From NCBI GenBank assembly GCA_039799905.1, contig JBDLRP010000024.1, positions 1-64,000 on the forward strand: a stretch of DNA of 64,000 nucleotides, read 5' to 3'. Below the pieces are notes generated by a model. It saw only the letters and a list, made by a program, of their open reading frames with translations. It did not search any database and had not been told where the DNA came from. Positions 1 to 64,000 of the stretch are shown here, piece by piece (the first letter of the stretch is position 1; the number at the start of each line of letters is the position of its first letter). Both the position numbers and the translations under genes were made by a program. Source of the DNA: Pseudomonadota bacterium. Its GTDB lineage: Bacteria > Bdellovibrionota_B > Oligoflexia > Silvanigrellales > Silvanigrellaceae.

Positions 1-121
1 TAGGCACCTAAGGCAATGGATAATGCGTTGACTGGCCACGCAGTCCTGATTATGACCCCCCAGCGGCTTGGTCCGGCGTTCTTTGCGTAAACCGTCCGAA
101 AATCCGGCAGGAGGGCATGAC

Positions 122-1693
122 ATGAATCTCATCAGGCACATCGCTCTGTTGCTGATGCTCATTCTTCCTTGTGCTGCTTTCGCTCAGGATATTTCGTTCA
201 AGAACCGTCCGATTGTTTTTGGACTTGCGACGGCACCGGCGCACAGCGAGGACAACCTCAACGATTCGTGGCTCAACTTTGCGCAGAGCGGTGGCGTGGC
301 TGCATGGAAAAATGTCGATTTTCCAGAGCAGCGTCTGCGCTTTTGGAGCGAGCCCGAAACCGAACTCGACTGGGCACAGTCGACTGGAATCAAGACGCTG
401 CGAATCGGCCTCGATTGGGGTCGGCTTGTTCCCAATGCTCCTTCAAGCGTTGATTGCCCGACCGAGAATCCCTGCGCCGCGGGGATTCAAGACAAGCAGG
501 CCTTGCTTCGGTACAAACAAATTGTGAGGATGATCCGCGGACGCGGAATTGAACCCATCATCACTCTGTTTCATCATTCATTGCCGGCATGGGCGATTGA
601 AAAAGGCGGCTGGGCGAATCCGGAAGTCGCCGATTTGTTCGTTCGGTTTTCTCAAGACGTCGTGCGCGAATTCTCTCATCTAGTGGACGAGTGGATCACC
701 TTCAACGAGCCTACGGTTTTTGCGCTTTTGTCGGATGTTGCTGGAATCTGGCCTCCGGGTGGCAAGCAGCGTTTGGGTGGGCTTATTTCTGTTCCTTTGG
801 TGGCTCGCGGCGCTTATTGGTTGTCGCTCGAGCATATGACCCGCGCGCACAACCGAATTTACGAAAGTATTCACTCGATCGACACCGCACGTGCATCAGC
901 AACAAACCCTTTTGCACACGGACAACCTGCGCGTGTCGGTATGGCTCACAACATCAGCTATAACAACGGTGCACGCTGGATGGACTGGCCATCGGCGAAA
1001 TACTTTGACGCCATCTCCAAGTATGTTTTCACCGACAAAATTGCCGGCAAACTCGACTTCCTTGGAATCAATTACTACGGTCAGGAAGTGGTAAAAGGGC
1101 TGGGTGCCGCGATTGTGGATCGCGCGGAATACAGCGAGTCGGGCCGAGGCGTGTATCCGGCTGGACTGGCGTTGCTTTTGCTCGATTATCACAATCGCTA
1201 CAACAAGCAGAAAATCTCTCGCAAAGGGAATAAAAAAGAACTCAAGTTTGTGGTCACTGAAAACGGAATCTCAGATTCGACCGACGTCATTCGCGGCGCC
1301 TATCTGGTGGAACACCTTGCGGCCGTTGATGCTGCCATGAGTGCGGGTGTGCCCGTGGACGGATATATTTTCTGGACACTTTCCGACAACTGGGAATGGG
1401 CCGATGGGTATTGCCCTAAGTTCGGTTTGCTGTCGGTCAATCGGGGGCACGGACTGAGCAGAACACCGCGTGCGAGTTATGAACTCTTCAAAGAAATCGT
1501 GCAGACTCGTGAAATCTCGGCTGCAGTCCGCGAACAGCAGTGGCAGCGTTACCTCAGCCAGACGGGATTGCCGCGCCCTCAGTGCCGTGCCGAGAATGGC
1601 CGCGATTCCCTCGACGAGCCCCGCTTCGACATGAAGTTCCGCGGGATTGACTTTCGGTTCAAACCCGAACAGCTGCGTCTTCCTCAGCAGTAA
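122..1693 (+). CDS. Secreted glycoside hydrolase family 1, SFR2-like (galactolipid galactosyltransferase-like)
   Basis: GH1 catalytic motifs TFNEP and VTENG, plus DNWEWADGY. SFR2-type segments FGLATAPAHSED, RLRFWSEP, YYGQE, EYSESGRGVYP. ATG at 122 after a GGAGGG RBS gives a Sec-type signal peptide (MNLIRHIALLLMLILPCAAFA). Confidence 0.85.
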   Translation: MNLIRHIALLLMLILPCAAFAQDISFKNRPIVFGLATAPAHSEDNLNDSWLNFAQSGGVAAWKNVDFPEQRLRFWSEPETELDWAQSTGIKTLRIGLDWGRLVPNAPSSVDCPTENPCAAGIQDKQALLRYKQIVRMIRGRGIEPIITLFHHSLPAWAIEKGGWANPEVADLFVRFSQDVVREFSHLVDEWITFNEPTVFALLSDVAGIWPPGGKQRLGGLISVPLVARGAYWLSLEHMTRAHNRIYESIHSIDTARASATNPFAHGQPARVGMAHNISYNNGARWMDWPSAKYFDAISKYVFTDKIAGKLDFLGINYYGQEVVKGLGAAIVDRAEYSESGRGVYPAGLALLLLDYHNRYNKQKISRKGNKKELKFVVTENGISDSTDVIRGAYLVEHLAAVDAAMSAGVPVDGYIFWTLSDNWEWADGYCPKFGLLSVNRGHGLSRTPRASYELFKEIVQTREISAAVREQQWQRYLSQTGLPRPQCRAENGRDSLDEPRFDMKFRGIDFRFKPEQLRLPQQ

Positions 1694-1778
1694 TGAGCGG
1701 ACAAAAACCCCGGTAGGGTTGCAAAAAGATTCAATCGAAACGAGTATCCTTGTCTCTTTGACGGGAGTACAAATTCTT

Positions 1779-3602
1779 ATGAGCGAAAAATATTACGGTC
1801 CGCATTGGAACAATTCATCTGAATACCGCGATATAGAGTCGCCAGATTTCGTTGAGGATGTTGAGCTTCTGAAGAAGCAGATGGCGAAGATTGCGGAACA
1901 GGCAAAGCTTTTCGACGCCGAGGTTCAGCGCTGCCAACAGCTGTCGCAATCGGATATCGAGCTCGTTGAAGCGGCATCCCGATTGCGTGCTGCGGCCGAT
2001 GATGCGTTCGTCGTTGGTGCAAATCTTGGTACATTTGTGAGCTGCCTTCTCAGTGTGGACGGCGGCCACAGCAAAGCGCGTCAGATGCAGGCCGTTTTGC
2101 GTCAGCTGATGACGCAGTTGGGTGAGTCGCTGACATCGTTGGAACTCATTCTCACACAGTCCGGCGAGTCGTTTGCGCAAGCGTGTCTCGCTCGTCAAGA
2201 ATTTTCTCCACACCGCTTTGCCGTGAGTCAGGAACGGACTTGGGCACCATTTCTTCTTGGCCTAGATGCCGAGAAACTGCTCACTCGCTTTTCTGTCAAT
2301 GGCCCGCAGGCGTGGGGAACGTTGTATGACAACATCTCGTCTTCCCTTCAGTGCGAAGTGCAGCGCGGCGGAAAAATCGAGAAAATGGGTCTGGCTCGCG
2401 CGGCCGGCGGGTTGTTCAGCGGCGACCGAGAAGAGCGGACGGCCTGCTACCGTGCTGCGAATTCGGCCTGGGAAACACAGAAAGAATCGTGTGCGTCAAT
2501 TCTCAATTCACTCGCGGGTTGGCGCTTGGATAATTATCGGACACGCAGTGCAAACAAGAAATTGCATTTTCTCGATAAGCCACTGCATGCGAACCGCATC
2601 AAGGCCGAAACCCTGAATGCAATGATGAATGTGGTTGAAGAGAGTGCCGAAGTGGGGCGTGAAGCACTTCGCATCAAGGCGAAAGAGTTTAAGCTTGACG
2701 CACTTGCACCGTGGGATTTATTCGCACCTGCACCGTCGCCGGATGAAACTTTGATTCCATTTGCGCAGGCAATCGAGCTCATTCGTTCGGCGTTCGCAGA
2801 TGTTGATCCGCAGATGGGCGAGTTCGTCGACATCATGACCAAGAACGGCTGGATTGAAGGCACCGTGAGCGACAGCAAGCGTCCGGGTGCCTATTGCACG
2901 CGGTTTGCCAAGTCCCGCGCGCCGCGGGTGTATATGACTTACCGTGGAAGTCTTGAAGATGTTGGAACGCTGGCGCACGAACTCGGACACGCATTTCATA
3001 ATTGGGTGATGCGAGATTTGCCGATTCCCGAAACCTACTACCCGATGACCCTTGCCGAGACGGCGAGTATTTTTGCCGAGACGGTTGTCGGCGACGTGCT
3101 GCTCCGCAATGCGGTTGGTAGCGGCGAGAAGCGTAAAATTCTTTGGGGAGAGCTTGGCAGTGCCGAGGCATTTTTGTTGAATATTCCGGCCCGCTTTTGG
3201 TTCGAAAAAGATTTTTATGAAAAACGCGGTGAACGCACCCTGACTCCCGATGAGTTCTCCGCGCTGATGACTCAGTCGTGGACACGTTCCTATGGCAACA
3301 CTCTCAGCGAAATGAATCCGCTTTTTTGGTGCAGCAAGTTGCATTTTCATATCAGCGGAACGTCGTTCTACAATTTTCCATACACTTTCGGCTATCTGTT
3401 TGCTCTGGGTGTCTACGCGCAGCGCGAAAAACAGCAGGGGTCATTTTACAACAACTACGTCAACCTGCTGCGTGACACGGGCCGCATGACTGCAGAAGAA
3501 CTCGCCCGCAAGCACTTGGGTGTCGACCTCGGTGCACCCGAATTTTGGCGCGAGTCTGTGAAGATTGTTGCACGAAAAATTTCTGAATACCAGTCACTTT
3601 GA
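1779..3602 (+). CDS. pepF: M3B family oligoendopeptidase F
   Basis: KRPGAYCT, TLAHELGHAFH (HExxH), LAETASIFAE, FYNFPYTFG. Start moved to ATG 1779. Confidence 0.9.
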   Translation: MSEKYYGPHWNNSSEYRDIESPDFVEDVELLKKQMAKIAEQAKLFDAEVQRCQQLSQSDIELVEAASRLRAAADDAFVVGANLGTFVSCLLSVDGGHSKARQMQAVLRQLMTQLGESLTSLELILTQSGESFAQACLARQEFSPHRFAVSQERTWAPFLLGLDAEKLLTRFSVNGPQAWGTLYDNISSSLQCEVQRGGKIEKMGLARAAGGLFSGDREERTACYRAANSAWETQKESCASILNSLAGWRLDNYRTRSANKKLHFLDKPLHANRIKAETLNAMMNVVEESAEVGREALRIKAKEFKLDALAPWDLFAPAPSPDETLIPFAQAIELIRSAFADVDPQMGEFVDIMTKNGWIEGTVSDSKRPGAYCTRFAKSRAPRVYMTYRGSLEDVGTLAHELGHAFHNWVMRDLPIPETYYPMTLAETASIFAETVVGDVLLRNAVGSGEKRKILWGELGSAEAFLLNIPARFWFEKDFYEKRGERTLTPDEFSALMTQSWTRSYGNTLSEMNPLFWCSKLHFHISGTSFYNFPYTFGYLFALGVYAQREKQQGSFYNNYVNLLRDTGRMTAEELARKHLGVDLGAPEFWRESVKIVARKISEYQSL

Positions 3603-3625
3603 CCGCTGCGGAAGTCCCGCCTCAG

Positions 3626-4951
3626 TCAGCGTTTTCCGCACACGACGCTGCCGGGACTGCCGTAAACTTTGAGCTTCTTGCATTTGCAGTCGTTGACGCC
3701 CTTGATGGTGACTGCATTTGAGTTGCCCGAGAACATCACCACGCCGCTCTTGAATCGTCCGCTGTCTGAGAAGTTGGCGTTGGTTTTGTTGTTGTTTCCA
3801 CGCTCATAGACGTACAGTCCGTTGACCCTTGTTTTTCCAGCGTTGATTGTGACGGTTGCACCGCCCGACGCAAAAACACACAGGCCGCGGAATTTCTCTC
3901 CTTCAGGCTTTACGGTCAGCGAGCCTCCTACGGCATACACAACGAGTACGGAATCTTTGTTTAGGTTTCCCTTGCCCTCACCGGCAATCACAAGCTTTTT
4001 CTTGTCCACTTTCATCGCCTGCGCGCAGGCTTCTCTGAAGGCCGCTGCGTCATCGCCGACTGCTATGCGCGGAAGTGATGATTCAAAGTCACCGTCGTCG
4101 GAGAAGTCGCGCTCATCGTCATCGTCCTCTCGCTCTTCCTCTTCACTCTTTTTGCCCGAACGCCCCTTCTTCTCTTCCTCATCCCTTTCGTGCGCGCGTT
4201 TTGCGGCAGCTTTTGCTGCTGCCTCGGCTTGAGTCTTTGCAGCGTCAGCAGACGCCTTCGCTGCAGCCGCGTCTGCGGTCGCTTTGGCCTGCGCATCGGC
4301 AGCTGATTTCGCCGCAGCCGCAGCTGCAGCAGCTGCTGCGGCTGCGGCTTGATTTTGTGCGTTTGTCACTGCCGTCGCTGCCTCCAAGGCCGCCGCGTCA
4401 GCTGCTGCTTTCGCTCCGGCGTCGCCAGAGGCGGCCGCTGCCGCAGCCTCGTCAGCCGCTGCCTTTGCTGCAGCCGCATCTGCAAGTGCCTTTTGAGCCG
4501 CCGCATCGGCGGCGGCCTTGGCAGCCGCGTCTGCTGCCGCTTGTACTGCGGCATCAGCAGCAGCCTTTGCGGCTGCGTCGGCCGCGTCCTTTGCAGCAGC
4601 ATCAGCTTCAGCCTTCGCTGCGGCTGCGTTGGCCTCTGCCTCGGTCACAGGATCAGGCGCAGACCCGGCCGATTCAGGCGGAAACAGTGTTTCGAGAATT
4701 GCCTTTTCCTCGGCATCTGCCTTCATTTTTTCTTGTTCGCTCATTCCGCTCTCGACAAGGACGCTCGTAGCATCTGCCGATTCGAGTGCTTTTTTGATGG
4801 ATTTTGTTTTGTCGGTTGCGCTGCCGGAAAGGCTGTATGTTGCACTTGCGTAATTCGGACTGCTGAACTGCGTCACCTGATTTCCGCATGCGAGCATGAA
4901 CAACGAAGAAGTTCCCATGAGCACGCTGTTCGTTGGTAGAATTCGTTTCAT
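3626..4951 (-). CDS. Ala-rich lipoprotein with putative C-terminal beta-solenoid domain
   Basis: Lipobox-like FMLA-C, long (K/Q)AAADAAA repeats, an acidic tract, and a Gly/Asn/Val-rich Cys-containing C-terminus. Confidence 0.7.
   Translation of the reverse strand: MKRILPTNSVLMGTSSLFMLACGNQVTQFSSPNYASATYSLSGSATDKTKSIKKALESADATSVLVESGMSEQEKMKADAEEKAILETLFPPESAGSAPDPVTEAEANAAAAKAEADAAAKDAADAAAKAAADAAVQAAADAAAKAAADAAAQKALADAAAAKAAADEAAAAAASGDAGAKAAADAAALEAATAVTNAQNQAAAAAAAAAAAAAKSAADAQAKATADAAAAKASADAAKTQAEAAAKAAAKRAHERDEEEKKGRSGKKSEEEEREDDDDERDFSDDGDFESSLPRIAVGDDAAAFREACAQAMKVDKKKLVIAGEGKGNLNKDSVLVVYAVGGSLTVKPEGEKFRGLCVFASGGATVTINAGKTRVNGLYVYERGNNNKTNANFSDSGRFKSGVVMFSGNSNAVTIKGVNDCKCKKLKVYGSPGSVVCGKR
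4200..4645 (-). repeat. Degenerate coding repeat, about 8-aa period (KAAADAAA)
   Basis: KAEADAAA KDAADAAA KAAADAAV QAAADAAA KAAADAAA... in the translation; GCN-rich DNA. Confidence 0.8.
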
Positions 4952-5109
4952 GATTCTGGCCCTCAATATCGTCTAGAATATTTTGCGGCAGACCTTGGCC
5001 ACAAATTGAGTTCGAATTTTTAAAATGTATAAGAATCAGAAATAATTGGATTAAATATCACCAGCGAACGATGCGGATTAAAACCGGCAGAATTGGCACA
5101 TTCTCCGGA

Positions 5110-6078
5110 TTACCAGGCAGGAATAGTTACGCTCTGGACTGTCGAAGCGGTGGATTGCAACTTTCTTAGTTCATCGGGAAGACAAGCGAGTATCGCTTGG
5201 CCCAAAGCTTGAATTGCGCGGCGCTTAAGTTGCGTTCTGCGCCAAACAAGTGAGATTTGTCTTTGTGGAACAGGTTTGGAAAATTCGCGCAAAACAGAGG
5301 TTTTTGCGGGCTGACGATAGGCTGCAAGCCACGGTATGAGCGTGTAGCCGCGGCCGGTGTCGACCAAGCGTTGTAGTGTCTCCAGATTACCAGCCTCAAA
5401 CCTCACGTTTTTCAGCACGGAGTGGCTGGTCCGCAACGAGCAAAAACGAAGAATTTGCGAACGCAGGCAGTGCCCTTCGGAAAGGAGCCACATTTCTGAG
5501 CCGTCGAGATCATCTTCGCTGACAAGTTTTCTCTTCGCCAGCGGATGCTTGTTGTGCGCATAGAGCAGAAAAGGTTCAAGGAACAGCTGTTCTTCCTCAA
5601 GTTGTTCCGCCTTTAATGGGGTTGCCAGAAGACCAACGTCAATGCGTTCTTGTTCCAACTCTTGCAAGATCTGGGTCGTCTGCAACTCGTCAATCGAGAG
5701 AGTCAGTTTGGGGTACGTCTGGGCCATGTGCTCAATAAAGAGCGGGATGAGGTAGGGTGCGACTGTCGGAATCACACCAATGCGTAATTCTCCCTTGAGT
5801 TCTTTTTTGTCTTCGCGGCTCAGGGTGGCAAGTCTGCGGGCCTCCGAGAGCACGATGCGTGCTTGCGCAATGAGCGGTTCGCCGTCAGTTGTCGGCAAAA
5901 GCGGCTGAAGAGAGCGGTCGAATAGCACGACGCCGAGTTCTGCTTCGAGTTTTTGCAGTTGCATGCTGAGCGTGGGCTGCGAGACGTGGCAAGCTTTTGC
6001 TGCCTTACCAAAATGGCGGTGTTGATCGAGAGCAACTAGATATTCGAGCTGCGTCAAGGTAAGAGTGAGTCGACTCAT
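5110..6078 (-). CDS. oxyR: OxyR-type LysR family peroxide-sensing regulator
   Basis: LysR HTH (TLTQLEYLVAL..HFGKAAKACHVSQPTLSMQ), GVIPTVAPYL, and the redox Cys pair GHCLRSQILRFC. Start at ATG 6078. Confidence 0.85.
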   Translation of the reverse strand: MSRLTLTLTQLEYLVALDQHRHFGKAAKACHVSQPTLSMQLQKLEAELGVVLFDRSLQPLLPTTDGEPLIAQARIVLSEARRLATLSREDKKELKGELRIGVIPTVAPYLIPLFIEHMAQTYPKLTLSIDELQTTQILQELEQERIDVGLLATPLKAEQLEEEQLFLEPFLLYAHNKHPLAKRKLVSEDDLDGSEMWLLSEGHCLRSQILRFCSLRTSHSVLKNVRFEAGNLETLQRLVDTGRGYTLIPWLAAYRQPAKTSVLREFSKPVPQRQISLVWRRTQLKRRAIQALGQAILACLPDELRKLQSTASTVQSVTIPAW

Positions 6079-6278
6079 TGCCCGAAGTTCCTCAGTTGCT
6101 TTAAAAATGAATCTGACACAGGCATCCTCTGCGCTTGAGTCTTCTGTAAAGCATACGATTGCAGACGCGGCACGGCAACTTGCAGAGAGGCGGTGTCTGT
6201 CACGGCCCGAAGGGCAATTTTGCGCAGGCTGTGTCATCGTCAACGGGGTCCAATTACAATTATACTTGGGAGAGAATT

Positions 6279-6677
6279 ATGTCATTGAAAAAATCTCTGC
6301 TTTCAGCGGCCGCGGTCGGAATTTCTGGTGGTTCAGTATTGGCATCGGCGTCTGCGTCAAAGGCCGAACCGATGCTCGAAATGCATGCGCCCAAAAACGG
6401 AGTTCAGTGCTTTGGAACGAACACCTGCAAGGGTACTGCCCAGTGCGCGGTGACAAAGGAACAAATCCGCGTTGCAAACGAGGTTTTCAACAATAAGTTT
6501 CTTAAGGCCAAACCGCATGATTGCGGCGGTGGAAATTCATGCGGCGCCAGCACGGGCAATTTGGATTGGGTTAAAAAGGCAACCGCTCAGGAGTGTTTCA
6601 AGGCAGGTGGCTTCATTTTCGAAAAAGCAGTCGATTCCAAGACCAAAAAGGAACTTTTAAAGGTTAAAAAAGCCTAA
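6279..6677 (+). CDS. Exported six-Cys peptide, BufA2 (bufferin precursor)-like
   Basis: Signal-like N-terminus, then CFGTNTCKGTAQC ... CGGGNSCG ... ECFKAGG. GGGAGAG RBS before ATG 6279. Confidence 0.65.
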   Translation: MSLKKSLLSAAAVGISGGSVLASASASKAEPMLEMHAPKNGVQCFGTNTCKGTAQCAVTKEQIRVANEVFNNKFLKAKPHDCGGGNSCGASTGNLDWVKKATAQECFKAGGFIFEKAVDSKTKKELLKVKKA

Positions 6678-6759
6678 ATATATTTGTTTTTTTAATTTCC
6701 ATCTTGGTTTTCCTTCGCAAAGATCCGATACGAACCTTGATCATCGGGCGGAGGGAGCC

Positions 6760-7911
6760 ATGAAGAGTCGAATTGCAGCCTCGGTGGTGTTATTTTGTCT
6801 TGTTGCCGCATCCTGCGGAGAGCCCGCTTACCAGTCCGCCAACAATGGCCCCAAGCAGCGTACGAACAAAAAGTCTTCGGTTGAAAACGTCAATCAGAAT
6901 CCTTCGACAGCGGATGCGAGCGGCGAAGGCGTGGGTCAGTCCAAAAGCGTGAGTTTCAAATATGGACCAAAGTCGACCCCAAACGACCTGCTGTTTATTT
7001 TCGACAATTCCTCCTCCATGAATAATTACCTCGCCAGTGTGAAAGCAGGTTTTGAGAGCCTCGTGGCAGCCGATTGGTTTGGTGACACCCGTCTTGCGGT
7101 GATGACTACCCTGCCCGGTGATCCCCAAAATTTAAACAATGTTCATGCAGCTGTAAGCAAATACACAGGAATTGAGTCCGAACCTGGTTTTTTATCGCTC
7201 GTCTCGGCCGCGGCCTTTGATAAATACCGCCAAGCTGGCGGCAAGGTGGGAGCGTATCCCGAACCCTTGTGCGGCGATGAATGGTTCAAGCCGGAAGCTG
7301 CCAACCGAAACAATAAACGGTGCCTCTCGGTTGCCTTGCAAAACCCGCATCACAGCGTCAACTGTGAGGCTGGAATGACAGCGTTGAGTCAAACTCTCGA
7401 CAAACGAAACAAACTCTTTCGCGATGGTTCACTGGCACAGGTTGTTTTTATCAGCGATGCGCAGGACCCCGGTTGTGACAACGCCGACTTGAAAAACAAT
7501 AGGCCCACGGCGCAGGCGCTCAAAGATAAAATTATGCGAAAGCATCAGCTCGCCGGATTAAAATTCCATGGCGTACTGCCTGTGAAAGGCGGCGGGTCGA
7601 CAAAAGAAACAAACTCACATGGTGTATTCGGATACTCCTACAACAGCTTGATCCAGGCTGAAAATGGAATTTTAATCGACATAACGGCGAGCAGTGATTA
7701 TTCGGATTTTGCAAAACAACTTGCGCAAACGTCGTTGCCCGAACCTGTTTTTCCTTTGTCTGTAAAGGCTTCGAAGATTCTTTCAGTGAAAGCCGGTGCA
7801 GAAACCATGGCTCCGGAAAAGATTCAGCTGGCGGCAGATGGAAAGAGCATCAGAATTTTGGGCCTGAATCCGGCAGCGGAAATTGAAATCGTCGTGTCGT
7901 TTGAGCCCTGA
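6760..7911 (+). CDS. vWA (MIDAS) domain lipoprotein
   Basis: Lipobox VAAS-C; DLLFIFDNSSSM (DxSxS); VVFISD; GGAGGGAG RBS. Confidence 0.75.
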   Translation: MKSRIAASVVLFCLVAASCGEPAYQSANNGPKQRTNKKSSVENVNQNPSTADASGEGVGQSKSVSFKYGPKSTPNDLLFIFDNSSSMNNYLASVKAGFESLVAADWFGDTRLAVMTTLPGDPQNLNNVHAAVSKYTGIESEPGFLSLVSAAAFDKYRQAGGKVGAYPEPLCGDEWFKPEAANRNNKRCLSVALQNPHHSVNCEAGMTALSQTLDKRNKLFRDGSLAQVVFISDAQDPGCDNADLKNNRPTAQALKDKIMRKHQLAGLKFHGVLPVKGGGSTKETNSHGVFGYSYNSLIQAENGILIDITASSDYSDFAKQLAQTSLPEPVFPLSVKASKILSVKAGAETMAPEKIQLAADGKSIRILGLNPAAEIEIVVSFEP

Positions 7912-8009
7912 CTCAATCTGCCCTGAAGACAGTTTGAGTCGGGGCTCGGCATGTTTTAGACAACTGTACTTACTATCTTGGGACAACTCGCAGGAACATA
8001 CTTCTTCTT

Positions 8010-9020
8010 TCAGGATGGCTGCGAGTTGTTTTGTCTTTCCCTTAAAATAGATATCAGGATCGATGACCCGATGAGGCCTGCGATAATTCCAAGCGACCAC
8101 GTGATTGGGAACTTACCGCCGAACGCCTCATTGAGGTAAACCATCTTCAAACCGACGAAAACCAAAACTGCGGCCAGTCCGTATTTGATAAACGAAAAGC
8201 GATCCATAACGCCGGATAGCATGAAATACATTGAACGCAGTCCAAGGATTGCAAAAATGTTGCTCGTAAATACGATCAGAGGCTCCTTTGTGAGGGCGAA
8301 AATGGCAGGAACAGAATCAACTGCGAAGATGATGTCGGAGAGTTCAAGAAAGATGAGTGCGACAAACAGAGGGGTCACGTAGGTGAGGCCATCGTTTTTG
8401 ATGAAAAATTGCTGACCTTCAATTTGCGGGTGAATCCTGAATATTTTGCGCAGCAGGCGGATTAGAATATTTTTGTTAAGATCTGTTTTTTCTGTTCCGG
8501 CAAAAAACATCTTAATCCCGGTCAGAATCAGCAGTGCGCCGAAGAAGAGCACCACCCAGTCGTAGCGCATCAGCACCGAGCCCATGGCAATGAAGAGCGC
8601 TCTGAAAATGAGAGCGCCGAAAATACCCCAAAACAAGATTCTGTGTTGATAAACTTTTGGAATTCCAAAATAGGCAAAGACGACGGCGAAGACGAATATG
8701 TTGTCAACTGCGAGCGATTTCTCGACAACAAAACCGGTCAGGAATTCCAAAGCGGAGTTTTTGGCCTGAACTGCCGGATCGAAATTCGGAATAGCCAGAT
8801 ATGTTTCGGATGAGAATTTGTGAAGTGAGTAATAATAAAACAGAACGTTGAACAGCAGGGCGAGACCTATCCAGACGGCCGTCCAGATGGAAGCCTCCTT
8901 GAACGTCACTTCGTGTGCCTGTTTGTGGAAAACACCGAGGTCAAGCGCGAGGATGGCGAGTATGAAAAACGAAAACAGAAGATAAAAACCCCAGTATTCC
9001 GCGAACGGGAAGAAAATCAT
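8010..9020 (-). CDS. TerC/Alx family membrane protein
   Basis: LALDLGVFH, EKSLAVDNIFVF, QHRILFWGI, DIIFAVDSVPAIFA, TSNIFAILGLRSMYF. Confidence 0.92.
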   Translation of the reverse strand: MIFFPFAEYWGFYLLFSFFILAILALDLGVFHKQAHEVTFKEASIWTAVWIGLALLFNVLFYYYSLHKFSSETYLAIPNFDPAVQAKNSALEFLTGFVVEKSLAVDNIFVFAVVFAYFGIPKVYQHRILFWGIFGALIFRALFIAMGSVLMRYDWVVLFFGALLILTGIKMFFAGTEKTDLNKNILIRLLRKIFRIHPQIEGQQFFIKNDGLTYVTPLFVALIFLELSDIIFAVDSVPAIFALTKEPLIVFTSNIFAILGLRSMYFMLSGVMDRFSFIKYGLAAVLVFVGLKMVYLNEAFGGKFPITWSLGIIAGLIGSSILISILRERQNNSQPS

Positions 9021-9152
9021 GGTTTGCTCTCCTTTGGCAGCAGAATCATCACACCTCGACTATTCGGCTTTTCTGTAAATCAATCAAATAGATTCTATTG
9101 TTGTTTAGTATTGATTTTTTCGATACATTGAAAATTCGGACGGAGGGCCATC

Positions 9153-10040
9153 ATGACGCCGTGGATTAACTATCACCACCTGTTTTATTTCAAGTCCATT
9201 GCCGAAGAGGGAAGTGTTTCGCGTGCGGCCGAGAAGCTGCGACTGGGTCAGCCGACGCTGTCGGCCCAGCTCAAGCAGTTTGAAGACACTCTGGGTGTGC
9301 AGCTGTTTGAACGTCAGCACAAACGCCTGATTTTGACTGAGCAGGGCAAGATTGCGCTCGATTATGCCAAGGGCATATTTCGCATGGGTTCAGAGATGTA
9401 TGAGGTACTTCATGACCGCCTGAAGCCGCTCAAGCCATCAATTCATATCGGAGCTTTGGACGATGTGCCAAAGCAAGTTGTTGAGCAGGTGGTCAAACAC
9501 GCTTTTCGTATTTCCCCTTGTCAGGTCACGCTCTCAGAGGGGAAGCCCAATGAGCTTTTGCGTGAGCTGGTTTCGCACCGGATGGATATTGTGTTGAGCA
9601 ATTTTGTTCCCAATGGCACGGATGCCAAAGGTATTTACCCAAAATTGATCAGTCGCAACAATGTTTCATTCTATGGAGCCAATAAATACAGGGCTCTGAA
9701 AAAAGGTTTTCCCCAGTCGATATCAGGTCAGCCAATGATTTTTCCCACCTATGACAGCCGAATGAGACAGGACCTGGATCATTGGGCCAAGCTCAACAAA
9801 ATCGAACTCAATATCATCGTCGAAAGTCAGGACATTGCCATAAAGAAATTGCTTGCCAGCTCGGAAGTCGGACTCATTCCAGTGGCATCGCATGCCGTAA
9901 CAGGCCAGTTGCGGCGCGGTGAATTGCATGAAATTGGCGTCCTGCAGGGTGTGTCTGAGGAACTGTTCCTGCTCACCGCGCAGCGTAAAATTGAAAACCC
10001 AATTGCGGCGAAAATAATTGATTTTTTCAACTATCGCTAA
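9153..10040 (+). CDS. NhaR-like LysR family transcriptional regulator
   Basis: WINYHHLFYF..EEGSVSRAAEKLRLGQPTLSAQ N-terminus typical of the NhaR subgroup; IGALDDVPK. Confidence 0.85.
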   Translation: MTPWINYHHLFYFKSIAEEGSVSRAAEKLRLGQPTLSAQLKQFEDTLGVQLFERQHKRLILTEQGKIALDYAKGIFRMGSEMYEVLHDRLKPLKPSIHIGALDDVPKQVVEQVVKHAFRISPCQVTLSEGKPNELLRELVSHRMDIVLSNFVPNGTDAKGIYPKLISRNNVSFYGANKYRALKKGFPQSISGQPMIFPTYDSRMRQDLDHWAKLNKIELNIIVESQDIAIKKLLASSEVGLIPVASHAVTGQLRRGELHEIGVLQGVSEELFLLTAQRKIENPIAAKIIDFFNYR

Positions 10041-10147
10041 AAGCAATGATTAATGTAATAATTATCTATTTAACTAATATTTCAAAGATCCGTAACCTTC
10101 CTGTGTGACGAGAGGGAATTCACACTTGATTGACAGGAGGGTTAACG

Positions 10148-11239
10148 ATGTTGTCAGAGCGCGATTCTATCCGCGAGATCATCAATTCTCGAAATGGGAT
10201 TCATTTGACCGGTTATGTAAAAAACGAACGGTCTGACCTGCATTGCCTGCGGTCGCAGGTTCGTGATCTCGCCGGACAGGCAGAGAAATTTCTCGAACCG
10301 GTCATGACTTCTGCCGAGCGGAAGCAGTTTCTTCTCCCACTTGAAAAACTTGCCGACGAAGACTCACTGCTTTCCCGGCTGAAGAGAAATTTTGGCCTGT
10401 TCCGCACTTGCGATTCGTTCCGGATAGTTCCGATACCCGTGGACGTTCGTCCTAAGTGCGTCGTTGCAACCACGTTTCATGTAAAGCCGCTGCTTAAGTG
10501 GATACAGTCGGATCAAGAATTTCTACTTCTCGGCATTGGGCCAACTGATGTCCATCTCTATTCCGGCAATCAGATTTATCTTGAGAAACTTGGCTCCACT
10601 CAACTGTCCGCCGATGCGCAGTCGGCGCTGGCCGAGCCGCATCTGCTGTCGCAAAGGATGATTTCGAGAATCGTCCGCGAGAATGTACGAGAGTTAGGTG
10701 CATGGGTTACCGCGTTGTGCCCGCTCAATCATACTCGTCTGTACGTGGCCGGTGTCAGGGCGATGAGCGAAGCGTTTCTTCGTTCCCGACCGCTTAAAAA
10801 TATTTACAGAAACCCGATATGGTCAGTCTTTTCAGAGAGTCAAATACCCTTGATTGTCGATTTGATTCGTAAAATGAACCAGCGGGATGGCATGTTGCGG
10901 ATTGAGAAGTCAATTTTTGAATTCAGCCACGCCAAGGAAAAGGACCGGCTCTGTACAGACCTCGCCGGAATAGCAAGGGCGGCTGTGCAGGGGAGAGTGA
11001 GAAAGCTTCTTGTTTCAGACCAGATTGAGATCTTCGGGAAGCTGGATGCAAAGAACGGTCAGTTGAAGCTCCACGCCCACGAACTCGATCACGAGGATGA
11101 TGATTTGCTTGATGACCTTGCGCAAAGCGTCATCGCATCCGGTGGCGAGGTGTTAATCGGACACGTCGGAGCGATGTCCACATCGTCACCGATTTTGGCT
11201 CTTGTCGAACAAAAGGAGGTGGAATCGCAAGTGTGTTGA
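10148..11239 (+). CDS. Bacterial archaeo-eukaryotic release factor family 3 (baeRF3)-like protein, no GGQ (Balon-like)
   Basis: VVATTFHVKPLL, TDLAGIARAAVQGRVRKLLV, DDDLLDDLAQSVIASGGEV (eRF1 domain-3-like). GGAGG RBS before ATG 10148. Confidence 0.75.
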   Translation: MLSERDSIREIINSRNGIHLTGYVKNERSDLHCLRSQVRDLAGQAEKFLEPVMTSAERKQFLLPLEKLADEDSLLSRLKRNFGLFRTCDSFRIVPIPVDVRPKCVVATTFHVKPLLKWIQSDQEFLLLGIGPTDVHLYSGNQIYLEKLGSTQLSADAQSALAEPHLLSQRMISRIVRENVRELGAWVTALCPLNHTRLYVAGVRAMSEAFLRSRPLKNIYRNPIWSVFSESQIPLIVDLIRKMNQRDGMLRIEKSIFEFSHAKEKDRLCTDLAGIARAAVQGRVRKLLVSDQIEIFGKLDAKNGQLKLHAHELDHEDDDLLDDLAQSVIASGGEVLIGHVGAMSTSSPILALVEQKEVESQVC

Positions 11240-11313
11240 TTTTTTCGTCGTCTGCTCGGTCGAGGCAGTATTGCCGTTCAGATATTCTGGGACTTTATTT
11301 AGGGGAAAGTGTG

Positions 11314-11676
11314 ATGATTAAAGTAACATTTAAAAACCTTTCGAAGTCGGAACTTGTGGTCGCAGCAATTGAACGAAGAATTAAAATGATTGGCGACAAG
11401 TTCCCGAATTTGAAAGCGAGTGATGTGTTTGTTTCTGCGGAGATGAAGAATTCTCCGCTGCAGGCGGGACCCGACCTCTATACCATTTCTCTTGAGATTC
11501 GCCGCGGAATTTATCAGGGAGTCCGAGTGGGAAGATCTGCGCAGAATCTCTATCGGGCAATGAATGATCTGTTTGAGCTGCTCTTGTTCAAGCTCAACCG
11601 CGTCAGCGATCGCGCGCGAGTGCGTGAGAGGACGAGCGCGCGAAGAATTCATCGGCTCGTGTCGACAGTTTGTTAG
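11314..11676 (+). CDS. HPF/RaiA family ribosome-associated protein
   Basis: MIKVTFKNLSKSELVVAAIERRI and SAQNLYRAMND; about 120 aa. Confidence 0.7.
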   Translation: MIKVTFKNLSKSELVVAAIERRIKMIGDKFPNLKASDVFVSAEMKNSPLQAGPDLYTISLEIRRGIYQGVRVGRSAQNLYRAMNDLFELLLFKLNRVSDRARVRERTSARRIHRLVSTVC

Positions 11677-11710
11677 AATCCCTTTGGCCGGTGACTGATG
11701 CTTAAGGCGC

Positions 11711-11739
11711 GGCCGGTAAAAGAATGCCTTTTACCGGCC
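11711..11739. terminator. Hairpin between convergent genes, possible bidirectional terminator
   Basis: Perfect 12-bp inverted repeat GGCCGGTAAAAG-aatgc-CTTTTACCGGCC overlapping the RND stop codon. Confidence 0.55.
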
Positions 11740-14700
11740 CGCTGCAAAGCGGGCCCTGAAATTCAGCACCGCAGCCTGTGCCTTTGCCTGTCCTCTCTGA
11801 ACTAGAACAAACACACTGGGAACAACAACAAGTGTCAACACTGTGGAGCTGATGAGACCACCGATGACACAGACTGCCATCGGTGCACGTGCCTCGCCGC
11901 CGTCGCCGTGGCCGATTGCGATCGGCAACATGCCGAAGATCATCGCGGCCGTTGTCATCAGAATGGGCCGCAAGCGGACCGGACCCGCCTCAACAAGTGC
12001 GTCAATAATATTTAGCCCGTCGCGCATTTTCCCGAGCGTGAAGTCGATGAGCAGAATTGCGTTTTTCGTCACGAGTCCCATCAGCATGATGAGGCCAATC
12101 ATCGCATAGATGCTCATCGATTTTTGTGTGACGAGCAGACCTGCAAAGGCACCCGAAAACGCGAGCGGAACCGACATCATGATGACAAAGGGTGTCAGAT
12201 AGCTCTCAAATTGCGCGCACAATACGATGAAGACGAGAATGATTGCAAAACCAAGTGCACCCAGCATGGCGCCGATGGCGTCCTTGAGGAGCTTGGCTTG
12301 TCCTTCGAGGTTGTAGCTGATTCCCTGCGGCAGTGTTTTTTTCACCTGAGCTTCGAGACTGCGGATGGCCGCGCTCAGATCCTTGCCCTGAAAGTTTGCA
12401 AGCACGACGATCTGCCGCTGTCCGCCGAGCCTTTCGACCTTGGAAAGTGCGGGTTTCCGTTCGACCCGCGCAATGCTCGTGAGTGCAATCGGAATTCCAG
12501 CCGCATTGGGCAGAGTCAGTGCCGACAAATCTGCGACCTGCTGCGAATCGGCATCCGCAACTTTGGCGCGCACATCATAGCGCTCGCCGCGGTCTTCAAT
12601 TTCACCCACCTTGATGCCTTCAAACAATGTGCGCAGTGCAAAGCCGAGCTGCTGGGTGCTCATTCCGACATCCGCAGCACGCACCGGATCGGTAATGACT
12701 TTGACTTCTTGCACGAGCGGAGGCTCGGAAGTCTGCACGTCGACGGCTCCCTGAACGTTGGCCTTGACCCAGTCGCGCAGTTCGTTTGCGTAGCCGCTGA
12801 GCTTGTCGAACTCGCTCCCCTGCAGAATCAGCTGTATGGGCTGCTGGCGTCCGCCGCCACTGCCCGATTGTTCGCTCACTTCAAGTTTTTCTGTGCCATC
12901 TGTAAAGCGGCTCTTGAGGTCGACGCGCAGTCTTTTGACCATCTCTTCCTGTGTGAAAGAGCGCTGAGACTTGGGAATCAGATTGACATCCAAGCGCGCC
13001 AGATTGGGTTTGCGCTCGGCGTTCGCGCCAATCGCGACCACGACACTTTCGACACCCGGATATTGTCTTAGGAACTGGTCAACAATGGCGGCCTTCTCTT
13101 TCATTTTCTGGATGGGGCTTCCCTCAGGAAGTTCATAGTTGACCTGAAATTGGCTGCGGTCTTCCTTGGGGAAGAAACTCACGGGTACAAACCTCAGCAG
13201 AACGATGCTGAGTATCAGCACGCCCACACCTGCGAGTACCGTCTTGACCGGACTGCTTAGTGATCTGCGCAAGACGTTGCGGTAATAATTCTCGACCGAC
13301 TTAAAGACGTTCTCGAACGGCTGAAAAAATTTCGGCACGGAGCCGTGATGGGCCTTGAGAAGTCGGGAACTCATCATCGGCGTGAGCGTAAAGGCGACAA
13401 ACAACGACACCAACACCGAAAAAGCGACCGTCATGCCGAATTGATAGAAGAACCTGCCGAGAATTCCCTCCATGAATGCCACGGGAATAAACACTGCGAC
13501 GATCGACAGAGTGATGGCAATCGCCGCAAGGCCGATCTCGGCTGTACCCTTGCGTGCCGCCTCCATGGGAGATTCGCCCATCTCGAGCCGGCGGTAAATA
13601 TTTTCGATCACGACGATCGCATCGTCGACAAGAATTCCGATGGAGAGCGTCAGGCCGAGGGTTGTCATCAGGTTGAGCGTGAAGCCCATCGTCTGAATAA
13701 ACCAGAAGGTGGCAATCACAGACGTCGGAATGGCGCAGGCACTGATGATTGTGGCGCGCCAGTCATACAAAAAGACAAGCACGATGACGATGGCCAGCAG
13801 TGCACCGAGGAAAAGGTCAAATTTGACGGAGTCGATGGAACCTTTGATGTATTTCGAGTTGTCTTGAAATACATCGAATCGAACGCCTTCCGGCAGTGAC
13901 TTTTGCAGTTCCTTAATTTTTTCCTGTGCAGTTTCGGCGATGGCAACAGTGTTGCCGCCCGATTGCTTGTAGAGAACCATGACTATCGTCGTGCGTCCGT
14001 TGGCCGAGGCATAACCGGTTTCGTCGGCGAGCGTGTCGCGCACTTCACCGATGTCTTTGACTCGGATTTTTTGCCCTGTGCGCAGCGGGATCGGAATTTC
14101 TCCGACGTCCTGTGCACTGCTCAATGTGCCTTCTGTTCTGATGCGCAGCAGGCTTTCGCTGCTTTCAAGTTTTCCACTCGGAACGTCGGTGTTCTGCGAC
14201 TGAACAGCCTGCACCACCTGTGTGGGTGAAAGGCCGAATGCCTGCAGGCGTGTGCGTGACATAAGAATCTGAATTTCACGTTCGCGCTGTCCGGCCAAAT
14301 CAACCCGCCCGACGCCCTGCACGGTTTCGAGCGCGGGTTTGACTTTGTCTTTAGCCAGCTTGGACAATTGAGCATAGGGCATGTTTTCGGCAGAGAGGGT
14401 CATAGTGATGATCGGGGCGCCGCCGATGTCGATTTTGGCCACCACGGGAGCGAGAGCCTCAGTGGGCAGCTGTGAAGCCAATGCGGACATTTTGTCGCGC
14501 ACGTCCTGAGCGGCCTTGTCGCCGTTGCGTTCGAGTTTGAAGCGCAGGATCACTTGCCCGAAGTTTGGAAACGCAGTGGCATTGAGTGCCTCAAGCCCTT
14601 CGATTCCATTGAGACCCTTTTCCAGCGGCTGGAGAATTTTTTGTTCGACAGTCTTGGGGTCGGCACCGGGGTAGGTGACCTGCACCGTGACGACAGGGAA

Positions 14701-14823
14701 ATCGATGTTGGGGAATTGATCGATGCCGAGCTTCTTATACGAGAAAAGTCCGAATACGATCAGTACCACGTTGAGCATCGTGGCGAAAACTGGCCTTTTG
14801 ATTGAGACGTTTGCTAAAATCAT
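11731..14823 (-). CDS. RND efflux transporter permease (AcrB/HAE1 family)
   Basis: 1030 aa; [43 protein letters not shown]. Confidence 0.95.
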
Positions 14824-14835
14824 CGCGGTGTTCCT

Positions 14836-15825
14836 TTAAAGTTGTGCTTCGACAAACTGGCCGGGGATGATCTCTCCGGTGAGCGTTCCCTGAACGCGGC
14901 CGATGACTTCAAACGTGCGTGAGTTTTCTTGAATCACTGGAACAATGCGCAGAATCTTGGCCTTTGTATCTTTACCGAGACTCGGGATGGAGAGAGACAC
15001 CTCAGCTCCCGGACGGACTTTTTTGATCTGGCTTTCGGGAACCCGCAGCGAGACTTCCAATTCATTCATCGATGCAAGCTCAAATACCGGAGCGCCGACT
15101 CCAACATATTCGCCCTCTACTTTGAGCCTTCGTGAAACAACTCCGTCAAACGCGGCGGTCAGTCTGGTATCGGCAAGGTTTTTTTCCGCCTGCTGAAGAT
15201 TTATTTGCGCCTGTGCCGTCGCTATGCGTGCGGCCGTGAGGGCGTTGGTGACCCGCTCGAGGTTGCTCTGTGTCGTTGCGCCTTCTTTTTTCAGTTGTTC
15301 TTCGCGCTGCATATCTTTTCGTGCCTGCTCAAAAGTCACTTTTGCTTGTTCGAGCTGATTTTGCGCCAGCTTGAGGCGCAGCTGCACATCGGTGTCATCC
15401 AAGATGGCGAGGGTTTGCCCGCGGCGGATCTTTTCGCCCGGCTGTGCAACAGTTTTTGCAATGTGACCTGCAATTTTAAAACTGGCTTGTCCTTGTTTCC
15501 CTGAATTGACCTGACCCGACACGCGCATTCCGGATTCCGCAGGTTGGGTGGCCTGCGCTGTTACAATGGCTGGTGCAGTGCTTTCGCTTGCCTGTGCGAC
15601 TGCTGTGGTTGAGGGTGCTGTGGTTGAGGGTGCTGCCGAGGTGGCAGGGGAAGCCTCTGCAGTTTCGGTGAATCCTGAGCTGGCTTTATTTTCTGACGAA
15701 ACGACAGGAACCTGTGGAGCCTCACTCGGCAAATCAACTTTTTTTCCGGTGCAGGCGCACAACAGGCAGAGAGCCGGCAAGAGGATCGTTTGGATCGGAG
15801 TGAGCGGTTGGCTTGCTGATGTCAT
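14836..15825 (-). CDS. RND periplasmic adaptor (MFP) lipoprotein
   Basis: Lipobox LCA-C, lipoyl-like halves flanking a coiled-coil hairpin, IPGQFVEA; sits between TolC and the RND gene. Confidence 0.9.
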   Translation of the reverse strand: MTSASQPLTPIQTILLPALCLLCACTGKKVDLPSEAPQVPVVSSENKASSGFTETAEASPATSAAPSTTAPSTTAVAQASESTAPAIVTAQATQPAESGMRVSGQVNSGKQGQASFKIAGHIAKTVAQPGEKIRRGQTLAILDDTDVQLRLKLAQNQLEQAKVTFEQARKDMQREEQLKKEGATTQSNLERVTNALTAARIATAQAQINLQQAEKNLADTRLTAAFDGVVSRRLKVEGEYVGVGAPVFELASMNELEVSLRVPESQIKKVRPGAEVSLSIPSLGKDTKAKILRIVPVIQENSRTFEVIGRVQGTLTGEIIPGQFVEAQL

Positions 15826-15919
15826 CGTGGGACTCTCCGTGCGAAGGTGTTCAACTGAAATTTTTGAGCGTCTGTGTGAAAAGAAATTTCTCTTGTCGCT
15901 TCAGAATTATGAAACAAAG

Positions 15920-17338
15920 TCATAGCGAAAGTTCTTCGCCCATACCGCGCTGCAGCCTCAGCCAGGCCAAATCGGCTTCAGAACGTGCTGCAACCAAGCC
16001 GGCGCGTGCACGAGCCTGATCTCGCTCGGCCGTAATCAAATCGGTTGACGAGGCTTGTCCGTTGGCAAAGCGCGCTTGGGTGAGGCGATAGACTTCCTGT
16101 GCGAGCCGGACGCTGGACAGTGAAGTCTGCAGCGAATCGCTTGCCGCTTTGAAGTCGAGATATGTTTTGGTGATCTCGGTTTTCAAGAGCGAAAGCGCTT
16201 GTTCAGCACTGATTTCAGCCTTGCTGCGCTGCGCGACGGTCTCGCTGATCTTATTCCAGCGAGTACCCCAGTCCCACAGCTGCCATTTGAGTTGTAGCCC
16301 GACCGCCAGCTTGTCGCGCACATCGTTTTTGGCTGCGAGCAGCGGGGCTGCGGAAGCATCGGCAGCTCTGCCGCGAATATCCTGTGCGCCGAAGTCGCGT
16401 TCATAGCGGGCAAAAGCATTCAGCGATGGAGCGTAATCGAGGCGTGCAGCACCCACCGTCAGGCTGGTGATTTTTAGTTGGCTTTCAGCCGCCTTGAGTT
16501 CCGGCCTGTTGGAAAGCGCCTTTTTAAGAACATCTTCGAGGGGCGGGGCGGTGGGGTTTCTTTCCTCCAGCAAGGACTTTTCCGGAGCGTCGAGATCGCT
16601 GTCACCGACTTTGAGCATCAGCGAGTCGTTGAGGGCCATCAGTGCAAGTTCCTTGGCAACTCCTGCCTGTGTGAGTTGTGCGCGCGCATCTGCCACACTC
16701 AGTTCAAAGCGCATGACATCGACTTGTCCGAGTTTGCCGGCACGATAAAGTGCTTCTCCGTCGCTCTTTTGCTTTTCCGCAAGAGCAAGACTCGATTTTG
16801 CGATTTCAAAAAATTGTACGCTGCGCACCGCATTGAGAAAGCTCTGTGCACCCAGCAGTGCACCGTCGCGCTTTGCCTGTGCGGCAGAATCGACAGCGAC
16901 ATCTGCGAGCATCGATGTGGCGCGTGCCTGCAGCGTCAGCGGCAATAGTCCAAAGATGGGTTGCGAGATTTGCACGGCGGCTGTTGTTACTTTTTCGGGA
17001 AATTGCGGAGCCCACGCAGCACCGGTGGCTTTGTTCACCGATTTGTCGAATTTAATGTACTGGGCGTCGGCATCGATGCGCGGGAAAAGTGAACCAAGTG
17101 CCTGTGCCGCGCGCGCGCTGGCTTCGCTCGCCTGCTCTTGCGCAATTCTCACTTGAAAAGGACGTTCGCGGCCGAGCTGGAGCGCTTGTCGAAGGGTGAG
17201 CTTCCCGACCGATGCAGCTGCCTCAGCGGGTTGGCCATCGCTCGCATCAGCTGTCGAGCCGACCACTTTTGCGCTTCCCAACAGAATGCAGACGAGCAGA
17301 AAACTCTCATTCGGACGGAAAAGAATGCGCGCTTTCAT
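15920..17338 (-). CDS. TolC family outer membrane efflux protein
   Basis: LTLRQALQ, LFPRIDA, ALSNRPEL, WQLWDWG, ARFANGQASSTDL. Confidence 0.9.
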   Translation of the reverse strand: MKARILFRPNESFLLVCILLGSAKVVGSTADASDGQPAEAAASVGKLTLRQALQLGRERPFQVRIAQEQASEASARAAQALGSLFPRIDADAQYIKFDKSVNKATGAAWAPQFPEKVTTAAVQISQPIFGLLPLTLQARATSMLADVAVDSAAQAKRDGALLGAQSFLNAVRSVQFFEIAKSSLALAEKQKSDGEALYRAGKLGQVDVMRFELSVADARAQLTQAGVAKELALMALNDSLMLKVGDSDLDAPEKSLLEERNPTAPPLEDVLKKALSNRPELKAAESQLKITSLTVGAARLDYAPSLNAFARYERDFGAQDIRGRAADASAAPLLAAKNDVRDKLAVGLQLKWQLWDWGTRWNKISETVAQRSKAEISAEQALSLLKTEITKTYLDFKAASDSLQTSLSSVRLAQEVYRLTQARFANGQASSTDLITAERDQARARAGLVAARSEADLAWLRLQRGMGEELSL

Positions 17339-17970
17339 GGTGTGGACCTCAGCAGATTTGTAAACATGAATTCAATATGTTTTTTGGCAAATGATTTGAG
17401 CAGCTCGCGCGGCTCGCTGACATCGTTCATCAGAAGAACTTCCTGCCGCATGAACATCATCGGACCGATGAACTCTGCCTCGACGAAGTCGATGTCGAAA
17501 GTTGCCGGCCTGGAATTTTCACTGATCTTGATGAGAAAGTGTCTGATCTGTGTGCGCAGTTGATCGAGCAATTCCCGAGATTCCTCGCGGAATGCACTTG
17601 TTCCGCGCAGACATTCGCTCATCATCAGGCGGTAGAACTGAACCGCTTCGGGTTCGCACCAATGGTCGATCATGTCTTCTGCCAGCTCGAGTAGCGATTC
17701 TTTGAGCCGGCTTTGATGCGCCGAAATATTCAGATGTGTAAACGCTGGAATCTCGCGTGCGGGTCCAAAGGTTTCCATCAGGCATTGCAGGATGTGCTGT
17801 TTGTTTCGGAAGTGGACGTAGAGAGCACTTTCGCGGATTCCGACACTTGAAGCTAGAGTCCGCATGCTGGTTGCCTCAAACCCGTCCCGCGAAAAGAGCC
17901 CAAGAGCTGCAACGAGAATGCTCCTTCGGGTGTCGCGACTGTCTGATTTTTTGGGTCTTCCAAGAACCAT
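17335..17970 (-). CDS. TetR/AcrR family regulator
   Basis: GRPKK..TRRSILVAALGLFSRDGFEATSMRTLA..GIRESALYVHFRNKQ; 4-bp overlap with the TolC start. Confidence 0.92.
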   Translation of the reverse strand: MVLGRPKKSDSRDTRRSILVAALGLFSRDGFEATSMRTLASSVGIRESALYVHFRNKQHILQCLMETFGPAREIPAFTHLNISAHQSRLKESLLELAEDMIDHWCEPEAVQFYRLMMSECLRGTSAFREESRELLDQLRTQIRHFLIKISENSRPATFDIDFVEAEFIGPMMFMRQEVLLMNDVSEPRELLKSFAKKHIEFMFTNLLRSTP

Positions 17971-17999
17971 GCTCTGCCCCGTCCGCCAGTGAGCTTGGA

Positions 18000-18028
18000 A
18001 AATTAATGAACGTTCGTTCATTTGTCAA
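18000..18028 (-). promoter_or_regulatory. Sigma70-type promoter with embedded TetR operator palindrome
   Basis: Minus strand TTGACA (18028-18023), 17 bp, TAATTT (18005-18000). Inverted repeat AATGAACG-tt-CGTTCATT at 18005-18022 fills the spacer. Confidence 0.75.
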
Positions 18029-18096
18029 AAGTTCAGTCTTTTTTGGCGTATTGGGGTGTGTGATGATGTCACAAAGCAGAAAGTGGGGAGGGGGAA

Positions 18097-18891
18097 GTGC
18101 TGGTGGAAGGACTGGTTGCAGCTGTGCTGTGGATGGAACAGGCACAGCGACTGCAGGAGGTCAGTGCCACACTGCTGGACACTGTGCCCGTTGCGTCTCC
18201 CATCGCACAAAATTTTCAGCTCGGTATCCGAGCTGATGTGAGTTTTTTACCTGCCCCCAATGCAAAAGTTGGAAGTAAAATTGAACCGATGCCGTCGGCT
18301 CCCGCGCAGATGATTCCGGCATTGTATTCTGCGGCTTCACTCCCGCTGGGCAGCAACGAGGCGCTCAGCGGTGAAGTCTGGGGTGGATATTTGCCCGAGG
18401 GGAGTGGAAAACTCGTTGGCCTGAAGGCTGCGTTGCGGCAGACGCAATGGGGGGGGCGCGCAGAGCTGTCGAGCACTCGACTGGGGAGTGCGCGGATCGT
18501 TTCCGGCGGCGGATACGCCGTGACATCGTCCTCGCTCAGCGGAACGATCAGCAGTTCACAGGGTACAGACACGTTTACCTCCCGCTCGGTGCTGACCTTT
18601 GTCAGTCTTGCTGTTCAGCACAGCCAGAGCGGTTTGTGGGGCGGCGTGATGCTTGGAAAAAAGAATACAACCAGCCGTCTATATATTGAGGAAGACAACA
18701 CCGATCTGCAGGTGTCGGACACTCTGAGCAATGCAAAACAGCCGCACTGGACTCAGGTGAGTCTTGGAGTGCGGCTTGGGAAAAGCGTTTCAATCGCGCT
18801 TTCGGAGTTGATGGTTCCCGACCGGGCCGACCTGCCGCGGCTTTCGCTGGCATGGAGCTTTTTCACCCCGTCAGGCGCTCTACGTGAATGA
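18097..18891 (+). CDS. Hypothetical protein, probable outer-membrane beta-barrel
   Basis: GTG start after a purine-rich RBS; amphipathic beta-strand pattern; ends SLAWSFF. Confidence 0.6.
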   Translation: MLVEGLVAAVLWMEQAQRLQEVSATLLDTVPVASPIAQNFQLGIRADVSFLPAPNAKVGSKIEPMPSAPAQMIPALYSAASLPLGSNEALSGEVWGGYLPEGSGKLVGLKAALRQTQWGGRAELSSTRLGSARIVSGGGYAVTSSSLSGTISSSQGTDTFTSRSVLTFVSLAVQHSQSGLWGGVMLGKKNTTSRLYIEEDNTDLQVSDTLSNAKQPHWTQVSLGVRLGKSVSIALSELMVPDRADLPRLSLAWSFFTPSGALRE

Positions 18892-21202
18892 CTCCGTCGA
18901 GAGCTTCCAGTCGTTCATGAATGTCGCGCAGTTGCGAGATGCTGCTCACGTGCACACGCAGTGTGATGATTCCGCGTTTTTCCGGAGTCGTCTGCACATC
19001 GGCGCCGGTGATGTTGATTTGTGTCGATGAAATCAACTTGGTGATGTTTGCGAGCATGCCTTGCTTGTCGTGGGCGGTAATTTTCAGGCGCACATTGTGC
19101 TCTGCGTTGCCTGATTGATTCCAGCGGCACTCCACTTGTCGCGCAGGGTCATTGGACAATGCCCAAGGGCAGCTGGCCGAATGAACGGTGACACCTCTGC
19201 CGCGCGAAACGAATCCGGTGATGGGTTGCCCCGGCAGGGGTTCGCAGCATTTTGCGAGTCTGACAACCAGATCTTGCATGCCCTGAACGATCACCGAATC
19301 TTCGGCTTTGCGCCCTGCGCGGTTTTTGAAGCGGCGCGTCGGTTGATTGTCCTGTTCAAAAGCTTCGGCCGCGTTGCTGTTGATAAGGCTTTCGATCTGC
19401 AGGAGCTGCTGGGCCTGTTGTTGCTGTTGTAACTCAGGAACGAGTGCAGCAGGCAGCTGCGAAATTATTTTTCCAAGTGACTGCGCTGCATCAACTTTTC
19501 CGTAGCCAATTTGTAGGACATAGTCGTCAAGACTGCCAACCGGTAGCACGCGGTTGAGGTCGGCAAAGACTCCTGTCTTGGTGGCTCTTTCGTAGGTCAG
19601 GTTGTGTTTCTCGAGTGCAGTTTCGAGCATTTCCAATCCGGCACGTTTTGCTTCTTCGCGCTCCTCGCTGCGTAAATAGCCGCGGATTTTATTGCGTGCT
19701 TTACTCGTCGTACAATAGGAAAGCCAGTCTTTTGTGGCACGGATTTTGTTGCCCGACAAGATTTCCACGACGTCCCCGCTGCGCAGTGGAGTGCGCAACG
19801 GGCTCATCCGGCCGTTGACTTTGGCTCCTGTCGTGCGCAGACCCAAATCCGAGTGAACGCCAAATGCAAAGTCGAGGCAGGTCGAGTTGCGCCGCAGTTC
19901 AAAGACATCGCCCTTTGGCGAAAACACGTAAACCTCGTCATCAAACAGGTCGACCTTGACGGCTTCAAGAAACTCGTTGGGGTCTGAGAGTTCCTTTTGG
20001 TGTCGGACGATTTGTTTGAGCCAGTTGAATTTTTCCAAATCCGACTGGCTCATCGGTTCGTCACCCGAACGAGCCTGATCGCGGGAGCTGCGTTTTTCCT
20101 TGTAGGCCCAGTGCGCGGCAATTCCGTTCTCGGCGATGTAGTGCATTTCAGCCGTGCGGATTTGCACTTCAAGCAACTCGCCGCGCGCGGCGACTATGGT
20201 TGTGTGCAAACTTTGGTAGAGGTTTGCCTTGGGCATTGCGATATAGTCTTTGAAACGACCGGGGACGGGCTTGTAGGTGCTGTGGACGACACCAAGAGCC
20301 TCGTAACATTCGCTGACATTGCTGACTATCACGCGCAGCGCGAAGAGGTCGTAGATATCTTCGAATTCCATCTGCTTTTCAGACATTTTTTTGTAGATGG
20401 AATGAAAATGTTTCGCACGGCCTTCTACTTTGGCCTTGATGTTGTGCTCACGCAACTCGGCTTCAAGATGCTCGCGTGCTGCGTTGATGACCTTTTCGCG
20501 CTCGTCTCGTTTTTGCGCTACGCGTGCGACGAGGTTCGAATAAACCGAAGGCTTGAGTTCCTTGAGACACAAATCTTCAAGCTCTGCCTTGATTTTGTAA
20601 ATCCCCAAACGACCGGCGAGCTGGGCATAAATCTCGCTGGTCTCTTCGGCAATGCGCTGGCGCTTTTCTGTGGGCAGCGCTTTGAGTGTACGCATGTTGT
20701 GCAGGCGATCGGCGAGTTTGACGACGATGACCCTGATGTCGCGTGACATGGCGACGATCATTTTTCTAAAGTTTTCGGCAAGCTTCTCCTGCGAAGAGCG
20801 GAACTCAACTTTTGCCAGTTTGGTGAGGCCATCGACAATCGCAGCAACATTGTTGCCGAATTGTTTCTCAACCTCTTCGACGCTCACTTGCGTGTCTTCG
20901 ACAACGTCATGCAGAATGGCGGCCACGAGCGAGGTTTCGTCCATGCGGAACTCGGAGAGAATTTCTGCGACGGCAATCGGGTGAACAATGTACGGCTCGC
21001 CGCTCTTTCGCAGCTGGCCTGAGTGGAGCGAGTGAGCAAACTGATAAGCTTTGCGCAAACGTGCCACTGAGCTGCTGTCCAGATAGCCGGCGGTTTGTGC
21101 AGCGAGGCGCGCGAACGCCAGTTCAGCCGGGTCGTCGGCCGGAATGCTGGTCTGCGCGGGTTGAACTGGCACTGCCGTCGGATTGTTGGGGTCGTGACTC
21201 AC
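18863..21202 (-). CDS. rel: Bifunctional (p)ppGpp synthetase/hydrolase
   Basis: RKSGEPYIVHP, intact HDVVEDT, KLADRLHNMRT, RFKDYIA, YQSLHTT, TGS domain, CCEPLPG, C-terminal ACT. Confidence 0.95.
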   Translation of the reverse strand: MSHDPNNPTAVPVQPAQTSIPADDPAELAFARLAAQTAGYLDSSSVARLRKAYQFAHSLHSGQLRKSGEPYIVHPIAVAEILSEFRMDETSLVAAILHDVVEDTQVSVEEVEKQFGNNVAAIVDGLTKLAKVEFRSSQEKLAENFRKMIVAMSRDIRVIVVKLADRLHNMRTLKALPTEKRQRIAEETSEIYAQLAGRLGIYKIKAELEDLCLKELKPSVYSNLVARVAQKRDEREKVINAAREHLEAELREHNIKAKVEGRAKHFHSIYKKMSEKQMEFEDIYDLFALRVIVSNVSECYEALGVVHSTYKPVPGRFKDYIAMPKANLYQSLHTTIVAARGELLEVQIRTAEMHYIAENGIAAHWAYKEKRSSRDQARSGDEPMSQSDLEKFNWLKQIVRHQKELSDPNEFLEAVKVDLFDDEVYVFSPKGDVFELRRNSTCLDFAFGVHSDLGLRTTGAKVNGRMSPLRTPLRSGDVVEILSGNKIRATKDWLSYCTTSKARNKIRGYLRSEEREEAKRAGLEMLETALEKHNLTYERATKTGVFADLNRVLPVGSLDDYVLQIGYGKVDAAQSLGKIISQLPAALVPELQQQQQAQQLLQIESLINSNAAEAFEQDNQPTRRFKNRAGRKAEDSVIVQGMQDLVVRLAKCCEPLPGQPITGFVSRGRGVTVHSASCPWALSNDPARQVECRWNQSGNAEHNVRLKITAHDKQGMLANITKLISSTQINITGADVQTTPEKRGIITLRVHVSSISQLRDIHERLEALDGVIHVERLTG

Positions 21203-21308
21203 TGCGGAAGTCTCCTTCGCCAGAGGTTCTACTCCGAGACGAAAAGCTGGTAAATTATCTTCATTGTCATTTTAACGCATCCGGACATTCAAACGATGGG
21301 TCATCTCC

Positions 21309-21818
21309 ATGGAATTGACTAATCTCATCTGGCATTTGGGCGCGGCGTTGGCGGCTTTCTGGGCAGCTATTGCCTACCGCGCTCTGAACGCGCGGCACAT
21401 AGAGCTCCGCCGCTCGGTTCTTGTGTCCCTGTTACCTTTAAGGCAGCAGGGCACCTCAGATTCTTTGCCGGCTCCAGTGTTGCAAAGACGTTCGCTTCGC
21501 TTGCGGACGCTGCGTTGGGTTGCCGAGGAACTCCGCGTCAATTACGGTTTTGAGGTCGTGGTCGATGCATCGCAGGAGCTTTTGGAACTGGACCAGCCGA
21601 TTTGGAGCGCGGCTGTCGGCGAGCTGCTTTTTTTGGCAGAGGCCGGTGCGGGCATGCGTGTCCTTTCTCCGGTGCTGAACGACTCGGGGGAAACTATCAA
21701 TGCTCAAAAACTGCCACAGTTATTGGCAGAGCTGCGTGTGAGCGGTAAAAAGGTCGTCATCAAATGGAATTCCAGCGGGTTTTCAGGAGCCGGAGGGTGG
21801 CAATGGAGCGGAGTTTGA
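21309..21818 (+). CDS. Hypothetical membrane-anchored protein
   Basis: N-terminal hydrophobic helix; divergent from rel; overlaps the next gene. Confidence 0.5.
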   Translation: MELTNLIWHLGAALAAFWAAIAYRALNARHIELRRSVLVSLLPLRQQGTSDSLPAPVLQRRSLRLRTLRWVAEELRVNYGFEVVVDASQELLELDQPIWSAAVGELLFLAEAGAGMRVLSPVLNDSGETINAQKLPQLLAELRVSGKKVVIKWNSSGFSGAGGWQWSGV

Positions 21819-22717
21819 GAGGCGTTGGTTGTGCACTGGCTGCGGCTTTTTTTATTTCCAGACCTGCAGCGGCGACAGAGCGCAAGGGTGAACCGCTCTA
21901 TGTGAGTTATTGTGCGGCGGGAAAGGGACAAATCAAGCCCGATGAATTGCAGGCTTTGCTGAGCGAAAGCTCACTGGCGGATTTGCAGGTCAGGCGCGGT
22001 TTGATTTCTGTGATGCAAAAGCAGGACAACCGCTGCCGCAAGTCGCTGGAAAATTGGCTTGTCGAAATGCGCAGCCAGACTTTGGAACACCGTACTAAAA
22101 CAGGGCGGCTGGCGGCCATCACTCTGGGCGTTTTGCTGGATATGCCCGCTGCCAAGCAGCTGGTTGAAGCGGAGGCTGCCTCGGGTGCCGGATTGGAGTG
22201 GCTTGCGACACTGCAGCAGTGGGATGAGCGCGCCTACAGTGATCTTCTTCGCAAGTGGGTCATTCGCAGTGGAGAACAAATCCGCCGTTCGCGCGGGCTT
22301 GGACAGCTGCCTGCGGAGGTTTACGGGCGCAATCAAATTCAAGAAATGACCCAGACAACCGCCCTGCAGCCTCTTCCGCCGATCGTCTTTGATTTGTTTT
22401 TGAAATCACTCGGCCTGCGCAATGCGGACGCCGACGAAATATCCGCATTGAACGCAATCTTTGTAAACTTCAATGCCGGCGCACGCAATTTATATGCAAA
22501 TGCATACGTTCCCGTGCTGCGGCGCAATGCTGTCACGTGGGTTTCGGCGTTTCGCAGCGAGAGTGCCTGGACACAATTTCAACTGCTTGAATTGATGGGA
22601 CGCACCGGTGGTGCAGAAATGGTCCGCGAGTTGATGTGGCTCAGTCAGAATCACACCGACTCACGGATGAAGAGCCGAGCGTCGCAGGTTTTAGACGAAT
22701 CGCTCAAGATGCATTGA
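21803..22717 (+). CDS. Hypothetical exported alpha-helical (HEAT-like) protein
   Basis: GGAGGG RBS, signal-like N-terminus, helical C-terminus. Confidence 0.55.
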   Translation: MERSLRGVGCALAAAFFISRPAAATERKGEPLYVSYCAAGKGQIKPDELQALLSESSLADLQVRRGLISVMQKQDNRCRKSLENWLVEMRSQTLEHRTKTGRLAAITLGVLLDMPAAKQLVEAEAASGAGLEWLATLQQWDERAYSDLLRKWVIRSGEQIRRSRGLGQLPAEVYGRNQIQEMTQTTALQPLPPIVFDLFLKSLGLRNADADEISALNAIFVNFNAGARNLYANAYVPVLRRNAVTWVSAFRSESAWTQFQLLELMGRTGGAEMVRELMWLSQNHTDSRMKSRASQVLDESLKMH

Positions 22718-22736
22718 GCGAAGAACACCGTTCAGT

Positions 22737-23447
22737 TCACGGTGCCTCGATGTTTGCCTTCAGTTCGCCCTTGGCGTTGCTGCAAGTTTCGCTGGCTGCA
22801 TCGGCCCCGCGCGCGACGCAGCTGACGATGACTTTTTTCTGTAGATCGTGAATGGCCTTTACGCGGTCCTTTTGTTCCTGAGTCAGGCTGTCGAATGCGG
22901 GCAGAACTGCTTTGAGTTGTTCAGTGTACTTGGCCTGAATTTCTTTTGCCTTTGCTACGAACTCTTCGCGCGATGGAGTGACGGCACGCAGTGCTTGCAA
23001 ATCGGTTGCCATCGCTTTGAGAATTGGTTCAACTTTGCTTCTGTCGATGCCAAGGACTGAATCTTTTTTCGCGTCAGCCGCCTTCATCAGTTCTGCGATT
23101 TCTGCAGGAAGCGGCTCGTGTCCCATTTTATGCTCACCGCCTCCGCGGGGTCCTTTGTGAAGACCGGGACGGCCACGTGGATGAGGTCCGCGCTTGTGGT
23201 CTGATTCGTCCTCTCCTTTTGAAAAGCCGGCGCGGTATGGTTTGAATTCATCATTGTTCATTCCGCTTGCTGCAGCAAAGCTTGCGTCCATGAGATTTTG
23301 ATTTGTTTCCTCATCAGAGCTCACTTCGCTCTGTGCTGTTCTGTCATTGTCTGCAAGCAGATCAACCGCTGTTCCGCAGGCTGTTACCGACAATGCAACG
23401 ATGGTCAGCACCGAGAATTTGCTGAGAGAACGAGTTGAAAGCTTCAT
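22737..23447 (-). CDS. Hypothetical lipoprotein (His/Gly/Pro-rich linker, helical domain)
   Basis: Lipobox VTA-C; HKRGPHPRGRPGLHKGPRGGGEH; GGGGG RBS. Confidence 0.7.
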   Translation of the reverse strand: MKLSTRSLSKFSVLTIVALSVTACGTAVDLLADNDRTAQSEVSSDEETNQNLMDASFAAASGMNNDEFKPYRAGFSKGEDESDHKRGPHPRGRPGLHKGPRGGGEHKMGHEPLPAEIAELMKAADAKKDSVLGIDRSKVEPILKAMATDLQALRAVTPSREEFVAKAKEIQAKYTEQLKAVLPAFDSLTQEQKDRVKAIHDLQKKVIVSCVARGADAASETCSNAKGELKANIEAP

Positions 23448-23631
23448 AAGTCACCCCCTGAGCTATGTATCGGACCGGACACTTTCCGAGCCTCACAATC
23501 CTCTTATCGGCAAATAATTCTGTCTCTCAAGTTATTTTTTTTATATCTGAAATTATTGAATAAATTTTGAGACAGAAGCTGAATTATGGAGGTTATTTTG
23601 TCTCATCAGCGGGGGTGGAGGTACACTCTGC

Positions 23632-24642
23632 TCATGACTCTCTGAAAAGGTGCTCAGCTGCCCATTGCGCATAATAGGTCACAATCAAATCAGCTCCTGC
23701 GCGTTTCATGGATGTGAGGGTTTCGAGTACGGCAGGTTTTTCGTCGAGCCAGTCACGTTCAACAGCAGCCTTGAGCATCGCGTACTCACCACTGACGTGA
23801 TACATCACCAGCGGTTTTTGTGTCCGTTCGCGCAGTCTGCAGAGAATATCAAGGTAACAAAGCCCCGGCTTGACCATAATGAGATCCGCGCCCTCGGCTT
23901 CGTCATATTCAGCCTCGAGCAGAGCCTCGCGCACGTTTGTGTAATTCAGCTGGTAGGTTTTCTTATCCAGACCGCGTGCGCCCGAGCCGACAGCTTCGCG
24001 GAATGGTCCGTAAAATGCTGATGCGTACTTCGCGCTGTAGGCTAAAATTCCAACCTGTGAAAATTGCTGTGCGTCGAGTGCCTTGCGGATGGCTCCGACG
24101 CGCCCGTCCATCATGTCGCTCGGCGCAACAAAATGCACGCCGGCCTTGGCCAGCGAAAGAGACATCTTGACGAGCGCGGAAACCGTTTCGTCATTGAGAA
24201 TGTTGCCATCCGCTCCGAGAATTCCGTCATGCCCGTGCGAGGTGAACGGGTCGAGTGCGACATCCGCCATCACCAGCAGTTCAGGTGCAGTCTGGCGCAC
24301 TAAAGCAACTGCCTTTTGAATAAGCCCGTTCGGATTGTACGCTTCTTCGCCCTCGTTGGTTTTTTTTGCCGGAGCGACAACCGGAAAAAGCAGAACAGAC
24401 TTCAGTCCGAGGGTTTTGATACGGAGAACTTCTGCGGCCAATTCGCTCAGCGGAATGCGCTCAACCCCGGGCAGACTGCTGATGGGTGTGCGCTTGTCGT
24501 TGATTTCTGTGACGAAGATCGGACAAATGAGGTCTGCTTTGCTGACCCTGTTCTCGGCGACCATCTCGCGCAGGGCGCTGTTTTGTCGCAGGCGGCGCAG
24601 GCGCTGGTGCGGATGTCCAATCGAGTTCGTTTCGTTGCTCAT
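23632..24642 (-). CDS. hemB: Porphobilinogen synthase (ALA dehydratase)
   Basis: RLRRLR, DVALDPFTSHGHDG, APSDMMDGR, YSAKYASAFYGPFR, MVKPG, VSGEYAM. Confidence 0.97.
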   Translation of the reverse strand: MSNETNSIGHPHQRLRRLRQNSALREMVAENRVSKADLICPIFVTEINDKRTPISSLPGVERIPLSELAAEVLRIKTLGLKSVLLFPVVAPAKKTNEGEEAYNPNGLIQKAVALVRQTAPELLVMADVALDPFTSHGHDGILGADGNILNDETVSALVKMSLSLAKAGVHFVAPSDMMDGRVGAIRKALDAQQFSQVGILAYSAKYASAFYGPFREAVGSGARGLDKKTYQLNYTNVREALLEAEYDEAEGADLIMVKPGLCYLDILCRLRERTQKPLVMYHVSGEYAMLKAAVERDWLDEKPAVLETLTSMKRAGADLIVTYYAQWAAEHLFRES

Positions 24643-24700
24643 GCGTATTTCTCCGAAGAATGAACCGGTGTTTGCTTGTTCGCTTTATTCAATAAAAGAA

Positions 24701-25519
24701 TTACAACTGACGCAACTGTCCGCCGTCTGCAATGATGGTCTGGCCGGTCAGCGATCTGCTGGCGCTCGAAAAAAGGAACACGCACAACTCGGCAATTTCT
24801 GCCGGCTCGAGAAGTCTGTTGAGCGGAGAGAGTGCCGCCCACTGTTGTTCGACTTTCAGCAGTGTCTCGGCGGTCACGGCGCCGAATTGCTGTTGCGCAG
24901 TATAGGCCTGCAGCTCACCGAGTTTGTCGGTGCGTACATATCCGGGCGCAAGCGTGTTGACGCGCACTCCCCTGCGTCCGCCTTCCTCGGCAAACGCCTT
25001 CATTAGCGCCATGAGAGCACTGCGGTAGGCTCCCGAGAGCGGCAGACTTGGATTGAGTTCGCGGACAGTCGTGCTGGAGATGGCCACAAGGCTGCCTTTG
25101 CCTTCCTCAAGATGAGGAAACAATGCCTGAGTCAACAGGGCAGGGCCACGCAGCAAAAGGGCATGGGCAAGGTCATAGTCTGCGGCTTTAAACTGCAGCA
25201 GCTGACCGCCGTGTGGTCCGCCACCGTTAATCAGCACGCCGCGGAATGTTACGTTAGTCACTTGACGCGAGACGTTTTCAAGGAGATTTGGATCGGTGAG
25301 GTCCAGTGCCACTGGAACGACGTTTTTTGCACCAGACAAGCGCAGTTGTTGCGCGGTTGCTTGCAGTGACTGGGGGTTCCGAGCCATGATCCACAACGAT
25401 GCACCGCGAAGGGCGAGTTGCTGCGCAATCTCGAATCCCATTCCCGAGGTGCCTCCGGTGATCCAGAAATTGCAGTTGTCAAATTCCGGACCCGTGGGCG
25501 GCTGGAATGGCTGTGGCAT
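24701..25519 (-). CDS. SDR family oxidoreductase
   Basis: ITGGTSGMG, NGGGP, GVRVNTLAPG, LTGQTIIADGG; atypical catalytic site (SGAYR). Confidence 0.85.
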   Translation of the reverse strand: MPQPFQPPTGPEFDNCNFWITGGTSGMGFEIAQQLALRGASLWIMARNPQSLQATAQQLRLSGAKNVVPVALDLTDPNLLENVSRQVTNVTFRGVLINGGGPHGGQLLQFKAADYDLAHALLLRGPALLTQALFPHLEEGKGSLVAISSTTVRELNPSLPLSGAYRSALMALMKAFAEEGGRRGVRVNTLAPGYVRTDKLGELQAYTAQQQFGAVTAETLLKVEQQWAALSPLNRLLEPAEIAELCVFLFSSASRSLTGQTIIADGGQLRQL

Positions 25520-25644
25520 TGGCTGGCTCCTTCCGACAGAATGCTAAGGTACCAAGTTCTTGGATTCAGTGTCTCGGCAAACAGCCTGTCCTGCAAGTGA
25601 GGGGCAGCGCATTGCGGGGAAAAGTTTAGAAGAGGTTGAACCAC

Positions 25645-26253
25645 ATGCCATTAGTCCCAATAGTCGTTGAGCAGACCAACCGTGGTGAGCGCAGTTATGA
25701 TATCTGGTCCAGACTTTTAAAGGACCGGATCGTGTTCCTCGGCACACCCGTTTACGACGAAGTGGCGAATCTGATTGTAGCTCAGTTGCTGTTTCTCGAA
25801 TCTCAGGATCCGGAGAAAGACATCAACTTCTACATCAACAGTCCGGGTGGCAGTGTGACGGCAGGTCTCGCCATTTACGACGCCATGCAGGTGATTCGCC
25901 CGCAGGTCAGAACCTACTGCATCGGCCAGTGTGCAAGTGCGGCCGCTTTGTTGTTGGCGGCTGGAGCAAAAGGCAAGCGCTACGCGCTGCCCAACAGCCG
26001 AGTGATGATTCACCAGCCGTCCGGCGGTGCCGGCGGACAGGCTTCGGATATTGCCATCCAGGCGCGTGAAATTTTGTCGCTGAAAAAACGTCTCAATGAA
26101 ATCTTGGCGCTGCATACCGGCAAATCTGTTAAGGAAATTGAGGCCGATGCGGAGCGTGACTTCTTCATGGGTGCGAAGGAGGCTAAGGATTATGGAATTG
26201 TGGACGATTTATTGATGCCGCGTTCGGACCGGCCAGCTTACACTGGCTTGTGA
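25645..26253 (+). CDS. clpP: ATP-dependent Clp protease proteolytic subunit
   Basis: [37 protein letters not shown]. Confidence 0.97.
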
Positions 26254-26325
26254 AGGATTTCGGCAGGTTAACTTGGGACTGAGTTTTTTGTTTTTTGGCT
26301 CGCAGACGGATGAGGGTGCAACCCT

Positions 26326-27717
26326 ATGACAACTCACGGAATTGACTTCTCGGCAAGCCGCGGCAACGGCGGCAACCTCCATGGACTCCATTGCAGCTTT
26401 TGCGGCAAGAGCCAGCGCGAGGTGAAAAAACTTATTGCCGGTCCCAATGTATATATCTGCGATGAGTGTATTGCGCTGTGCAACGACATCATTGCCGAAG
26501 AGATGGAAAAAGATGATGTCGTCGGAGCAGTTGAAGGCGTCCCTAGTCCGTCTGAAATCAAGAAAGTTCTCGACGAATACGTGATCGGGCAGGAACGTGC
26601 GAAGCGGGTTCTGTCGGTTGCTGTTCATAACCATTATAAACGTATTGAGCATTCAAACGCCCAGTCCAAGGAAGAAGTCGAGCTCGCGAAGAGCAACATT
26701 CTTCTCATCGGTCCGACAGGTTCGGGTAAGACTTTGCTGGCGCAGAGTATGGCCCGCATCCTACAAGTGCCGTTCACGATCGCTGATGCGACCAACCTCA
26801 CCGAGGCAGGTTATGTAGGTGAGGATGTGGAAAACATCATTCTCAACCTTCTGCAGGCTGCTGACTTTGATGTCGAGCAGGCACAAAAGGGAATCGCCTA
26901 CATCGACGAAATCGACAAGATTGCGCGCAAAGGCGAGAACACCTCAATCACACGCGACGTGTCGGGCGAGGGTGTGCAGCAGGCGCTGCTCAAGTTGCTG
27001 GAAGGAACTGTTTCCAACGTTCCACCGCGCGGCGGCCGCAAGCATCCGCAGCAGGAATTCCTGCAGGTGGATACAACGAACATCCTGTTCATTTGCGGCG
27101 GTGCATTCGCCGGACTCGAGGAAATTATCCGTGCACGCATGGATTCCAACTCGATGGGTTTCGGTGCAGACGTCAAGAGCCGTGCAAAACTGAACGTCAC
27201 TGAGCTTTTTGCAAAAGTGCGTGTTGAGGATCTCCTGAAATTCGGGATGATTCCCGAGTTCATGGGTCGTTTGCCGGTCGTTGTGACGCTTGCAGAACTC
27301 GACGATGTGGCGCTGGTGAAGATTCTCTCGGAACCGAAGAATGCAATCGTCAAGCAGTACCAGCGTTTGTTCGCCTACGAGCGGGTCAATCTGGTGTTTG
27401 AACCGGAAGCTCTTTCGGCTGTTGCGCACGAAGCGCTCAAGCGAAAAACCGGTGCGCGCGGACTTCGTGCGATCCTCGAAGACGTCATGCTAGACACAAT
27501 GTTCGAGCTTCCGAGCATGAAGAATGTGAAGGATGTGATCGTCTCTGCAGAATGCATCACCGATTACAAGGCGCCACAGTACCTTTACTTCACCGAAGAC
27601 GAGATTGCGGCCCGCAACGAACGGCTTGCAGCGAAGGCGTCGGCCGGGACACCGGCTCAGACTGCAACAGCTCCGAGCAAAACCACGGCTGCAAAATCGA
27701 CCGGTTCAAAAAAATAA
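26326..27717 (+). CDS. clpX: Clp protease ATP-binding subunit ClpX
   Basis: [15 protein letters not shown] zinc finger, [13 protein letters not shown]. Confidence 0.97.
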
Positions 27718-27738
27718 CAGTACTCTGATTATTGATTG

Positions 27739-27778
27739 AGCATCCCGCGTGCAAAATGCACTCGGGATGCTTTTTTTT
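27739..27778 (+). terminator. Rho-independent terminator after clpX
   Basis: AGCATCCCG-c-GTGCA-aaa-TGCAC-t-CGGGATGCT followed by a T run. Confidence 0.85.
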
Positions 27779-27878
27779 CCCTACACTTCGACATTTTCAC
27801 GACTCACCAGCATGCCGCCCGTTCCTTCACAATGAAATTGGAGCACGACCACCGGTCAGCGCAAGGAGATCGCACGGC

Positions 27879-30368
27879 ATGCAGGCTGTTCAAGATAAAC
27901 TTCCAGAGCAACTCCCCCTGCTTCCTCTCAAAGACATCGTTGTTTTCCCGCAGATGATTCTTCCGGTGTTTATCGCCGAAGATGTTTGCATGAAAGCAGT
28001 GGAAGCATCGATGGCGAAGGACAAATTGATTCTCCTGTCGGCCTTTCAGGTGGACGGTGCCGTCAATCCCTCGCAAAATTCCGAGGTCACTCAAGACAGC
28101 CCCGAGCTCGCTGCCAATAGTCCTGTTCCATTTGACGTCTATGACGTCGGAACTGTGGCTATGGTCATGCGCACCCGTCGCTTGCCTGATGGCCGCGTGA
28201 AAGTGTTGATTCAAGGCTTGCGTAAAGCTCGCATCACGTCTTTGGCGCAGCAGGAACCCTTTCCGTTGGTCAACGTTTCGGCCATCGCCGACGCCGCACT
28301 GACGACTGCCAACAGTGCTGAAGCAGAAGCGCTCATGAGAACAACGCGCGAGCAGCTGGAAAAACTGGTCGCACTTGGACGAGCTCTGACACCAGACATT
28401 CTTGTGCTGCTTGAGGACGTCACAGAAGCCGGCCGACTTGCAGATCTCATTGCCAGCAACATGAACCTCCGCATTTGTGACGCGCAGTGGATTCTTGCCA
28501 CCAACGGTGGACTCGAGAGACTCCGCCGCGTGCATAAGCTTCTGGTTCGCGAGCTTGAAGTTTCGAGCGCTCAGGCGCGCATTCAGACAGCGGCGAAGGA
28601 AGAAGTCGGTCGTGCGAGCCGCGAGCACTATTTGCGCGAACAATTGCGCGCTATTCGCTCTGAATTGGGTGAAATGGACGGCAAGGACGACCTCGAAGAG
28701 CTGCGCGATCGTGTGCAGCGCTCACAGATGTCGGCCGAAGCTTTGACCGAGGCAGGCAAGCAGCTCAAGCGTCTTGAACGCATGAATCAAGATTCCAGCG
28801 AGGCTACCATCACACGCACCTACATCGAGTGGCTATGTGATTTGCCATGGGCAAAGCTCAGCGAAACGAAATTCGACATCGTGCGTTGCAAGGAAGTCCT
28901 TGCGGAAGATCACTTCGGCCTTGATAAAGTCAAAGACCGCATACTTGAATTTATTGCCGTGAAGAAATTGAATCCCGAGGCGAAGGGGCCGATTTTGTGT
29001 TTTGTCGGACCTCCTGGAGTTGGCAAGACAAGCCTGGGTCGTTCGATTGCCAAGGCACTTGGACGCAAGTTTGTTCGTCTGAGCTTGGGTGGCATGCGCG
29101 ACGAGGCGGAAATTCGCGGCCACAGACGCACCTACGTCGGCTCGCAGCCGGGCCGTCTCATTCAGGCGTTGAAAAATGTTCAGGTCCGAAATCCAGTCAT
29201 CATGCTCGATGAGCTCGATAAACTGGGCTCCGACTATAAAGGTGATCCTGCTTCAGCATTGCTTGAGGTGCTTGATCCGGAGCAGAACCACACGTTTTCG
29301 GACCATTATATCAATCTGCCGTTTGATTTGAGCCAGGTGATGTTCATTGCCAACGCAAACCGGTTGGACACCATTCCAGCACCGCTGCGCGACCGCCTCG
29401 AGATAATCGAAGTGAGCGGCTACAGTGAGGATGAAAAGCGCGAGATTGCCAAACAGTACATTATTCCGAAATCCATCGAGCAGACCGGCTTGACTGCCGA
29501 TTTGGTGCAGTTTCAGGATGCGGCGGTTGAGTTGATGATCAACAACTACACGCGTGAATCCGGACTGCGCAATCTGGAAAAACACATCGGTGCCATTACC
29601 AGAAAAATCGCCCGCAATGTGGCTGAGTCCGATGCTTCCGGAAAGTCGCGCAAGTCATGGAAGGTAACTCCAAAAATCGCACGCGATTTGCTCGGTGAGG
29701 AACGCTACATTTCCGAGGAGCATGATTGCAGCGCGCAGAGAATCGGAGTCGCTACGGGCCTCGCGTACACATCTGTGGGCGGAGAGATTCTTTACATCGA
29801 AGTGAATCTGTTGCCCGGCAAGGGCGGCATGACTCTCACCGGACAGCTGGGTGACGTCATGAAGGAGTCAGCGCATGCAGCGTTGAGTCATATCAAAAGC
29901 CGTTCGCAACAGCTGGGCATCGATTCAAAAGTGTTCTCGGAAACTGATATTCACCTGCATTTCCCGGCAGGAGCCATCCCCAAGGATGGACCAAGTGCCG
30001 GTGTGACGATCGCCTGCGCACTTCTGTCAGCTTTCCTTGGTCGTCCTGTGCGGCAGGATGTTGCCATGACGGGCGAAGTGACTTTGCACGGACGAGTTCT
30101 TCCGATTGGCGGATTGCGTGAAAAGATTCTTGCCGCATTGCGGGTTGGAATCAAAACGGTCTGTGTTCCTGAGAAGAACAAGGCGGCTGTGGCTGAATTG
30201 CCGTCAGCTCTGCGCAAGCGGGTTGAAATTCGCTATGTGGCTCAAATCGATGACCTGTGGAATGAAACACTGGTCGGTGGTTTCAAGGCGATCACGACAA
30301 TCAATGGAGCCGAAGGAGCTGCAAGCTCATCGCATGTGCGGCTGCTTGCCGATACGGTGCAGAACTAA
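27879..30368 (+). CDS. lon: Lon protease
   Basis: LPLLPLKD, GPPGVGKTS, IRGHRRTYVG, PKDGPSAG; AAGGAG RBS. Confidence 0.97.
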   Translation: MQAVQDKLPEQLPLLPLKDIVVFPQMILPVFIAEDVCMKAVEASMAKDKLILLSAFQVDGAVNPSQNSEVTQDSPELAANSPVPFDVYDVGTVAMVMRTRRLPDGRVKVLIQGLRKARITSLAQQEPFPLVNVSAIADAALTTANSAEAEALMRTTREQLEKLVALGRALTPDILVLLEDVTEAGRLADLIASNMNLRICDAQWILATNGGLERLRRVHKLLVRELEVSSAQARIQTAAKEEVGRASREHYLREQLRAIRSELGEMDGKDDLEELRDRVQRSQMSAEALTEAGKQLKRLERMNQDSSEATITRTYIEWLCDLPWAKLSETKFDIVRCKEVLAEDHFGLDKVKDRILEFIAVKKLNPEAKGPILCFVGPPGVGKTSLGRSIAKALGRKFVRLSLGGMRDEAEIRGHRRTYVGSQPGRLIQALKNVQVRNPVIMLDELDKLGSDYKGDPASALLEVLDPEQNHTFSDHYINLPFDLSQVMFIANANRLDTIPAPLRDRLEIIEVSGYSEDEKREIAKQYIIPKSIEQTGLTADLVQFQDAAVELMINNYTRESGLRNLEKHIGAITRKIARNVAESDASGKSRKSWKVTPKIARDLLGEERYISEEHDCSAQRIGVATGLAYTSVGGEILYIEVNLLPGKGGMTLTGQLGDVMKESAHAALSHIKSRSQQLGIDSKVFSETDIHLHFPAGAIPKDGPSAGVTIACALLSAFLGRPVRQDVAMTGEVTLHGRVLPIGGLREKILAALRVGIKTVCVPEKNKAAVAELPSALRKRVEIRYVAQIDDLWNETLVGGFKAITTINGAEGAASSSHVRLLADTVQN

Positions 30369-30375
30369 GGCCAAC

Positions 30376-31164
30376 ATGAATTTAACTCGCATGCTCCTTA
30401 AAATAATGACTTCGGTTCTGGTTGTACCTGCTTGCTCGTTGCTGATCGCGCAGCCTGCGGGCGCCGCCCAAAATACAATATCAGGCGGCAAGAAAGGAAA
30501 CAGCAAACGTAAGAAGAGCGTTGACAATGAGGAGTTTCAAGCATCCGTTCAAAACATCAAGCCTGACAATTCGGCTACAGCGCGTGAAAATAAAATTTTT
30601 GGCGTCGAGGCTTTGTTGACTCCGGTCTCTGATTTTTTCCTCAGTCTGGGTGCCGGTGGTTATTGGTCTCAGAGTCCGGATTTGCATCTCGGGGGCTTTT
30701 TGCTTTCGGGTGCGCGGGATCTGAAGAGCCAGTTTCCCAGTTCGGGAGGCCTGACTGTGGAAACCGCAAAGGTCAGCGCCGCGATGTTTGGAGTTTCTGC
30801 GAGATATTTTCTCGGAAATAGTTTTTCCGCAAAAACCGGATTCGCTATTCGCACAGCGAATCTATCTCTTGCAGTCCAGGATTCATCCGGAAACAGAGCT
30901 GACCTGAGCCAATCCATATTTTCATCAGTTCTTCCGATTGCTATCGGGAACCACTGGTTCTGGAGAAGCGGTCTGAGCGTTGGAGTAGACTGGCTGATGG
31001 TTTCGGTGCCGCTTTCGACTGCATCGACGTTGAAATTATCCAGCAATTCAGTGGGTCAGACATCGTTGGACGAGGCGGCGGTAAAGTTTCAGTCTGCCGG
31101 AGACAAAACTGCTAAATCAGTGTCTTTGACTCTCGGTTTGCTGTCTGTCGGTTACATTTTTTGA
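30376..31164 (+). CDS. Hypothetical outer-membrane beta-barrel protein
   Basis: Signal peptide, amphipathic strands (IGNHWFW..GVDW), C-terminal VGYIF. Confidence 0.7.
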   Translation: MNLTRMLLKIMTSVLVVPACSLLIAQPAGAAQNTISGGKKGNSKRKKSVDNEEFQASVQNIKPDNSATARENKIFGVEALLTPVSDFFLSLGAGGYWSQSPDLHLGGFLLSGARDLKSQFPSSGGLTVETAKVSAAMFGVSARYFLGNSFSAKTGFAIRTANLSLAVQDSSGNRADLSQSIFSSVLPIAIGNHWFWRSGLSVGVDWLMVSVPLSTASTLKLSSNSVGQTSLDEAAVKFQSAGDKTAKSVSLTLGLLSVGYIF

Positions 31165-31179
31165 GAATTCACGGTTCAA

Positions 31180-32160
31180 CTAGAACAGCCTCTCACAACG
31201 TGCTTTGAGAGCCCGCGAGCGCTTGAGCACTTCTCTGTAGCGTTCGGCGATGGCCGATGGCTGAGCGTCTGAAAAAATGAAGGAATGCTGCCCTTGGCTC
31301 GACGATGCGAAAGTGTCGAAAAGCCCTTCCTTTTGGCACCCCAAAAGATCGGCAAATGCACGCAGGTTTTCGCCGTCGCCGCGCGCCGACTCCATCCGCA
31401 GTGAGTGCAGGTTGGTGTCGATGAAGATTTCCTGTTCTGCCTGCATTTGTTCTTCGTCGACGTCCACGCAATTGGACGTACCCGTGGTGATGACAATCGA
31501 CTGCGGAATGATCAGGTCATTGACGATTGAGGCAAGCCATTGCTCAGAGCGCACGTTGTTCTTGAAGATCATCGAACCCAAGCCGCAACCGGCCATGCCA
31601 TAGGAGGGCTGGACGTAGCGTTCCGACATTCTGCCTGCAGGAGTCACAGGCGGTTGCGAGGGCACTCCCTGCGGGAGTTGCGGAGCCGTTTGTGGCGTCA
31701 CCTGCAAGGGTTGTTGGATTGAATTGTCAGAAGGAAGTTGCGGTTGGCTGGAGGGTGCAGCTCCCTGCGACGGCACCTGAATCGGCGGTTCAAATGACAT
31801 CTGAGTCGGGACTTGCACGGGAACCGGCGGCGGAACAACGACAGGCTGTTCTGTGACGGGTGTTCCCTGTTGTGGTTGTACCTGAGAAGGGATTTGCACC
31901 GGAGCCCCCTGCATTGGTTGCGCCTGAGAAGGGATTTGCACCGGAGCCCCCTGCATTGGTTGCGCTTGCGAAGGGATTTGCACTGGAGCATTTTGTTGCT
32001 GCGGCACTTGGTTTTGTTGTTCGGTTTTAGGAATTGGCCTGCCGAGGCCGCCCATCGAACGACTCGTGCGTGCCTGTGCCCATGCGGCGGACTCACCGGC
32101 ACACAACAGGGCAAAAACCGAAACCGACGTCATTTTGATTTTATTCATGTCAGACCTCAT
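31180..32160 (-). CDS. DUF3015-like exported protein with Pro/Gln-rich repeat linker
   Basis: YGMAGCGLGS, ITTGTSNC, ESARGDGENL..LLGC. Confidence 0.75.
   Translation of the reverse strand: MRSDMNKIKMTSVSVFALLCAGESAAWAQARTSRSMGGLGRPIPKTEQQNQVPQQQNAPVQIPSQAQPMQGAPVQIPSQAQPMQGAPVQIPSQVQPQQGTPVTEQPVVVPPPVPVQVPTQMSFEPPIQVPSQGAAPSSQPQLPSDNSIQQPLQVTPQTAPQLPQGVPSQPPVTPAGRMSERYVQPSYGMAGCGLGSMIFKNNVRSEQWLASIVNDLIIPQSIVITTGTSNCVDVDEEQMQAEQEIFIDTNLHSLRMESARGDGENLRAFADLLGCQKEGLFDTFASSSQGQHSFIFSDAQPSAIAERYREVLKRSRALKARCERLF
31881..31989. repeat. 42-bp tandem repeat (about 2.6 copies; APVQIPSQAQPMQG)
   Basis: Unit cctgagaagggatttgcaccggagccccctgcattggttgcg at 31881 and 31923, with a diverged partial copy at 31965. 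Confidence 0.9.
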
Positions 32161-32729
32161 CGGGCACCTGCACGGCCGGTTGGCAGTGCGGCATATTTAC
32201 ATGAGGATTGCAGTTGTTGGTCGGCGGAAATCTTTTCTTTCAAAGATTGCAGCGCTGCCATGGCTCCGGGCTGTGAAAAAATACTGCTGTAGTTCTGCTG
32301 CGCGAGGCGTGCGAAGCGTTGTTGTTCTGAGTCTTCGCAACCGAGAGTCTTGGCCAGACCTGCGATTGTATCGCCTCGTCCCTGCGCGGCATCGCGCGCG
32401 ATGTCGCGGTAGTTGTTGGCGATAAAATGTTCCTGCTCGAGCATGACCTGACGCGAGTTTTCGGACTGACAGTTGGAGGTTCCGCTCGAGATCATGAACA
32501 CCTGATTCCACGCGAAGCCGTTGATGAACGAAGTGATAAAATGCGGGCCATTGGGGAGCAGGATGGAACCCAAGCCGCAACCTGCCATACCATAGCGGCG
32601 TGTTGGCGTGGGCGGATTGACGACTGACCAGCCGCCGGTGTCGGGTCCCTGCTGTGCATGTGCCTGCGGAATCGCCAAAGCAATTCCCAGCACGCAGAGT
32701 AAAAGAGTTCGGCTCAATGGGGAACGCAT
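32157..32729 (-). CDS. DUF3015-like exported protein
   Basis: Signal peptide, YGMAGCGLGS, ISSGTSNC, DAAQGRGDTI..TLGC; AGGAGAG RBS; 4-bp overlap with its paralogue. Confidence 0.75.
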   Translation of the reverse strand: MRSPLSRTLLLCVLGIALAIPQAHAQQGPDTGGWSVVNPPTPTRRYGMAGCGLGSILLPNGPHFITSFINGFAWNQVFMISSGTSNCQSENSRQVMLEQEHFIANNYRDIARDAAQGRGDTIAGLAKTLGCEDSEQQRFARLAQQNYSSIFSQPGAMAALQSLKEKISADQQLQSSCKYAALPTGRAGAR

Positions 32730-32931
32730 GACGCTCTCTCCTTTTTTGAACACCTTGATCTTAACATCTGCCACTGAAATCACGTAGTCAGGACCCCCGG
32801 AGGTGTCAGGCGCCCGCCGTAGTCTGAAAATTTTCCTGAAAACTACTACGATACCTGAGTGTCGGCGTCTTATTGAATTCGTTGTGAGGCCGTTCCGACC
32901 TCTTGTTGAACTCTCAAATTTTGGATGAGAA

Positions 32932-33657
32932 ATGTTTTGTCCGGATTCCACTCCTGCTGCCGAGTGTGCCTCTTATCGTCCAGGCGATTGGCGACAAGAT
33001 ATGTACACTATTCCGCTCGAAGCGTTGTCTGTTGCAGTCGTGAGCTCGATAAAGCCACCTGCGGAGCCGCGCTGGCCATTTTCAGGTGAAAAAACCGATA
33101 AGGAACGCCAACCGACACGTCATCCGGGCTTGTTTGCCGCAGGACTTGGCTTGGGAGTTTCGCTGCCGCTCACGGCCGCACTTGTTGCCGATGATCCAGA
33201 CTTTCCGGTTTTGACTCACGTGCGTGGATTGATACACACACATCTTTGGACTGAATTCGCGACTTCTTCGGCAAAGAATTACTTTGGGCGGCAGAGGCCG
33301 TTTTACGACACTGAACTGCGCAACGGCAGAGCTGGTATCGACGATCGTCGCTCGTTTTTCAGCGGTCATTCAGCCCATTCATTTGCATTCACCGGTTATC
33401 TTACGCAGCTTGCGCTCAATGAACTGAAAGACAGTGCGCAGGCATGGTTCTTTGTAACACTCCTCAATGGTGTTGCCGTGTGGGTCGGCGCCTCACGGGC
33501 AGTCGATCATCAGCACAACTGGAGCGACGTGCTCACGGGCGCCGTTGTTGGAGGCGGGACTGGTTACTTGATATATCATCAGGTCGCACGGAGCAGCGGT
33601 CTCTCAGTTCAGTTTTCTCCAGACGGAAAAAAAGTCACCCTCAGTGCGGCGCTTTGA
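32932..33657 (+). CDS. PAP2 family membrane phosphatase
   Basis: KNYFGRQRP, SFFSGHS, SRAVDHQHNWSDV. Start uncertain (32932 or 33001). Confidence 0.85.
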   Translation: MFCPDSTPAAECASYRPGDWRQDMYTIPLEALSVAVVSSIKPPAEPRWPFSGEKTDKERQPTRHPGLFAAGLGLGVSLPLTAALVADDPDFPVLTHVRGLIHTHLWTEFATSSAKNYFGRQRPFYDTELRNGRAGIDDRRSFFSGHSAHSFAFTGYLTQLALNELKDSAQAWFFVTLLNGVAVWVGASRAVDHQHNWSDVLTGAVVGGGTGYLIYHQVARSSGLSVQFSPDGKKVTLSAAL

Positions 33658-33660
33658 TGG

Positions 33661-35091
33661 TTAGAGCGCATTCGCCTCGAGCCAAGGCGTGAACTGCCGC
33701 AAATCGACAAACAAACTGTCGCCGCTCATGCAATTAAAATTACTTGGTCCATAGGATGTGGCACCCACAAGGTAGTAAAACCCGCCGCGTGCTACGTACG
33801 CAGGTCCGCCAGAGTCACCATTGCACGTCGATTGAGTCGCTCCCGAGATTGTTCGGAACAGTCGGCTAACGATGTTTTCTGTGTCAAACAGCGAGAATGA
33901 CGATTTCAGGGTACCGCTTTGTCGTCTCTCGTCGCGGCCGTAACCGGCAATATAGACTTTTTCGTCTTTCTTGAGACTTTCGCTTGCCGGCAAGAGAGCG
34001 ATAGGCCGATAGGGCTTTGGCAGTGTGCCGGAAAATTTCACGATGGCGATGTCGTTGTGCGGATTCGGCGTGAAGCCGCGCCCGTTTTCCGGAAACTTTT
34101 GAGTGGGATCATATTGTTCGTGCATTTTCATCGAAACAACTTTCAAACGGTTCTCACCGGATCCTCCCATTCCGACATACAACGACGGAAGCTTGCTTGG
34201 TGTATCTCCTTCCACACAGTGCGCTGCAGTAACAAAATGATTTGGCGTAATAAGCGTACCAGTGCAAAACGGTCGGTCATCAATCATAAACGCGACCGTC
34301 GACAGAGCGAGCATGCTCGAGGAAACATCGATGGCGGATCCACCGGTGATTCCAAGGCCCGTACTGATCTTATTGTAGAAAACTCCATCCAATGTGAAAG
34401 TGTTCGGCGTTACCTGCATGGTCAGGTTTAGAGGTTGCTCAATGAGCGGCATCGATACGCCGTCACAGATGCGTCCTGCGATGTCCAGAGGCTTGTTTGC
34501 CTGCCACGTCCTGATTCCACAAAAGCCGTTTGAGTTGTCTATACTGGCCTGTTCGAAGGTCAGCGGAGTCGCAGAGACGGCGGCAACCAAAGACTGGCTG
34601 TTGATTGTGCCGCCGGTCTGAGACACGCGCGATGAGAGTATGGCAACGGCCGTTTCAGCGAATGGAGAAACACAATTTGTCGATGAGTAAATCCGATTTG
34701 CCCGAACGATCACGTCGCCGTCAACAACCAGAAATCTTTTGACCTGCCCTTCGCAGGCCGACTCATAAAAGCCGCGCGCCGCCATCAAAGTTGAAATCGC
34801 AGCACCGCTTCGTTCGTCCGGTCTGGCAAAGTTGCCGTTGTCGAAGGGCAGCGGCTGTCCGTTCAGGCGCGAGTTTTTATTCAAGGGGAAGGGATAGTTT
34901 TTTCCACCGTCCGGCAATTGCAGAATTCCGCCGTTGGCATTCGCTTTGATGTCCGTTCCTCTGTTTGGAGCTCCCCCGTTCAGCTGGCGGCGATCGCCCG
35001 CTCGAACGGTGGGTTGAGTGTTTGCACAGCCACTTTGAATACTCTGCAAGACAAGCATAAAGGCGAAAGTACTCAAAAATTTCGAAAACAT
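33661..35091 (-). CDS. S1 trypsin-like serine protease, probable lipoprotein
   Basis: CTGTLI, TAAHC, NDIAIV, CNGDSGGP; N-terminal QSG-C. Confidence 0.9.
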   Translation of the reverse strand: MFSKFLSTFAFMLVLQSIQSGCANTQPTVRAGDRRQLNGGAPNRGTDIKANANGGILQLPDGGKNYPFPLNKNSRLNGQPLPFDNGNFARPDERSGAAISTLMAARGFYESACEGQVKRFLVVDGDVIVRANRIYSSTNCVSPFAETAVAILSSRVSQTGGTINSQSLVAAVSATPLTFEQASIDNSNGFCGIRTWQANKPLDIAGRICDGVSMPLIEQPLNLTMQVTPNTFTLDGVFYNKISTGLGITGGSAIDVSSSMLALSTVAFMIDDRPFCTGTLITPNHFVTAAHCVEGDTPSKLPSLYVGMGGSGENRLKVVSMKMHEQYDPTQKFPENGRGFTPNPHNDIAIVKFSGTLPKPYRPIALLPASESLKKDEKVYIAGYGRDERRQSGTLKSSFSLFDTENIVSRLFRTISGATQSTCNGDSGGPAYVARGGFYYLVGATSYGPSNFNCMSGDSLFVDLRQFTPWLEANAL

Positions 35092-35198
35092 CCCTCTCCC
35101 CCAAGCTCGATTGGGGGTTTTTCGGCTATTTCCGAAAATTGCTTAAATTGCTTTGAAATGCGTAATAAGGTGCGCAAGTTAATGGATAATAATAAATT

Positions 35199-36947
35199 TC
35201 AGCGCAGCGTCTGCTGCGGCGCCTCGTGCAGCTTCAACATAATAAAGTGGCGGGTCGCTTTTTCCCAGAGGGTCTTAGCCTCAGGGCGGCTCTGCCAGTT
35301 TGCTTGCATTTGCGCAAAGTTGCGTGGCCATCGGTGCCAGAGTTTAACCTCGGCACGGCTCTTGAAATCATCGCCGAGATTTTCGCCGTCGAGCCAGCGG
35401 CCGAAAGATTGAAAGTCATCATTTGAGGTAAAGACGAGGATGTCACCCTTGAGCGCGGCCTCATGGAGCTGCTGCGGACTCACCGAAAAATCGGAAGGGC
35501 GGCCGAGCATATATGCCATATAGCCCCACTCGTTGTAGTTCTCGCGCTTGATGTTGTCATAATTCAATTTCGCTGTGCCCGATTCATTGAGGAAGTTGTG
35601 CGCGTCCTGAAGTTCGGCTTCACCCAGCGTTGAGGTCAGAATCAGAGTTGCTGACCAAAACGATAGAACTCCCATAAACAGCGCGCCGGCCTGCGGAATA
35701 CGGTTGTGAAGTTTGACTTCGCGAAAGAAGGCGACCGCGCAAACAAACAGGAATAAAGTTACCACCGTGTGCCAAGCGCTCCACCACGGGGTTGAGTTGT
35801 GAAAAGCGAAATGAGCCGTCAGCACCGCGATAATCATAACAAACGGCCAGGGAGTGAGGGCACGGGCGATAGTCTTCAGCGGCGCATCCTGCTGGACTAG
35901 AGTTCCGCTGATGAGCAGCAGCGTCGCAGGAAGCATCGGCAAGCCATACCACGGCGCCAGATAACCGAGCCCGAAGAAAAATAAAAAGGTCGGCAGGATG
36001 AAACACAGCGCCGCCTTCTGCAGATCATCCCACTGTAAAGTTTTGCTTTTGAATGAATTGTAGAAGTGCCTGAGCGCATAAATTGCAAGCAAGCTCCAAG
36101 GCAAAAAATGCAGAAAGAAATTGTTGAGCAGGAATCCGGAGGCCGGATCTTTGAAGCGCGGACGATCGACCTGTTCTCTCATGATGTAGGTCGCCATCCA
36201 CTGCTCGTGGTCGAGGAAGTAGGGAATCAGATAACCTGCGCCCGCTGTGAGTATTCCAAAGACGAGAAACGACATGCGCGGAAGCGAGGAAAACAGCTGA
36301 CGGAACAAAGCTCGGTGAAGAGAAAAATACGCCAGTACCGAAACACCCAGCAGGCAACTATGCAACGGTGATTTGAGTGTGCCGGCAAGTCCGACTGCAA
36401 TCCAAAGTAACAAATAGAGGACGTTTGTATTTCTGTTGCGGGCCAAAACGGCCAGCGACATGACGATGGCGTAAAGGCTTGTCAGTTCACTGTCCATTTG
36501 GCTTGAGAAACTGAACAGAACAAACGAGCCTGAACTGGCAAAGGCCCATGCGGGAAGGGCAATCAATGGGTGGTCTTTGGGAAAAAGATGTTCACAGGCC
36601 GAGCGCAAAGCGACGACAGCCACAGCTGCCAGAATAAGGTTCATATAAACGGTGCTCAGCATAGAAAAGCCAAACGCGTGGTGACCAAGAATCAGCAGTA
36701 TGTAGTGCAGCGGCCCTTTGATGTAGTTGACGTCACCAAACTGCAGCTGGCGGAACCAGTATCCTGATTGCAGCATTTCGAGAGCTTGTCCGACGTAGAC
36801 TTTTTCGTCGCCGTGGATGCGGATATGCCTAAAAATCGAAAAGGGAAGCATTAGCAAAAGATAAAGAACACCATGCCGCCAGTGTCCGAGTGTGTCCTTG
36901 CCGGCATTCATCAAACGCGACGAGAAGTCGTTGATCCATCCATTCAT
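35199..36947 (-). CDS. ArnT/PMT-like (GT-C) membrane glycosyltransferase
   Basis: DEKVY..ALEMLQSGYW, YIKGPLHY, QMDS, GLAGTLKSP; many TM helices. Confidence 0.75.
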   Translation of the reverse strand: MNGWINDFSSRLMNAGKDTLGHWRHGVLYLLLMLPFSIFRHIRIHGDEKVYVGQALEMLQSGYWFRQLQFGDVNYIKGPLHYILLILGHHAFGFSMLSTVYMNLILAAVAVVALRSACEHLFPKDHPLIALPAWAFASSGSFVLFSFSSQMDSELTSLYAIVMSLAVLARNRNTNVLYLLLWIAVGLAGTLKSPLHSCLLGVSVLAYFSLHRALFRQLFSSLPRMSFLVFGILTAGAGYLIPYFLDHEQWMATYIMREQVDRPRFKDPASGFLLNNFFLHFLPWSLLAIYALRHFYNSFKSKTLQWDDLQKAALCFILPTFLFFFGLGYLAPWYGLPMLPATLLLISGTLVQQDAPLKTIARALTPWPFVMIIAVLTAHFAFHNSTPWWSAWHTVVTLFLFVCAVAFFREVKLHNRIPQAGALFMGVLSFWSATLILTSTLGEAELQDAHNFLNESGTAKLNYDNIKRENYNEWGYMAYMLGRPSDFSVSPQQLHEAALKGDILVFTSNDDFQSFGRWLDGENLGDDFKSRAEVKLWHRWPRNFAQMQANWQSRPEAKTLWEKATRHFIMLKLHEAPQQTLR

Positions 36948-36948
36948 G

Positions 36949-37857
36949 TCAAGTGAACTCCACTTTCGAAAAACCTGTTGCCCTCAGCCAATCTGCCTGT
37001 TGGTAAAAGACACGCTCGAGTGACAGCGCATGCGCAGGTGCGCATTGCCCGACACGAGTTCTGTCCTTGTGCGTGAACGCGGCCGTCAGTGCGTCGGCCG
37101 ATAATTTTTGCGTTGCTATTTCGACACCAGTGCCGACGAGGTTGCGGATCATGTTTTTGAGAAATCCCTCTCCCCAAAAATCCAGAAAAACAGCCTCGGG
37201 GTAAAGTTGGTCTTGTCCGACCTCAACTTTATGAATGCGCCGGACGGTTGATTTTGCCGTGCAGTCGGATGCGCGGAAGGCCGAGAAATCAAACTCGCCA
37301 ACGCACTGCTGCAGCGTTCTTCGCAGTGTCTCAATACTGAAATCACGGCTGCGGACTGCCCACGCAGCGGGTGTCAGCTGGGCATGATGGCCGCGGCCGT
37401 ACCAAAGCCTGTAACGGTAGTGTTTGCCAAGCGTGTCGAAGCGTGCGTTGAAATCTGGGCCTGCATCGAAGCACCTGTAAACAGATACATTCGCCTGCAT
37501 GCCCGAGCGCAATATGCCATTGAGCGAGCGGGTGATATCTTCATTGCTGCGATTTGTTCGGCTAAACACATTCAAAAAAAACTGTTGTGCGTGGACACCG
37601 GCGTCGAGGCGTGAGCAGCCATAGAGTGTCGGTGTTTCCTGTGTGAGTGTCTGCCATGCCCTGCTGAGTGTGTCTTGCACGGTGTTTCCATGAGGCTGGC
37701 TCTGATAGCCCATGAAACCATCGCCGCGATAAGAGATTTCAAGACAAATGTTGCGCACTCCCTCGCGAGCGCGAAAGCGCACGCCGCGTGCAGCTTCGAA
37801 TCGTTCAATCAAGGGACTTTCGTGCTCGGAGGCGTTCAAGTTTTTCTCAGAATTCAT
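36949..37857 (-). CDS. truA: tRNA pseudouridine(38-40) synthase
   Basis: [45 protein letters not shown]. Confidence 0.93.
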
Positions 37858-39931
37858 TGCTCTGCAATTCTCCGGCAGCCGAACTCACCTGAAGGGCGAC
37901 TTCTTTCAGAAGGTTGATTTGATCGCGCAGTGCCGCCGCTTCTTCGAACTCCAGCTGCTGCGATGCCTTTTGCATCAGTTTGGTAAGACGTTTGACTTCT
38001 TTGTCGAGTTTCTTTGGGTTGGTCAAAATAGTCCTGTCGTCGATTCCGTCCAGAGCCCGTTCAATTTTCATCTCCAGATCGGCTTCGTCAGGCGCGCTGT
38101 CGAGGTTGTAGATTTTGCGCAGCTGTTCCGGAATTTTCTTGATGATCGTTTGAGGAACGACGTTGTTTTCTTCGTTGTATTTCTGTTGCAGCTCGCGTCT
38201 GCGTGAGGTTTCGGCAAGGGTTGCCGCAATGCTGTCGGTGGTTTTGTCGGCATAGAGGATCACGCGGCCCTGCGCATTTCGTGCCGCACGCCCGACCGTT
38301 TGAATTAGACTTGTACGTGAACGGAGAAAACCTTCCTTGTCGGCATCGAGAATTCCCACAAGTTGCACTTCCGGCAGGTCAAGACCTTCGCGCAGCAGGT
38401 TGATTCCGACCAAAACATCGAACAGGCCGATGCGCAGATCGCGCAGTATTTCAACGCGTTCAATCGAATCAATGTCTGAATGCAGGTAGCGGATGCGGAT
38501 GCCGATATCTTTGTAGTAGTTCGTCAGGTCTTCCGACATTTTTTTGGTCAGTGTTGTGACCAGAACACGGCCGCCCTTGGCAATCGTTTTTTGGATCTCG
38601 CCGAGCAGGTCGTCCACCTGATGTTCGGCGGGCTTGACCTCGACTATCGGATCGAGCAGTCCGGTCGGACGGATCAGCTGTTGGACGCTTTGATAGTTGC
38701 AGCGCTCGAGTTCGAATTTCCCGGGAGTGGCCGAAACATAAATCGTTTGGCCCATGCGCGTCATGAATTCATCAAAGTTGAGCGGCCGGTTGTCGAGTGC
38801 GGCCGGCAGGCGGAATCCATGTTCGACAAGAACCTCTTTGCGTGCGCGGTCGCCGCGGTACATACCGCCGATTTGTGGCATGGTGACGTGACTCTCATCA
38901 ACTATCAGCAGGTAGTCGGACGGGAAATAATCGAGCAGGGTCGACGGTGGTTCACCTGGCTGGCGATTGTCCAAATAGCGGCTGTAATTTTCAACACCCT
39001 GACAGTAGCCCACTTCGCGCATCATTTCGAGATCATGCAAAACACGCTGTTCGAGGCGCTGAGCTTCAGCCAGATACCCGTTCATTTTGAACCACTCACA
39101 GCGGTCAATGAGGTCAAGCGAAATGCGTTCAATGATTCCCTCGAGCTGCTCGCGATCGGTCACGTGGTGTGAGGCAGGGTAGATGGCACAGCGTTTGACC
39201 CGCTCGATGATCGTTCCACGCAGGGCATCGATGAGTTGAAGTTTTTCTATCTTCTTTCCGAAAAATGAAATGCGCAGTGCCTTTTCGCGCTCGTGGCTCG
39301 GAATGATTTCAACGACATCACCGCGCACGCGGAATTTGCCGCGTTCTAAACTAATGTCGTTACGGGTGTATTGAATTTCAACAAGCCGGGCGAGCAGTTC
39401 GTCGCGTCCGATGCGATCGCCTTCTTCGACCATCACCATCGCCTTGAGATAAGCCTCCGGATCACCAAGGCCATAAATGCAGCTGACACTCGAGACGATA
39501 ATCACATCATCGCGCTCCAGTAGACTGCGCGTGGCGGCGTGGCGCATTTTGTCGATGTCTTCGTTGATGGTAGCTACTTTGTCGATGAATGTGTCGGTGC
39601 TCGGGACGTAGGCCTCGGGCTGATAATAATCGTAATAGCTGATGAAATACTCGACGGCGTTGTTGGGAAAGAGCGCCTTGAATTCCTGAAACAACTGCGC
39701 GGCAAGGGTCTTGTTTGGTGCCAATATCAATGCCGGACGCTGTGTCTCATAAATCACGTTGGCAATGGTGAAGGTCTTGCCCGAACCAGTGACACCCAAG
39801 AGAATTTGTTCGCTGACGCCGGCTTCCACACCTTCGACGAGGCTTTCAATCGCCTGCGGCTGATCGCCCATGGGCTCGAGCTCCCATGTCTTTTCAAAGC
39901 GGTCCGGACGTTCGGATGAGTCAGATTGCAT
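37847..39931 (-). CDS. uvrB: Excinuclease ABC subunit B
   Basis: [44 protein letters not shown]-terminal UVR motif. Confidence 0.98.
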
Positions 39932-40014
39932 CGGTTGAACTCTGCCTGTGTGTGTGCCACATTAACGCCTTCAGGCGTAGCATAAGACCTACCTCGGACA
40001 AAGGATTTTCAGGC

Positions 40015-41421
40015 ATGGCCACCAGCAGACAATCGCTGACTTCAATCGCTGACATCCACGCGGAGCGCGTGGCATTGGGCAAGGTGACAATCGCAGGTTG
40101 GGTGAGAACCCGCCGCGCATCGAAAAAGTTCTCATTTCTCGAGATCAATGACGGTTCATCCGGCCGTTCGATTCAGGTCATTGTGGATGCTAGCTTGCCT
40201 AATTATGAGGCTGATTTAAGCCGACTGACAACCGGCGCTTCAGTCCGCATTGAAGGGCAGTTGGTTGCAAGCCCGGGGCAGGGGCAGAAATTCGAGATTC
40301 AAGCCATCGCCGTCCACGTTTATGGTTTCGCCGATCCTGAAAAATACCCGCTGCAGAAAAAAGACATGACTTATGAGTATCTGCGCGATGTGGCTTACAT
40401 GCGCGGCAGAACTGCGACGTTTGCGGGCGTTTTCAGAATCCGCGCGCGTGTCAGCCAAGCCATTCACCGTTTCTTCTCGGATCAGGGCTTTTACTACATT
40501 CATTCGCCATTGCTCACGACGTCCGATGCCGAGGGCGCAGGCGAGACATTTCAGGTCACGACTCTCCCGCTCGACAAACTTCCGCGCACGCCGTCGGGTG
40601 CCGTCGATTATTCACAAGACTTCTTCTGCTCACCCGCAATGCTGTGCGTGACTGGCCAGTTGGAGGCAGAAGCGCTCGCACTCGGCATGGGCAAAGTCTA
40701 CACATTCGGGCCCACCTTCCGCGCAGAGAATTCAAACACCAGCCGGCATTTGTCGGAGTTCTGGATGATTGAGCCGGAAATGGCTTTTTATGAAATTGAA
40801 GACAATATGCAGCTGGCGCAGGATATGATTCGATACGTCGTTAAAGATGTACTCGACCACTGTTCCGACGATCTCGAGAACATCATTGCCCGCAATGGAG
40901 TCGAAACGCGCGAATACCTCAAAATGGCGCTCGAGCGGCCTTTTGTGCGCGTGACCTACACTGAGGCTGTGGAAATTCTCAAATCATGCGGACGTTCGTT
41001 TGAATATCCGGTGGAGTGGGGCGAAGATCTCAAGAGTGAGCATGAGCGTTACCTTTGTGAGGAACACTTCAAGGCTCCAACTATCGTGTACAACTATCCT
41101 TCAGTCCTGAAGGCGTTTTACATGTACCAAAACGACGACGGTAAAACGGTTCGTGCCATGGACCTGCTGATGCCGGGCATTGGCGAGGTGATTGGCGGCA
41201 GCCAGCGCGAAGACCGTGAAGACGTTCTGATCGAAAAGATCAAGTCCAAAGGGCTCTCGCCTGAACATCTCGAATGGTACATCGATCTGCGCCGGTTCGG
41301 CGGTGTTCCGCACAGTGGTTTTGGACTCGGATTGGAGCGGTTGCTCGTGTGGATTACAGGCATGGGCAACGTGCGTGACGTGATTCCGTTCCCGCGCGTG
41401 CCCGGAACCTGCAAGTTCTAA
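40015..41421 (+). CDS. asnS: Asparagine--tRNA ligase
   Basis: GWVRTRR, INDGSS, PTFRAENSNTSRHL, GGSQRE, PHSGFGLGLER. Confidence 0.97.
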   Translation: MATSRQSLTSIADIHAERVALGKVTIAGWVRTRRASKKFSFLEINDGSSGRSIQVIVDASLPNYEADLSRLTTGASVRIEGQLVASPGQGQKFEIQAIAVHVYGFADPEKYPLQKKDMTYEYLRDVAYMRGRTATFAGVFRIRARVSQAIHRFFSDQGFYYIHSPLLTTSDAEGAGETFQVTTLPLDKLPRTPSGAVDYSQDFFCSPAMLCVTGQLEAEALALGMGKVYTFGPTFRAENSNTSRHLSEFWMIEPEMAFYEIEDNMQLAQDMIRYVVKDVLDHCSDDLENIIARNGVETREYLKMALERPFVRVTYTEAVEILKSCGRSFEYPVEWGEDLKSEHERYLCEEHFKAPTIVYNYPSVLKAFYMYQNDDGKTVRAMDLLMPGIGEVIGGSQREDREDVLIEKIKSKGLSPEHLEWYIDLRRFGGVPHSGFGLGLERLLVWITGMGNVRDVIPFPRVPGTCKF

Positions 41422-41433
41422 ACGGCGCCTTAT

Positions 41434-42870
41434 TTATTCGCTTGTCAGTTCGACATCAAGACCGGCACGCAGGCCATATGTGCTGCCGAGATCAACTTCA
41501 CCGGCGACCCAGCCTTTGGTTTTTCCGCTCACCTCGATCCACGGTTGCCAGCCCTGAGCTGCATTGTGAATGAGCTTTGCTGCGACAAGCCCGCCGAAAT
41601 CCGATTTCGTTGCATTAAAATCGAGGTCCTTGGGTTGCATCCACAGCATCACGCGCGCTCCCAATCCGAACGGTGTGTCAGACAGCGGAAGCGGACGGTG
41701 TTCCATTTCAATTTGCGGCAGGCTGCGTTCTTTGTTGATGTTCTGCTGCCACGCAAAAAATAATCCTTGAGTGCCAAAGGGGGTCTGTTTTTCAATGGTT
41801 TTCATAAAAAGGTTGAGCTTCAGGGCATAGCCGAAGGGGGCAAAGTAATGTGCGAGAGATGCATTTAACCCAAGCCTTCGTCCTGTCGCAGGGCTCGTCA
41901 TCGAAAATGAATCGAAGCCGAACAGTTCGGGATCGAAGAAGTTAAGATAGTGCAGGACATTCTGCTTTTTGAGATAGTCTTTTTCTTCTTTGCTGAGATC
42001 GGCAAACGCCGTGTAGCGCTTGATGCCGACACCGGAGGGATGTTGTCCGCGTTCCTCATATTTTTCGTTCGGACGGAAAAGGTCTCGAACCCAGCCTGAG
42101 TAATCCGGACCGACGAAATCACGTGCACGGATGTTGTTGCCCTCGCGTTTTTCAATTTCCACAATAGTTTTGTCGAGGTCGCCATCAACAATGGATTGTA
42201 TGTAGCCGCTCGAGCCGAGCTGGATGAGCCACATCAACGGCAGGTTGTTGCTGGATTTTAGATTTCTGTAAAAGTGATCTTTCTTGAGTGACTGAATGAA
42301 TTCTCGCTCACTCTCATTGCCGGCAATCGAAAGGCGCAGCTGGTCTTTGGGGTAAAGGCTTTTGAGCCGGATGTGATCCTCATCGGACTGGCCATTGACA
42401 GAGTACACTTCGCCGAATGGTTTGAAGTCGTTAATCGTGTTGTGACTCGGAACGCCTCTGTGGGTCATGACCGCACGATGCCATTCCTCATGAGTCCAGG
42501 CGGTCGAGAGGGGAAGTGTAGAAAGGGAATAGTCTGTTGCTAACAGAAGGCTGAACCTCAGCCAGCGTTTGAGTCGGGTGTCCTCGTCGGGAAGGATGTG
42601 TTCAAGGCCGTAATGAACTGCGCTGTACCAGCTTCGCGAGAGGTCCAACGACTCGGCCATGCTCGGGCTTTTGTATCCATGGCGGAAGTTATACGGAGCG
42701 TCCAAAAGCGTAAAATGCAGCACTGTGCGCGGGGCGGATTGTTTTTCTGTTCCTTCAGACACCGGTGCCGGCGCAGCCGCGGGAGTCGTCTCGGATGCGG
42801 CACTGCCAAGTGAGATTGAACAAACTGAGAACGCTGTGCCCATGAGCAGCAGATTTTTTTTAAATTTCAT
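41434..42870 (-). CDS. Hypothetical exported protein with HExxH motif and beta-strand-rich C-terminus
   Basis: Signal peptide MKFKKNLLL; WTHEEWHRAVM; C-terminal amphipathic strands. Confidence 0.65.
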   Translation of the reverse strand: MKFKKNLLLMGTAFSVCSISLGSAASETTPAAAPAPVSEGTEKQSAPRTVLHFTLLDAPYNFRHGYKSPSMAESLDLSRSWYSAVHYGLEHILPDEDTRLKRWLRFSLLLATDYSLSTLPLSTAWTHEEWHRAVMTHRGVPSHNTINDFKPFGEVYSVNGQSDEDHIRLKSLYPKDQLRLSIAGNESEREFIQSLKKDHFYRNLKSSNNLPLMWLIQLGSSGYIQSIVDGDLDKTIVEIEKREGNNIRARDFVGPDYSGWVRDLFRPNEKYEERGQHPSGVGIKRYTAFADLSKEEKDYLKKQNVLHYLNFFDPELFGFDSFSMTSPATGRRLGLNASLAHYFAPFGYALKLNLFMKTIEKQTPFGTQGLFFAWQQNINKERSLPQIEMEHRPLPLSDTPFGLGARVMLWMQPKDLDFNATKSDFGGLVAAKLIHNAAQGWQPWIEVSGKTKGWVAGEVDLGSTYGLRAGLDVELTSE

Positions 42871-42934
42871 TTTTGCTCCGCGGATGCTTGTTGCTGTGAA
42901 TGCATAAAATATTTGCGCATGATGCATCATATCT

Positions 42935-44035
42935 TCACTTGATATAGCGCAGCATTCCCGCAGCCGGACTCGACTTACGCATGCGCAGCAGTTGAGCCAT
43001 TGTTGATGGAGAAATTCCCTCTTCAACCTTGAATTGGCAGGCCGCCAATTCACGCGGTGGCTTTTTGAAAAGCCGGTTCACGCGCAATCCGTCGCCAGTG
43101 ACATGAACCGACACTTCGTTGAGTTGTGCAAATGTGAGTTTGGCACATTCCGTTGGTTCAATGTGCGGCCGACTGTCGTCGCCCGCCAATTGCTTTCGCA
43201 ACAATGCCTGCAGAACGTCGGCTTCTTTGCGTTGCCTGAGAAGATTCAAGAGTGCCTGAGGATTCTGAGTGAAGTCTTGAATCGACAGCGTGCGTCCGCT
43301 GCGTAAATCGAACGTGTTGAGCTGCTCGCTGCCTCCCTGCGGATTGCAGGTGTCGCCCAGACGGTATCGGACTGTGACGTATCCGCCGCGCAAGTACTCA
43401 ACCAAAGATGTTTCCGAGACGGTTTCGCAAGGTTCCTTGCTGCCCATCGACTTGGTGATGCGTGTTTCAAAAGGGCGGCCCTCTGCCGTCCAGTCGCCCA
43501 GAAGCTTGACCACGAGTGGCTCGGCATTTGCCGGAACGCCGTCCATGCCAAGGAAGAGAGTTTCGCAGATCATTTCCGTGTTGACGGCGTTGGGTTCCAA
43601 ACAGGCGCCGTTGTCATAACACATGTCGATGGACTTGCTGCGCGACTCGCGGTGTGAAAGCAGCGCCTTTTCGAGTGACTCCATGCGCTGAAATAAGAAC
43701 GCACGCGGCGATGAACAACGGATTGAGTCGGGTTTATTGGGTAGTGCGGTCAACCATGAATCCGCATAGAGTTCCCAGCGTTTTTGGTGTGCCTGAAGGG
43801 CCGGTCTGCTGCCTGCAGGCAGGACCTTGTTCAGTGCGCGCTCGGCCGTGGCAATGCGCTGCAGAAATCGAGCTGCGGTAGGATCTTCGCAAGCAATACG
43901 CTTGAGGGCATGAGCGGAGTACTGTCGGCAATTGGCAGCCGCGCCGGCGTCGGCACTCTGATTTGCAGAGGCTGTTTGTGATGTTGTCAGAGCGTGCCCG
44001 GAAATAAATGCAAGCAGCAATGTGCAGGACTTCAA
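42935..44035 (-). CDS. Exported Cys-rich protein, LprI-like N-terminus plus RsiV/DUF3298-like C-terminus
   Basis: TTG start after GGGAGG; C..IAC..LQAHQKRW (LprI-like); NTFDLRSGRTLSIQDF (DUF3298/RsiV-like). Confidence 0.5.
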   Translation of the reverse strand: MKSCTLLLAFISGHALTTSQTASANQSADAGAAANCRQYSAHALKRIACEDPTAARFLQRIATAERALNKVLPAGSRPALQAHQKRWELYADSWLTALPNKPDSIRCSSPRAFLFQRMESLEKALLSHRESRSKSIDMCYDNGACLEPNAVNTEMICETLFLGMDGVPANAEPLVVKLLGDWTAEGRPFETRITKSMGSKEPCETVSETSLVEYLRGGYVTVRYRLGDTCNPQGGSEQLNTFDLRSGRTLSIQDFTQNPQALLNLLRQRKEADVLQALLRKQLAGDDSRPHIEPTECAKLTFAQLNEVSVHVTGDGLRVNRLFKKPPRELAACQFKVEEGISPSTMAQLLRMRKSSPAAGMLRYIK

Positions 44036-44082
44036 GTTGACAACCTCCCGTAAGTGCCTTGGCGCGGTGGGACGATTGTAAT

Positions 44083-47000
44083 TCATCGGGCGCGCATATC
44101 AAAGACCCCGTCCCATTCTTCGGGAGGTGGTGGGTTCTGTTTTAACCTCACTGCCCTGTCGAGATACAATGCAGCAACTTTATCTGCCGGATTCTCGTCG
44201 AGGTTCTTTTTCCATCCGTCGATTGCGGTATCCCATTGGGCGGCGTGAAAGGCCCTCATCGCACTCTCGTGGCGCTCCAACGTCTTGAGTTTCAACTCTC
44301 GGACGTGGGGATGATCGGCATTGTAAATTTCAACGATGCTCAAAGCGCGTGTGAATCCTGCAGGGCGGACACGGCCGAGCGAGCGGAAGTCAAAGTGTTT
44401 TGGATTCTGAGTGAGAATCATCGAATCCTGACTGGTGATCAGTCCGACGGAAAAGACTTTGGTGATTCCCTCAAGGCGAGAAGCGAGATTGACGCTGTCG
44501 GAGATGACCGTACCTTCCATGCGCTGGTCGTTTCCGAGTGTACCGAGCATCAGCGGTCCATGGTGTACCCCGATCCCGATATTGATGGGTGGCCGGAACG
44601 AAGTCTTGCGCTGATTGTTGAAATTCTCCAACTCGCGCTGCAGGTCGATGGCTGCAAGTAGCGCGTCATCGGGACGGTTCGGAAAAAGCGCCATCACGGC
44701 GTCGCCGATATACTTGTCGATGAAGCCGCAGTTTTTTTGGATGAGCGGGTTGACGGTCGCAAAATAGCTATTGAGGAAATCAAAGTTTTCTTTTGGCGTC
44801 ATAGTCTCTGAGATTTTTGAAAATTGCCGTATGTCGAGAAACAATACGGTCATTTCCCGCAGCACCTGATCACCCAGCCGCACATCGATGATTGATTCGC
44901 GTCCCAAAAGCTGAAGCAGATCCTGCGGAATAAATCTGGAATACGCGCCGTGAATTTTGCTGATGTGCAGATGGTTGCGCATACGTGCGAGCAGCTCGGA
45001 CTGACTGAACGGCTTCATCAGGAAGTCATTGGCACCGCTGCCGAAGCAGGTGATAAGGTCGCTGATTTGGTTTTTTGCGGTGAGGATAATCACAGGTAGG
45101 TCGGTAACCTGATGGGTCTTGCGGATCTCGGCCAGCACCTCCAGCCCGGACATGCGCGGCATCATAAGGTCGAGCAGGACGAGATCCGGTTTGAATTGTT
45201 GCATGGCCCTCAGTGCGGAGGGGCCATCTTCACAGATGACAAGTTGATAGTTTTCGGAACGCAATTGGTTTTGCAGCACCTGACGGTTGATTGGCTCGTC
45301 ATCAACAACCAGAATTTTGTATCCCTTTTGATCATCCATGCGGGTGTGAATGGAAGGGGATGTTTCGCCGGCCGGAGTTTCGCTTTCCCACCAAACTGAG
45401 TTTTGTTCAAGCATTCGCGGGCGCTGCATTTTTTGCTGTATGCCGGCATCGATAACTTCGCCTTTGCTCGCTGCGGCAATGCTTTGTATGGACAGCGGAA
45501 TGGTGAATGAAAACTGCGAGCCTACCTCGGGTTGTGATTCAACCTGAATGTGTCCGCCATGCAGTTCAACAAGTTGCTTGGTGATCGTCAAGCCGAGTCC
45601 TGTTCCGCCGTAAGCGCGATTGATGTGTCCGTCGGCTTGTTCGAAGGCGTTGAAGATTCTCTGTTTCTTGGCGGGATCGATACCGATTCCCGTGTCGGCT
45701 ACCGTGATGCGCATGAAGCGTCCTTCCACTTCAGCTGAAACACTGACATGGCCGGTGTGCGTAAACTTGATTGCGTTTGCAATGAGGTTTTGGAGGATTT
45801 GTTGAATCCTTGCCTCATCGGCTTCCAGCATCGGCAAATTCGGTTCGACGTTGTTGTGCAGGGTGAGCGCTTTGCCGCCCACGAGCGGCTGGTTGAGTGC
45901 AAGTAGGACCTGCACCATTGGCCGGAGTTCGACGTCGCTGAGCCGAAGCTTCAAATTACGCTGCTTGATTTGAGAAAAATCAAGCAAATCGTTGACGAGA
46001 TTTGTCAGCCTGCGGCCTGAGGCGGATATCAGACCAAGATTCTCCCTGAGACGTGAATTGAGGCTTCCTTCACTGCCATTGAGCAACGTTTCAGCGAGAC
46101 CGACGATGCCGTGTAACGGCGTACGCAGCTCATGTGAAGTGTTGGCAAGAAAGTCGTCTTTCAGTTTGTCAGCACGCCTGAGCTCCGAAACCACACTGAG
46201 GTTGTCGAGCGTCAGACAAAGCGTCTGTTCGGTAATCTTGATGAAATGCATCTCTTCGCGGGTCAGGAACATTTCCTTGTCGCAAGAAATTGAAACCATT
46301 CCGAGCCAGCGCAGATCTTGGAACAAGTTGAGCGTCAGCACACCACCTATTGTAGACATCGGCGGTTGTTCATCGGGAATAGGGGGAACACCTGATTTTA
46401 AAACAGGTGCAGGAATGACGGGCTGATCCGTAGGATGACTCAAATGCGCCGTGTATTGCAGAACCCTGCGCGGCTCATGGCTTGGAAGAATGATTTCAAC
46501 ATCTATCTCGCGCAGTGATTCGAGTTCTTTTTGCAGAATATTAAGAGCTGCAAACACCGCTGAGACATGCTCATGAGAGCTTGCCAGCTGCCGGCTTCCC
46601 AGCATCAGCTGTTCGACGCGTCTGCGCAGTGTGCGTGCGTACTCGCCAATTTTTTGTGTGACACTGCCGATACCCAGCATGGCGGAAAGAAGAAGCACGG
46701 GCACAAGCAGAGCCTGTCGCCAATCCAGAGGGTCGTACAGGTTTGCACTTTTGCCTGCGCCCGAAAGATCACGCCAAGAAGCGAGGGCCATAAGAAACAC
46801 CACACCACTGACAAGCAGTCCTCGCAGTGTGAAAAAATGCGTCGGGTTGAAGAGCGTCTGTCCTGAGTCAAGGTCTTGCAGAGAATCCGACCGCGGTGCA
46901 GGCTTTTTTCTGAAATGCAGATGAATGGAATAAGCGGACACAATGATTGTCGAGACTGCGATGATCAGGTCGGCCGCGCGCTCGCTGCGGAATATGAACA

Positions 47001-48081
47001 ACGATTTTTCGCTGTAGAAAAACACCATGGCGGCTGCCAGCAGTGCAGAGTTCATCAGTGCAAATGCATATCTGGCCTTGCGAGATGCAAAGCGGGAGCT
47101 TGGCTCGATAATCAGCTCATAAATGACCCGCGCCTGCCAGAAGAGCACAATCAGCAGAATGAGTGCAGTCAGGACTCTCAACTGATTCACATTCAGCGTC
47201 AGACCGAGCAGACTGACTTTTACACCTTGAAATGTGGATATTGAGTGTGCGAAGAATGCTTTTATACCTTTGAGAAATGCAAAGATGCTGATGTGGAAAA
47301 GAATCTTGCTACTGTCCAGAATGACTGCCATTGCGGCGACGAGTACAGGAAGAGTGAGTGACAACAGAGTCAGCGGGATGGAGGAGTCGACAAGTTTCTG
47401 CAGTAATCCTGTGTATGCAGTCGTGTTGCCGCTCACCATCAAAGCAACAGGAAGAGTGATGGGGCCGAAGGCGCTTGGAAAAGCGTATTTATTTGCATTG
47501 TAATCGAGACTGATGGAGCCGCTGGCAAGAATGTCTGTGATGGCGAAGGTGCTCACCGCATTTGTTCCATTGCCCGCGTGTATTTGCTTGTTGTCTTGGT
47601 TTGTGTAGATGCGCAGCGTTGACTGATACGTTCTCGGCACAACCAGACTCAGATAAGTTGCATGTTTGCTGATGCTGTTGATCCAGTCGATGTCAGGTAT
47701 TTTGAAGCGGTAGACAAGACGCGCAGAGTTGGGCAACAGCGTCTGCCCGTTTTTCTTGAATTCATTCTCAAGGCCGGCAAACATGTTGGTTGTCCGCGGC
47801 AGGGTGACCGTCGTTTTGGTAGCCTGCAAGGGCATGCAGTCTTCGAGAACATCTTTCGGTGTTTTGCAGTGAAACGGTGAAGCCTGCCACTCCTGCAGGA
47901 GAATCAGAACTTTTTCATTTTTCATCCGCTCGATTTGTGCATTGATGTCATAACTGCGCTGGAGGCCAAGCATGAACAAAATAAAAAGGACTGTGCTGAT
48001 ACAAAGCAACAGCACGGGAAGAACATTATAAATGGAAATTTTCTTAAAATATTTCTTTAAAAATGTTTGAAAATATCTCAC
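44083..48081 (-). CDS. Membrane hybrid sensor: histidine kinase - receiver - class III adenylate cyclase
   Basis: Multiple TMs; NTSHELRTPL; NAIKFT, DTGIGI, GGTGLGL; REC VVDDEP..LDLMMP..KPF; cyclase FLDIRQFS, DKYIGDAVMA, EGTVISDSVNLASRLE. GTG start after GGAGG. Confidence 0.9.
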   Translation of the reverse strand: MRYFQTFLKKYFKKISIYNVLPVLLLCISTVLFILFMLGLQRSYDINAQIERMKNEKVLILLQEWQASPFHCKTPKDVLEDCMPLQATKTTVTLPRTTNMFAGLENEFKKNGQTLLPNSARLVYRFKIPDIDWINSISKHATYLSLVVPRTYQSTLRIYTNQDNKQIHAGNGTNAVSTFAITDILASGSISLDYNANKYAFPSAFGPITLPVALMVSGNTTAYTGLLQKLVDSSIPLTLLSLTLPVLVAAMAVILDSSKILFHISIFAFLKGIKAFFAHSISTFQGVKVSLLGLTLNVNQLRVLTALILLIVLFWQARVIYELIIEPSSRFASRKARYAFALMNSALLAAAMVFFYSEKSLFIFRSERAADLIIAVSTIIVSAYSIHLHFRKKPAPRSDSLQDLDSGQTLFNPTHFFTLRGLLVSGVVFLMALASWRDLSGAGKSANLYDPLDWRQALLVPVLLLSAMLGIGSVTQKIGEYARTLRRRVEQLMLGSRQLASSHEHVSAVFAALNILQKELESLREIDVEIILPSHEPRRVLQYTAHLSHPTDQPVIPAPVLKSGVPPIPDEQPPMSTIGGVLTLNLFQDLRWLGMVSISCDKEMFLTREEMHFIKITEQTLCLTLDNLSVVSELRRADKLKDDFLANTSHELRTPLHGIVGLAETLLNGSEGSLNSRLRENLGLISASGRRLTNLVNDLLDFSQIKQRNLKLRLSDVELRPMVQVLLALNQPLVGGKALTLHNNVEPNLPMLEADEARIQQILQNLIANAIKFTHTGHVSVSAEVEGRFMRITVADTGIGIDPAKKQRIFNAFEQADGHINRAYGGTGLGLTITKQLVELHGGHIQVESQPEVGSQFSFTIPLSIQSIAAASKGEVIDAGIQQKMQRPRMLEQNSVWWESETPAGETSPSIHTRMDDQKGYKILVVDDEPINRQVLQNQLRSENYQLVICEDGPSALRAMQQFKPDLVLLDLMMPRMSGLEVLAEIRKTHQVTDLPVIILTAKNQISDLITCFGSGANDFLMKPFSQSELLARMRNHLHISKIHGAYSRFIPQDLLQLLGRESIIDVRLGDQVLREMTVLFLDIRQFSKISETMTPKENFDFLNSYFATVNPLIQKNCGFIDKYIGDAVMALFPNRPDDALLAAIDLQRELENFNNQRKTSFRPPINIGIGVHHGPLMLGTLGNDQRMEGTVISDSVNLASRLEGITKVFSVGLITSQDSMILTQNPKHFDFRSLGRVRPAGFTRALSIVEIYNADHPHVRELKLKTLERHESAMRAFHAAQWDTAIDGWKKNLDENPADKVAALYLDRAVRLKQNPPPPEEWDGVFDMRAR

Positions 48082-48170
48082 ACTTGCGCCTCCGCAGCGA
48101 CTCGATCTTCGCCCTCCGGTGAGGCTTTGCAAAGAGCCAAAATGATGACCTGCACATCAGGCTGTCGGAT

Positions 48171-48683
48171 TCACAGGAACTCGACTGACGCTTCGACGTC
48201 AGTTGGACGCCACGATTCATCGGCGATCACAGGTATGACCACGGCATTCTTTTGCGTATTCAACACATCCTGGGTCATGCCTGTGCATATCTGTTCATTG
48301 AACTGAACTCCCGACCGGCAGACAAATTTTCCAGTCAGGGTGATGCGTTGTTTTGCCCTCACCGACAGACGTACCTCCTGGTATGCCGCGCATCGGTTGT
48401 CGATTTGTGTCGTCAGGACAGTTTGTGTCAGGCCCGATCGGCGTGGGTCGACGATGGTACCCATGTCGAGGGGAACCCGGCAGTAACTCACCGCGCCGGT
48501 CGTACCATTAGCAGTGCCGCCAGTCAGCCGTGAGCGCGAGTTGCCGTTGTTGTTTGGACCCGTAGGAGTCTCGTTGTCCTCGACGGAGTTTTTTGGACCA
48601 CAGCTTAACGTAAATGCTGCAATCACGGCCGGCACTAGTGCCAGACATAAACTCGAAATTTTGTTACCTGCATCATTCTTCAT
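48171..48683 (-). CDS. Hypothetical lipoprotein
   Basis: Lipobox TLS-C; four further Cys; start overlaps the asnB stop (ATGA). Confidence 0.7.
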   Translation of the reverse strand: MKNDAGNKISSLCLALVPAVIAAFTLSCGPKNSVEDNETPTGPNNNGNSRSRLTGGTANGTTGAVSYCRVPLDMGTIVDPRRSGLTQTVLTTQIDNRCAAYQEVRLSVRAKQRITLTGKFVCRSGVQFNEQICTGMTQDVLNTQKNAVVIPVIADESWRPTDVEASVEFL

Positions 48684-50821
48684 GACAGCGGTCCTCCCGT
48701 CGAAATGATTTTTTCTTCAAATTCTGAGTTACGCGGATCAATTTGTTTCTCAACGATGGTCTTCTGCACAATCGCACTGCAAATTAGCGTTTGCAGTGCC
48801 GACATCCTGTGCGTGCGCAGGTATTTTTCCTGCGCACTGGCGCCAACTGACAGCGGATTTTTGGATTCCAGCAGCAGAGCGCGTGCCGATGCGGACGTCG
48901 CGCCGTCCAAGCCCATTTTTCCGAGCTGTGTCTCAGCGGAAAAATCTTTGAACAATGATTCAAAGTTTAGAAACGGAGCGTTGAATTGTTTTTTAGGTGT
49001 CATGATGAAGCGGTTGGGCAGAACCCGAGCATAGGCTTTCCTAAGCACTGCCTTGTCGAGAAATCCCTGCACCAAAGCAACATCAGGCAGTCCTGCAGTG
49101 AGGCGCCGCATTTTTCCTGAAAGAAACGGAGTGCGGCCTTCGAGAGTATTTGCCATTTCCATCCGGTCGCCCACCCAATTGAGAATCTGCACAGGCAGGT
49201 GGGTCTGACAAAAGTAGTTTTGCCAGAGCAGCAGCGCGTTCTCTGGAGACTGTAAAAATTCATCCTGATTGGCGCCGTAGTCGATGCCGTGCAAAAACCA
49301 GCTGCGAATACTTTCTGTTTGTGATGCCAACCACAGGGCGGCTTCCGATGGTCCAAGAATGGCTTCGCAGATGGCAGAGACTTGTCCGAACAGCGGATGA
49401 GGAACCTGCCATTTTGCGAGACTCTGCACAAAGTCATCGCCCCGTCCTTCGGCACTGCTGCCTGCAAGCCAGGGATCACTCGCCTGTGCAGCAAATTTTT
49501 TTATGTAAACGGAGTCGCGCCAGCGCTGTCCAAGTGCAAGATCTGATTTTCGCGAACGCTGACTGAAGGCCCACCAAGCGCAGTATCGGAAGCTCGGATA
49601 TCCGCACAACAACTCGTCTGCGCCATCGCCGGTCAGAACTCCAGGCACATACCGTCGTGCAAACAAACTCAGCCACCACTTGGCAGCACCATTGGTGAAC
49701 GGCTGAAGATTCTCCGAGATGTAAACAGCGTGCGGATAGGAATAGCGCAATGCCTCCTCACTGAGACGCAGGACGTGCGGAGTGAAACCAAGATGTCGGC
49801 TGAATGCAACCGCCTCGTCGGATTCATCGTAGCCTTGGGTTTCGAAGCCGACCGTAAAGGATTTCAATGATCCCTTCAGCCAGTCCGAGGATTTTCTCTG
49901 CAGCGCACTGGCGAGCTCGAATGCAACGGTTTTTGAGTCGATTCCGCCACTCTGATAGACGCCCAATTCGACGTCCGAAAGAAGCCTTTCTTCAACAGAT
50001 GTGCCAAGGGCTTCTCTGAATTGTTCCAGCCTTCGCTCACAGTCGCCGTCCGACCAAAATGCTCCCTTGCCGGCATCGCGCACTGGCTGCGACCGGGTTG
50101 TCACCTGAATGGAGTAGACTGGATCTTGGGACTGTTTGCGTCCGCGGACGCGTCCGCCGGCAGGGCACTGGATAATCCCTTCAAATGGGGTGCAGATGGG
50201 TTCGAACAGGCCGGTGAATTGTCGGAGTGACCCGTCTCGGTTCCAGATTTTTTCACCCGGCAGGGCCTTCATCTCGCTCGCAAATGCAACCAGCTGGCAG
50301 TCGAGCCTGTAAGCTTTTCTCGCGCTTGAAAACATCCGCGTATTGATGTCTGAAAATTGGAAAAATAAAGGTTTCACGCCAAAAAAATCACGTGCGGCAA
50401 AGAAGCTGCTGCCATCTGTCTTGACGATGACGAAAGCGAATTCTCCTTCAAGCTCATCAGCAAATGTGTCGCCCGACAGCAACCACCCTTGCAATATGGT
50501 TTCCGTGTCGCTTTGCGTGCGCCACGCTTGCGAGCCATATTTTCCTTCAAGTTTGCGTCGCAGCTCGTGGTGATTGTAGATTTCGCCATTGAAGGTGATT
50601 GCAAACGAGCCGTCGTTGCTGAGCATCGGTTGCCGGCCCGATTGCAGATCTTGAAATGCAAGCCTGAAGTGATTGAGTGAGACCGCGTCGAAGTTCAGGA
50701 GTCTGGCATCGTCGCTTCCACGGTGTGCGATACGTCCGGACTGTTGCACGAAATCATCTTTCCACGCCGATGCTCTCGGGTGTTGATGATTGGCCGTCAG
50801 CAGTCCTGAGAAACCGCACAT
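48680..50821 (-). CDS. asnB: Asparagine synthetase B-like glutamine amidotransferase
   Basis: N-terminal MCG, HRG, RQPM, FNGEIYNH, SDTE, RDFFGVKPL, SGGIDS, GDGADE, DRMEMA, LEGRTPFL. Confidence 0.88.
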   Translation of the reverse strand: MCGFSGLLTANHQHPRASAWKDDFVQQSGRIAHRGSDDARLLNFDAVSLNHFRLAFQDLQSGRQPMLSNDGSFAITFNGEIYNHHELRRKLEGKYGSQAWRTQSDTETILQGWLLSGDTFADELEGEFAFVIVKTDGSSFFAARDFFGVKPLFFQFSDINTRMFSSARKAYRLDCQLVAFASEMKALPGEKIWNRDGSLRQFTGLFEPICTPFEGIIQCPAGGRVRGRKQSQDPVYSIQVTTRSQPVRDAGKGAFWSDGDCERRLEQFREALGTSVEERLLSDVELGVYQSGGIDSKTVAFELASALQRKSSDWLKGSLKSFTVGFETQGYDESDEAVAFSRHLGFTPHVLRLSEEALRYSYPHAVYISENLQPFTNGAAKWWLSLFARRYVPGVLTGDGADELLCGYPSFRYCAWWAFSQRSRKSDLALGQRWRDSVYIKKFAAQASDPWLAGSSAEGRGDDFVQSLAKWQVPHPLFGQVSAICEAILGPSEAALWLASQTESIRSWFLHGIDYGANQDEFLQSPENALLLWQNYFCQTHLPVQILNWVGDRMEMANTLEGRTPFLSGKMRRLTAGLPDVALVQGFLDKAVLRKAYARVLPNRFIMTPKKQFNAPFLNFESLFKDFSAETQLGKMGLDGATSASARALLLESKNPLSVGASAQEKYLRTHRMSALQTLICSAIVQKTIVEKQIDPRNSEFEEKIISTGGPLS

Positions 50822-50835
50822 CGCCGTGGTTTCTT

Positions 50836-52626
50836 TCAGCTTGGTTGGTTCGGGCCGAATCCGCCGCCGCGCGTGAGAGCTTGCGTCCCTGCGCTGGAGG
50901 TCGAGTTCGCCGGTTGTGGAATACGTGCCCGGGCCGGTTGCCGTGAGCTGTCGCGCGCCGCGCGGATCATCAGATTGAGAGTCCTTGAGATTGAGTTTTG
51001 TCCGTAGTGTTCACTTTGCACACCATGGTTCGACAGTTCTAGCAGAAATTCGTGTTCACGCAGCGATTCTCCGCCGCTGCGCGCGTTGATCTTGGCACGC
51101 GTCAGCGCGAGTTGAAGCAGCTGTTCTTCGTGCGGACTTGCCACACCAAGAGCTTTTAGAGCTGCGAGTGTTTCGGGACGGCTGGCAAAGAAAGGCGATT
51201 TTTTACGCAGTGCCCTGACGAGAAATTCAACATACTCGACATGGTGTTTGGAAGTCTGAAATTGCGGAGTGAGACTTTCCACATAAAGTTTTTCGAACAG
51301 CTGAAGGGCAAAGTCGTGCAGCCAGAAATTGGGCGCCATCAGAAAGATATGCGCGGCAAAACGGCTTGAGTTTGTGACAACCCAATTTGGCGGCTCGCGC
51401 AGATCCTCTTCCCATTTCTGCGAGGTGAGCGTACGCAGCCACTGCCATTGCGAACGTGTGATGATTCGTGTCTCGGCAGGGTGCACTGGCAGCTGCAATG
51501 CCCAAGGAGTGAACTGACGCGTGAAAATCTGTTGGTTCTGCTCGACGGCCGGCAGCAGGCTGAGAAAGAACTGGTTCACAATGGCATTGGCTTTGTTCAG
51601 TACAGAGGGGGCCGCGGTCTGGTTTTGAAATTCGACCTGGACCTGACTGAAATCACGCTGCAGTGAGCGCACAAGACCCTTGACGATCGACATGTCGGAC
51701 GCTTTTTGGGTCATGATCCGGCGCATGAGCTGCAGTACCCCTTGCTCGGCCGCCGGATTCAGCACTGCTTCACGGAATAGTCCGTCGAAAAACCATTCTG
51801 CAAAGAAGCTGAGCTGGAACGAAGACATTGCTCCGTCGTCGAGGAAAGACAGGCAAGCATCGGCATTTTGCAGTTTCCACAGATGGCCGCCGAACTGGGA
51901 GGATAGTTTGAATGCCGAGACTCCCTTCAGTGCAAGAGTGTGGTCGGCCGTCGAAGAGATCTCTTGAATAATCTGGTCGGGTGTTGTTGCTCTGCCTCCG
52001 CCGGCGCCGACGCCTGAAAGTGCTGCGGTAATTCGCGACACAGGAGCAAGCAGTAATTCTTTCAATTTGTTCAGTTGATCCGAGGCTGAAAACAGCCTGA
52101 CAAGCGACGGATCCTGCGTTTTGACAACGTTGATAAGGCGCAGGCGGTCGGCGTGGTTGATGTCGCTGCTGTCCTGTTCAATCAGTTTATATACTTGTGC
52201 TGAGAATCCTTCGGTTGCCATGAGGTACTGACGGCGAAGCAAAGCATCCGAATGATTGAGATAGACCTGCGCCCTGCGCAGCAGATAGGCGAGTCCGCCC
52301 AGGGCTGCCTTGCTCGAGAGTGATTCTGGAAATTGCGAATGTGTTGCGATGAAGAAGAGCAGGTCGGCGCAATCACCGATACTTGTGGCCGAGGTCACAA
52401 CTTCAATAATGCCGTTGCAAGTGGCTGTGTTAAGTGAATCCGCGAGGATTCCATTCTCGGTCACCTGGGCACGGACCACATCGGCAATCGTTTGGGGGCT
52501 GACTTTGCGCTCCACAAAGCTCATCAGCAGTGTTGATACAACTTGTTCCGTCGTGGGTTGATGTCCAGCGCTGCTTGCTGCTGAGAACTTGGGCATTTCG
52601 AATTTATCTCGGCTCATCATAATCAC
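50836..52626 (-). CDS. Hypothetical alpha-helical protein
   Basis: 596-aa ORF ending 14 bp before asnB; GAGG RBS; no recognised motif. Confidence 0.7.
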   Translation of the reverse strand: MIMMSRDKFEMPKFSAASSAGHQPTTEQVVSTLLMSFVERKVSPQTIADVVRAQVTENGILADSLNTATCNGIIEVVTSATSIGDCADLLFFIATHSQFPESLSSKAALGGLAYLLRRAQVYLNHSDALLRRQYLMATEGFSAQVYKLIEQDSSDINHADRLRLINVVKTQDPSLVRLFSASDQLNKLKELLLAPVSRITAALSGVGAGGGRATTPDQIIQEISSTADHTLALKGVSAFKLSSQFGGHLWKLQNADACLSFLDDGAMSSFQLSFFAEWFFDGLFREAVLNPAAEQGVLQLMRRIMTQKASDMSIVKGLVRSLQRDFSQVQVEFQNQTAAPSVLNKANAIVNQFFLSLLPAVEQNQQIFTRQFTPWALQLPVHPAETRIITRSQWQWLRTLTSQKWEEDLREPPNWVVTNSSRFAAHIFLMAPNFWLHDFALQLFEKLYVESLTPQFQTSKHHVEYVEFLVRALRKKSPFFASRPETLAALKALGVASPHEEQLLQLALTRAKINARSGGESLREHEFLLELSNHGVQSEHYGQNSISRTLNLMIRAARDSSRQPARARIPQPANSTSSAGTQALTRGGGFGPNQPS

Positions 52627-52712
52627 CTCTCAAGCAGGGTCTGTCTTCAGCTTAACAGCGCTCGGAGTAAGCACACGGGCAAGAATTTCCCTTAGAAGCA
52701 GAATTGGGTTAA

Positions 52713-54410
<1,698 letters not shown>

Positions 54411-54413
54411 AGG

Positions 54414-55016
54414 TTATTTCGGATTACTCAGAACGTAACTGATTCCAAACGGGAAAAACCAAGCTCCGCGCTTGATGTTGCCTGAGTATCCAAGTCCGAA
54501 ATTCAAAAAAACATTCTCGCCTACCTCAGCGCCCGCGCGGATTAGCAAATAAGGCGGCTGGTAGATTTTGATGAGCGGGCTCATCGGCAGAGCAAGCCCG
54601 CCGCCGGCGCTGACGCGGATGCAAGCCTCTTTGGAGGTTGCTGTCGTTGCGAAGATATCTCGTTCGATGCCCAACATTGCCAGTTTCGGATAATAGTAGG
54701 TTTGTGTCGGAGCATTTTTTCGTTTCACTTCTTCATCCCGCAGAGGGAGTGTGAAAATCGCCGTTGCGCGCAATTCGCTGCGCAATTCCCGTGCGAGAAA
54801 GAGTGATATTCCCGAAGCCGGCAGCGGCTGGACGGCCGACTCGTTGTCGGCGAACAAGTAACGCATGTATTCCTGTGAATATATGACCATGTTCGCCAGT
54901 GCGATTTCACTGTCCATTGCGACTTTTTCTGTTTCGTCCTGAACCGCAGGGCAGACCGCTGCAGCCGTCGCACTTGTGAAACACGCCAATAATGCAATCA
55001 GTTTCATAGCATTCAC
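54414..55016 (-). CDS. Hypothetical exported protein, possible small beta-barrel
   Basis: Signal peptide MKLIALLACFTSATAAA; beta-strand pattern ending FGISYVL. Confidence 0.6.
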   Translation of the reverse strand: MNAMKLIALLACFTSATAAAVCPAVQDETEKVAMDSEIALANMVIYSQEYMRYLFADNESAVQPLPASGISLFLARELRSELRATAIFTLPLRDEEVKRKNAPTQTYYYPKLAMLGIERDIFATTATSKEACIRVSAGGGLALPMSPLIKIYQPPYLLIRAGAEVGENVFLNFGLGYSGNIKRGAWFFPFGISYVLSNPK

Positions 55017-55616
55017 TTAGTTTGGAGTTGCGGATGCACTCTGGACTCTAGGCGAACTGTCTTCGATCTGTGCTTCGTAGCCAAAATAACTGAGCTTCAC
55101 TGCCTTCCAGGTCGGCACTCCGCCAGCGGCCACCTTTTGCAGTGACAAACTGAGCCCACGGCCCAGCTCTGGATTGCCGGCCGAGAAGACGACAATTGTC
55201 GGGTCAGTCGCTGAGTCTGCTGGCTGCAGTGTGCTTTTCAGCTGCAGGTTTTTGTCGGGTTTGAGTGTCTTGCTTTCTCCTCTGGCCTCGACAAGTCCGC
55301 CGTCGCTGTCGATTGCCGAGTTCCAAACGCCCGCACGCTGATCGTCGCTGAATTGAACGTCTGCGTTCATGTAGATCGGGTAGTTTTTCCCAGACGAGCC
55401 AATAAAGATAAATGAGTATTTAACCTGAAATTGTTTCAGAGGAGGTAATCCGGCCTGCAGTTCGCGGACTGCCGATTTCTTTGCCACTTTTGTGCACGAG
55501 GCGCTCGCCCCAGCCAAAAAAAGACCCACCAAACAGAACGCAAGGCGACCCGCAATCCTCGGCCAGCATCTGGCGTATAGTCCGCCAGCACGGGAATTTG
55601 AACTCTTGTTGTTCAT
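55017..55616 (-). CDS. Hypothetical lipoprotein
   Basis: GGAGG RBS; hydrophobic segment with ASAS-C. Confidence 0.6.
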   Translation of the reverse strand: MNNKSSNSRAGGLYARCWPRIAGRLAFCLVGLFLAGASASCTKVAKKSAVRELQAGLPPLKQFQVKYSFIFIGSSGKNYPIYMNADVQFSDDQRAGVWNSAIDSDGGLVEARGESKTLKPDKNLQLKSTLQPADSATDPTIVVFSAGNPELGRGLSLSLQKVAAGGVPTWKAVKLSYFGYEAQIEDSSPRVQSASATPN

Positions 55617-55709
55617 CCGACTTGCCTCCGACCGCTCCTCGCACCTATGGTCATAGGGTCCTGGAGAGAATGGCATAAGCCGCAACCCGATTGGAGTTTG
55701 GAGTCAAAA

Positions 55710-56999
55710 ATGGTGACGAATCGCGACAGGTCTGCCGAGCTGATGGCGCGCAGCCGGAAAATTTTTCCCGGCGGAGTGAATTCACCCGTTCGTTCCTTCC
55801 GCAGCGTCGGAGGAGATCCGGTGGTTTTTTCGCACGGTCAGGGCAAACATCTAACCGACGTCGACGGCAATACCTACATCGACTTCTGCGGTTCGTGGGG
55901 GCCGCTGATTCTGGGTTATTCGCATCCGAAAGTGATTGAGGCGGTGCAAAAACAATCTGCACGCGCATTGACCTTCGGAGCGCCCAGCGCAGAGGAAGTA
56001 TTGCTCGCCGAGAAAATTCAGAGTTGGATGCCCGGCCTCGAGATGATGCGTTTTGTGAGCAGCGGCACGGAAGCAACGATGAGTGCGATTCGCGTCGCAC
56101 GGGCTGCAACTGGACGAAACAAGTTCGTCAAATTTGAAGGTTGTTATCATGGCCATGCCGACTGTCTGCTGGTGAAGGCCGGTAGTGGTTTGGCCACACT
56201 CGGGCAGGCGAGTTCGGCGGGTGTGCCGGAAGGGTGCGTGCAGGATACCATCACCGGAGTTTACAATTCACACGAAGGCATTGAGCAGATTTTTGCGGAG
56301 TGGGGCCAAGATATCGCAGCGGTTATTGTAGAGCCCATGGCGGCGAACATGGGTCTTGTTCTCCCCAAAAATGACTTTCTCGGCACTCTCCGCAAGCTTT
56401 GCAGCAAACATGGCAGCGTCCTGATCTTTGATGAAGTTATGACGGGTTTCCGTGTCGCGCGCGGCGGATCCGCGGAGGCATTCAACGTTCAGCCGGATCT
56501 TTGGACGTTTGGAAAAATCGTCGGCGGGGGTCTTCCCGCAGCTGCCTATGGTGGCAAAAAAAGCGTCATGGAACACGTTGCTCCGCTGGGCCGTGCTTAT
56601 CAGGCCGGAACTTTGAGCGGCAATCCGCTCGCAATGGCTGCGGGCCTCGCAACGCTCACTGAGATGGAACGGCAGAATGCATTTGCCAAACTGGAAGAAT
56701 CGGGACGCGTGTTGGATGATGCCGTCAACCGACTTCTTGCGCCGGCAATGAAGTCCGGCAAGCTTGCGTATGTGCGCAAAGCATCATTTTTCTGTTTTTT
56801 CTTTGGTACTGCGCGCCCGCCCGAGAACTTCAATGAAGTGGCCGCATGCGACATGAATATGTTCAACAAAGTATATCATGAGTGGCTCAATGCCGGCATC
56901 TACATGGGGCCGAGCGGATACGAGGTCGGATTTTTGAGCACTGAACACACAGCGCAGGACATCGAGAGGTTGGTGCGTGTCGTTGCAGAGCAAGCCTGA
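55710..56999 (+). CDS. hemL: Glutamate-1-semialdehyde 2,1-aminomutase
   Basis: PGGVNSPVR, SWGPLILG, SGTEATMSA, YHGH, FDEVMTGFR, GKIVGGGLP, YQAGTLSGNP. Confidence 0.97.
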   Translation: MVTNRDRSAELMARSRKIFPGGVNSPVRSFRSVGGDPVVFSHGQGKHLTDVDGNTYIDFCGSWGPLILGYSHPKVIEAVQKQSARALTFGAPSAEEVLLAEKIQSWMPGLEMMRFVSSGTEATMSAIRVARAATGRNKFVKFEGCYHGHADCLLVKAGSGLATLGQASSAGVPEGCVQDTITGVYNSHEGIEQIFAEWGQDIAAVIVEPMAANMGLVLPKNDFLGTLRKLCSKHGSVLIFDEVMTGFRVARGGSAEAFNVQPDLWTFGKIVGGGLPAAAYGGKKSVMEHVAPLGRAYQAGTLSGNPLAMAAGLATLTEMERQNAFAKLEESGRVLDDAVNRLLAPAMKSGKLAYVRKASFFCFFFGTARPPENFNEVAACDMNMFNKVYHEWLNAGIYMGPSGYEVGFLSTEHTAQDIERLVRVVAEQA

Positions 57000-57576
57000 A
57001 AATTTGGAAAATTCTATTGCCGGCCTGCTGAAGATCCGCACGGTTGTGCAACGCGGTGTCAACGCGGAAGTCTGCATCGACGGAGTTTCGCGCGGACTGT
57101 TGCAGTCGGGGTTGGTTTTGCTGGTCGGCTTTTCTCAAGAGGGTGACGCTCTGCCGCCAGAAACCGCCGAGAGGGTCGAGTCGGCCACAGCCAAGGAGCG
57201 TGCTGAATTATTGCAGCCGCTGTTCCAAAAATGGTGGGACAAACTCGCGCAGCTGAGGATCTTTCCCGACGATCAGGGACGCATGAATTTTTCACTCTTG
57301 CAGCAGCCCCAGCAGTGCGGTGTGTACCTTGTCAGTCAGTTCACTTTGTTTGCAGATCTGCGCAAGGGCAACCGCCCCGGATTCAGTGCGGCATTGTCTG
57401 CACCTGTCGCTAAGTATTGTTTTGCCCAGCTGATCGAATTCGTCACCGCACAAGCTGCTGGTCGTCCTGTTTTTTCGGGTGTGTTTGCCGCGGACATGAA
57501 GGTCACACTCACCAACGATGGTCCGGTGACTCTGCTGTTCGACTGCTCTTTGAACAAGGGGATTGTGGCGTTGTGA
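56977..57576 (+). CDS. dtd: D-aminoacyl-tRNA deacylase
   Basis: RTVVQR, LRIFPD..GRMN, VSQFTL, GNRPGF, NDGPVT. Start uncertain. Confidence 0.9.
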   Translation: MSLQSKPENLENSIAGLLKIRTVVQRGVNAEVCIDGVSRGLLQSGLVLLVGFSQEGDALPPETAERVESATAKERAELLQPLFQKWWDKLAQLRIFPDDQGRMNFSLLQQPQQCGVYLVSQFTLFADLRKGNRPGFSAALSAPVAKYCFAQLIEFVTAQAAGRPVFSGVFAADMKVTLTNDGPVTLLFDCSLNKGIVAL

Positions 57577-59081
57577 TGGCAAAATTGCCGAGAGTGGTTA
57601 AAAGCTTGTCCGGCCGCGGACTACGGTTCCTCGGCACATTGCGTCGTATGTCTGAAAATTCGCGTCTTCTGCTGCGCCTTCTGCTGCCTTTCTCGGTTCA
57701 TCTGCGATTGTGGATTCTGTTCGTTCTGCTGCTTGTGCTGCAGTCAGTTCTGCTTCCGTATATGTCGGCTTTGCTGCTGCTGAGTTTGTGTTCAGTGATC
57801 GGGTTTATGATTTTGGTCAGGCTGGTTGACCAACCTTTGCGCGCACTTCAGCAACTCACCCGTCAGGGCGGCTTCGATCTCACCGGCAGCGTGGCCCCAG
57901 TTTCAGGCCACGACGAATATTCGCGCCTTGCGCGCGCCATCCAAGGCATGGGCCGGAGGATGAACACATCGATTCAAGAAGCGCGCGAACAGAACAGTCG
58001 CATCGACGAAATATTTAATGCCATCGGCGAGGGGGTCGTCCTGTGCACGATGGAGGGAAAGATCCTCAAGATCAACCACACAGTGCGACGCTGGCTTGAA
58101 TACTACAGCGATCCGACCGGCCGTGATTTCATCGACGTGGTCCGCAGTGTCGAACTCAACGACAGATTTCTTGCTTTTTTGCAGCGCTGCAGGAGTGAAA
58201 AGACTCTCGGCGGTGTTGAGCCGGAAGTAGTCGAGTCCATCCATCTTGATGGTCCCGAGGCACGCCGCGTACGTGCAAAAATGGTTCCGGTGCAATCGGG
58301 CAACCAGCATCCTGTGTGCTTCATCTTTCTTTTCGATTTGAGCGATTTGCATCGCCTTGAGCAGTTCCGCCGAGAGTTTTTTGCAAACGTCAGTCATGAA
58401 CTCAAGACCCCGATCTCTTCGATTCGCGGATATGCAGAGCTGCTTCAGGATCAATTTGCGAATTTGTCGCCCGACATGGCCCAACAATTTCTCAACGTCA
58501 TCATGCGCAACTCTGAACAGGTCTCCAATCTGCTGCAGGACATGATTCTTCTGTCGAATCTTGAAAATGGACAAATTCCGCTGACGCTCCAGCCCTACGA
58601 CATCCGCGCGTCACTCGCCCGTGTTCGGGAAACGCTCGCACCCAAGGCCCGTGAGGCCGGTGTCAGTGTCGTTGTCGACGTTCCTGCAAACATCTCTGAA
58701 TTGTATGTCGACGGCCAGCGATTTGATTCTGTGCTTCTGAATCTCGTCGACAACGGCATTAAGTACAATCGTCGCGACGGCTACGTAAAAGTTTCTGTCC
58801 GTCAGACGGATGATGAATGGCTGATTTATGTTGAAGACTCAGGTCTGGGAATTCCACATTCGGCCCAGTTGCGTGCGTTTGAACGTTTTTATCGGGTAGA
58901 CAAAAGTCATGCTCGGCTGGGTGGTGGCTCCGGCCTTGGACTGGCCATTGTCAAACATGTCATTCAGGCGCACGGCGGACAAATCACACTGCGCAGTGAA
59001 CCGGGAACAGGAACTGTGTTCACGGTTACAATTCCACGTCAACGGACACAGGGGCGCATTGCAGCTTATACCCCATTTTAA
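57576..59081 (+). CDS. PhoR-like sensor histidine kinase (TM-HAMP-PAS-HisKA-HATPase)
   Basis: RREFFANVSHELKTP, NLVDNGIKY, FERFYRVDKS, GGSGLGLAIVKH; TGATG coupling to dtd. Confidence 0.88.
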   Translation: MAKLPRVVKSLSGRGLRFLGTLRRMSENSRLLLRLLLPFSVHLRLWILFVLLLVLQSVLLPYMSALLLLSLCSVIGFMILVRLVDQPLRALQQLTRQGGFDLTGSVAPVSGHDEYSRLARAIQGMGRRMNTSIQEAREQNSRIDEIFNAIGEGVVLCTMEGKILKINHTVRRWLEYYSDPTGRDFIDVVRSVELNDRFLAFLQRCRSEKTLGGVEPEVVESIHLDGPEARRVRAKMVPVQSGNQHPVCFIFLFDLSDLHRLEQFRREFFANVSHELKTPISSIRGYAELLQDQFANLSPDMAQQFLNVIMRNSEQVSNLLQDMILLSNLENGQIPLTLQPYDIRASLARVRETLAPKAREAGVSVVVDVPANISELYVDGQRFDSVLLNLVDNGIKYNRRDGYVKVSVRQTDDEWLIYVEDSGLGIPHSAQLRAFERFYRVDKSHARLGGGSGLGLAIVKHVIQAHGGQITLRSEPGTGTVFTVTIPRQRTQGRIAAYTPF

Positions 59082-59095
59082 AATTCACATGCCGC

Positions 59096-60004
59096 TCAGT
59101 TGTTCTTCCACTCGGCCGAGGTGGCTCCCATTCCGCTCGTGTTGCACATTTGCTTGAGCGAATCGCGCGCGGTTGTGAGTTTTTCGAGAGTCTTGTTGAG
59201 CTCATCCTGAATGGGAACGATCTCACCCTCAAGTTGTTTGATGTCTAGTTCGATTTGTTTAGACTGATTCTGTAGGCCAGCCAGAGCCTCTTTCGCCTGT
59301 TCAATCAGCTGCAGCTTTTCGCCTGTGGCCAGCTCCTGTCCAAGCTGGAGAATATTTAGGAATTGCTGTTGCTGCGTGATTTGCTTTTGAACACTTCGGA
59401 AAAGCTCATTCTTGCTTGAAATTGCATTATTCTTGTTGTCGATTGTCGCTTTAATATAACTTGCCTGCGCAAGTACGGGCATATCTTTCCAAAGAAGCCT
59501 CTGTTCACTCTGCAGCGAGAGCATTCCTGAACTCGCGCTCCGAGCGACGGTCACTGCGCAATGTCCGTCGCGGATAATTTCCGGAATCGCTGCGCATGGC
59601 GACGGTTTGAGTTCGAGGCCGAGTGTCTTTGGACTGAACGGATTGATCACACCTGCGGGCACTTGAGCCTGCGCGAGCGCCATGCCGTCGGTAAGGCTTT
59701 CAACATCGGCCAACGGGGCCTGCGAGCGGCTGACGAAGTCCTGACAAAAGACCGCTTCTCCTGCCACCGAGCTCAACGAGTAGCGGAACAGGGTTTCTGT
59801 GACGCCGCCCCCTGATGGAAGCTGCGGGTTCTGGCTTGCGGCTGTCGGTGTTGCCTGCGGTGCAGCTGCCGGCTGTGGGCCTTGCCCACCTCCTTTTTTC
59901 GTGCACGCAACTAAAGATAGAGCCAGTGCGAGCACAGCTCCGGAATAAAGGCTCAATGCCGGAAAAAAAGATGAAAGTAAAAAGCGCCGTCGGTTTTCCA
60001 TCAT
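59096..60004 (-). CDS. Hypothetical lipoprotein with C-terminal coiled coil
   Basis: LVA-C lipobox; heptad-rich C-terminal half. Confidence 0.65.
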   Translation of the reverse strand: MMENRRRFLLSSFFPALSLYSGAVLALALSLVACTKKGGGQGPQPAAAPQATPTAASQNPQLPSGGGVTETLFRYSLSSVAGEAVFCQDFVSRSQAPLADVESLTDGMALAQAQVPAGVINPFSPKTLGLELKPSPCAAIPEIIRDGHCAVTVARSASSGMLSLQSEQRLLWKDMPVLAQASYIKATIDNKNNAISSKNELFRSVQKQITQQQQFLNILQLGQELATGEKLQLIEQAKEALAGLQNQSKQIELDIKQLEGEIVPIQDELNKTLEKLTTARDSLKQMCNTSGMGATSAEWKNN

Positions 60005-60125
60005 AGTCGTATCTCCGCACACAGACTTTTCTGCTTCGGACCAGAATAAAAAAAATTGAGTCAATTTTCGTAATGTTCTTTCCGATACAAAAGACGATGT
60101 TGCAAAACGCAGGTGAGGGTCTCGC

Positions 60126-61286
60126 ATGTCTGCTTTTTTTGTGTGCGGTAACACGCTGATAGTAATGGCTCTGTTGGTAGGATGTGCGGATAAACAAAAA
60201 GTAGCCCCGCGCGCCGTTGAGTCGGGTAAAAATGTCGCCGCTGCGGATGGTAGGGAGCAAACACAGGAAGCGCCGCCGCAAGAGCAGGCTCCCGAGAAGG
60301 CTTTGTGGACCGTCTCCAACACACCCATCAAACACGAGTGCCAACCGCCGGCTGAAATGGGTTTCTATCCATCAAAGGGCCTTTCGCAAGAAAACAGATA
60401 TATGTTGTCTCGATTCGCTGCGATTGGCGGGCCGGCGTTTAAGTTCGAAGAAGTTTTTTTGCAGGGATTTTTCAAGACTGCGGAATTCTCGGGTCTGAAG
60501 GTCTTCGAGGACAAGGGCAAAGGCGTACAGGGATTCGTTGCGACGTCCGAGAAAGTCAATCTGGTTGTATTTCGCGGAACGCACAGCGCCGGCGGGTTGG
60601 TCACGGACATGAATTTTTTGTTGTCAAGAGCCTCGTTTGTCAACATGCAGGGCGGGGTGCACCGCGGATTCAAGGCAGCATTTGATGCGGTTAAACCTGC
60701 AATCAACGCAGCTCTCGACGTTCAAAATCGGCCCGACATTCCAACTTTCTACATCGGCCACAGTTTGGGCGGAGCACTGGCAATGCTCGCAGCAACCGAT
60801 GGTCTTGCAGGAAAAGTCAAAGTTGAGGGAGTTGTCACGCTCGGCCAGCCGCGCACTGGAAACTCAGCATTCAGCGAAAGCTTTGCCAAAGCGTTGGGTG
60901 AAAAATACTTCCGCTATGTGCATGCCAGAGATCTGGTGCCGCATCTTCCGCCGAGCACGGGTGCCGCCGACTCTGCTGCCTCGGCATTCAGTCAGAACAA
61001 TTTGCTCAAATTGGCTGTTCAGGGGGCTGGACTGCTTGGCTTCAGTCATGTGGGACAACTCGTTCACCTCGACAAGACTGGTTTGTTGTTGAGTCCTCCT
61101 GCGTCAGATGCGGCTTGGGACTCGAGTTATTGGGTATCCAATGCTGAAACGGTGCGGCAAACAGTGACTTCACTACCGAGCTTGGCTGGCAGTGCTGCGT
61201 CGCTGCAGTCGCTAGCGCAAAATAACCAGATCGCAGACCACGATCTGGAAAAGTACCTCTGTCAGATACTCAAGAACTCAAAATAA
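60126..61286 (+). CDS. Lipase class 3 family lipoprotein
   Basis: LVG-C lipobox, VVFRGT, VHRGF, GHSLGGA, GQPRTGN, DLVPHLPP, DH. Confidence 0.88.
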   Translation: MSAFFVCGNTLIVMALLVGCADKQKVAPRAVESGKNVAAADGREQTQEAPPQEQAPEKALWTVSNTPIKHECQPPAEMGFYPSKGLSQENRYMLSRFAAIGGPAFKFEEVFLQGFFKTAEFSGLKVFEDKGKGVQGFVATSEKVNLVVFRGTHSAGGLVTDMNFLLSRASFVNMQGGVHRGFKAAFDAVKPAINAALDVQNRPDIPTFYIGHSLGGALAMLAATDGLAGKVKVEGVVTLGQPRTGNSAFSESFAKALGEKYFRYVHARDLVPHLPPSTGAADSAASAFSQNNLLKLAVQGAGLLGFSHVGQLVHLDKTGLLLSPPASDAAWDSSYWVSNAETVRQTVTSLPSLAGSAASLQSLAQNNQIADHDLEKYLCQILKNSK

Positions 61287-61341
61287 TCCTGCTGCAGGAA
61301 CGTAACAGAGAGCAAACTCATTCGGAATCGCATGCGGCGCT

Positions 61342-62157
61342 TCAGGCCTTTGCGGGGCGCTGGCTTTCGGTCAGTTGATATCCAAAGCCATGTACGGTTT
61401 CGATCATTCCACCCGCGTCACCCAGTTTTTGCCTGAGACGTTTGACGTGTGTATCGACTGTGCGTGTGTTTAGCTGACCCTCGTAGCCCCAGACTCTCTG
61501 CAGCAGCGCGTCGCGGCTTTGCAGGCGTCCGGCACGCTCGGCAAGATAAAGTAACAGTTGATATTCGGTCGCTGTCAGTGCGACGATTTCTCCGGAAACG
61601 GTGACACGGAATTGCTCGGGATAAATCGTCAGCGGGCCTATTTGGATTGTTTTCTCCAGTCCCGTTTGTTCGGGAACGGTTGTTGAAGACTGAATTTGAG
61701 CCGTAGCCGGAATTTGTGAAACAGGGTGGCTTACCGAAGTATGAAAGCCAGTTCTGCGCATCAAAGCTTGCACACGCAGGAGGAGTTCGCGGGGCGAAAA
61801 AGGTTTGGTGATGTAGTCATCCGCGCCAGCCTCGAAGCCGTCGATTTTGTCGGATTCCTGAGATTTGGCTGTGAGCAAAATAACGGGGATTGACGCCAGT
61901 TCCGGCGTCGAACGGAGCTGACGCAGAACCTCGGTTCCCTCAGTATGGGGCAACATTACGTCGAGCAGGATGAGATGGGGCTTGAATTCAATGATTCTTG
62001 CCAAAGCATGTTCGCCGTCGAAGTGCGACGAGACTTCGTAATCTTTGCTGGACTCAAGTGTGAACTTGAGCAGGTTGTTGAGATCCCGATCATCTTCGAT
62101 GATCAAAACACGCGACTTTGGATCTTTTTGTGCGTGAATGTGGTTTGTCTCTGTCAC
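61342..62157 (-). CDS. PhoB-like OmpR family response regulator
   Basis: IIEDD, LLDVMLP, LTAK, GADDYITKPF, TRTVDTHVKRLRQKL, IETVHGFGY; GTG start after GGAGG. Confidence 0.9.
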   Translation of the reverse strand: MTETNHIHAQKDPKSRVLIIEDDRDLNNLLKFTLESSKDYEVSSHFDGEHALARIIEFKPHLILLDVMLPHTEGTEVLRQLRSTPELASIPVILLTAKSQESDKIDGFEAGADDYITKPFSPRELLLRVQALMRRTGFHTSVSHPVSQIPATAQIQSSTTVPEQTGLEKTIQIGPLTIYPEQFRVTVSGEIVALTATEYQLLLYLAERAGRLQSRDALLQRVWGYEGQLNTRTVDTHVKRLRQKLGDAGGMIETVHGFGYQLTESQRPAKA

Positions 62158-62221
62158 CCTATAACCTCCTGTGGGAACATAAGGTGTCTAACAGAAACTT
62201 CTGCAATTGCGGAAGTGTGCA

Positions 62222-62254
62222 ACAAAAATTCCACAGAAATGGCACAAAAAAGCC
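62222..62254. promoter_or_regulatory. Three direct repeats with 11-bp period upstream of the response regulator (Pho-box-like)
   Basis: ACAAAAATTCC / ACAGAAATGGC / ACAAAAAAGCC at 62222, 62233 and 62244. Confidence 0.45.
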
Positions 62255-62319
62255 CTAATTCGATGTGCTTTAAAGATACGCACAATGAATCAGGGCTTAG
62301 TTTGCATCAAAAAAACACT

Positions 62320-62805
62320 TCAGCCGCGTTCCGCAGCCTCTGTTCGTTGTTGTTTGATTTTTTCCTGCAATTGCATGATCCCGTCGATCACTGCTTCAGG
62401 AGTTGGCGGGCATCCCGGAACATAAACATCCACGGGTACGATGCGGTCGATGCCCTGTACGACGTGGTAAGCGCGATAAAAACCACCCGAAGACGCGCAG
62501 GCGCCCATCGAGAGAACCCACTTGGGTTCCGACATCTGGTCGTAAATGCGGCGCAAAACCGGTGCCATTTTCTCTGTAATTGTTCCCGCAACAACGAGCA
62601 GATCGGCCTGTCGCGGGCTGAAACGGACCACTTCGGCGCCAAAACGGGAGAGGTCGTATTTCGGTCCCATGACCGACATCAACTCAATTCCGCAGCAGGC
62701 AGTCCCGAACGGATAGGGCCAAAGTGAGTTGCGACGCGCCCAGTTGACGAACTGGTCGACCTGAGTCGTTAGGTAAAATTCGCTTCCGTAGCTGTGATGC
62801 TTCAT
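62320..62805 (-). CDS. nuoB: NADH-quinone oxidoreductase subunit B
   Basis: [43 protein letters not shown]. Confidence 0.95.
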
Positions 62806-62898
62806 TGCAAGTCTCCGTGTCTGTGCACTTGAGCGGTTCTTAACTAATCATACGAGGTTGGTGTTTGTCGATGCCCGTCCGCCGAAAACACGCAGGGT

Positions 62899-63867
62899 TC
62901 ATGGGAGAAAAATTCTCAGACCAGCTTCGGCCTGCAGACCAACCTCGAGAGTATCTCCAAAACCCAACACACACGCCGTCACAGGACCGTCCACACAAAC
63001 GATGCCATGACGCATCCTGCTAATCAGCGTGACCGTCTCGCTGTTGCCGTCAAGGACAAGTTTGGTCAGCGACAGATGATGATTGGGTTGTGCATAAGGC
63101 TCGCGCACCGCCAGAAGGAACTGTTCTGCGCAGGCGTCCAGCACCCCGAGACCGTACGAGCGTATTGCCGCGGTACTTCCCGCAGGTGTCGACAACCACA
63201 GACCGCTGGAGAGCTGCTTTTCGCTGCGTTGACGCGGACCTTCAATGGTCAGATTGTATCTACTTGCAGATGCAGGGTGCTGGTGACCGAAGAAAATGTC
63301 ATTGAGCGCGTAGGGCAGAATTATTCCTGAGTGGGTGCGTGCGGACAATCGTCTGACAGTGCGTGGTTTGCGTCTTTCAGAGAGGATGTCGGCGAGGTCG
63401 TTTTCGAGTGTGTCGGGTATGGACGAACACAGATGACCAACGGAATGCTGCGGAACGGAGTTGACTCCAAGTATGCGCGTGTTGCCGCCGACAAAATGAC
63501 TGGTGCGCAGCAGGGTTCCATCACCCCCCACGCAAATCACCAAATCTTTCTTCGCAATCAAGCCACCATCACGACCTGCGATATAGTGCGCAGGGCCTCC
63601 AGTAGGGTGCTCCGCGAGGTCATCGAGGGTGTGAAGGCTGAAAGATAAATTGCGCTGGGTCAGCAGTGTCAGCAAATGATCGAGCGTCTGACAATGTTGA
63701 TCATGGGCTCGCTGGAGGGTTCCGTCGGTCTGTCCGTCGCCAAGAAAAAAGGTCTGGGCAGATTCTGTTTTGAAGTCTGCCGCGTAGCGTTCCAGTGCCG
63801 TCTTTTTTTGTACGACGACCACATCAGGAGGAACGCTGTTTTGTCCCCATGGGACGTAGACCGTCAT
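62899..63867 (-). CDS. nadK: NAD(+)/NADH kinase
   Basis: VGGDGTLL, GVNS, ALND, SSGLWLSTPAGSTA. Confidence 0.85.
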   Translation of the reverse strand: MTVYVPWGQNSVPPDVVVVQKKTALERYAADFKTESAQTFFLGDGQTDGTLQRAHDQHCQTLDHLLTLLTQRNLSFSLHTLDDLAEHPTGGPAHYIAGRDGGLIAKKDLVICVGGDGTLLRTSHFVGGNTRILGVNSVPQHSVGHLCSSIPDTLENDLADILSERRKPRTVRRLSARTHSGIILPYALNDIFFGHQHPASASRYNLTIEGPRQRSEKQLSSGLWLSTPAGSTAAIRSYGLGVLDACAEQFLLAVREPYAQPNHHLSLTKLVLDGNSETVTLISRMRHGIVCVDGPVTACVLGFGDTLEVGLQAEAGLRIFLP

Positions 63868-64000
63868 TAGCGCAGCAGCTCCATGTTGCGCTTGATGTCC
63901 TTGTTGTTCGTATAGATATCAAAGAGCTTGCGCTGCATCAGAGACAAATACGTTTGCGCCGCGAGCCGCTGATCCGCCGACTGCAGGCGTTTGAGCCGTT
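63867..64000 (-). CDS. 3' end of a CDS truncated by the window edge (...RLKRLQSADQRLAAQTYLSLMQRKLFDIYTNNKDIKRNMELLR*)
   Basis: Open frame on the minus strand ending in TAA that overlaps the NAD kinase ATG (TAATG). Confidence 0.6.
   Translation of the reverse strand, partial: RLKRLQSADQRLAAQTYLSLMQRKLFDIYTNNKDIKRNMELLR

What the first reader, a model, noticed from the sequence alone, without database searches (positions are those of the whole stretch)
122..1693. Bacterial secreted enzyme resembling plant chloroplast SFR2 galactolipid galactosyltransferase
Seen: besides the generic GH1 motifs, the protein has segments I recognise from plant SFR2 along its whole length (FGLATAPAHxED..WLxFA, VAAW..RLxFWS.P, TLFHHSLP.WA, LDFLGINYYGQE, EYSESGRGVYP.GL, ENGISDSTDVIR, SDNWEWADGY.PKFGL, C-terminal LD.P..DFRF). 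It also has a Sec-type signal peptide. Known: SFR2 is a transglycosylating GH1 that turns MGDG into oligogalactolipids plus DAG during freezing stress in plants. Inference: this could be a bacterial glycolipid-remodelling enzyme or an exoenzyme acting on algal or cyanobacterial galactolipids. It may also bear on the evolutionary origin of SFR2 or a transfer involving it.
Basis: partly seen in the sequence, partly recalled or inferred. Interest (0 to 1): 0.8.

Follow-up and report, generated by a model that had tools for sequence, protein, structure and literature searches.

The report
Exported bacterial relative of plant SFR2
A freshwater bacterium of the Silvanigrellaceae group encodes a family-1 glycosidase with a signal-peptide-like start that is a true relative of the plant freezing-tolerance enzyme SFR2; it likely works on sugar-lipids outside the cytoplasm, and it bears on where the plant enzyme came from.

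Summary
Window 122-1693 (+) is an intact 523-aa gene with a GGAGG ribosome site and a Sec-type signal peptide (predicted cut AFA|QD).

Named plant SFR2/GGGT proteins match at 408-421 bits and 43-45% identity. The best solved GH1 reaches 146 bits. NCBI's beta-glucosidase model scores 183 against a cut-off of 478.

In three trees the protein sits inside a strongly supported SFR2-like clade, apart from ordinary GH1. That clade holds green plants and algae, haptophytes, and bacteria labelled mostly Bdellovibrionota. In the best tree the window's Silvanigrellaceae group is sister to green-lineage SFR2 (94/90). AU tests do not reject all bacteria forming one clade (p 0.14, 0.16), so the direction of transfer stays open.

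The protein keeps both catalytic glutamates, the sugar-binding residues and the SFR2-type C-terminal extension. It lacks Loop A, which papers citing Roston 2014 report as needed for galactosyltransferase activity. A plant homologue with a much shorter Loop A made no TGDG.

Function is inferred. My best reading (0.4) is an exported enzyme that cleaves or transfers beta-glycosyl head groups of lipids. A soluble beta-glycosidase is nearly as likely.

The scan noted the same thing earlier on another genome (e1-9574955).

The parts
110..114 (+). Ribosome-binding site GGAGG, 7 nt before the start codon
   Evidence: Read from the sequence
122..1693 (+). Gene for the SFR2-like GH1 protein P0001 (523 aa; stop codon at 1691-1693)
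   Evidence: Pfam PF00232 171 bits. Plant SFR2 hits 408-421 bits.
122..184 (+). Predicted Sec signal peptide, residues 1-21 (MNLIRHIALLLMLILPCAAFA, cut before QD). No canonical lipobox, because Pro precedes Cys17.
   Evidence: Read from the sequence. Helix 2-14 with lower pLDDT in the model. A hydrophobic N-terminal segment was flagged in 56 of 66 bacterial clade members and in 0 of 6 CPR outgroup GH1 by my hydropathy rule.
206..1516 (+). GH1 (beta/alpha)8 catalytic domain, about residues 29-465
   Evidence: Pfam and NCBIfam matches. AlphaFold model pLDDT 94.6, pTM 0.93. Foldseek matches to archaeal and thermophile GH1 at TMq 0.64-0.69.
242..253 (+). H41-S-E43-D44 motif. His replaces the Gln of ordinary GH1 at this position.
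   Evidence: Position 41 is H in the window protein and in all 24 distinct eukaryote rows, and Q in all 13 outgroup rows.
455..475 (+). C112-x5-C118 insert (SVDCPTENPCAAG), a likely disulfide-bonded hairpin of the exported bacterial subclade
   Evidence: Cysteine positions and insert sequences. The disulfide is an inference.
704..712 (+). N195-E196-P197, the acid/base glutamate motif (TFNEP)
   Evidence: Aligns with the NEP motif of Sulfolobus beta-glycosidase 1uwq. Invariant in all 105 rows.
1256..1267 (+). T379-E380-N381-G382, the nucleophile glutamate motif (TENG)
   Evidence: Aligns with TENG of 1uwq. Invariant in all 105 rows.
1373..1414 (+). W418...E425-W426...C431 (WTLSDNWEWADGYC), the glycone-binding Glu-Trp pair followed by Cys431
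   Evidence: W418, E425 and W426 are invariant in all 105 rows. C431 covaries with C488.
1517..1690 (+). SFR2-type C-terminal extension, residues 466-523 (..RPQC488RAENGRDSLDEPRFDMKFRGIDFRF..), absent from ordinary GH1
   Evidence: Aligned with plant SFR2. R485 and R489 are nearly invariant across 79 clade members. Modelled with block pLDDT 92-98 up to about residue 520, 52 for the last three residues. It overlaps the region that PMC11155703 reports as needed for SFR2 transferase activity.

Best explanation
The gene encodes a family-1 glycosidase of the SFR2-like subfamily with a signal-peptide-like N-terminus, and it is predicted to act outside the cytoplasm on beta-galactosyl or beta-glucosyl head groups of diacylglycerol lipids, most likely lipids from algae or cyanobacteria. 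Shown directly: the gene is intact, it has a Sec-type N-terminus, both catalytic glutamates (E196 acid/base, E380 nucleophile) and the sugar-binding residues of retaining GH1 enzymes are present, the SFR2-type C-terminal extension is present, and the protein sits in the SFR2-like clade. Inferred: the signal peptide is cut and the protein folds in the periplasm or beyond, probably with disulfides C112-C118 and C431-C488. E380 would attack the anomeric carbon of a beta-glycosyl lipid, diacylglycerol would leave, and the sugar-enzyme intermediate would be resolved by water (hydrolysis) or by another sugar hydroxyl (transglycosylation, as in SFR2). Because Loop A is missing, I expect hydrolysis or only limited transfer rather than the processive oligogalactolipid synthesis of plant SFR2. 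The substrate class is the weakest step.
For: SFR2/GGGT is the only characterised member I found named in this clade, and the window protein is 43-45% identical to it along its whole length. The SFR2-like clade has 100/100* support, and the window group is sister to green-lineage SFR2 at 94/90. Many clade-specific residues are invariant or over 90% conserved across 79 bacterial and eukaryotic members (E43, D44, D48, W50, W210, P211, E336-Y337-S338, R342, D385, D388, R485, R489), which suggests a shared constraint beyond the generic GH1 site. The C-terminal extension is shared with SFR2, where a C-terminal region is needed for transferase activity (PMC11155703 passages; mapping). The C431/C488 pair covaries with G/W or G/Y. 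This ties the extension to the loop that follows the glycone-binding E425-W426. An export signal is near-universal in the bacterial clade (56 of 66 flagged). By eye about nine of these look like lipoproteins, which would be tethered to a membrane. The plant enzyme is membrane-anchored too. One homologue (P0131) is fused to an LCAT-type lipid acyltransferase/lipase domain. PF06925 (MGDG synthase) was not found in the window's genome, which is 93.8% complete, so any galactolipid substrate would be foreign.
Against: Loop A is absent: 4 residues here, as in ordinary GH1, against 77-210 in clade I land plants. Loop A is reported as crucial for GGGT activity (Roston 2014, as cited in PMC11525325, and PMC11155703). 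MpGGGT2, a clade II plant homologue with a much shorter Loop A, made no TGDG in leaves. No lipid-related gene is a conserved neighbour. Synteny exists only within the Silvanigrellaceae group and involves an M3 peptidase and a LysR regulator. GH1 substrate specificity often changes at this level of identity (established knowledge). The GH1-LCAT fusion is one unnamed contig; 0 of the 5 other hits to its LCAT part carry GH1. The genome has a galT-galK-GH42 operon, so soluble galactosides are clearly used. No assay exists for any bacterial member. No paper was found in searches or 81.
Confidence: 0.4

Rival explanations
1. It is an exported beta-glucosidase or beta-galactosidase for soluble substrates. 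It would trim beta-linked oligosaccharides or small glycosides in the periplasm or outside the cell, and the sugars would feed central metabolism.
For: All generic GH1 glycone residues are present. The nearest solved folds are broad-specificity beta-glycosidases. The genome carries a galT-galK-GH42 operon. In the window's GTDB phylum, 24 of 29 genomes with the SFR2-like gene also have galT, against 19 of 102 without it. These genomes are related, so this is only suggestive. The Loop-A-poor plant homologue MpGGGT2 made no TGDG.
Against: The strongly conserved clade-specific motifs and the C-terminal extension shared with a lipid-acting enzyme are not explained. The gene is not linked to any sugar transporter or catabolic gene. 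The galactose operon has its own GH42 enzyme.
Confidence: 0.3
2. It remodels the cell's own envelope glycoconjugates, for example a glycolipid, periplasmic glucans or a lipopolysaccharide sugar, as a housekeeping or stress enzyme. This would parallel SFR2's role in membrane remodelling.
For: The gene sits among core chromosomal genes, and its stretch has the same G+C (0.535) as its surroundings. It is kept in 11 of 12 other genomes of the window's genus. Plant SFR2 acts on the organelle's own membrane (PMC11525325).
Against: No MGDG-synthase domain was found in the genome. No glycosyltransferase or envelope gene is a conserved neighbour. The gene is absent from 13 of 13 genomes of a sister genus in the same family, several of them closed, so it is not an essential envelope function.
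Confidence: 0.15
3. It is a true processive galactolipid:galactolipid galactosyltransferase like plant SFR2, making DGDG, TGDG and diacylglycerol from MGDG.
For: The same evidence of kinship as above. JGI's automatic annotation already names some homologues in this family 'galactolipid galactosyltransferase' (P0056, P0067, P0094, P0106). One of these, P0106, shares its cluster with a protein on a 311,490-bp contig. L024, a Bacteriovoracaceae MAG, has a contig of that same length, so the two are probably the same record.
Against: Loop A is missing and is reported as required. The second half of the required C-terminal region (GHYEMEGLQDPL in plants) has no counterpart. The organism appears to lack its own MGDG synthase.
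Confidence: 0.1

Closest known systems
Plant SFR2 / GGGT (galactolipid:galactolipid galactosyltransferase; clade I of land plants, e.g. Arabidopsis SFR2, Marchantia MpGGGT1)
   Same: GH1 fold. Both catalytic glutamates. The His-x-Glu-Asp motif. EYSESGR, SD.TD..R and WT.SDNWEWADGY. The C-terminal extension with RP.CR...LDEP...D(W/F)RF. An N-terminal hydrophobic segment. 43-45% identity.
   Different: No Loop A: 4 residues against 77-210. A predicted cleavable Sec signal in place of an outer-envelope anchor. An extra C-x5-C insert. The Cys431/Cys488 pair is kept, whereas seed plants have Gly/Tyr or Gly/Phe. The protein ends before the plant GHYEMEGLQDPL stretch. Bacterial host. Activity unknown.
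Clade II SFR2-like proteins of bryophytes and ferns (e.g. MpGGGT2) and SFR2-like proteins of green algae (Pyramimonas, Pycnococcus, Tetraselmis)
   Same: Short or absent Loop A, 4-8 residues. The Cys431/Cys488 pair is kept. Same motifs.
   Different: Eukaryotic and not exported by a Sec signal. MpGGGT2 was weakly cytoplasmic and made no TGDG (PMC11525325). Their function is also unknown.
Archaeal and thermophile GH1 beta-glycosidases (Sulfolobus solfataricus LacS 1uwq, Acidilobus 4ha3, Fervidobacterium 6kdc)
   Same: The nearest solved structures: TMq 0.67-0.69 at 25-26% identity, 132-133 bits. Same catalytic motifs.
   Different: Cytoplasmic. Gln at the position of H41. No C-terminal extension. 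They lie outside the SFR2-like clade.

Membership tests
Glycoside hydrolase family 1 (Pfam PF00232) | Match to the family profile above the curated cut-off | tested here: met
   170.8 bits against a cut-off of 22.6
Glycoside hydrolase family 1 (Pfam PF00232) | Acid/base Glu in NEP and nucleophile Glu in ENG, plus the glycone residues Tyr, Trp and Glu-Trp | tested here: met
   N195, E196, Y319, E380, W418, E425 and W426 are present and invariant in 105 aligned rows. They align with LacS.
Ordinary bacterial beta-glucosidase BGL (NCBIfam TIGR03356) and BgaS (NF041004) equivalogs | Score above the curated equivalog cut-off | tested here: not met
   183.5 against 478.5, and 177.7 against 475
SFR2-like GH1 subfamily (sequence clade) | Placement inside the clade that holds named SFR2/GGGT, apart from other GH1 | tested here: met
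   The clade has 100* support (96 rows), 100/100* (72 rows) and 100* (45 rows). The window group is sister to green-lineage SFR2 at 94/90.
SFR2 / GGGT (EC 2.4.1.184) in the functional sense | Loop A, a long disordered insert after the first conserved block, reported as crucial for transferase activity | tested here: not met
   4 residues at this site, as in outgroup GH1. Clade I land plants have 77-210. The requirement is taken from papers citing Roston 2014. The primary paper was not held.
SFR2 / GGGT (EC 2.4.1.184) in the functional sense | C-terminal region required for activity (AtSFR2 A550-L580, GrSFR2 A579-L609) | tested here: inconclusive
   In Ziziphus SFR2, residues 579-609 read AGGLDEP..RDWRFGHYEMEGLQDPL. 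The window protein keeps the first half (SLDEP..IDFRF) and ends soon after. The mapping rests on numbering in another species.
SFR2 / GGGT (EC 2.4.1.184) in the functional sense | Hydrophobic patch next to the active site (Roston 2014) | not tested
   The residues are not given in any paper I could read (one search found only PMC11525325).
SFR2 / GGGT (EC 2.4.1.184) in the functional sense | Anchoring in the chloroplast outer envelope with the enzyme facing the cytosol | tested here: not met
   The host is a bacterium. The N-terminus looks like a cleavable Sec signal with A-F-A|Q.
SFR2 / GGGT (EC 2.4.1.184) in the functional sense | Transfer of galactose from MGDG to a galactolipid, giving beta-linked DGDG/TGDG plus diacylglycerol | not testable with these tools
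   This needs an enzyme assay.

The most novel reading that the evidence does not exclude
Plant SFR2, the enzyme that lets chloroplasts survive freezing, descends from an exported glycosidase of Bdellovibrionota-type bacteria that entered the green lineage by gene transfer before chlorophytes and streptophytes split. The Silvanigrellaceae clade that holds this gene is its closest living bacterial relative. The bacterial signal peptide is the forerunner of the outer-envelope anchor, and Loop A was added later in land plants, turning a lipid-head-group glycosidase into a processive transferase. The bacterial enzyme itself attacks galactolipids of phototrophs.
Probability: 0.25. Interest if true: 0.8.

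Novelty: new variant of a known kind. Interest (0 to 1): 0.62.

Why it matters
SFR2 has no solved structure. No chain in the PDB copy scores above 146 bits against this protein. How a GH1 hydrolase became a lipid transferase is known only from modelling and mutants.

This bacterial homologue is compact, lacks Loop A and gives a confident predicted fold (pLDDT 94.6). It would be a practical model for crystallography and for testing what Loop A and the C-terminal extension add.

The distribution of the family points to a gene transfer between bacteria and photosynthetic eukaryotes behind an important plant stress trait. In my sample the family occurs in green plants and algae, haptophytes, and bacteria labelled mostly Bdellovibrionota.

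If the enzyme does act on galactolipids, which by general knowledge are the main membrane lipids of chloroplasts and cyanobacteria, it would also name a player in their turnover in fresh water. All 80 genome records that the scan returned are uncultured assemblies (79 titled MAG), so the function can only be reached by heterologous expression.

Tried and rejected
**Gene neighbourhood.** I clustered all ORFs of 80 related loci plus the window and ran Pfam on the recurrent neighbours. Only the 11 Silvanigrellaceae-group loci share neighbours: an M3 oligopeptidase downstream, a LysR regulator, and upstream an unknown 590-aa protein, chorismate synthase and a response-regulator diguanylate cyclase. 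Nothing relates to lipids or sugars. The apparent ABC-transporter cluster is just family likeness.

**Endogenous galactolipid synthesis.** PF06925 was not found in the own genome. Other glycolipid synthase families were not searched.

**Direction of transfer.** The ML trees place eukaryotes inside the bacterial radiation. AU tests do not reject all bacteria as one clade: delta lnL 21.4, p 0.139, 72 rows, LG+G4; delta lnL 8.15, p 0.162, 45 rows, PMSF. The PMSF test on 72 rows did not finish.

**Fused forms as a clue.** Pfam on 20 longer homologues gave one GH1+LCAT protein (P0131) and one with FG-GAP repeats. A search with the LCAT part found no second fusion; 1 of 6 hits was fused, and that was the query itself.

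**C-terminal add-on of the neighbouring bacterial clade.** This 160-265-aa add-on (L014, L015, L017) folds as a beta-sandwich (pLDDT 81.8). It has no PDB match (best E 0.03, TM 0.21 or less). The window protein lacks this domain.

**Promoter and terminator scan of 1-2000.** No promoter-like site was found, and no terminator lies between the gene and the peptidase gene.

**Literature.** No paper links SFR2 to bacteria, Bdellovibrio or gene transfer. The hits for SFR2 plus 'horizontal gene transfer' were irrelevant. Roston 2014, Barnes 2023 and Thorlby 2004 are not held. The library misses most subscription journals, so an earlier statement on bacterial SFR2 relatives may exist there.

**Lipoprotein reading of Cys17.** Rejected. 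Pro precedes the Cys, and the orthologues in L004, L005, L009 and L008 have no aligned Cys.
Full report
**The sequence.** Window 122-1693 (+) is one open frame of 523 codons plus a stop. A GGAGG lies 7 nt before the ATG. A longer TTG-started frame from base 68 exists but has no such site. The first 21 residues (MNLIRHIALLLMLILPCAAFA, then QD) have a charged start, a 14-residue hydrophobic core and an Ala-x-Ala cut site. I read this from the sequence, since no signal-peptide predictor was on hand.

**Family assignment.**
- Pfam places the protein in GH1 at 171 bits.
- It fails NCBI's curated models for ordinary beta-glucosidase (183.5 against 478.5) and BgaS (177.7 against 475).
- The best of 193 matching solved chains reaches only 146 bits.
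- A search of 5.8 billion proteins gave 735 hits at the E-value threshold, of which the best 120 were listed.
- Close orthologues (66-77% identity) carry labels such as Proteobacteria, Pseudomonadota or Betaproteobacteria MAG.
- From about 50% identity downward there are several hundred relatives. Among them are named plant SFR2/GGGT proteins from Marchantia, Ziziphus, Hibiscus, Catharanthus and Ceratopteris, at 408-421 bits and 43-45% identity.
- An alignment with these shows conservation along the whole length. This includes a C-terminal extension (RP.CR...LDEP...D[WF]RF) that ordinary GH1 enzymes lack.

**The organism.**
- The window is bases 1-64000 of contig 24 of a 3.38-Mb assembly that is 93.8% complete. 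This gene is the only GH1 in it.
- The rest of the window is ordinary chromosome: ClpX, Lon, UvrB, RelA/SpoT, CTP synthase, a class II (Asp/Lys/Asn-type) tRNA synthetase and an RND efflux pump. G+C is even across it.
- A scan of one genome per prokaryote species returned 80 loci. The 11 closest (67-92% identity) are freshwater MAGs labelled Silvanigrellaceae, Silvanigrella sp., Oligoflexia or generic 'Pseudomonadota'. Ten of these 11 share the window's downstream M3 peptidase gene, and most share the LysR gene.
- Contig numbers show that several of these loci are the 'same genus' genomes.
- Cultured Silvanigrella and Fluviispira are treated as non-predatory members of Bdellovibrionota (PMC11656739, passages).

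**Distribution.**
- Of the 74 loci that carry an SFR2-like gene (L003-L076), submitters label 44 Bdellovibrionota, 17 with generic Pseudomonadota or Proteobacteria names, 4 Elusimicrobiota, 1 each Spirochaetota, Bacteroidota and Myxococcota, and 6 are unclassified. The scan kept only the best 80 of 106 relatives, and its search patterns were SFR2-specific.
- All 80 records are uncultured assemblies; 79 are titled MAG and L017 is an unnamed 'bacterium isolate'.
- In the window's GTDB phylum, 29 of 131 genomes have the gene at E of 1e-70 or lower. That is 11 of the 12 other genomes of the window's genus, and 0 of 13 in a sister genus that includes closed genomes.
- Among eukaryotes the family occurs in land plants, the green algae Pyramimonas, Pycnococcus and Tetraselmis, and the haptophytes Emiliania and Gephyrocapsa.

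**Trees.** I built three trees.
- Tree 1 had 96 rows with a quick search. I left out five fragments (L013, L039, L044, L060, L066) and three near-duplicates (L006, L007, L011).
- Tree 2 had 72 rows chosen from these plus more eukaryotes, with a careful search under LG+C20+F+G4 PMSF.
- Tree 3 had 45 rows.
- In all three, the SFR2-like proteins form one clade with full support and a long stem, apart from candidate-phyla-radiation GH1 and other ordinary GH1.
- In tree 2 the green-lineage proteins are one clade (100/97*). Its sister is the window's Silvanigrellaceae clade plus one Spirochaetia MAG (94/90, not starred). The pair is nested within bacterial grades, one of which is strongly supported (99/98*, 44 rows).
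- In trees 1 and 3 the same lineages share a weakly supported group (84 and 82) without resolved order.
- Haptophytes branch separately.
- AU tests do not reject a tree with all bacteria held together (p 0.139; p 0.162).
- Kinship is therefore firm and a transfer between domains is very likely, but its direction is not settled.

**What is kept from SFR2 and what differs.**
- N195, E196, Y319, E380, W418, E425 and W426 are invariant in all 105 aligned rows. They align with the catalytic motifs of Sulfolobus beta-glycosidase.
- Position 41 is His in the window protein and in all 24 eukaryote rows. It is Gln in all 13 outgroup rows and in many Bacteriovoracaceae.
- Loop A is absent. There are 4 residues at this site in every bacterial row but five (6-21 residues), as in ordinary GH1. 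Clade I land plants have 77-210, and clade II plants and green algae have 4-8.
- According to papers that cite Roston 2014 (the primary paper was not held), Loop A and a C-terminal region (AtSFR2 550-580) are needed for transferase activity (PMC11525325 section 14; PMC11155703 passages).
- The clade II protein MpGGGT2 made no TGDG.
- By numbering in Ziziphus SFR2, the required C-terminal region reads AGGLDEP..RDWRFGHYEMEGLQDPL. The window protein keeps the first half and ends soon after.

**Export and cysteines.**
- By a simple hydropathy rule, 56 of 66 bacterial clade members from loci have an N-terminal signal-like segment. Five more fall just under my threshold.
- A four-member subclade (L043, L053, L061, L065) and one N-terminally fused form (L069) have none. 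Nor do any of the 6 outgroup GH1.
- About nine, all in the part of the tree nearest the plants, show a lipoprotein-type Cys by eye.
- Cys431 (in DGYCPK) and Cys488 (in RPQCR) covary. Of 67 bacterial rows, 61 are C/C.
- The pair is G/W in the four signal-less proteins and in the Spirochaetia protein, which has a long hydrophobic N-terminal segment that looks like a membrane anchor. It is G/Y or G/F in seed plants and G/C in clade I liverworts.
- This pattern suggests that the two positions touch. It implies that the C-terminal extension packs on the loop just after the glycone-binding Glu-Trp, probably through a disulfide in exported forms. This is an inference, because model coordinates could not be read.
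- A second pair, C112 and C118, lies in an insert specific to the window's part of the tree.
- The AlphaFold model is confident (pLDDT 94.6, pTM 0.93), including the extension. Its nearest solved folds are archaeal and thermophile GH1 at 22-26% identity.

**Function.**
- Nothing in the neighbourhood helps.
- The genome lacks the MGDG-synthase domain. It has a galT-galK-GH42 operon elsewhere.
- The SFR2-like gene co-occurs with galT in the phylum, in 24 of 29 genomes against 19 of 102. These genomes are kin, so this may only mark sugar-using lineages.
- One unnamed homologue is fused to an LCAT-type lipid enzyme, but it is a single contig.
- I therefore commit, at 0.4, to an exported retaining enzyme acting on beta-glycosyl lipid head groups, with hydrolysis more likely than processive transfer.
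- The rivals are a soluble-substrate glycosidase (0.3), remodelling of the cell's own envelope (0.15) and a true GGGT (0.1).

**Novelty.**
- JGI's pipeline already labels some homologues in this family 'galactolipid galactosyltransferase'.
- I found no paper on bacterial SFR2 relatives in five searches. The library lacks most subscription journals.
- I rate the finding as a new variant of a known kind.

Noticed in passing
G000 contig 41, locus L085:8316-13024 (+): A galT - galK - GH42 beta-galactosidase operon in the window's genome. It shows that the organism can use galactosides, independently of the SFR2-like gene.
   Followed up: partly
protein P0131 (unnamed Logan contig, 943 aa): An SFR2-like GH1 domain fused to an LCAT/PDAT-type lipid acyltransferase-lipase domain (PF02450), with a signal-like N-terminus. 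No second fusion was found, so it may be an assembly or gene-call artefact.
   Followed up: partly
L014:7417-7977, L017:2659-3144, L015:7573-8367: The bacterial clade next to the window's carries a 160-265-aa C-terminal add-on with two invariant cysteines. It is modelled as a beta-sandwich (pLDDT 81.8) and has no Pfam or PDB match.
   Followed up: partly
proteins P0262, P0263 (Gephyrocapsa, Emiliania): Haptophytes have an SFR2-like protein that branches apart from the green-lineage clade. This may mark a second transfer or be a long-branch effect.
   Followed up: no
loci L043, L053, L061, L065 (Bacteriovoracaceae-labelled MAGs and one 'Proteobacteria' MAG): This subclade of SFR2-like proteins has no signal peptide and has Gly/Trp in place of the Cys431/Cys488 pair. 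It branches first in the careful tree, and these are probably cytoplasmic forms.
   Followed up: partly
window 3626-4966 (-): A 446-aa protein with a hydrophobic N-terminal stretch, a very long Ala/Lys/Asp/Glu-rich low-complexity middle and a Cys-containing C-terminal part. No Pfam match.
   Followed up: no
window 60126-61286 (+): A class 3 lipase (PF01764), 58 kb from the GH1 gene. No linkage is implied.
   Followed up: no
window 31180-32951 (-): Two adjacent paralogous genes, each with a DUF3015 domain.
   Followed up: no
window 44083-48132 (-): A 1349-aa hybrid histidine kinase with a receiver domain and a C-terminal adenylate/guanylate cyclase domain.
   Followed up: no
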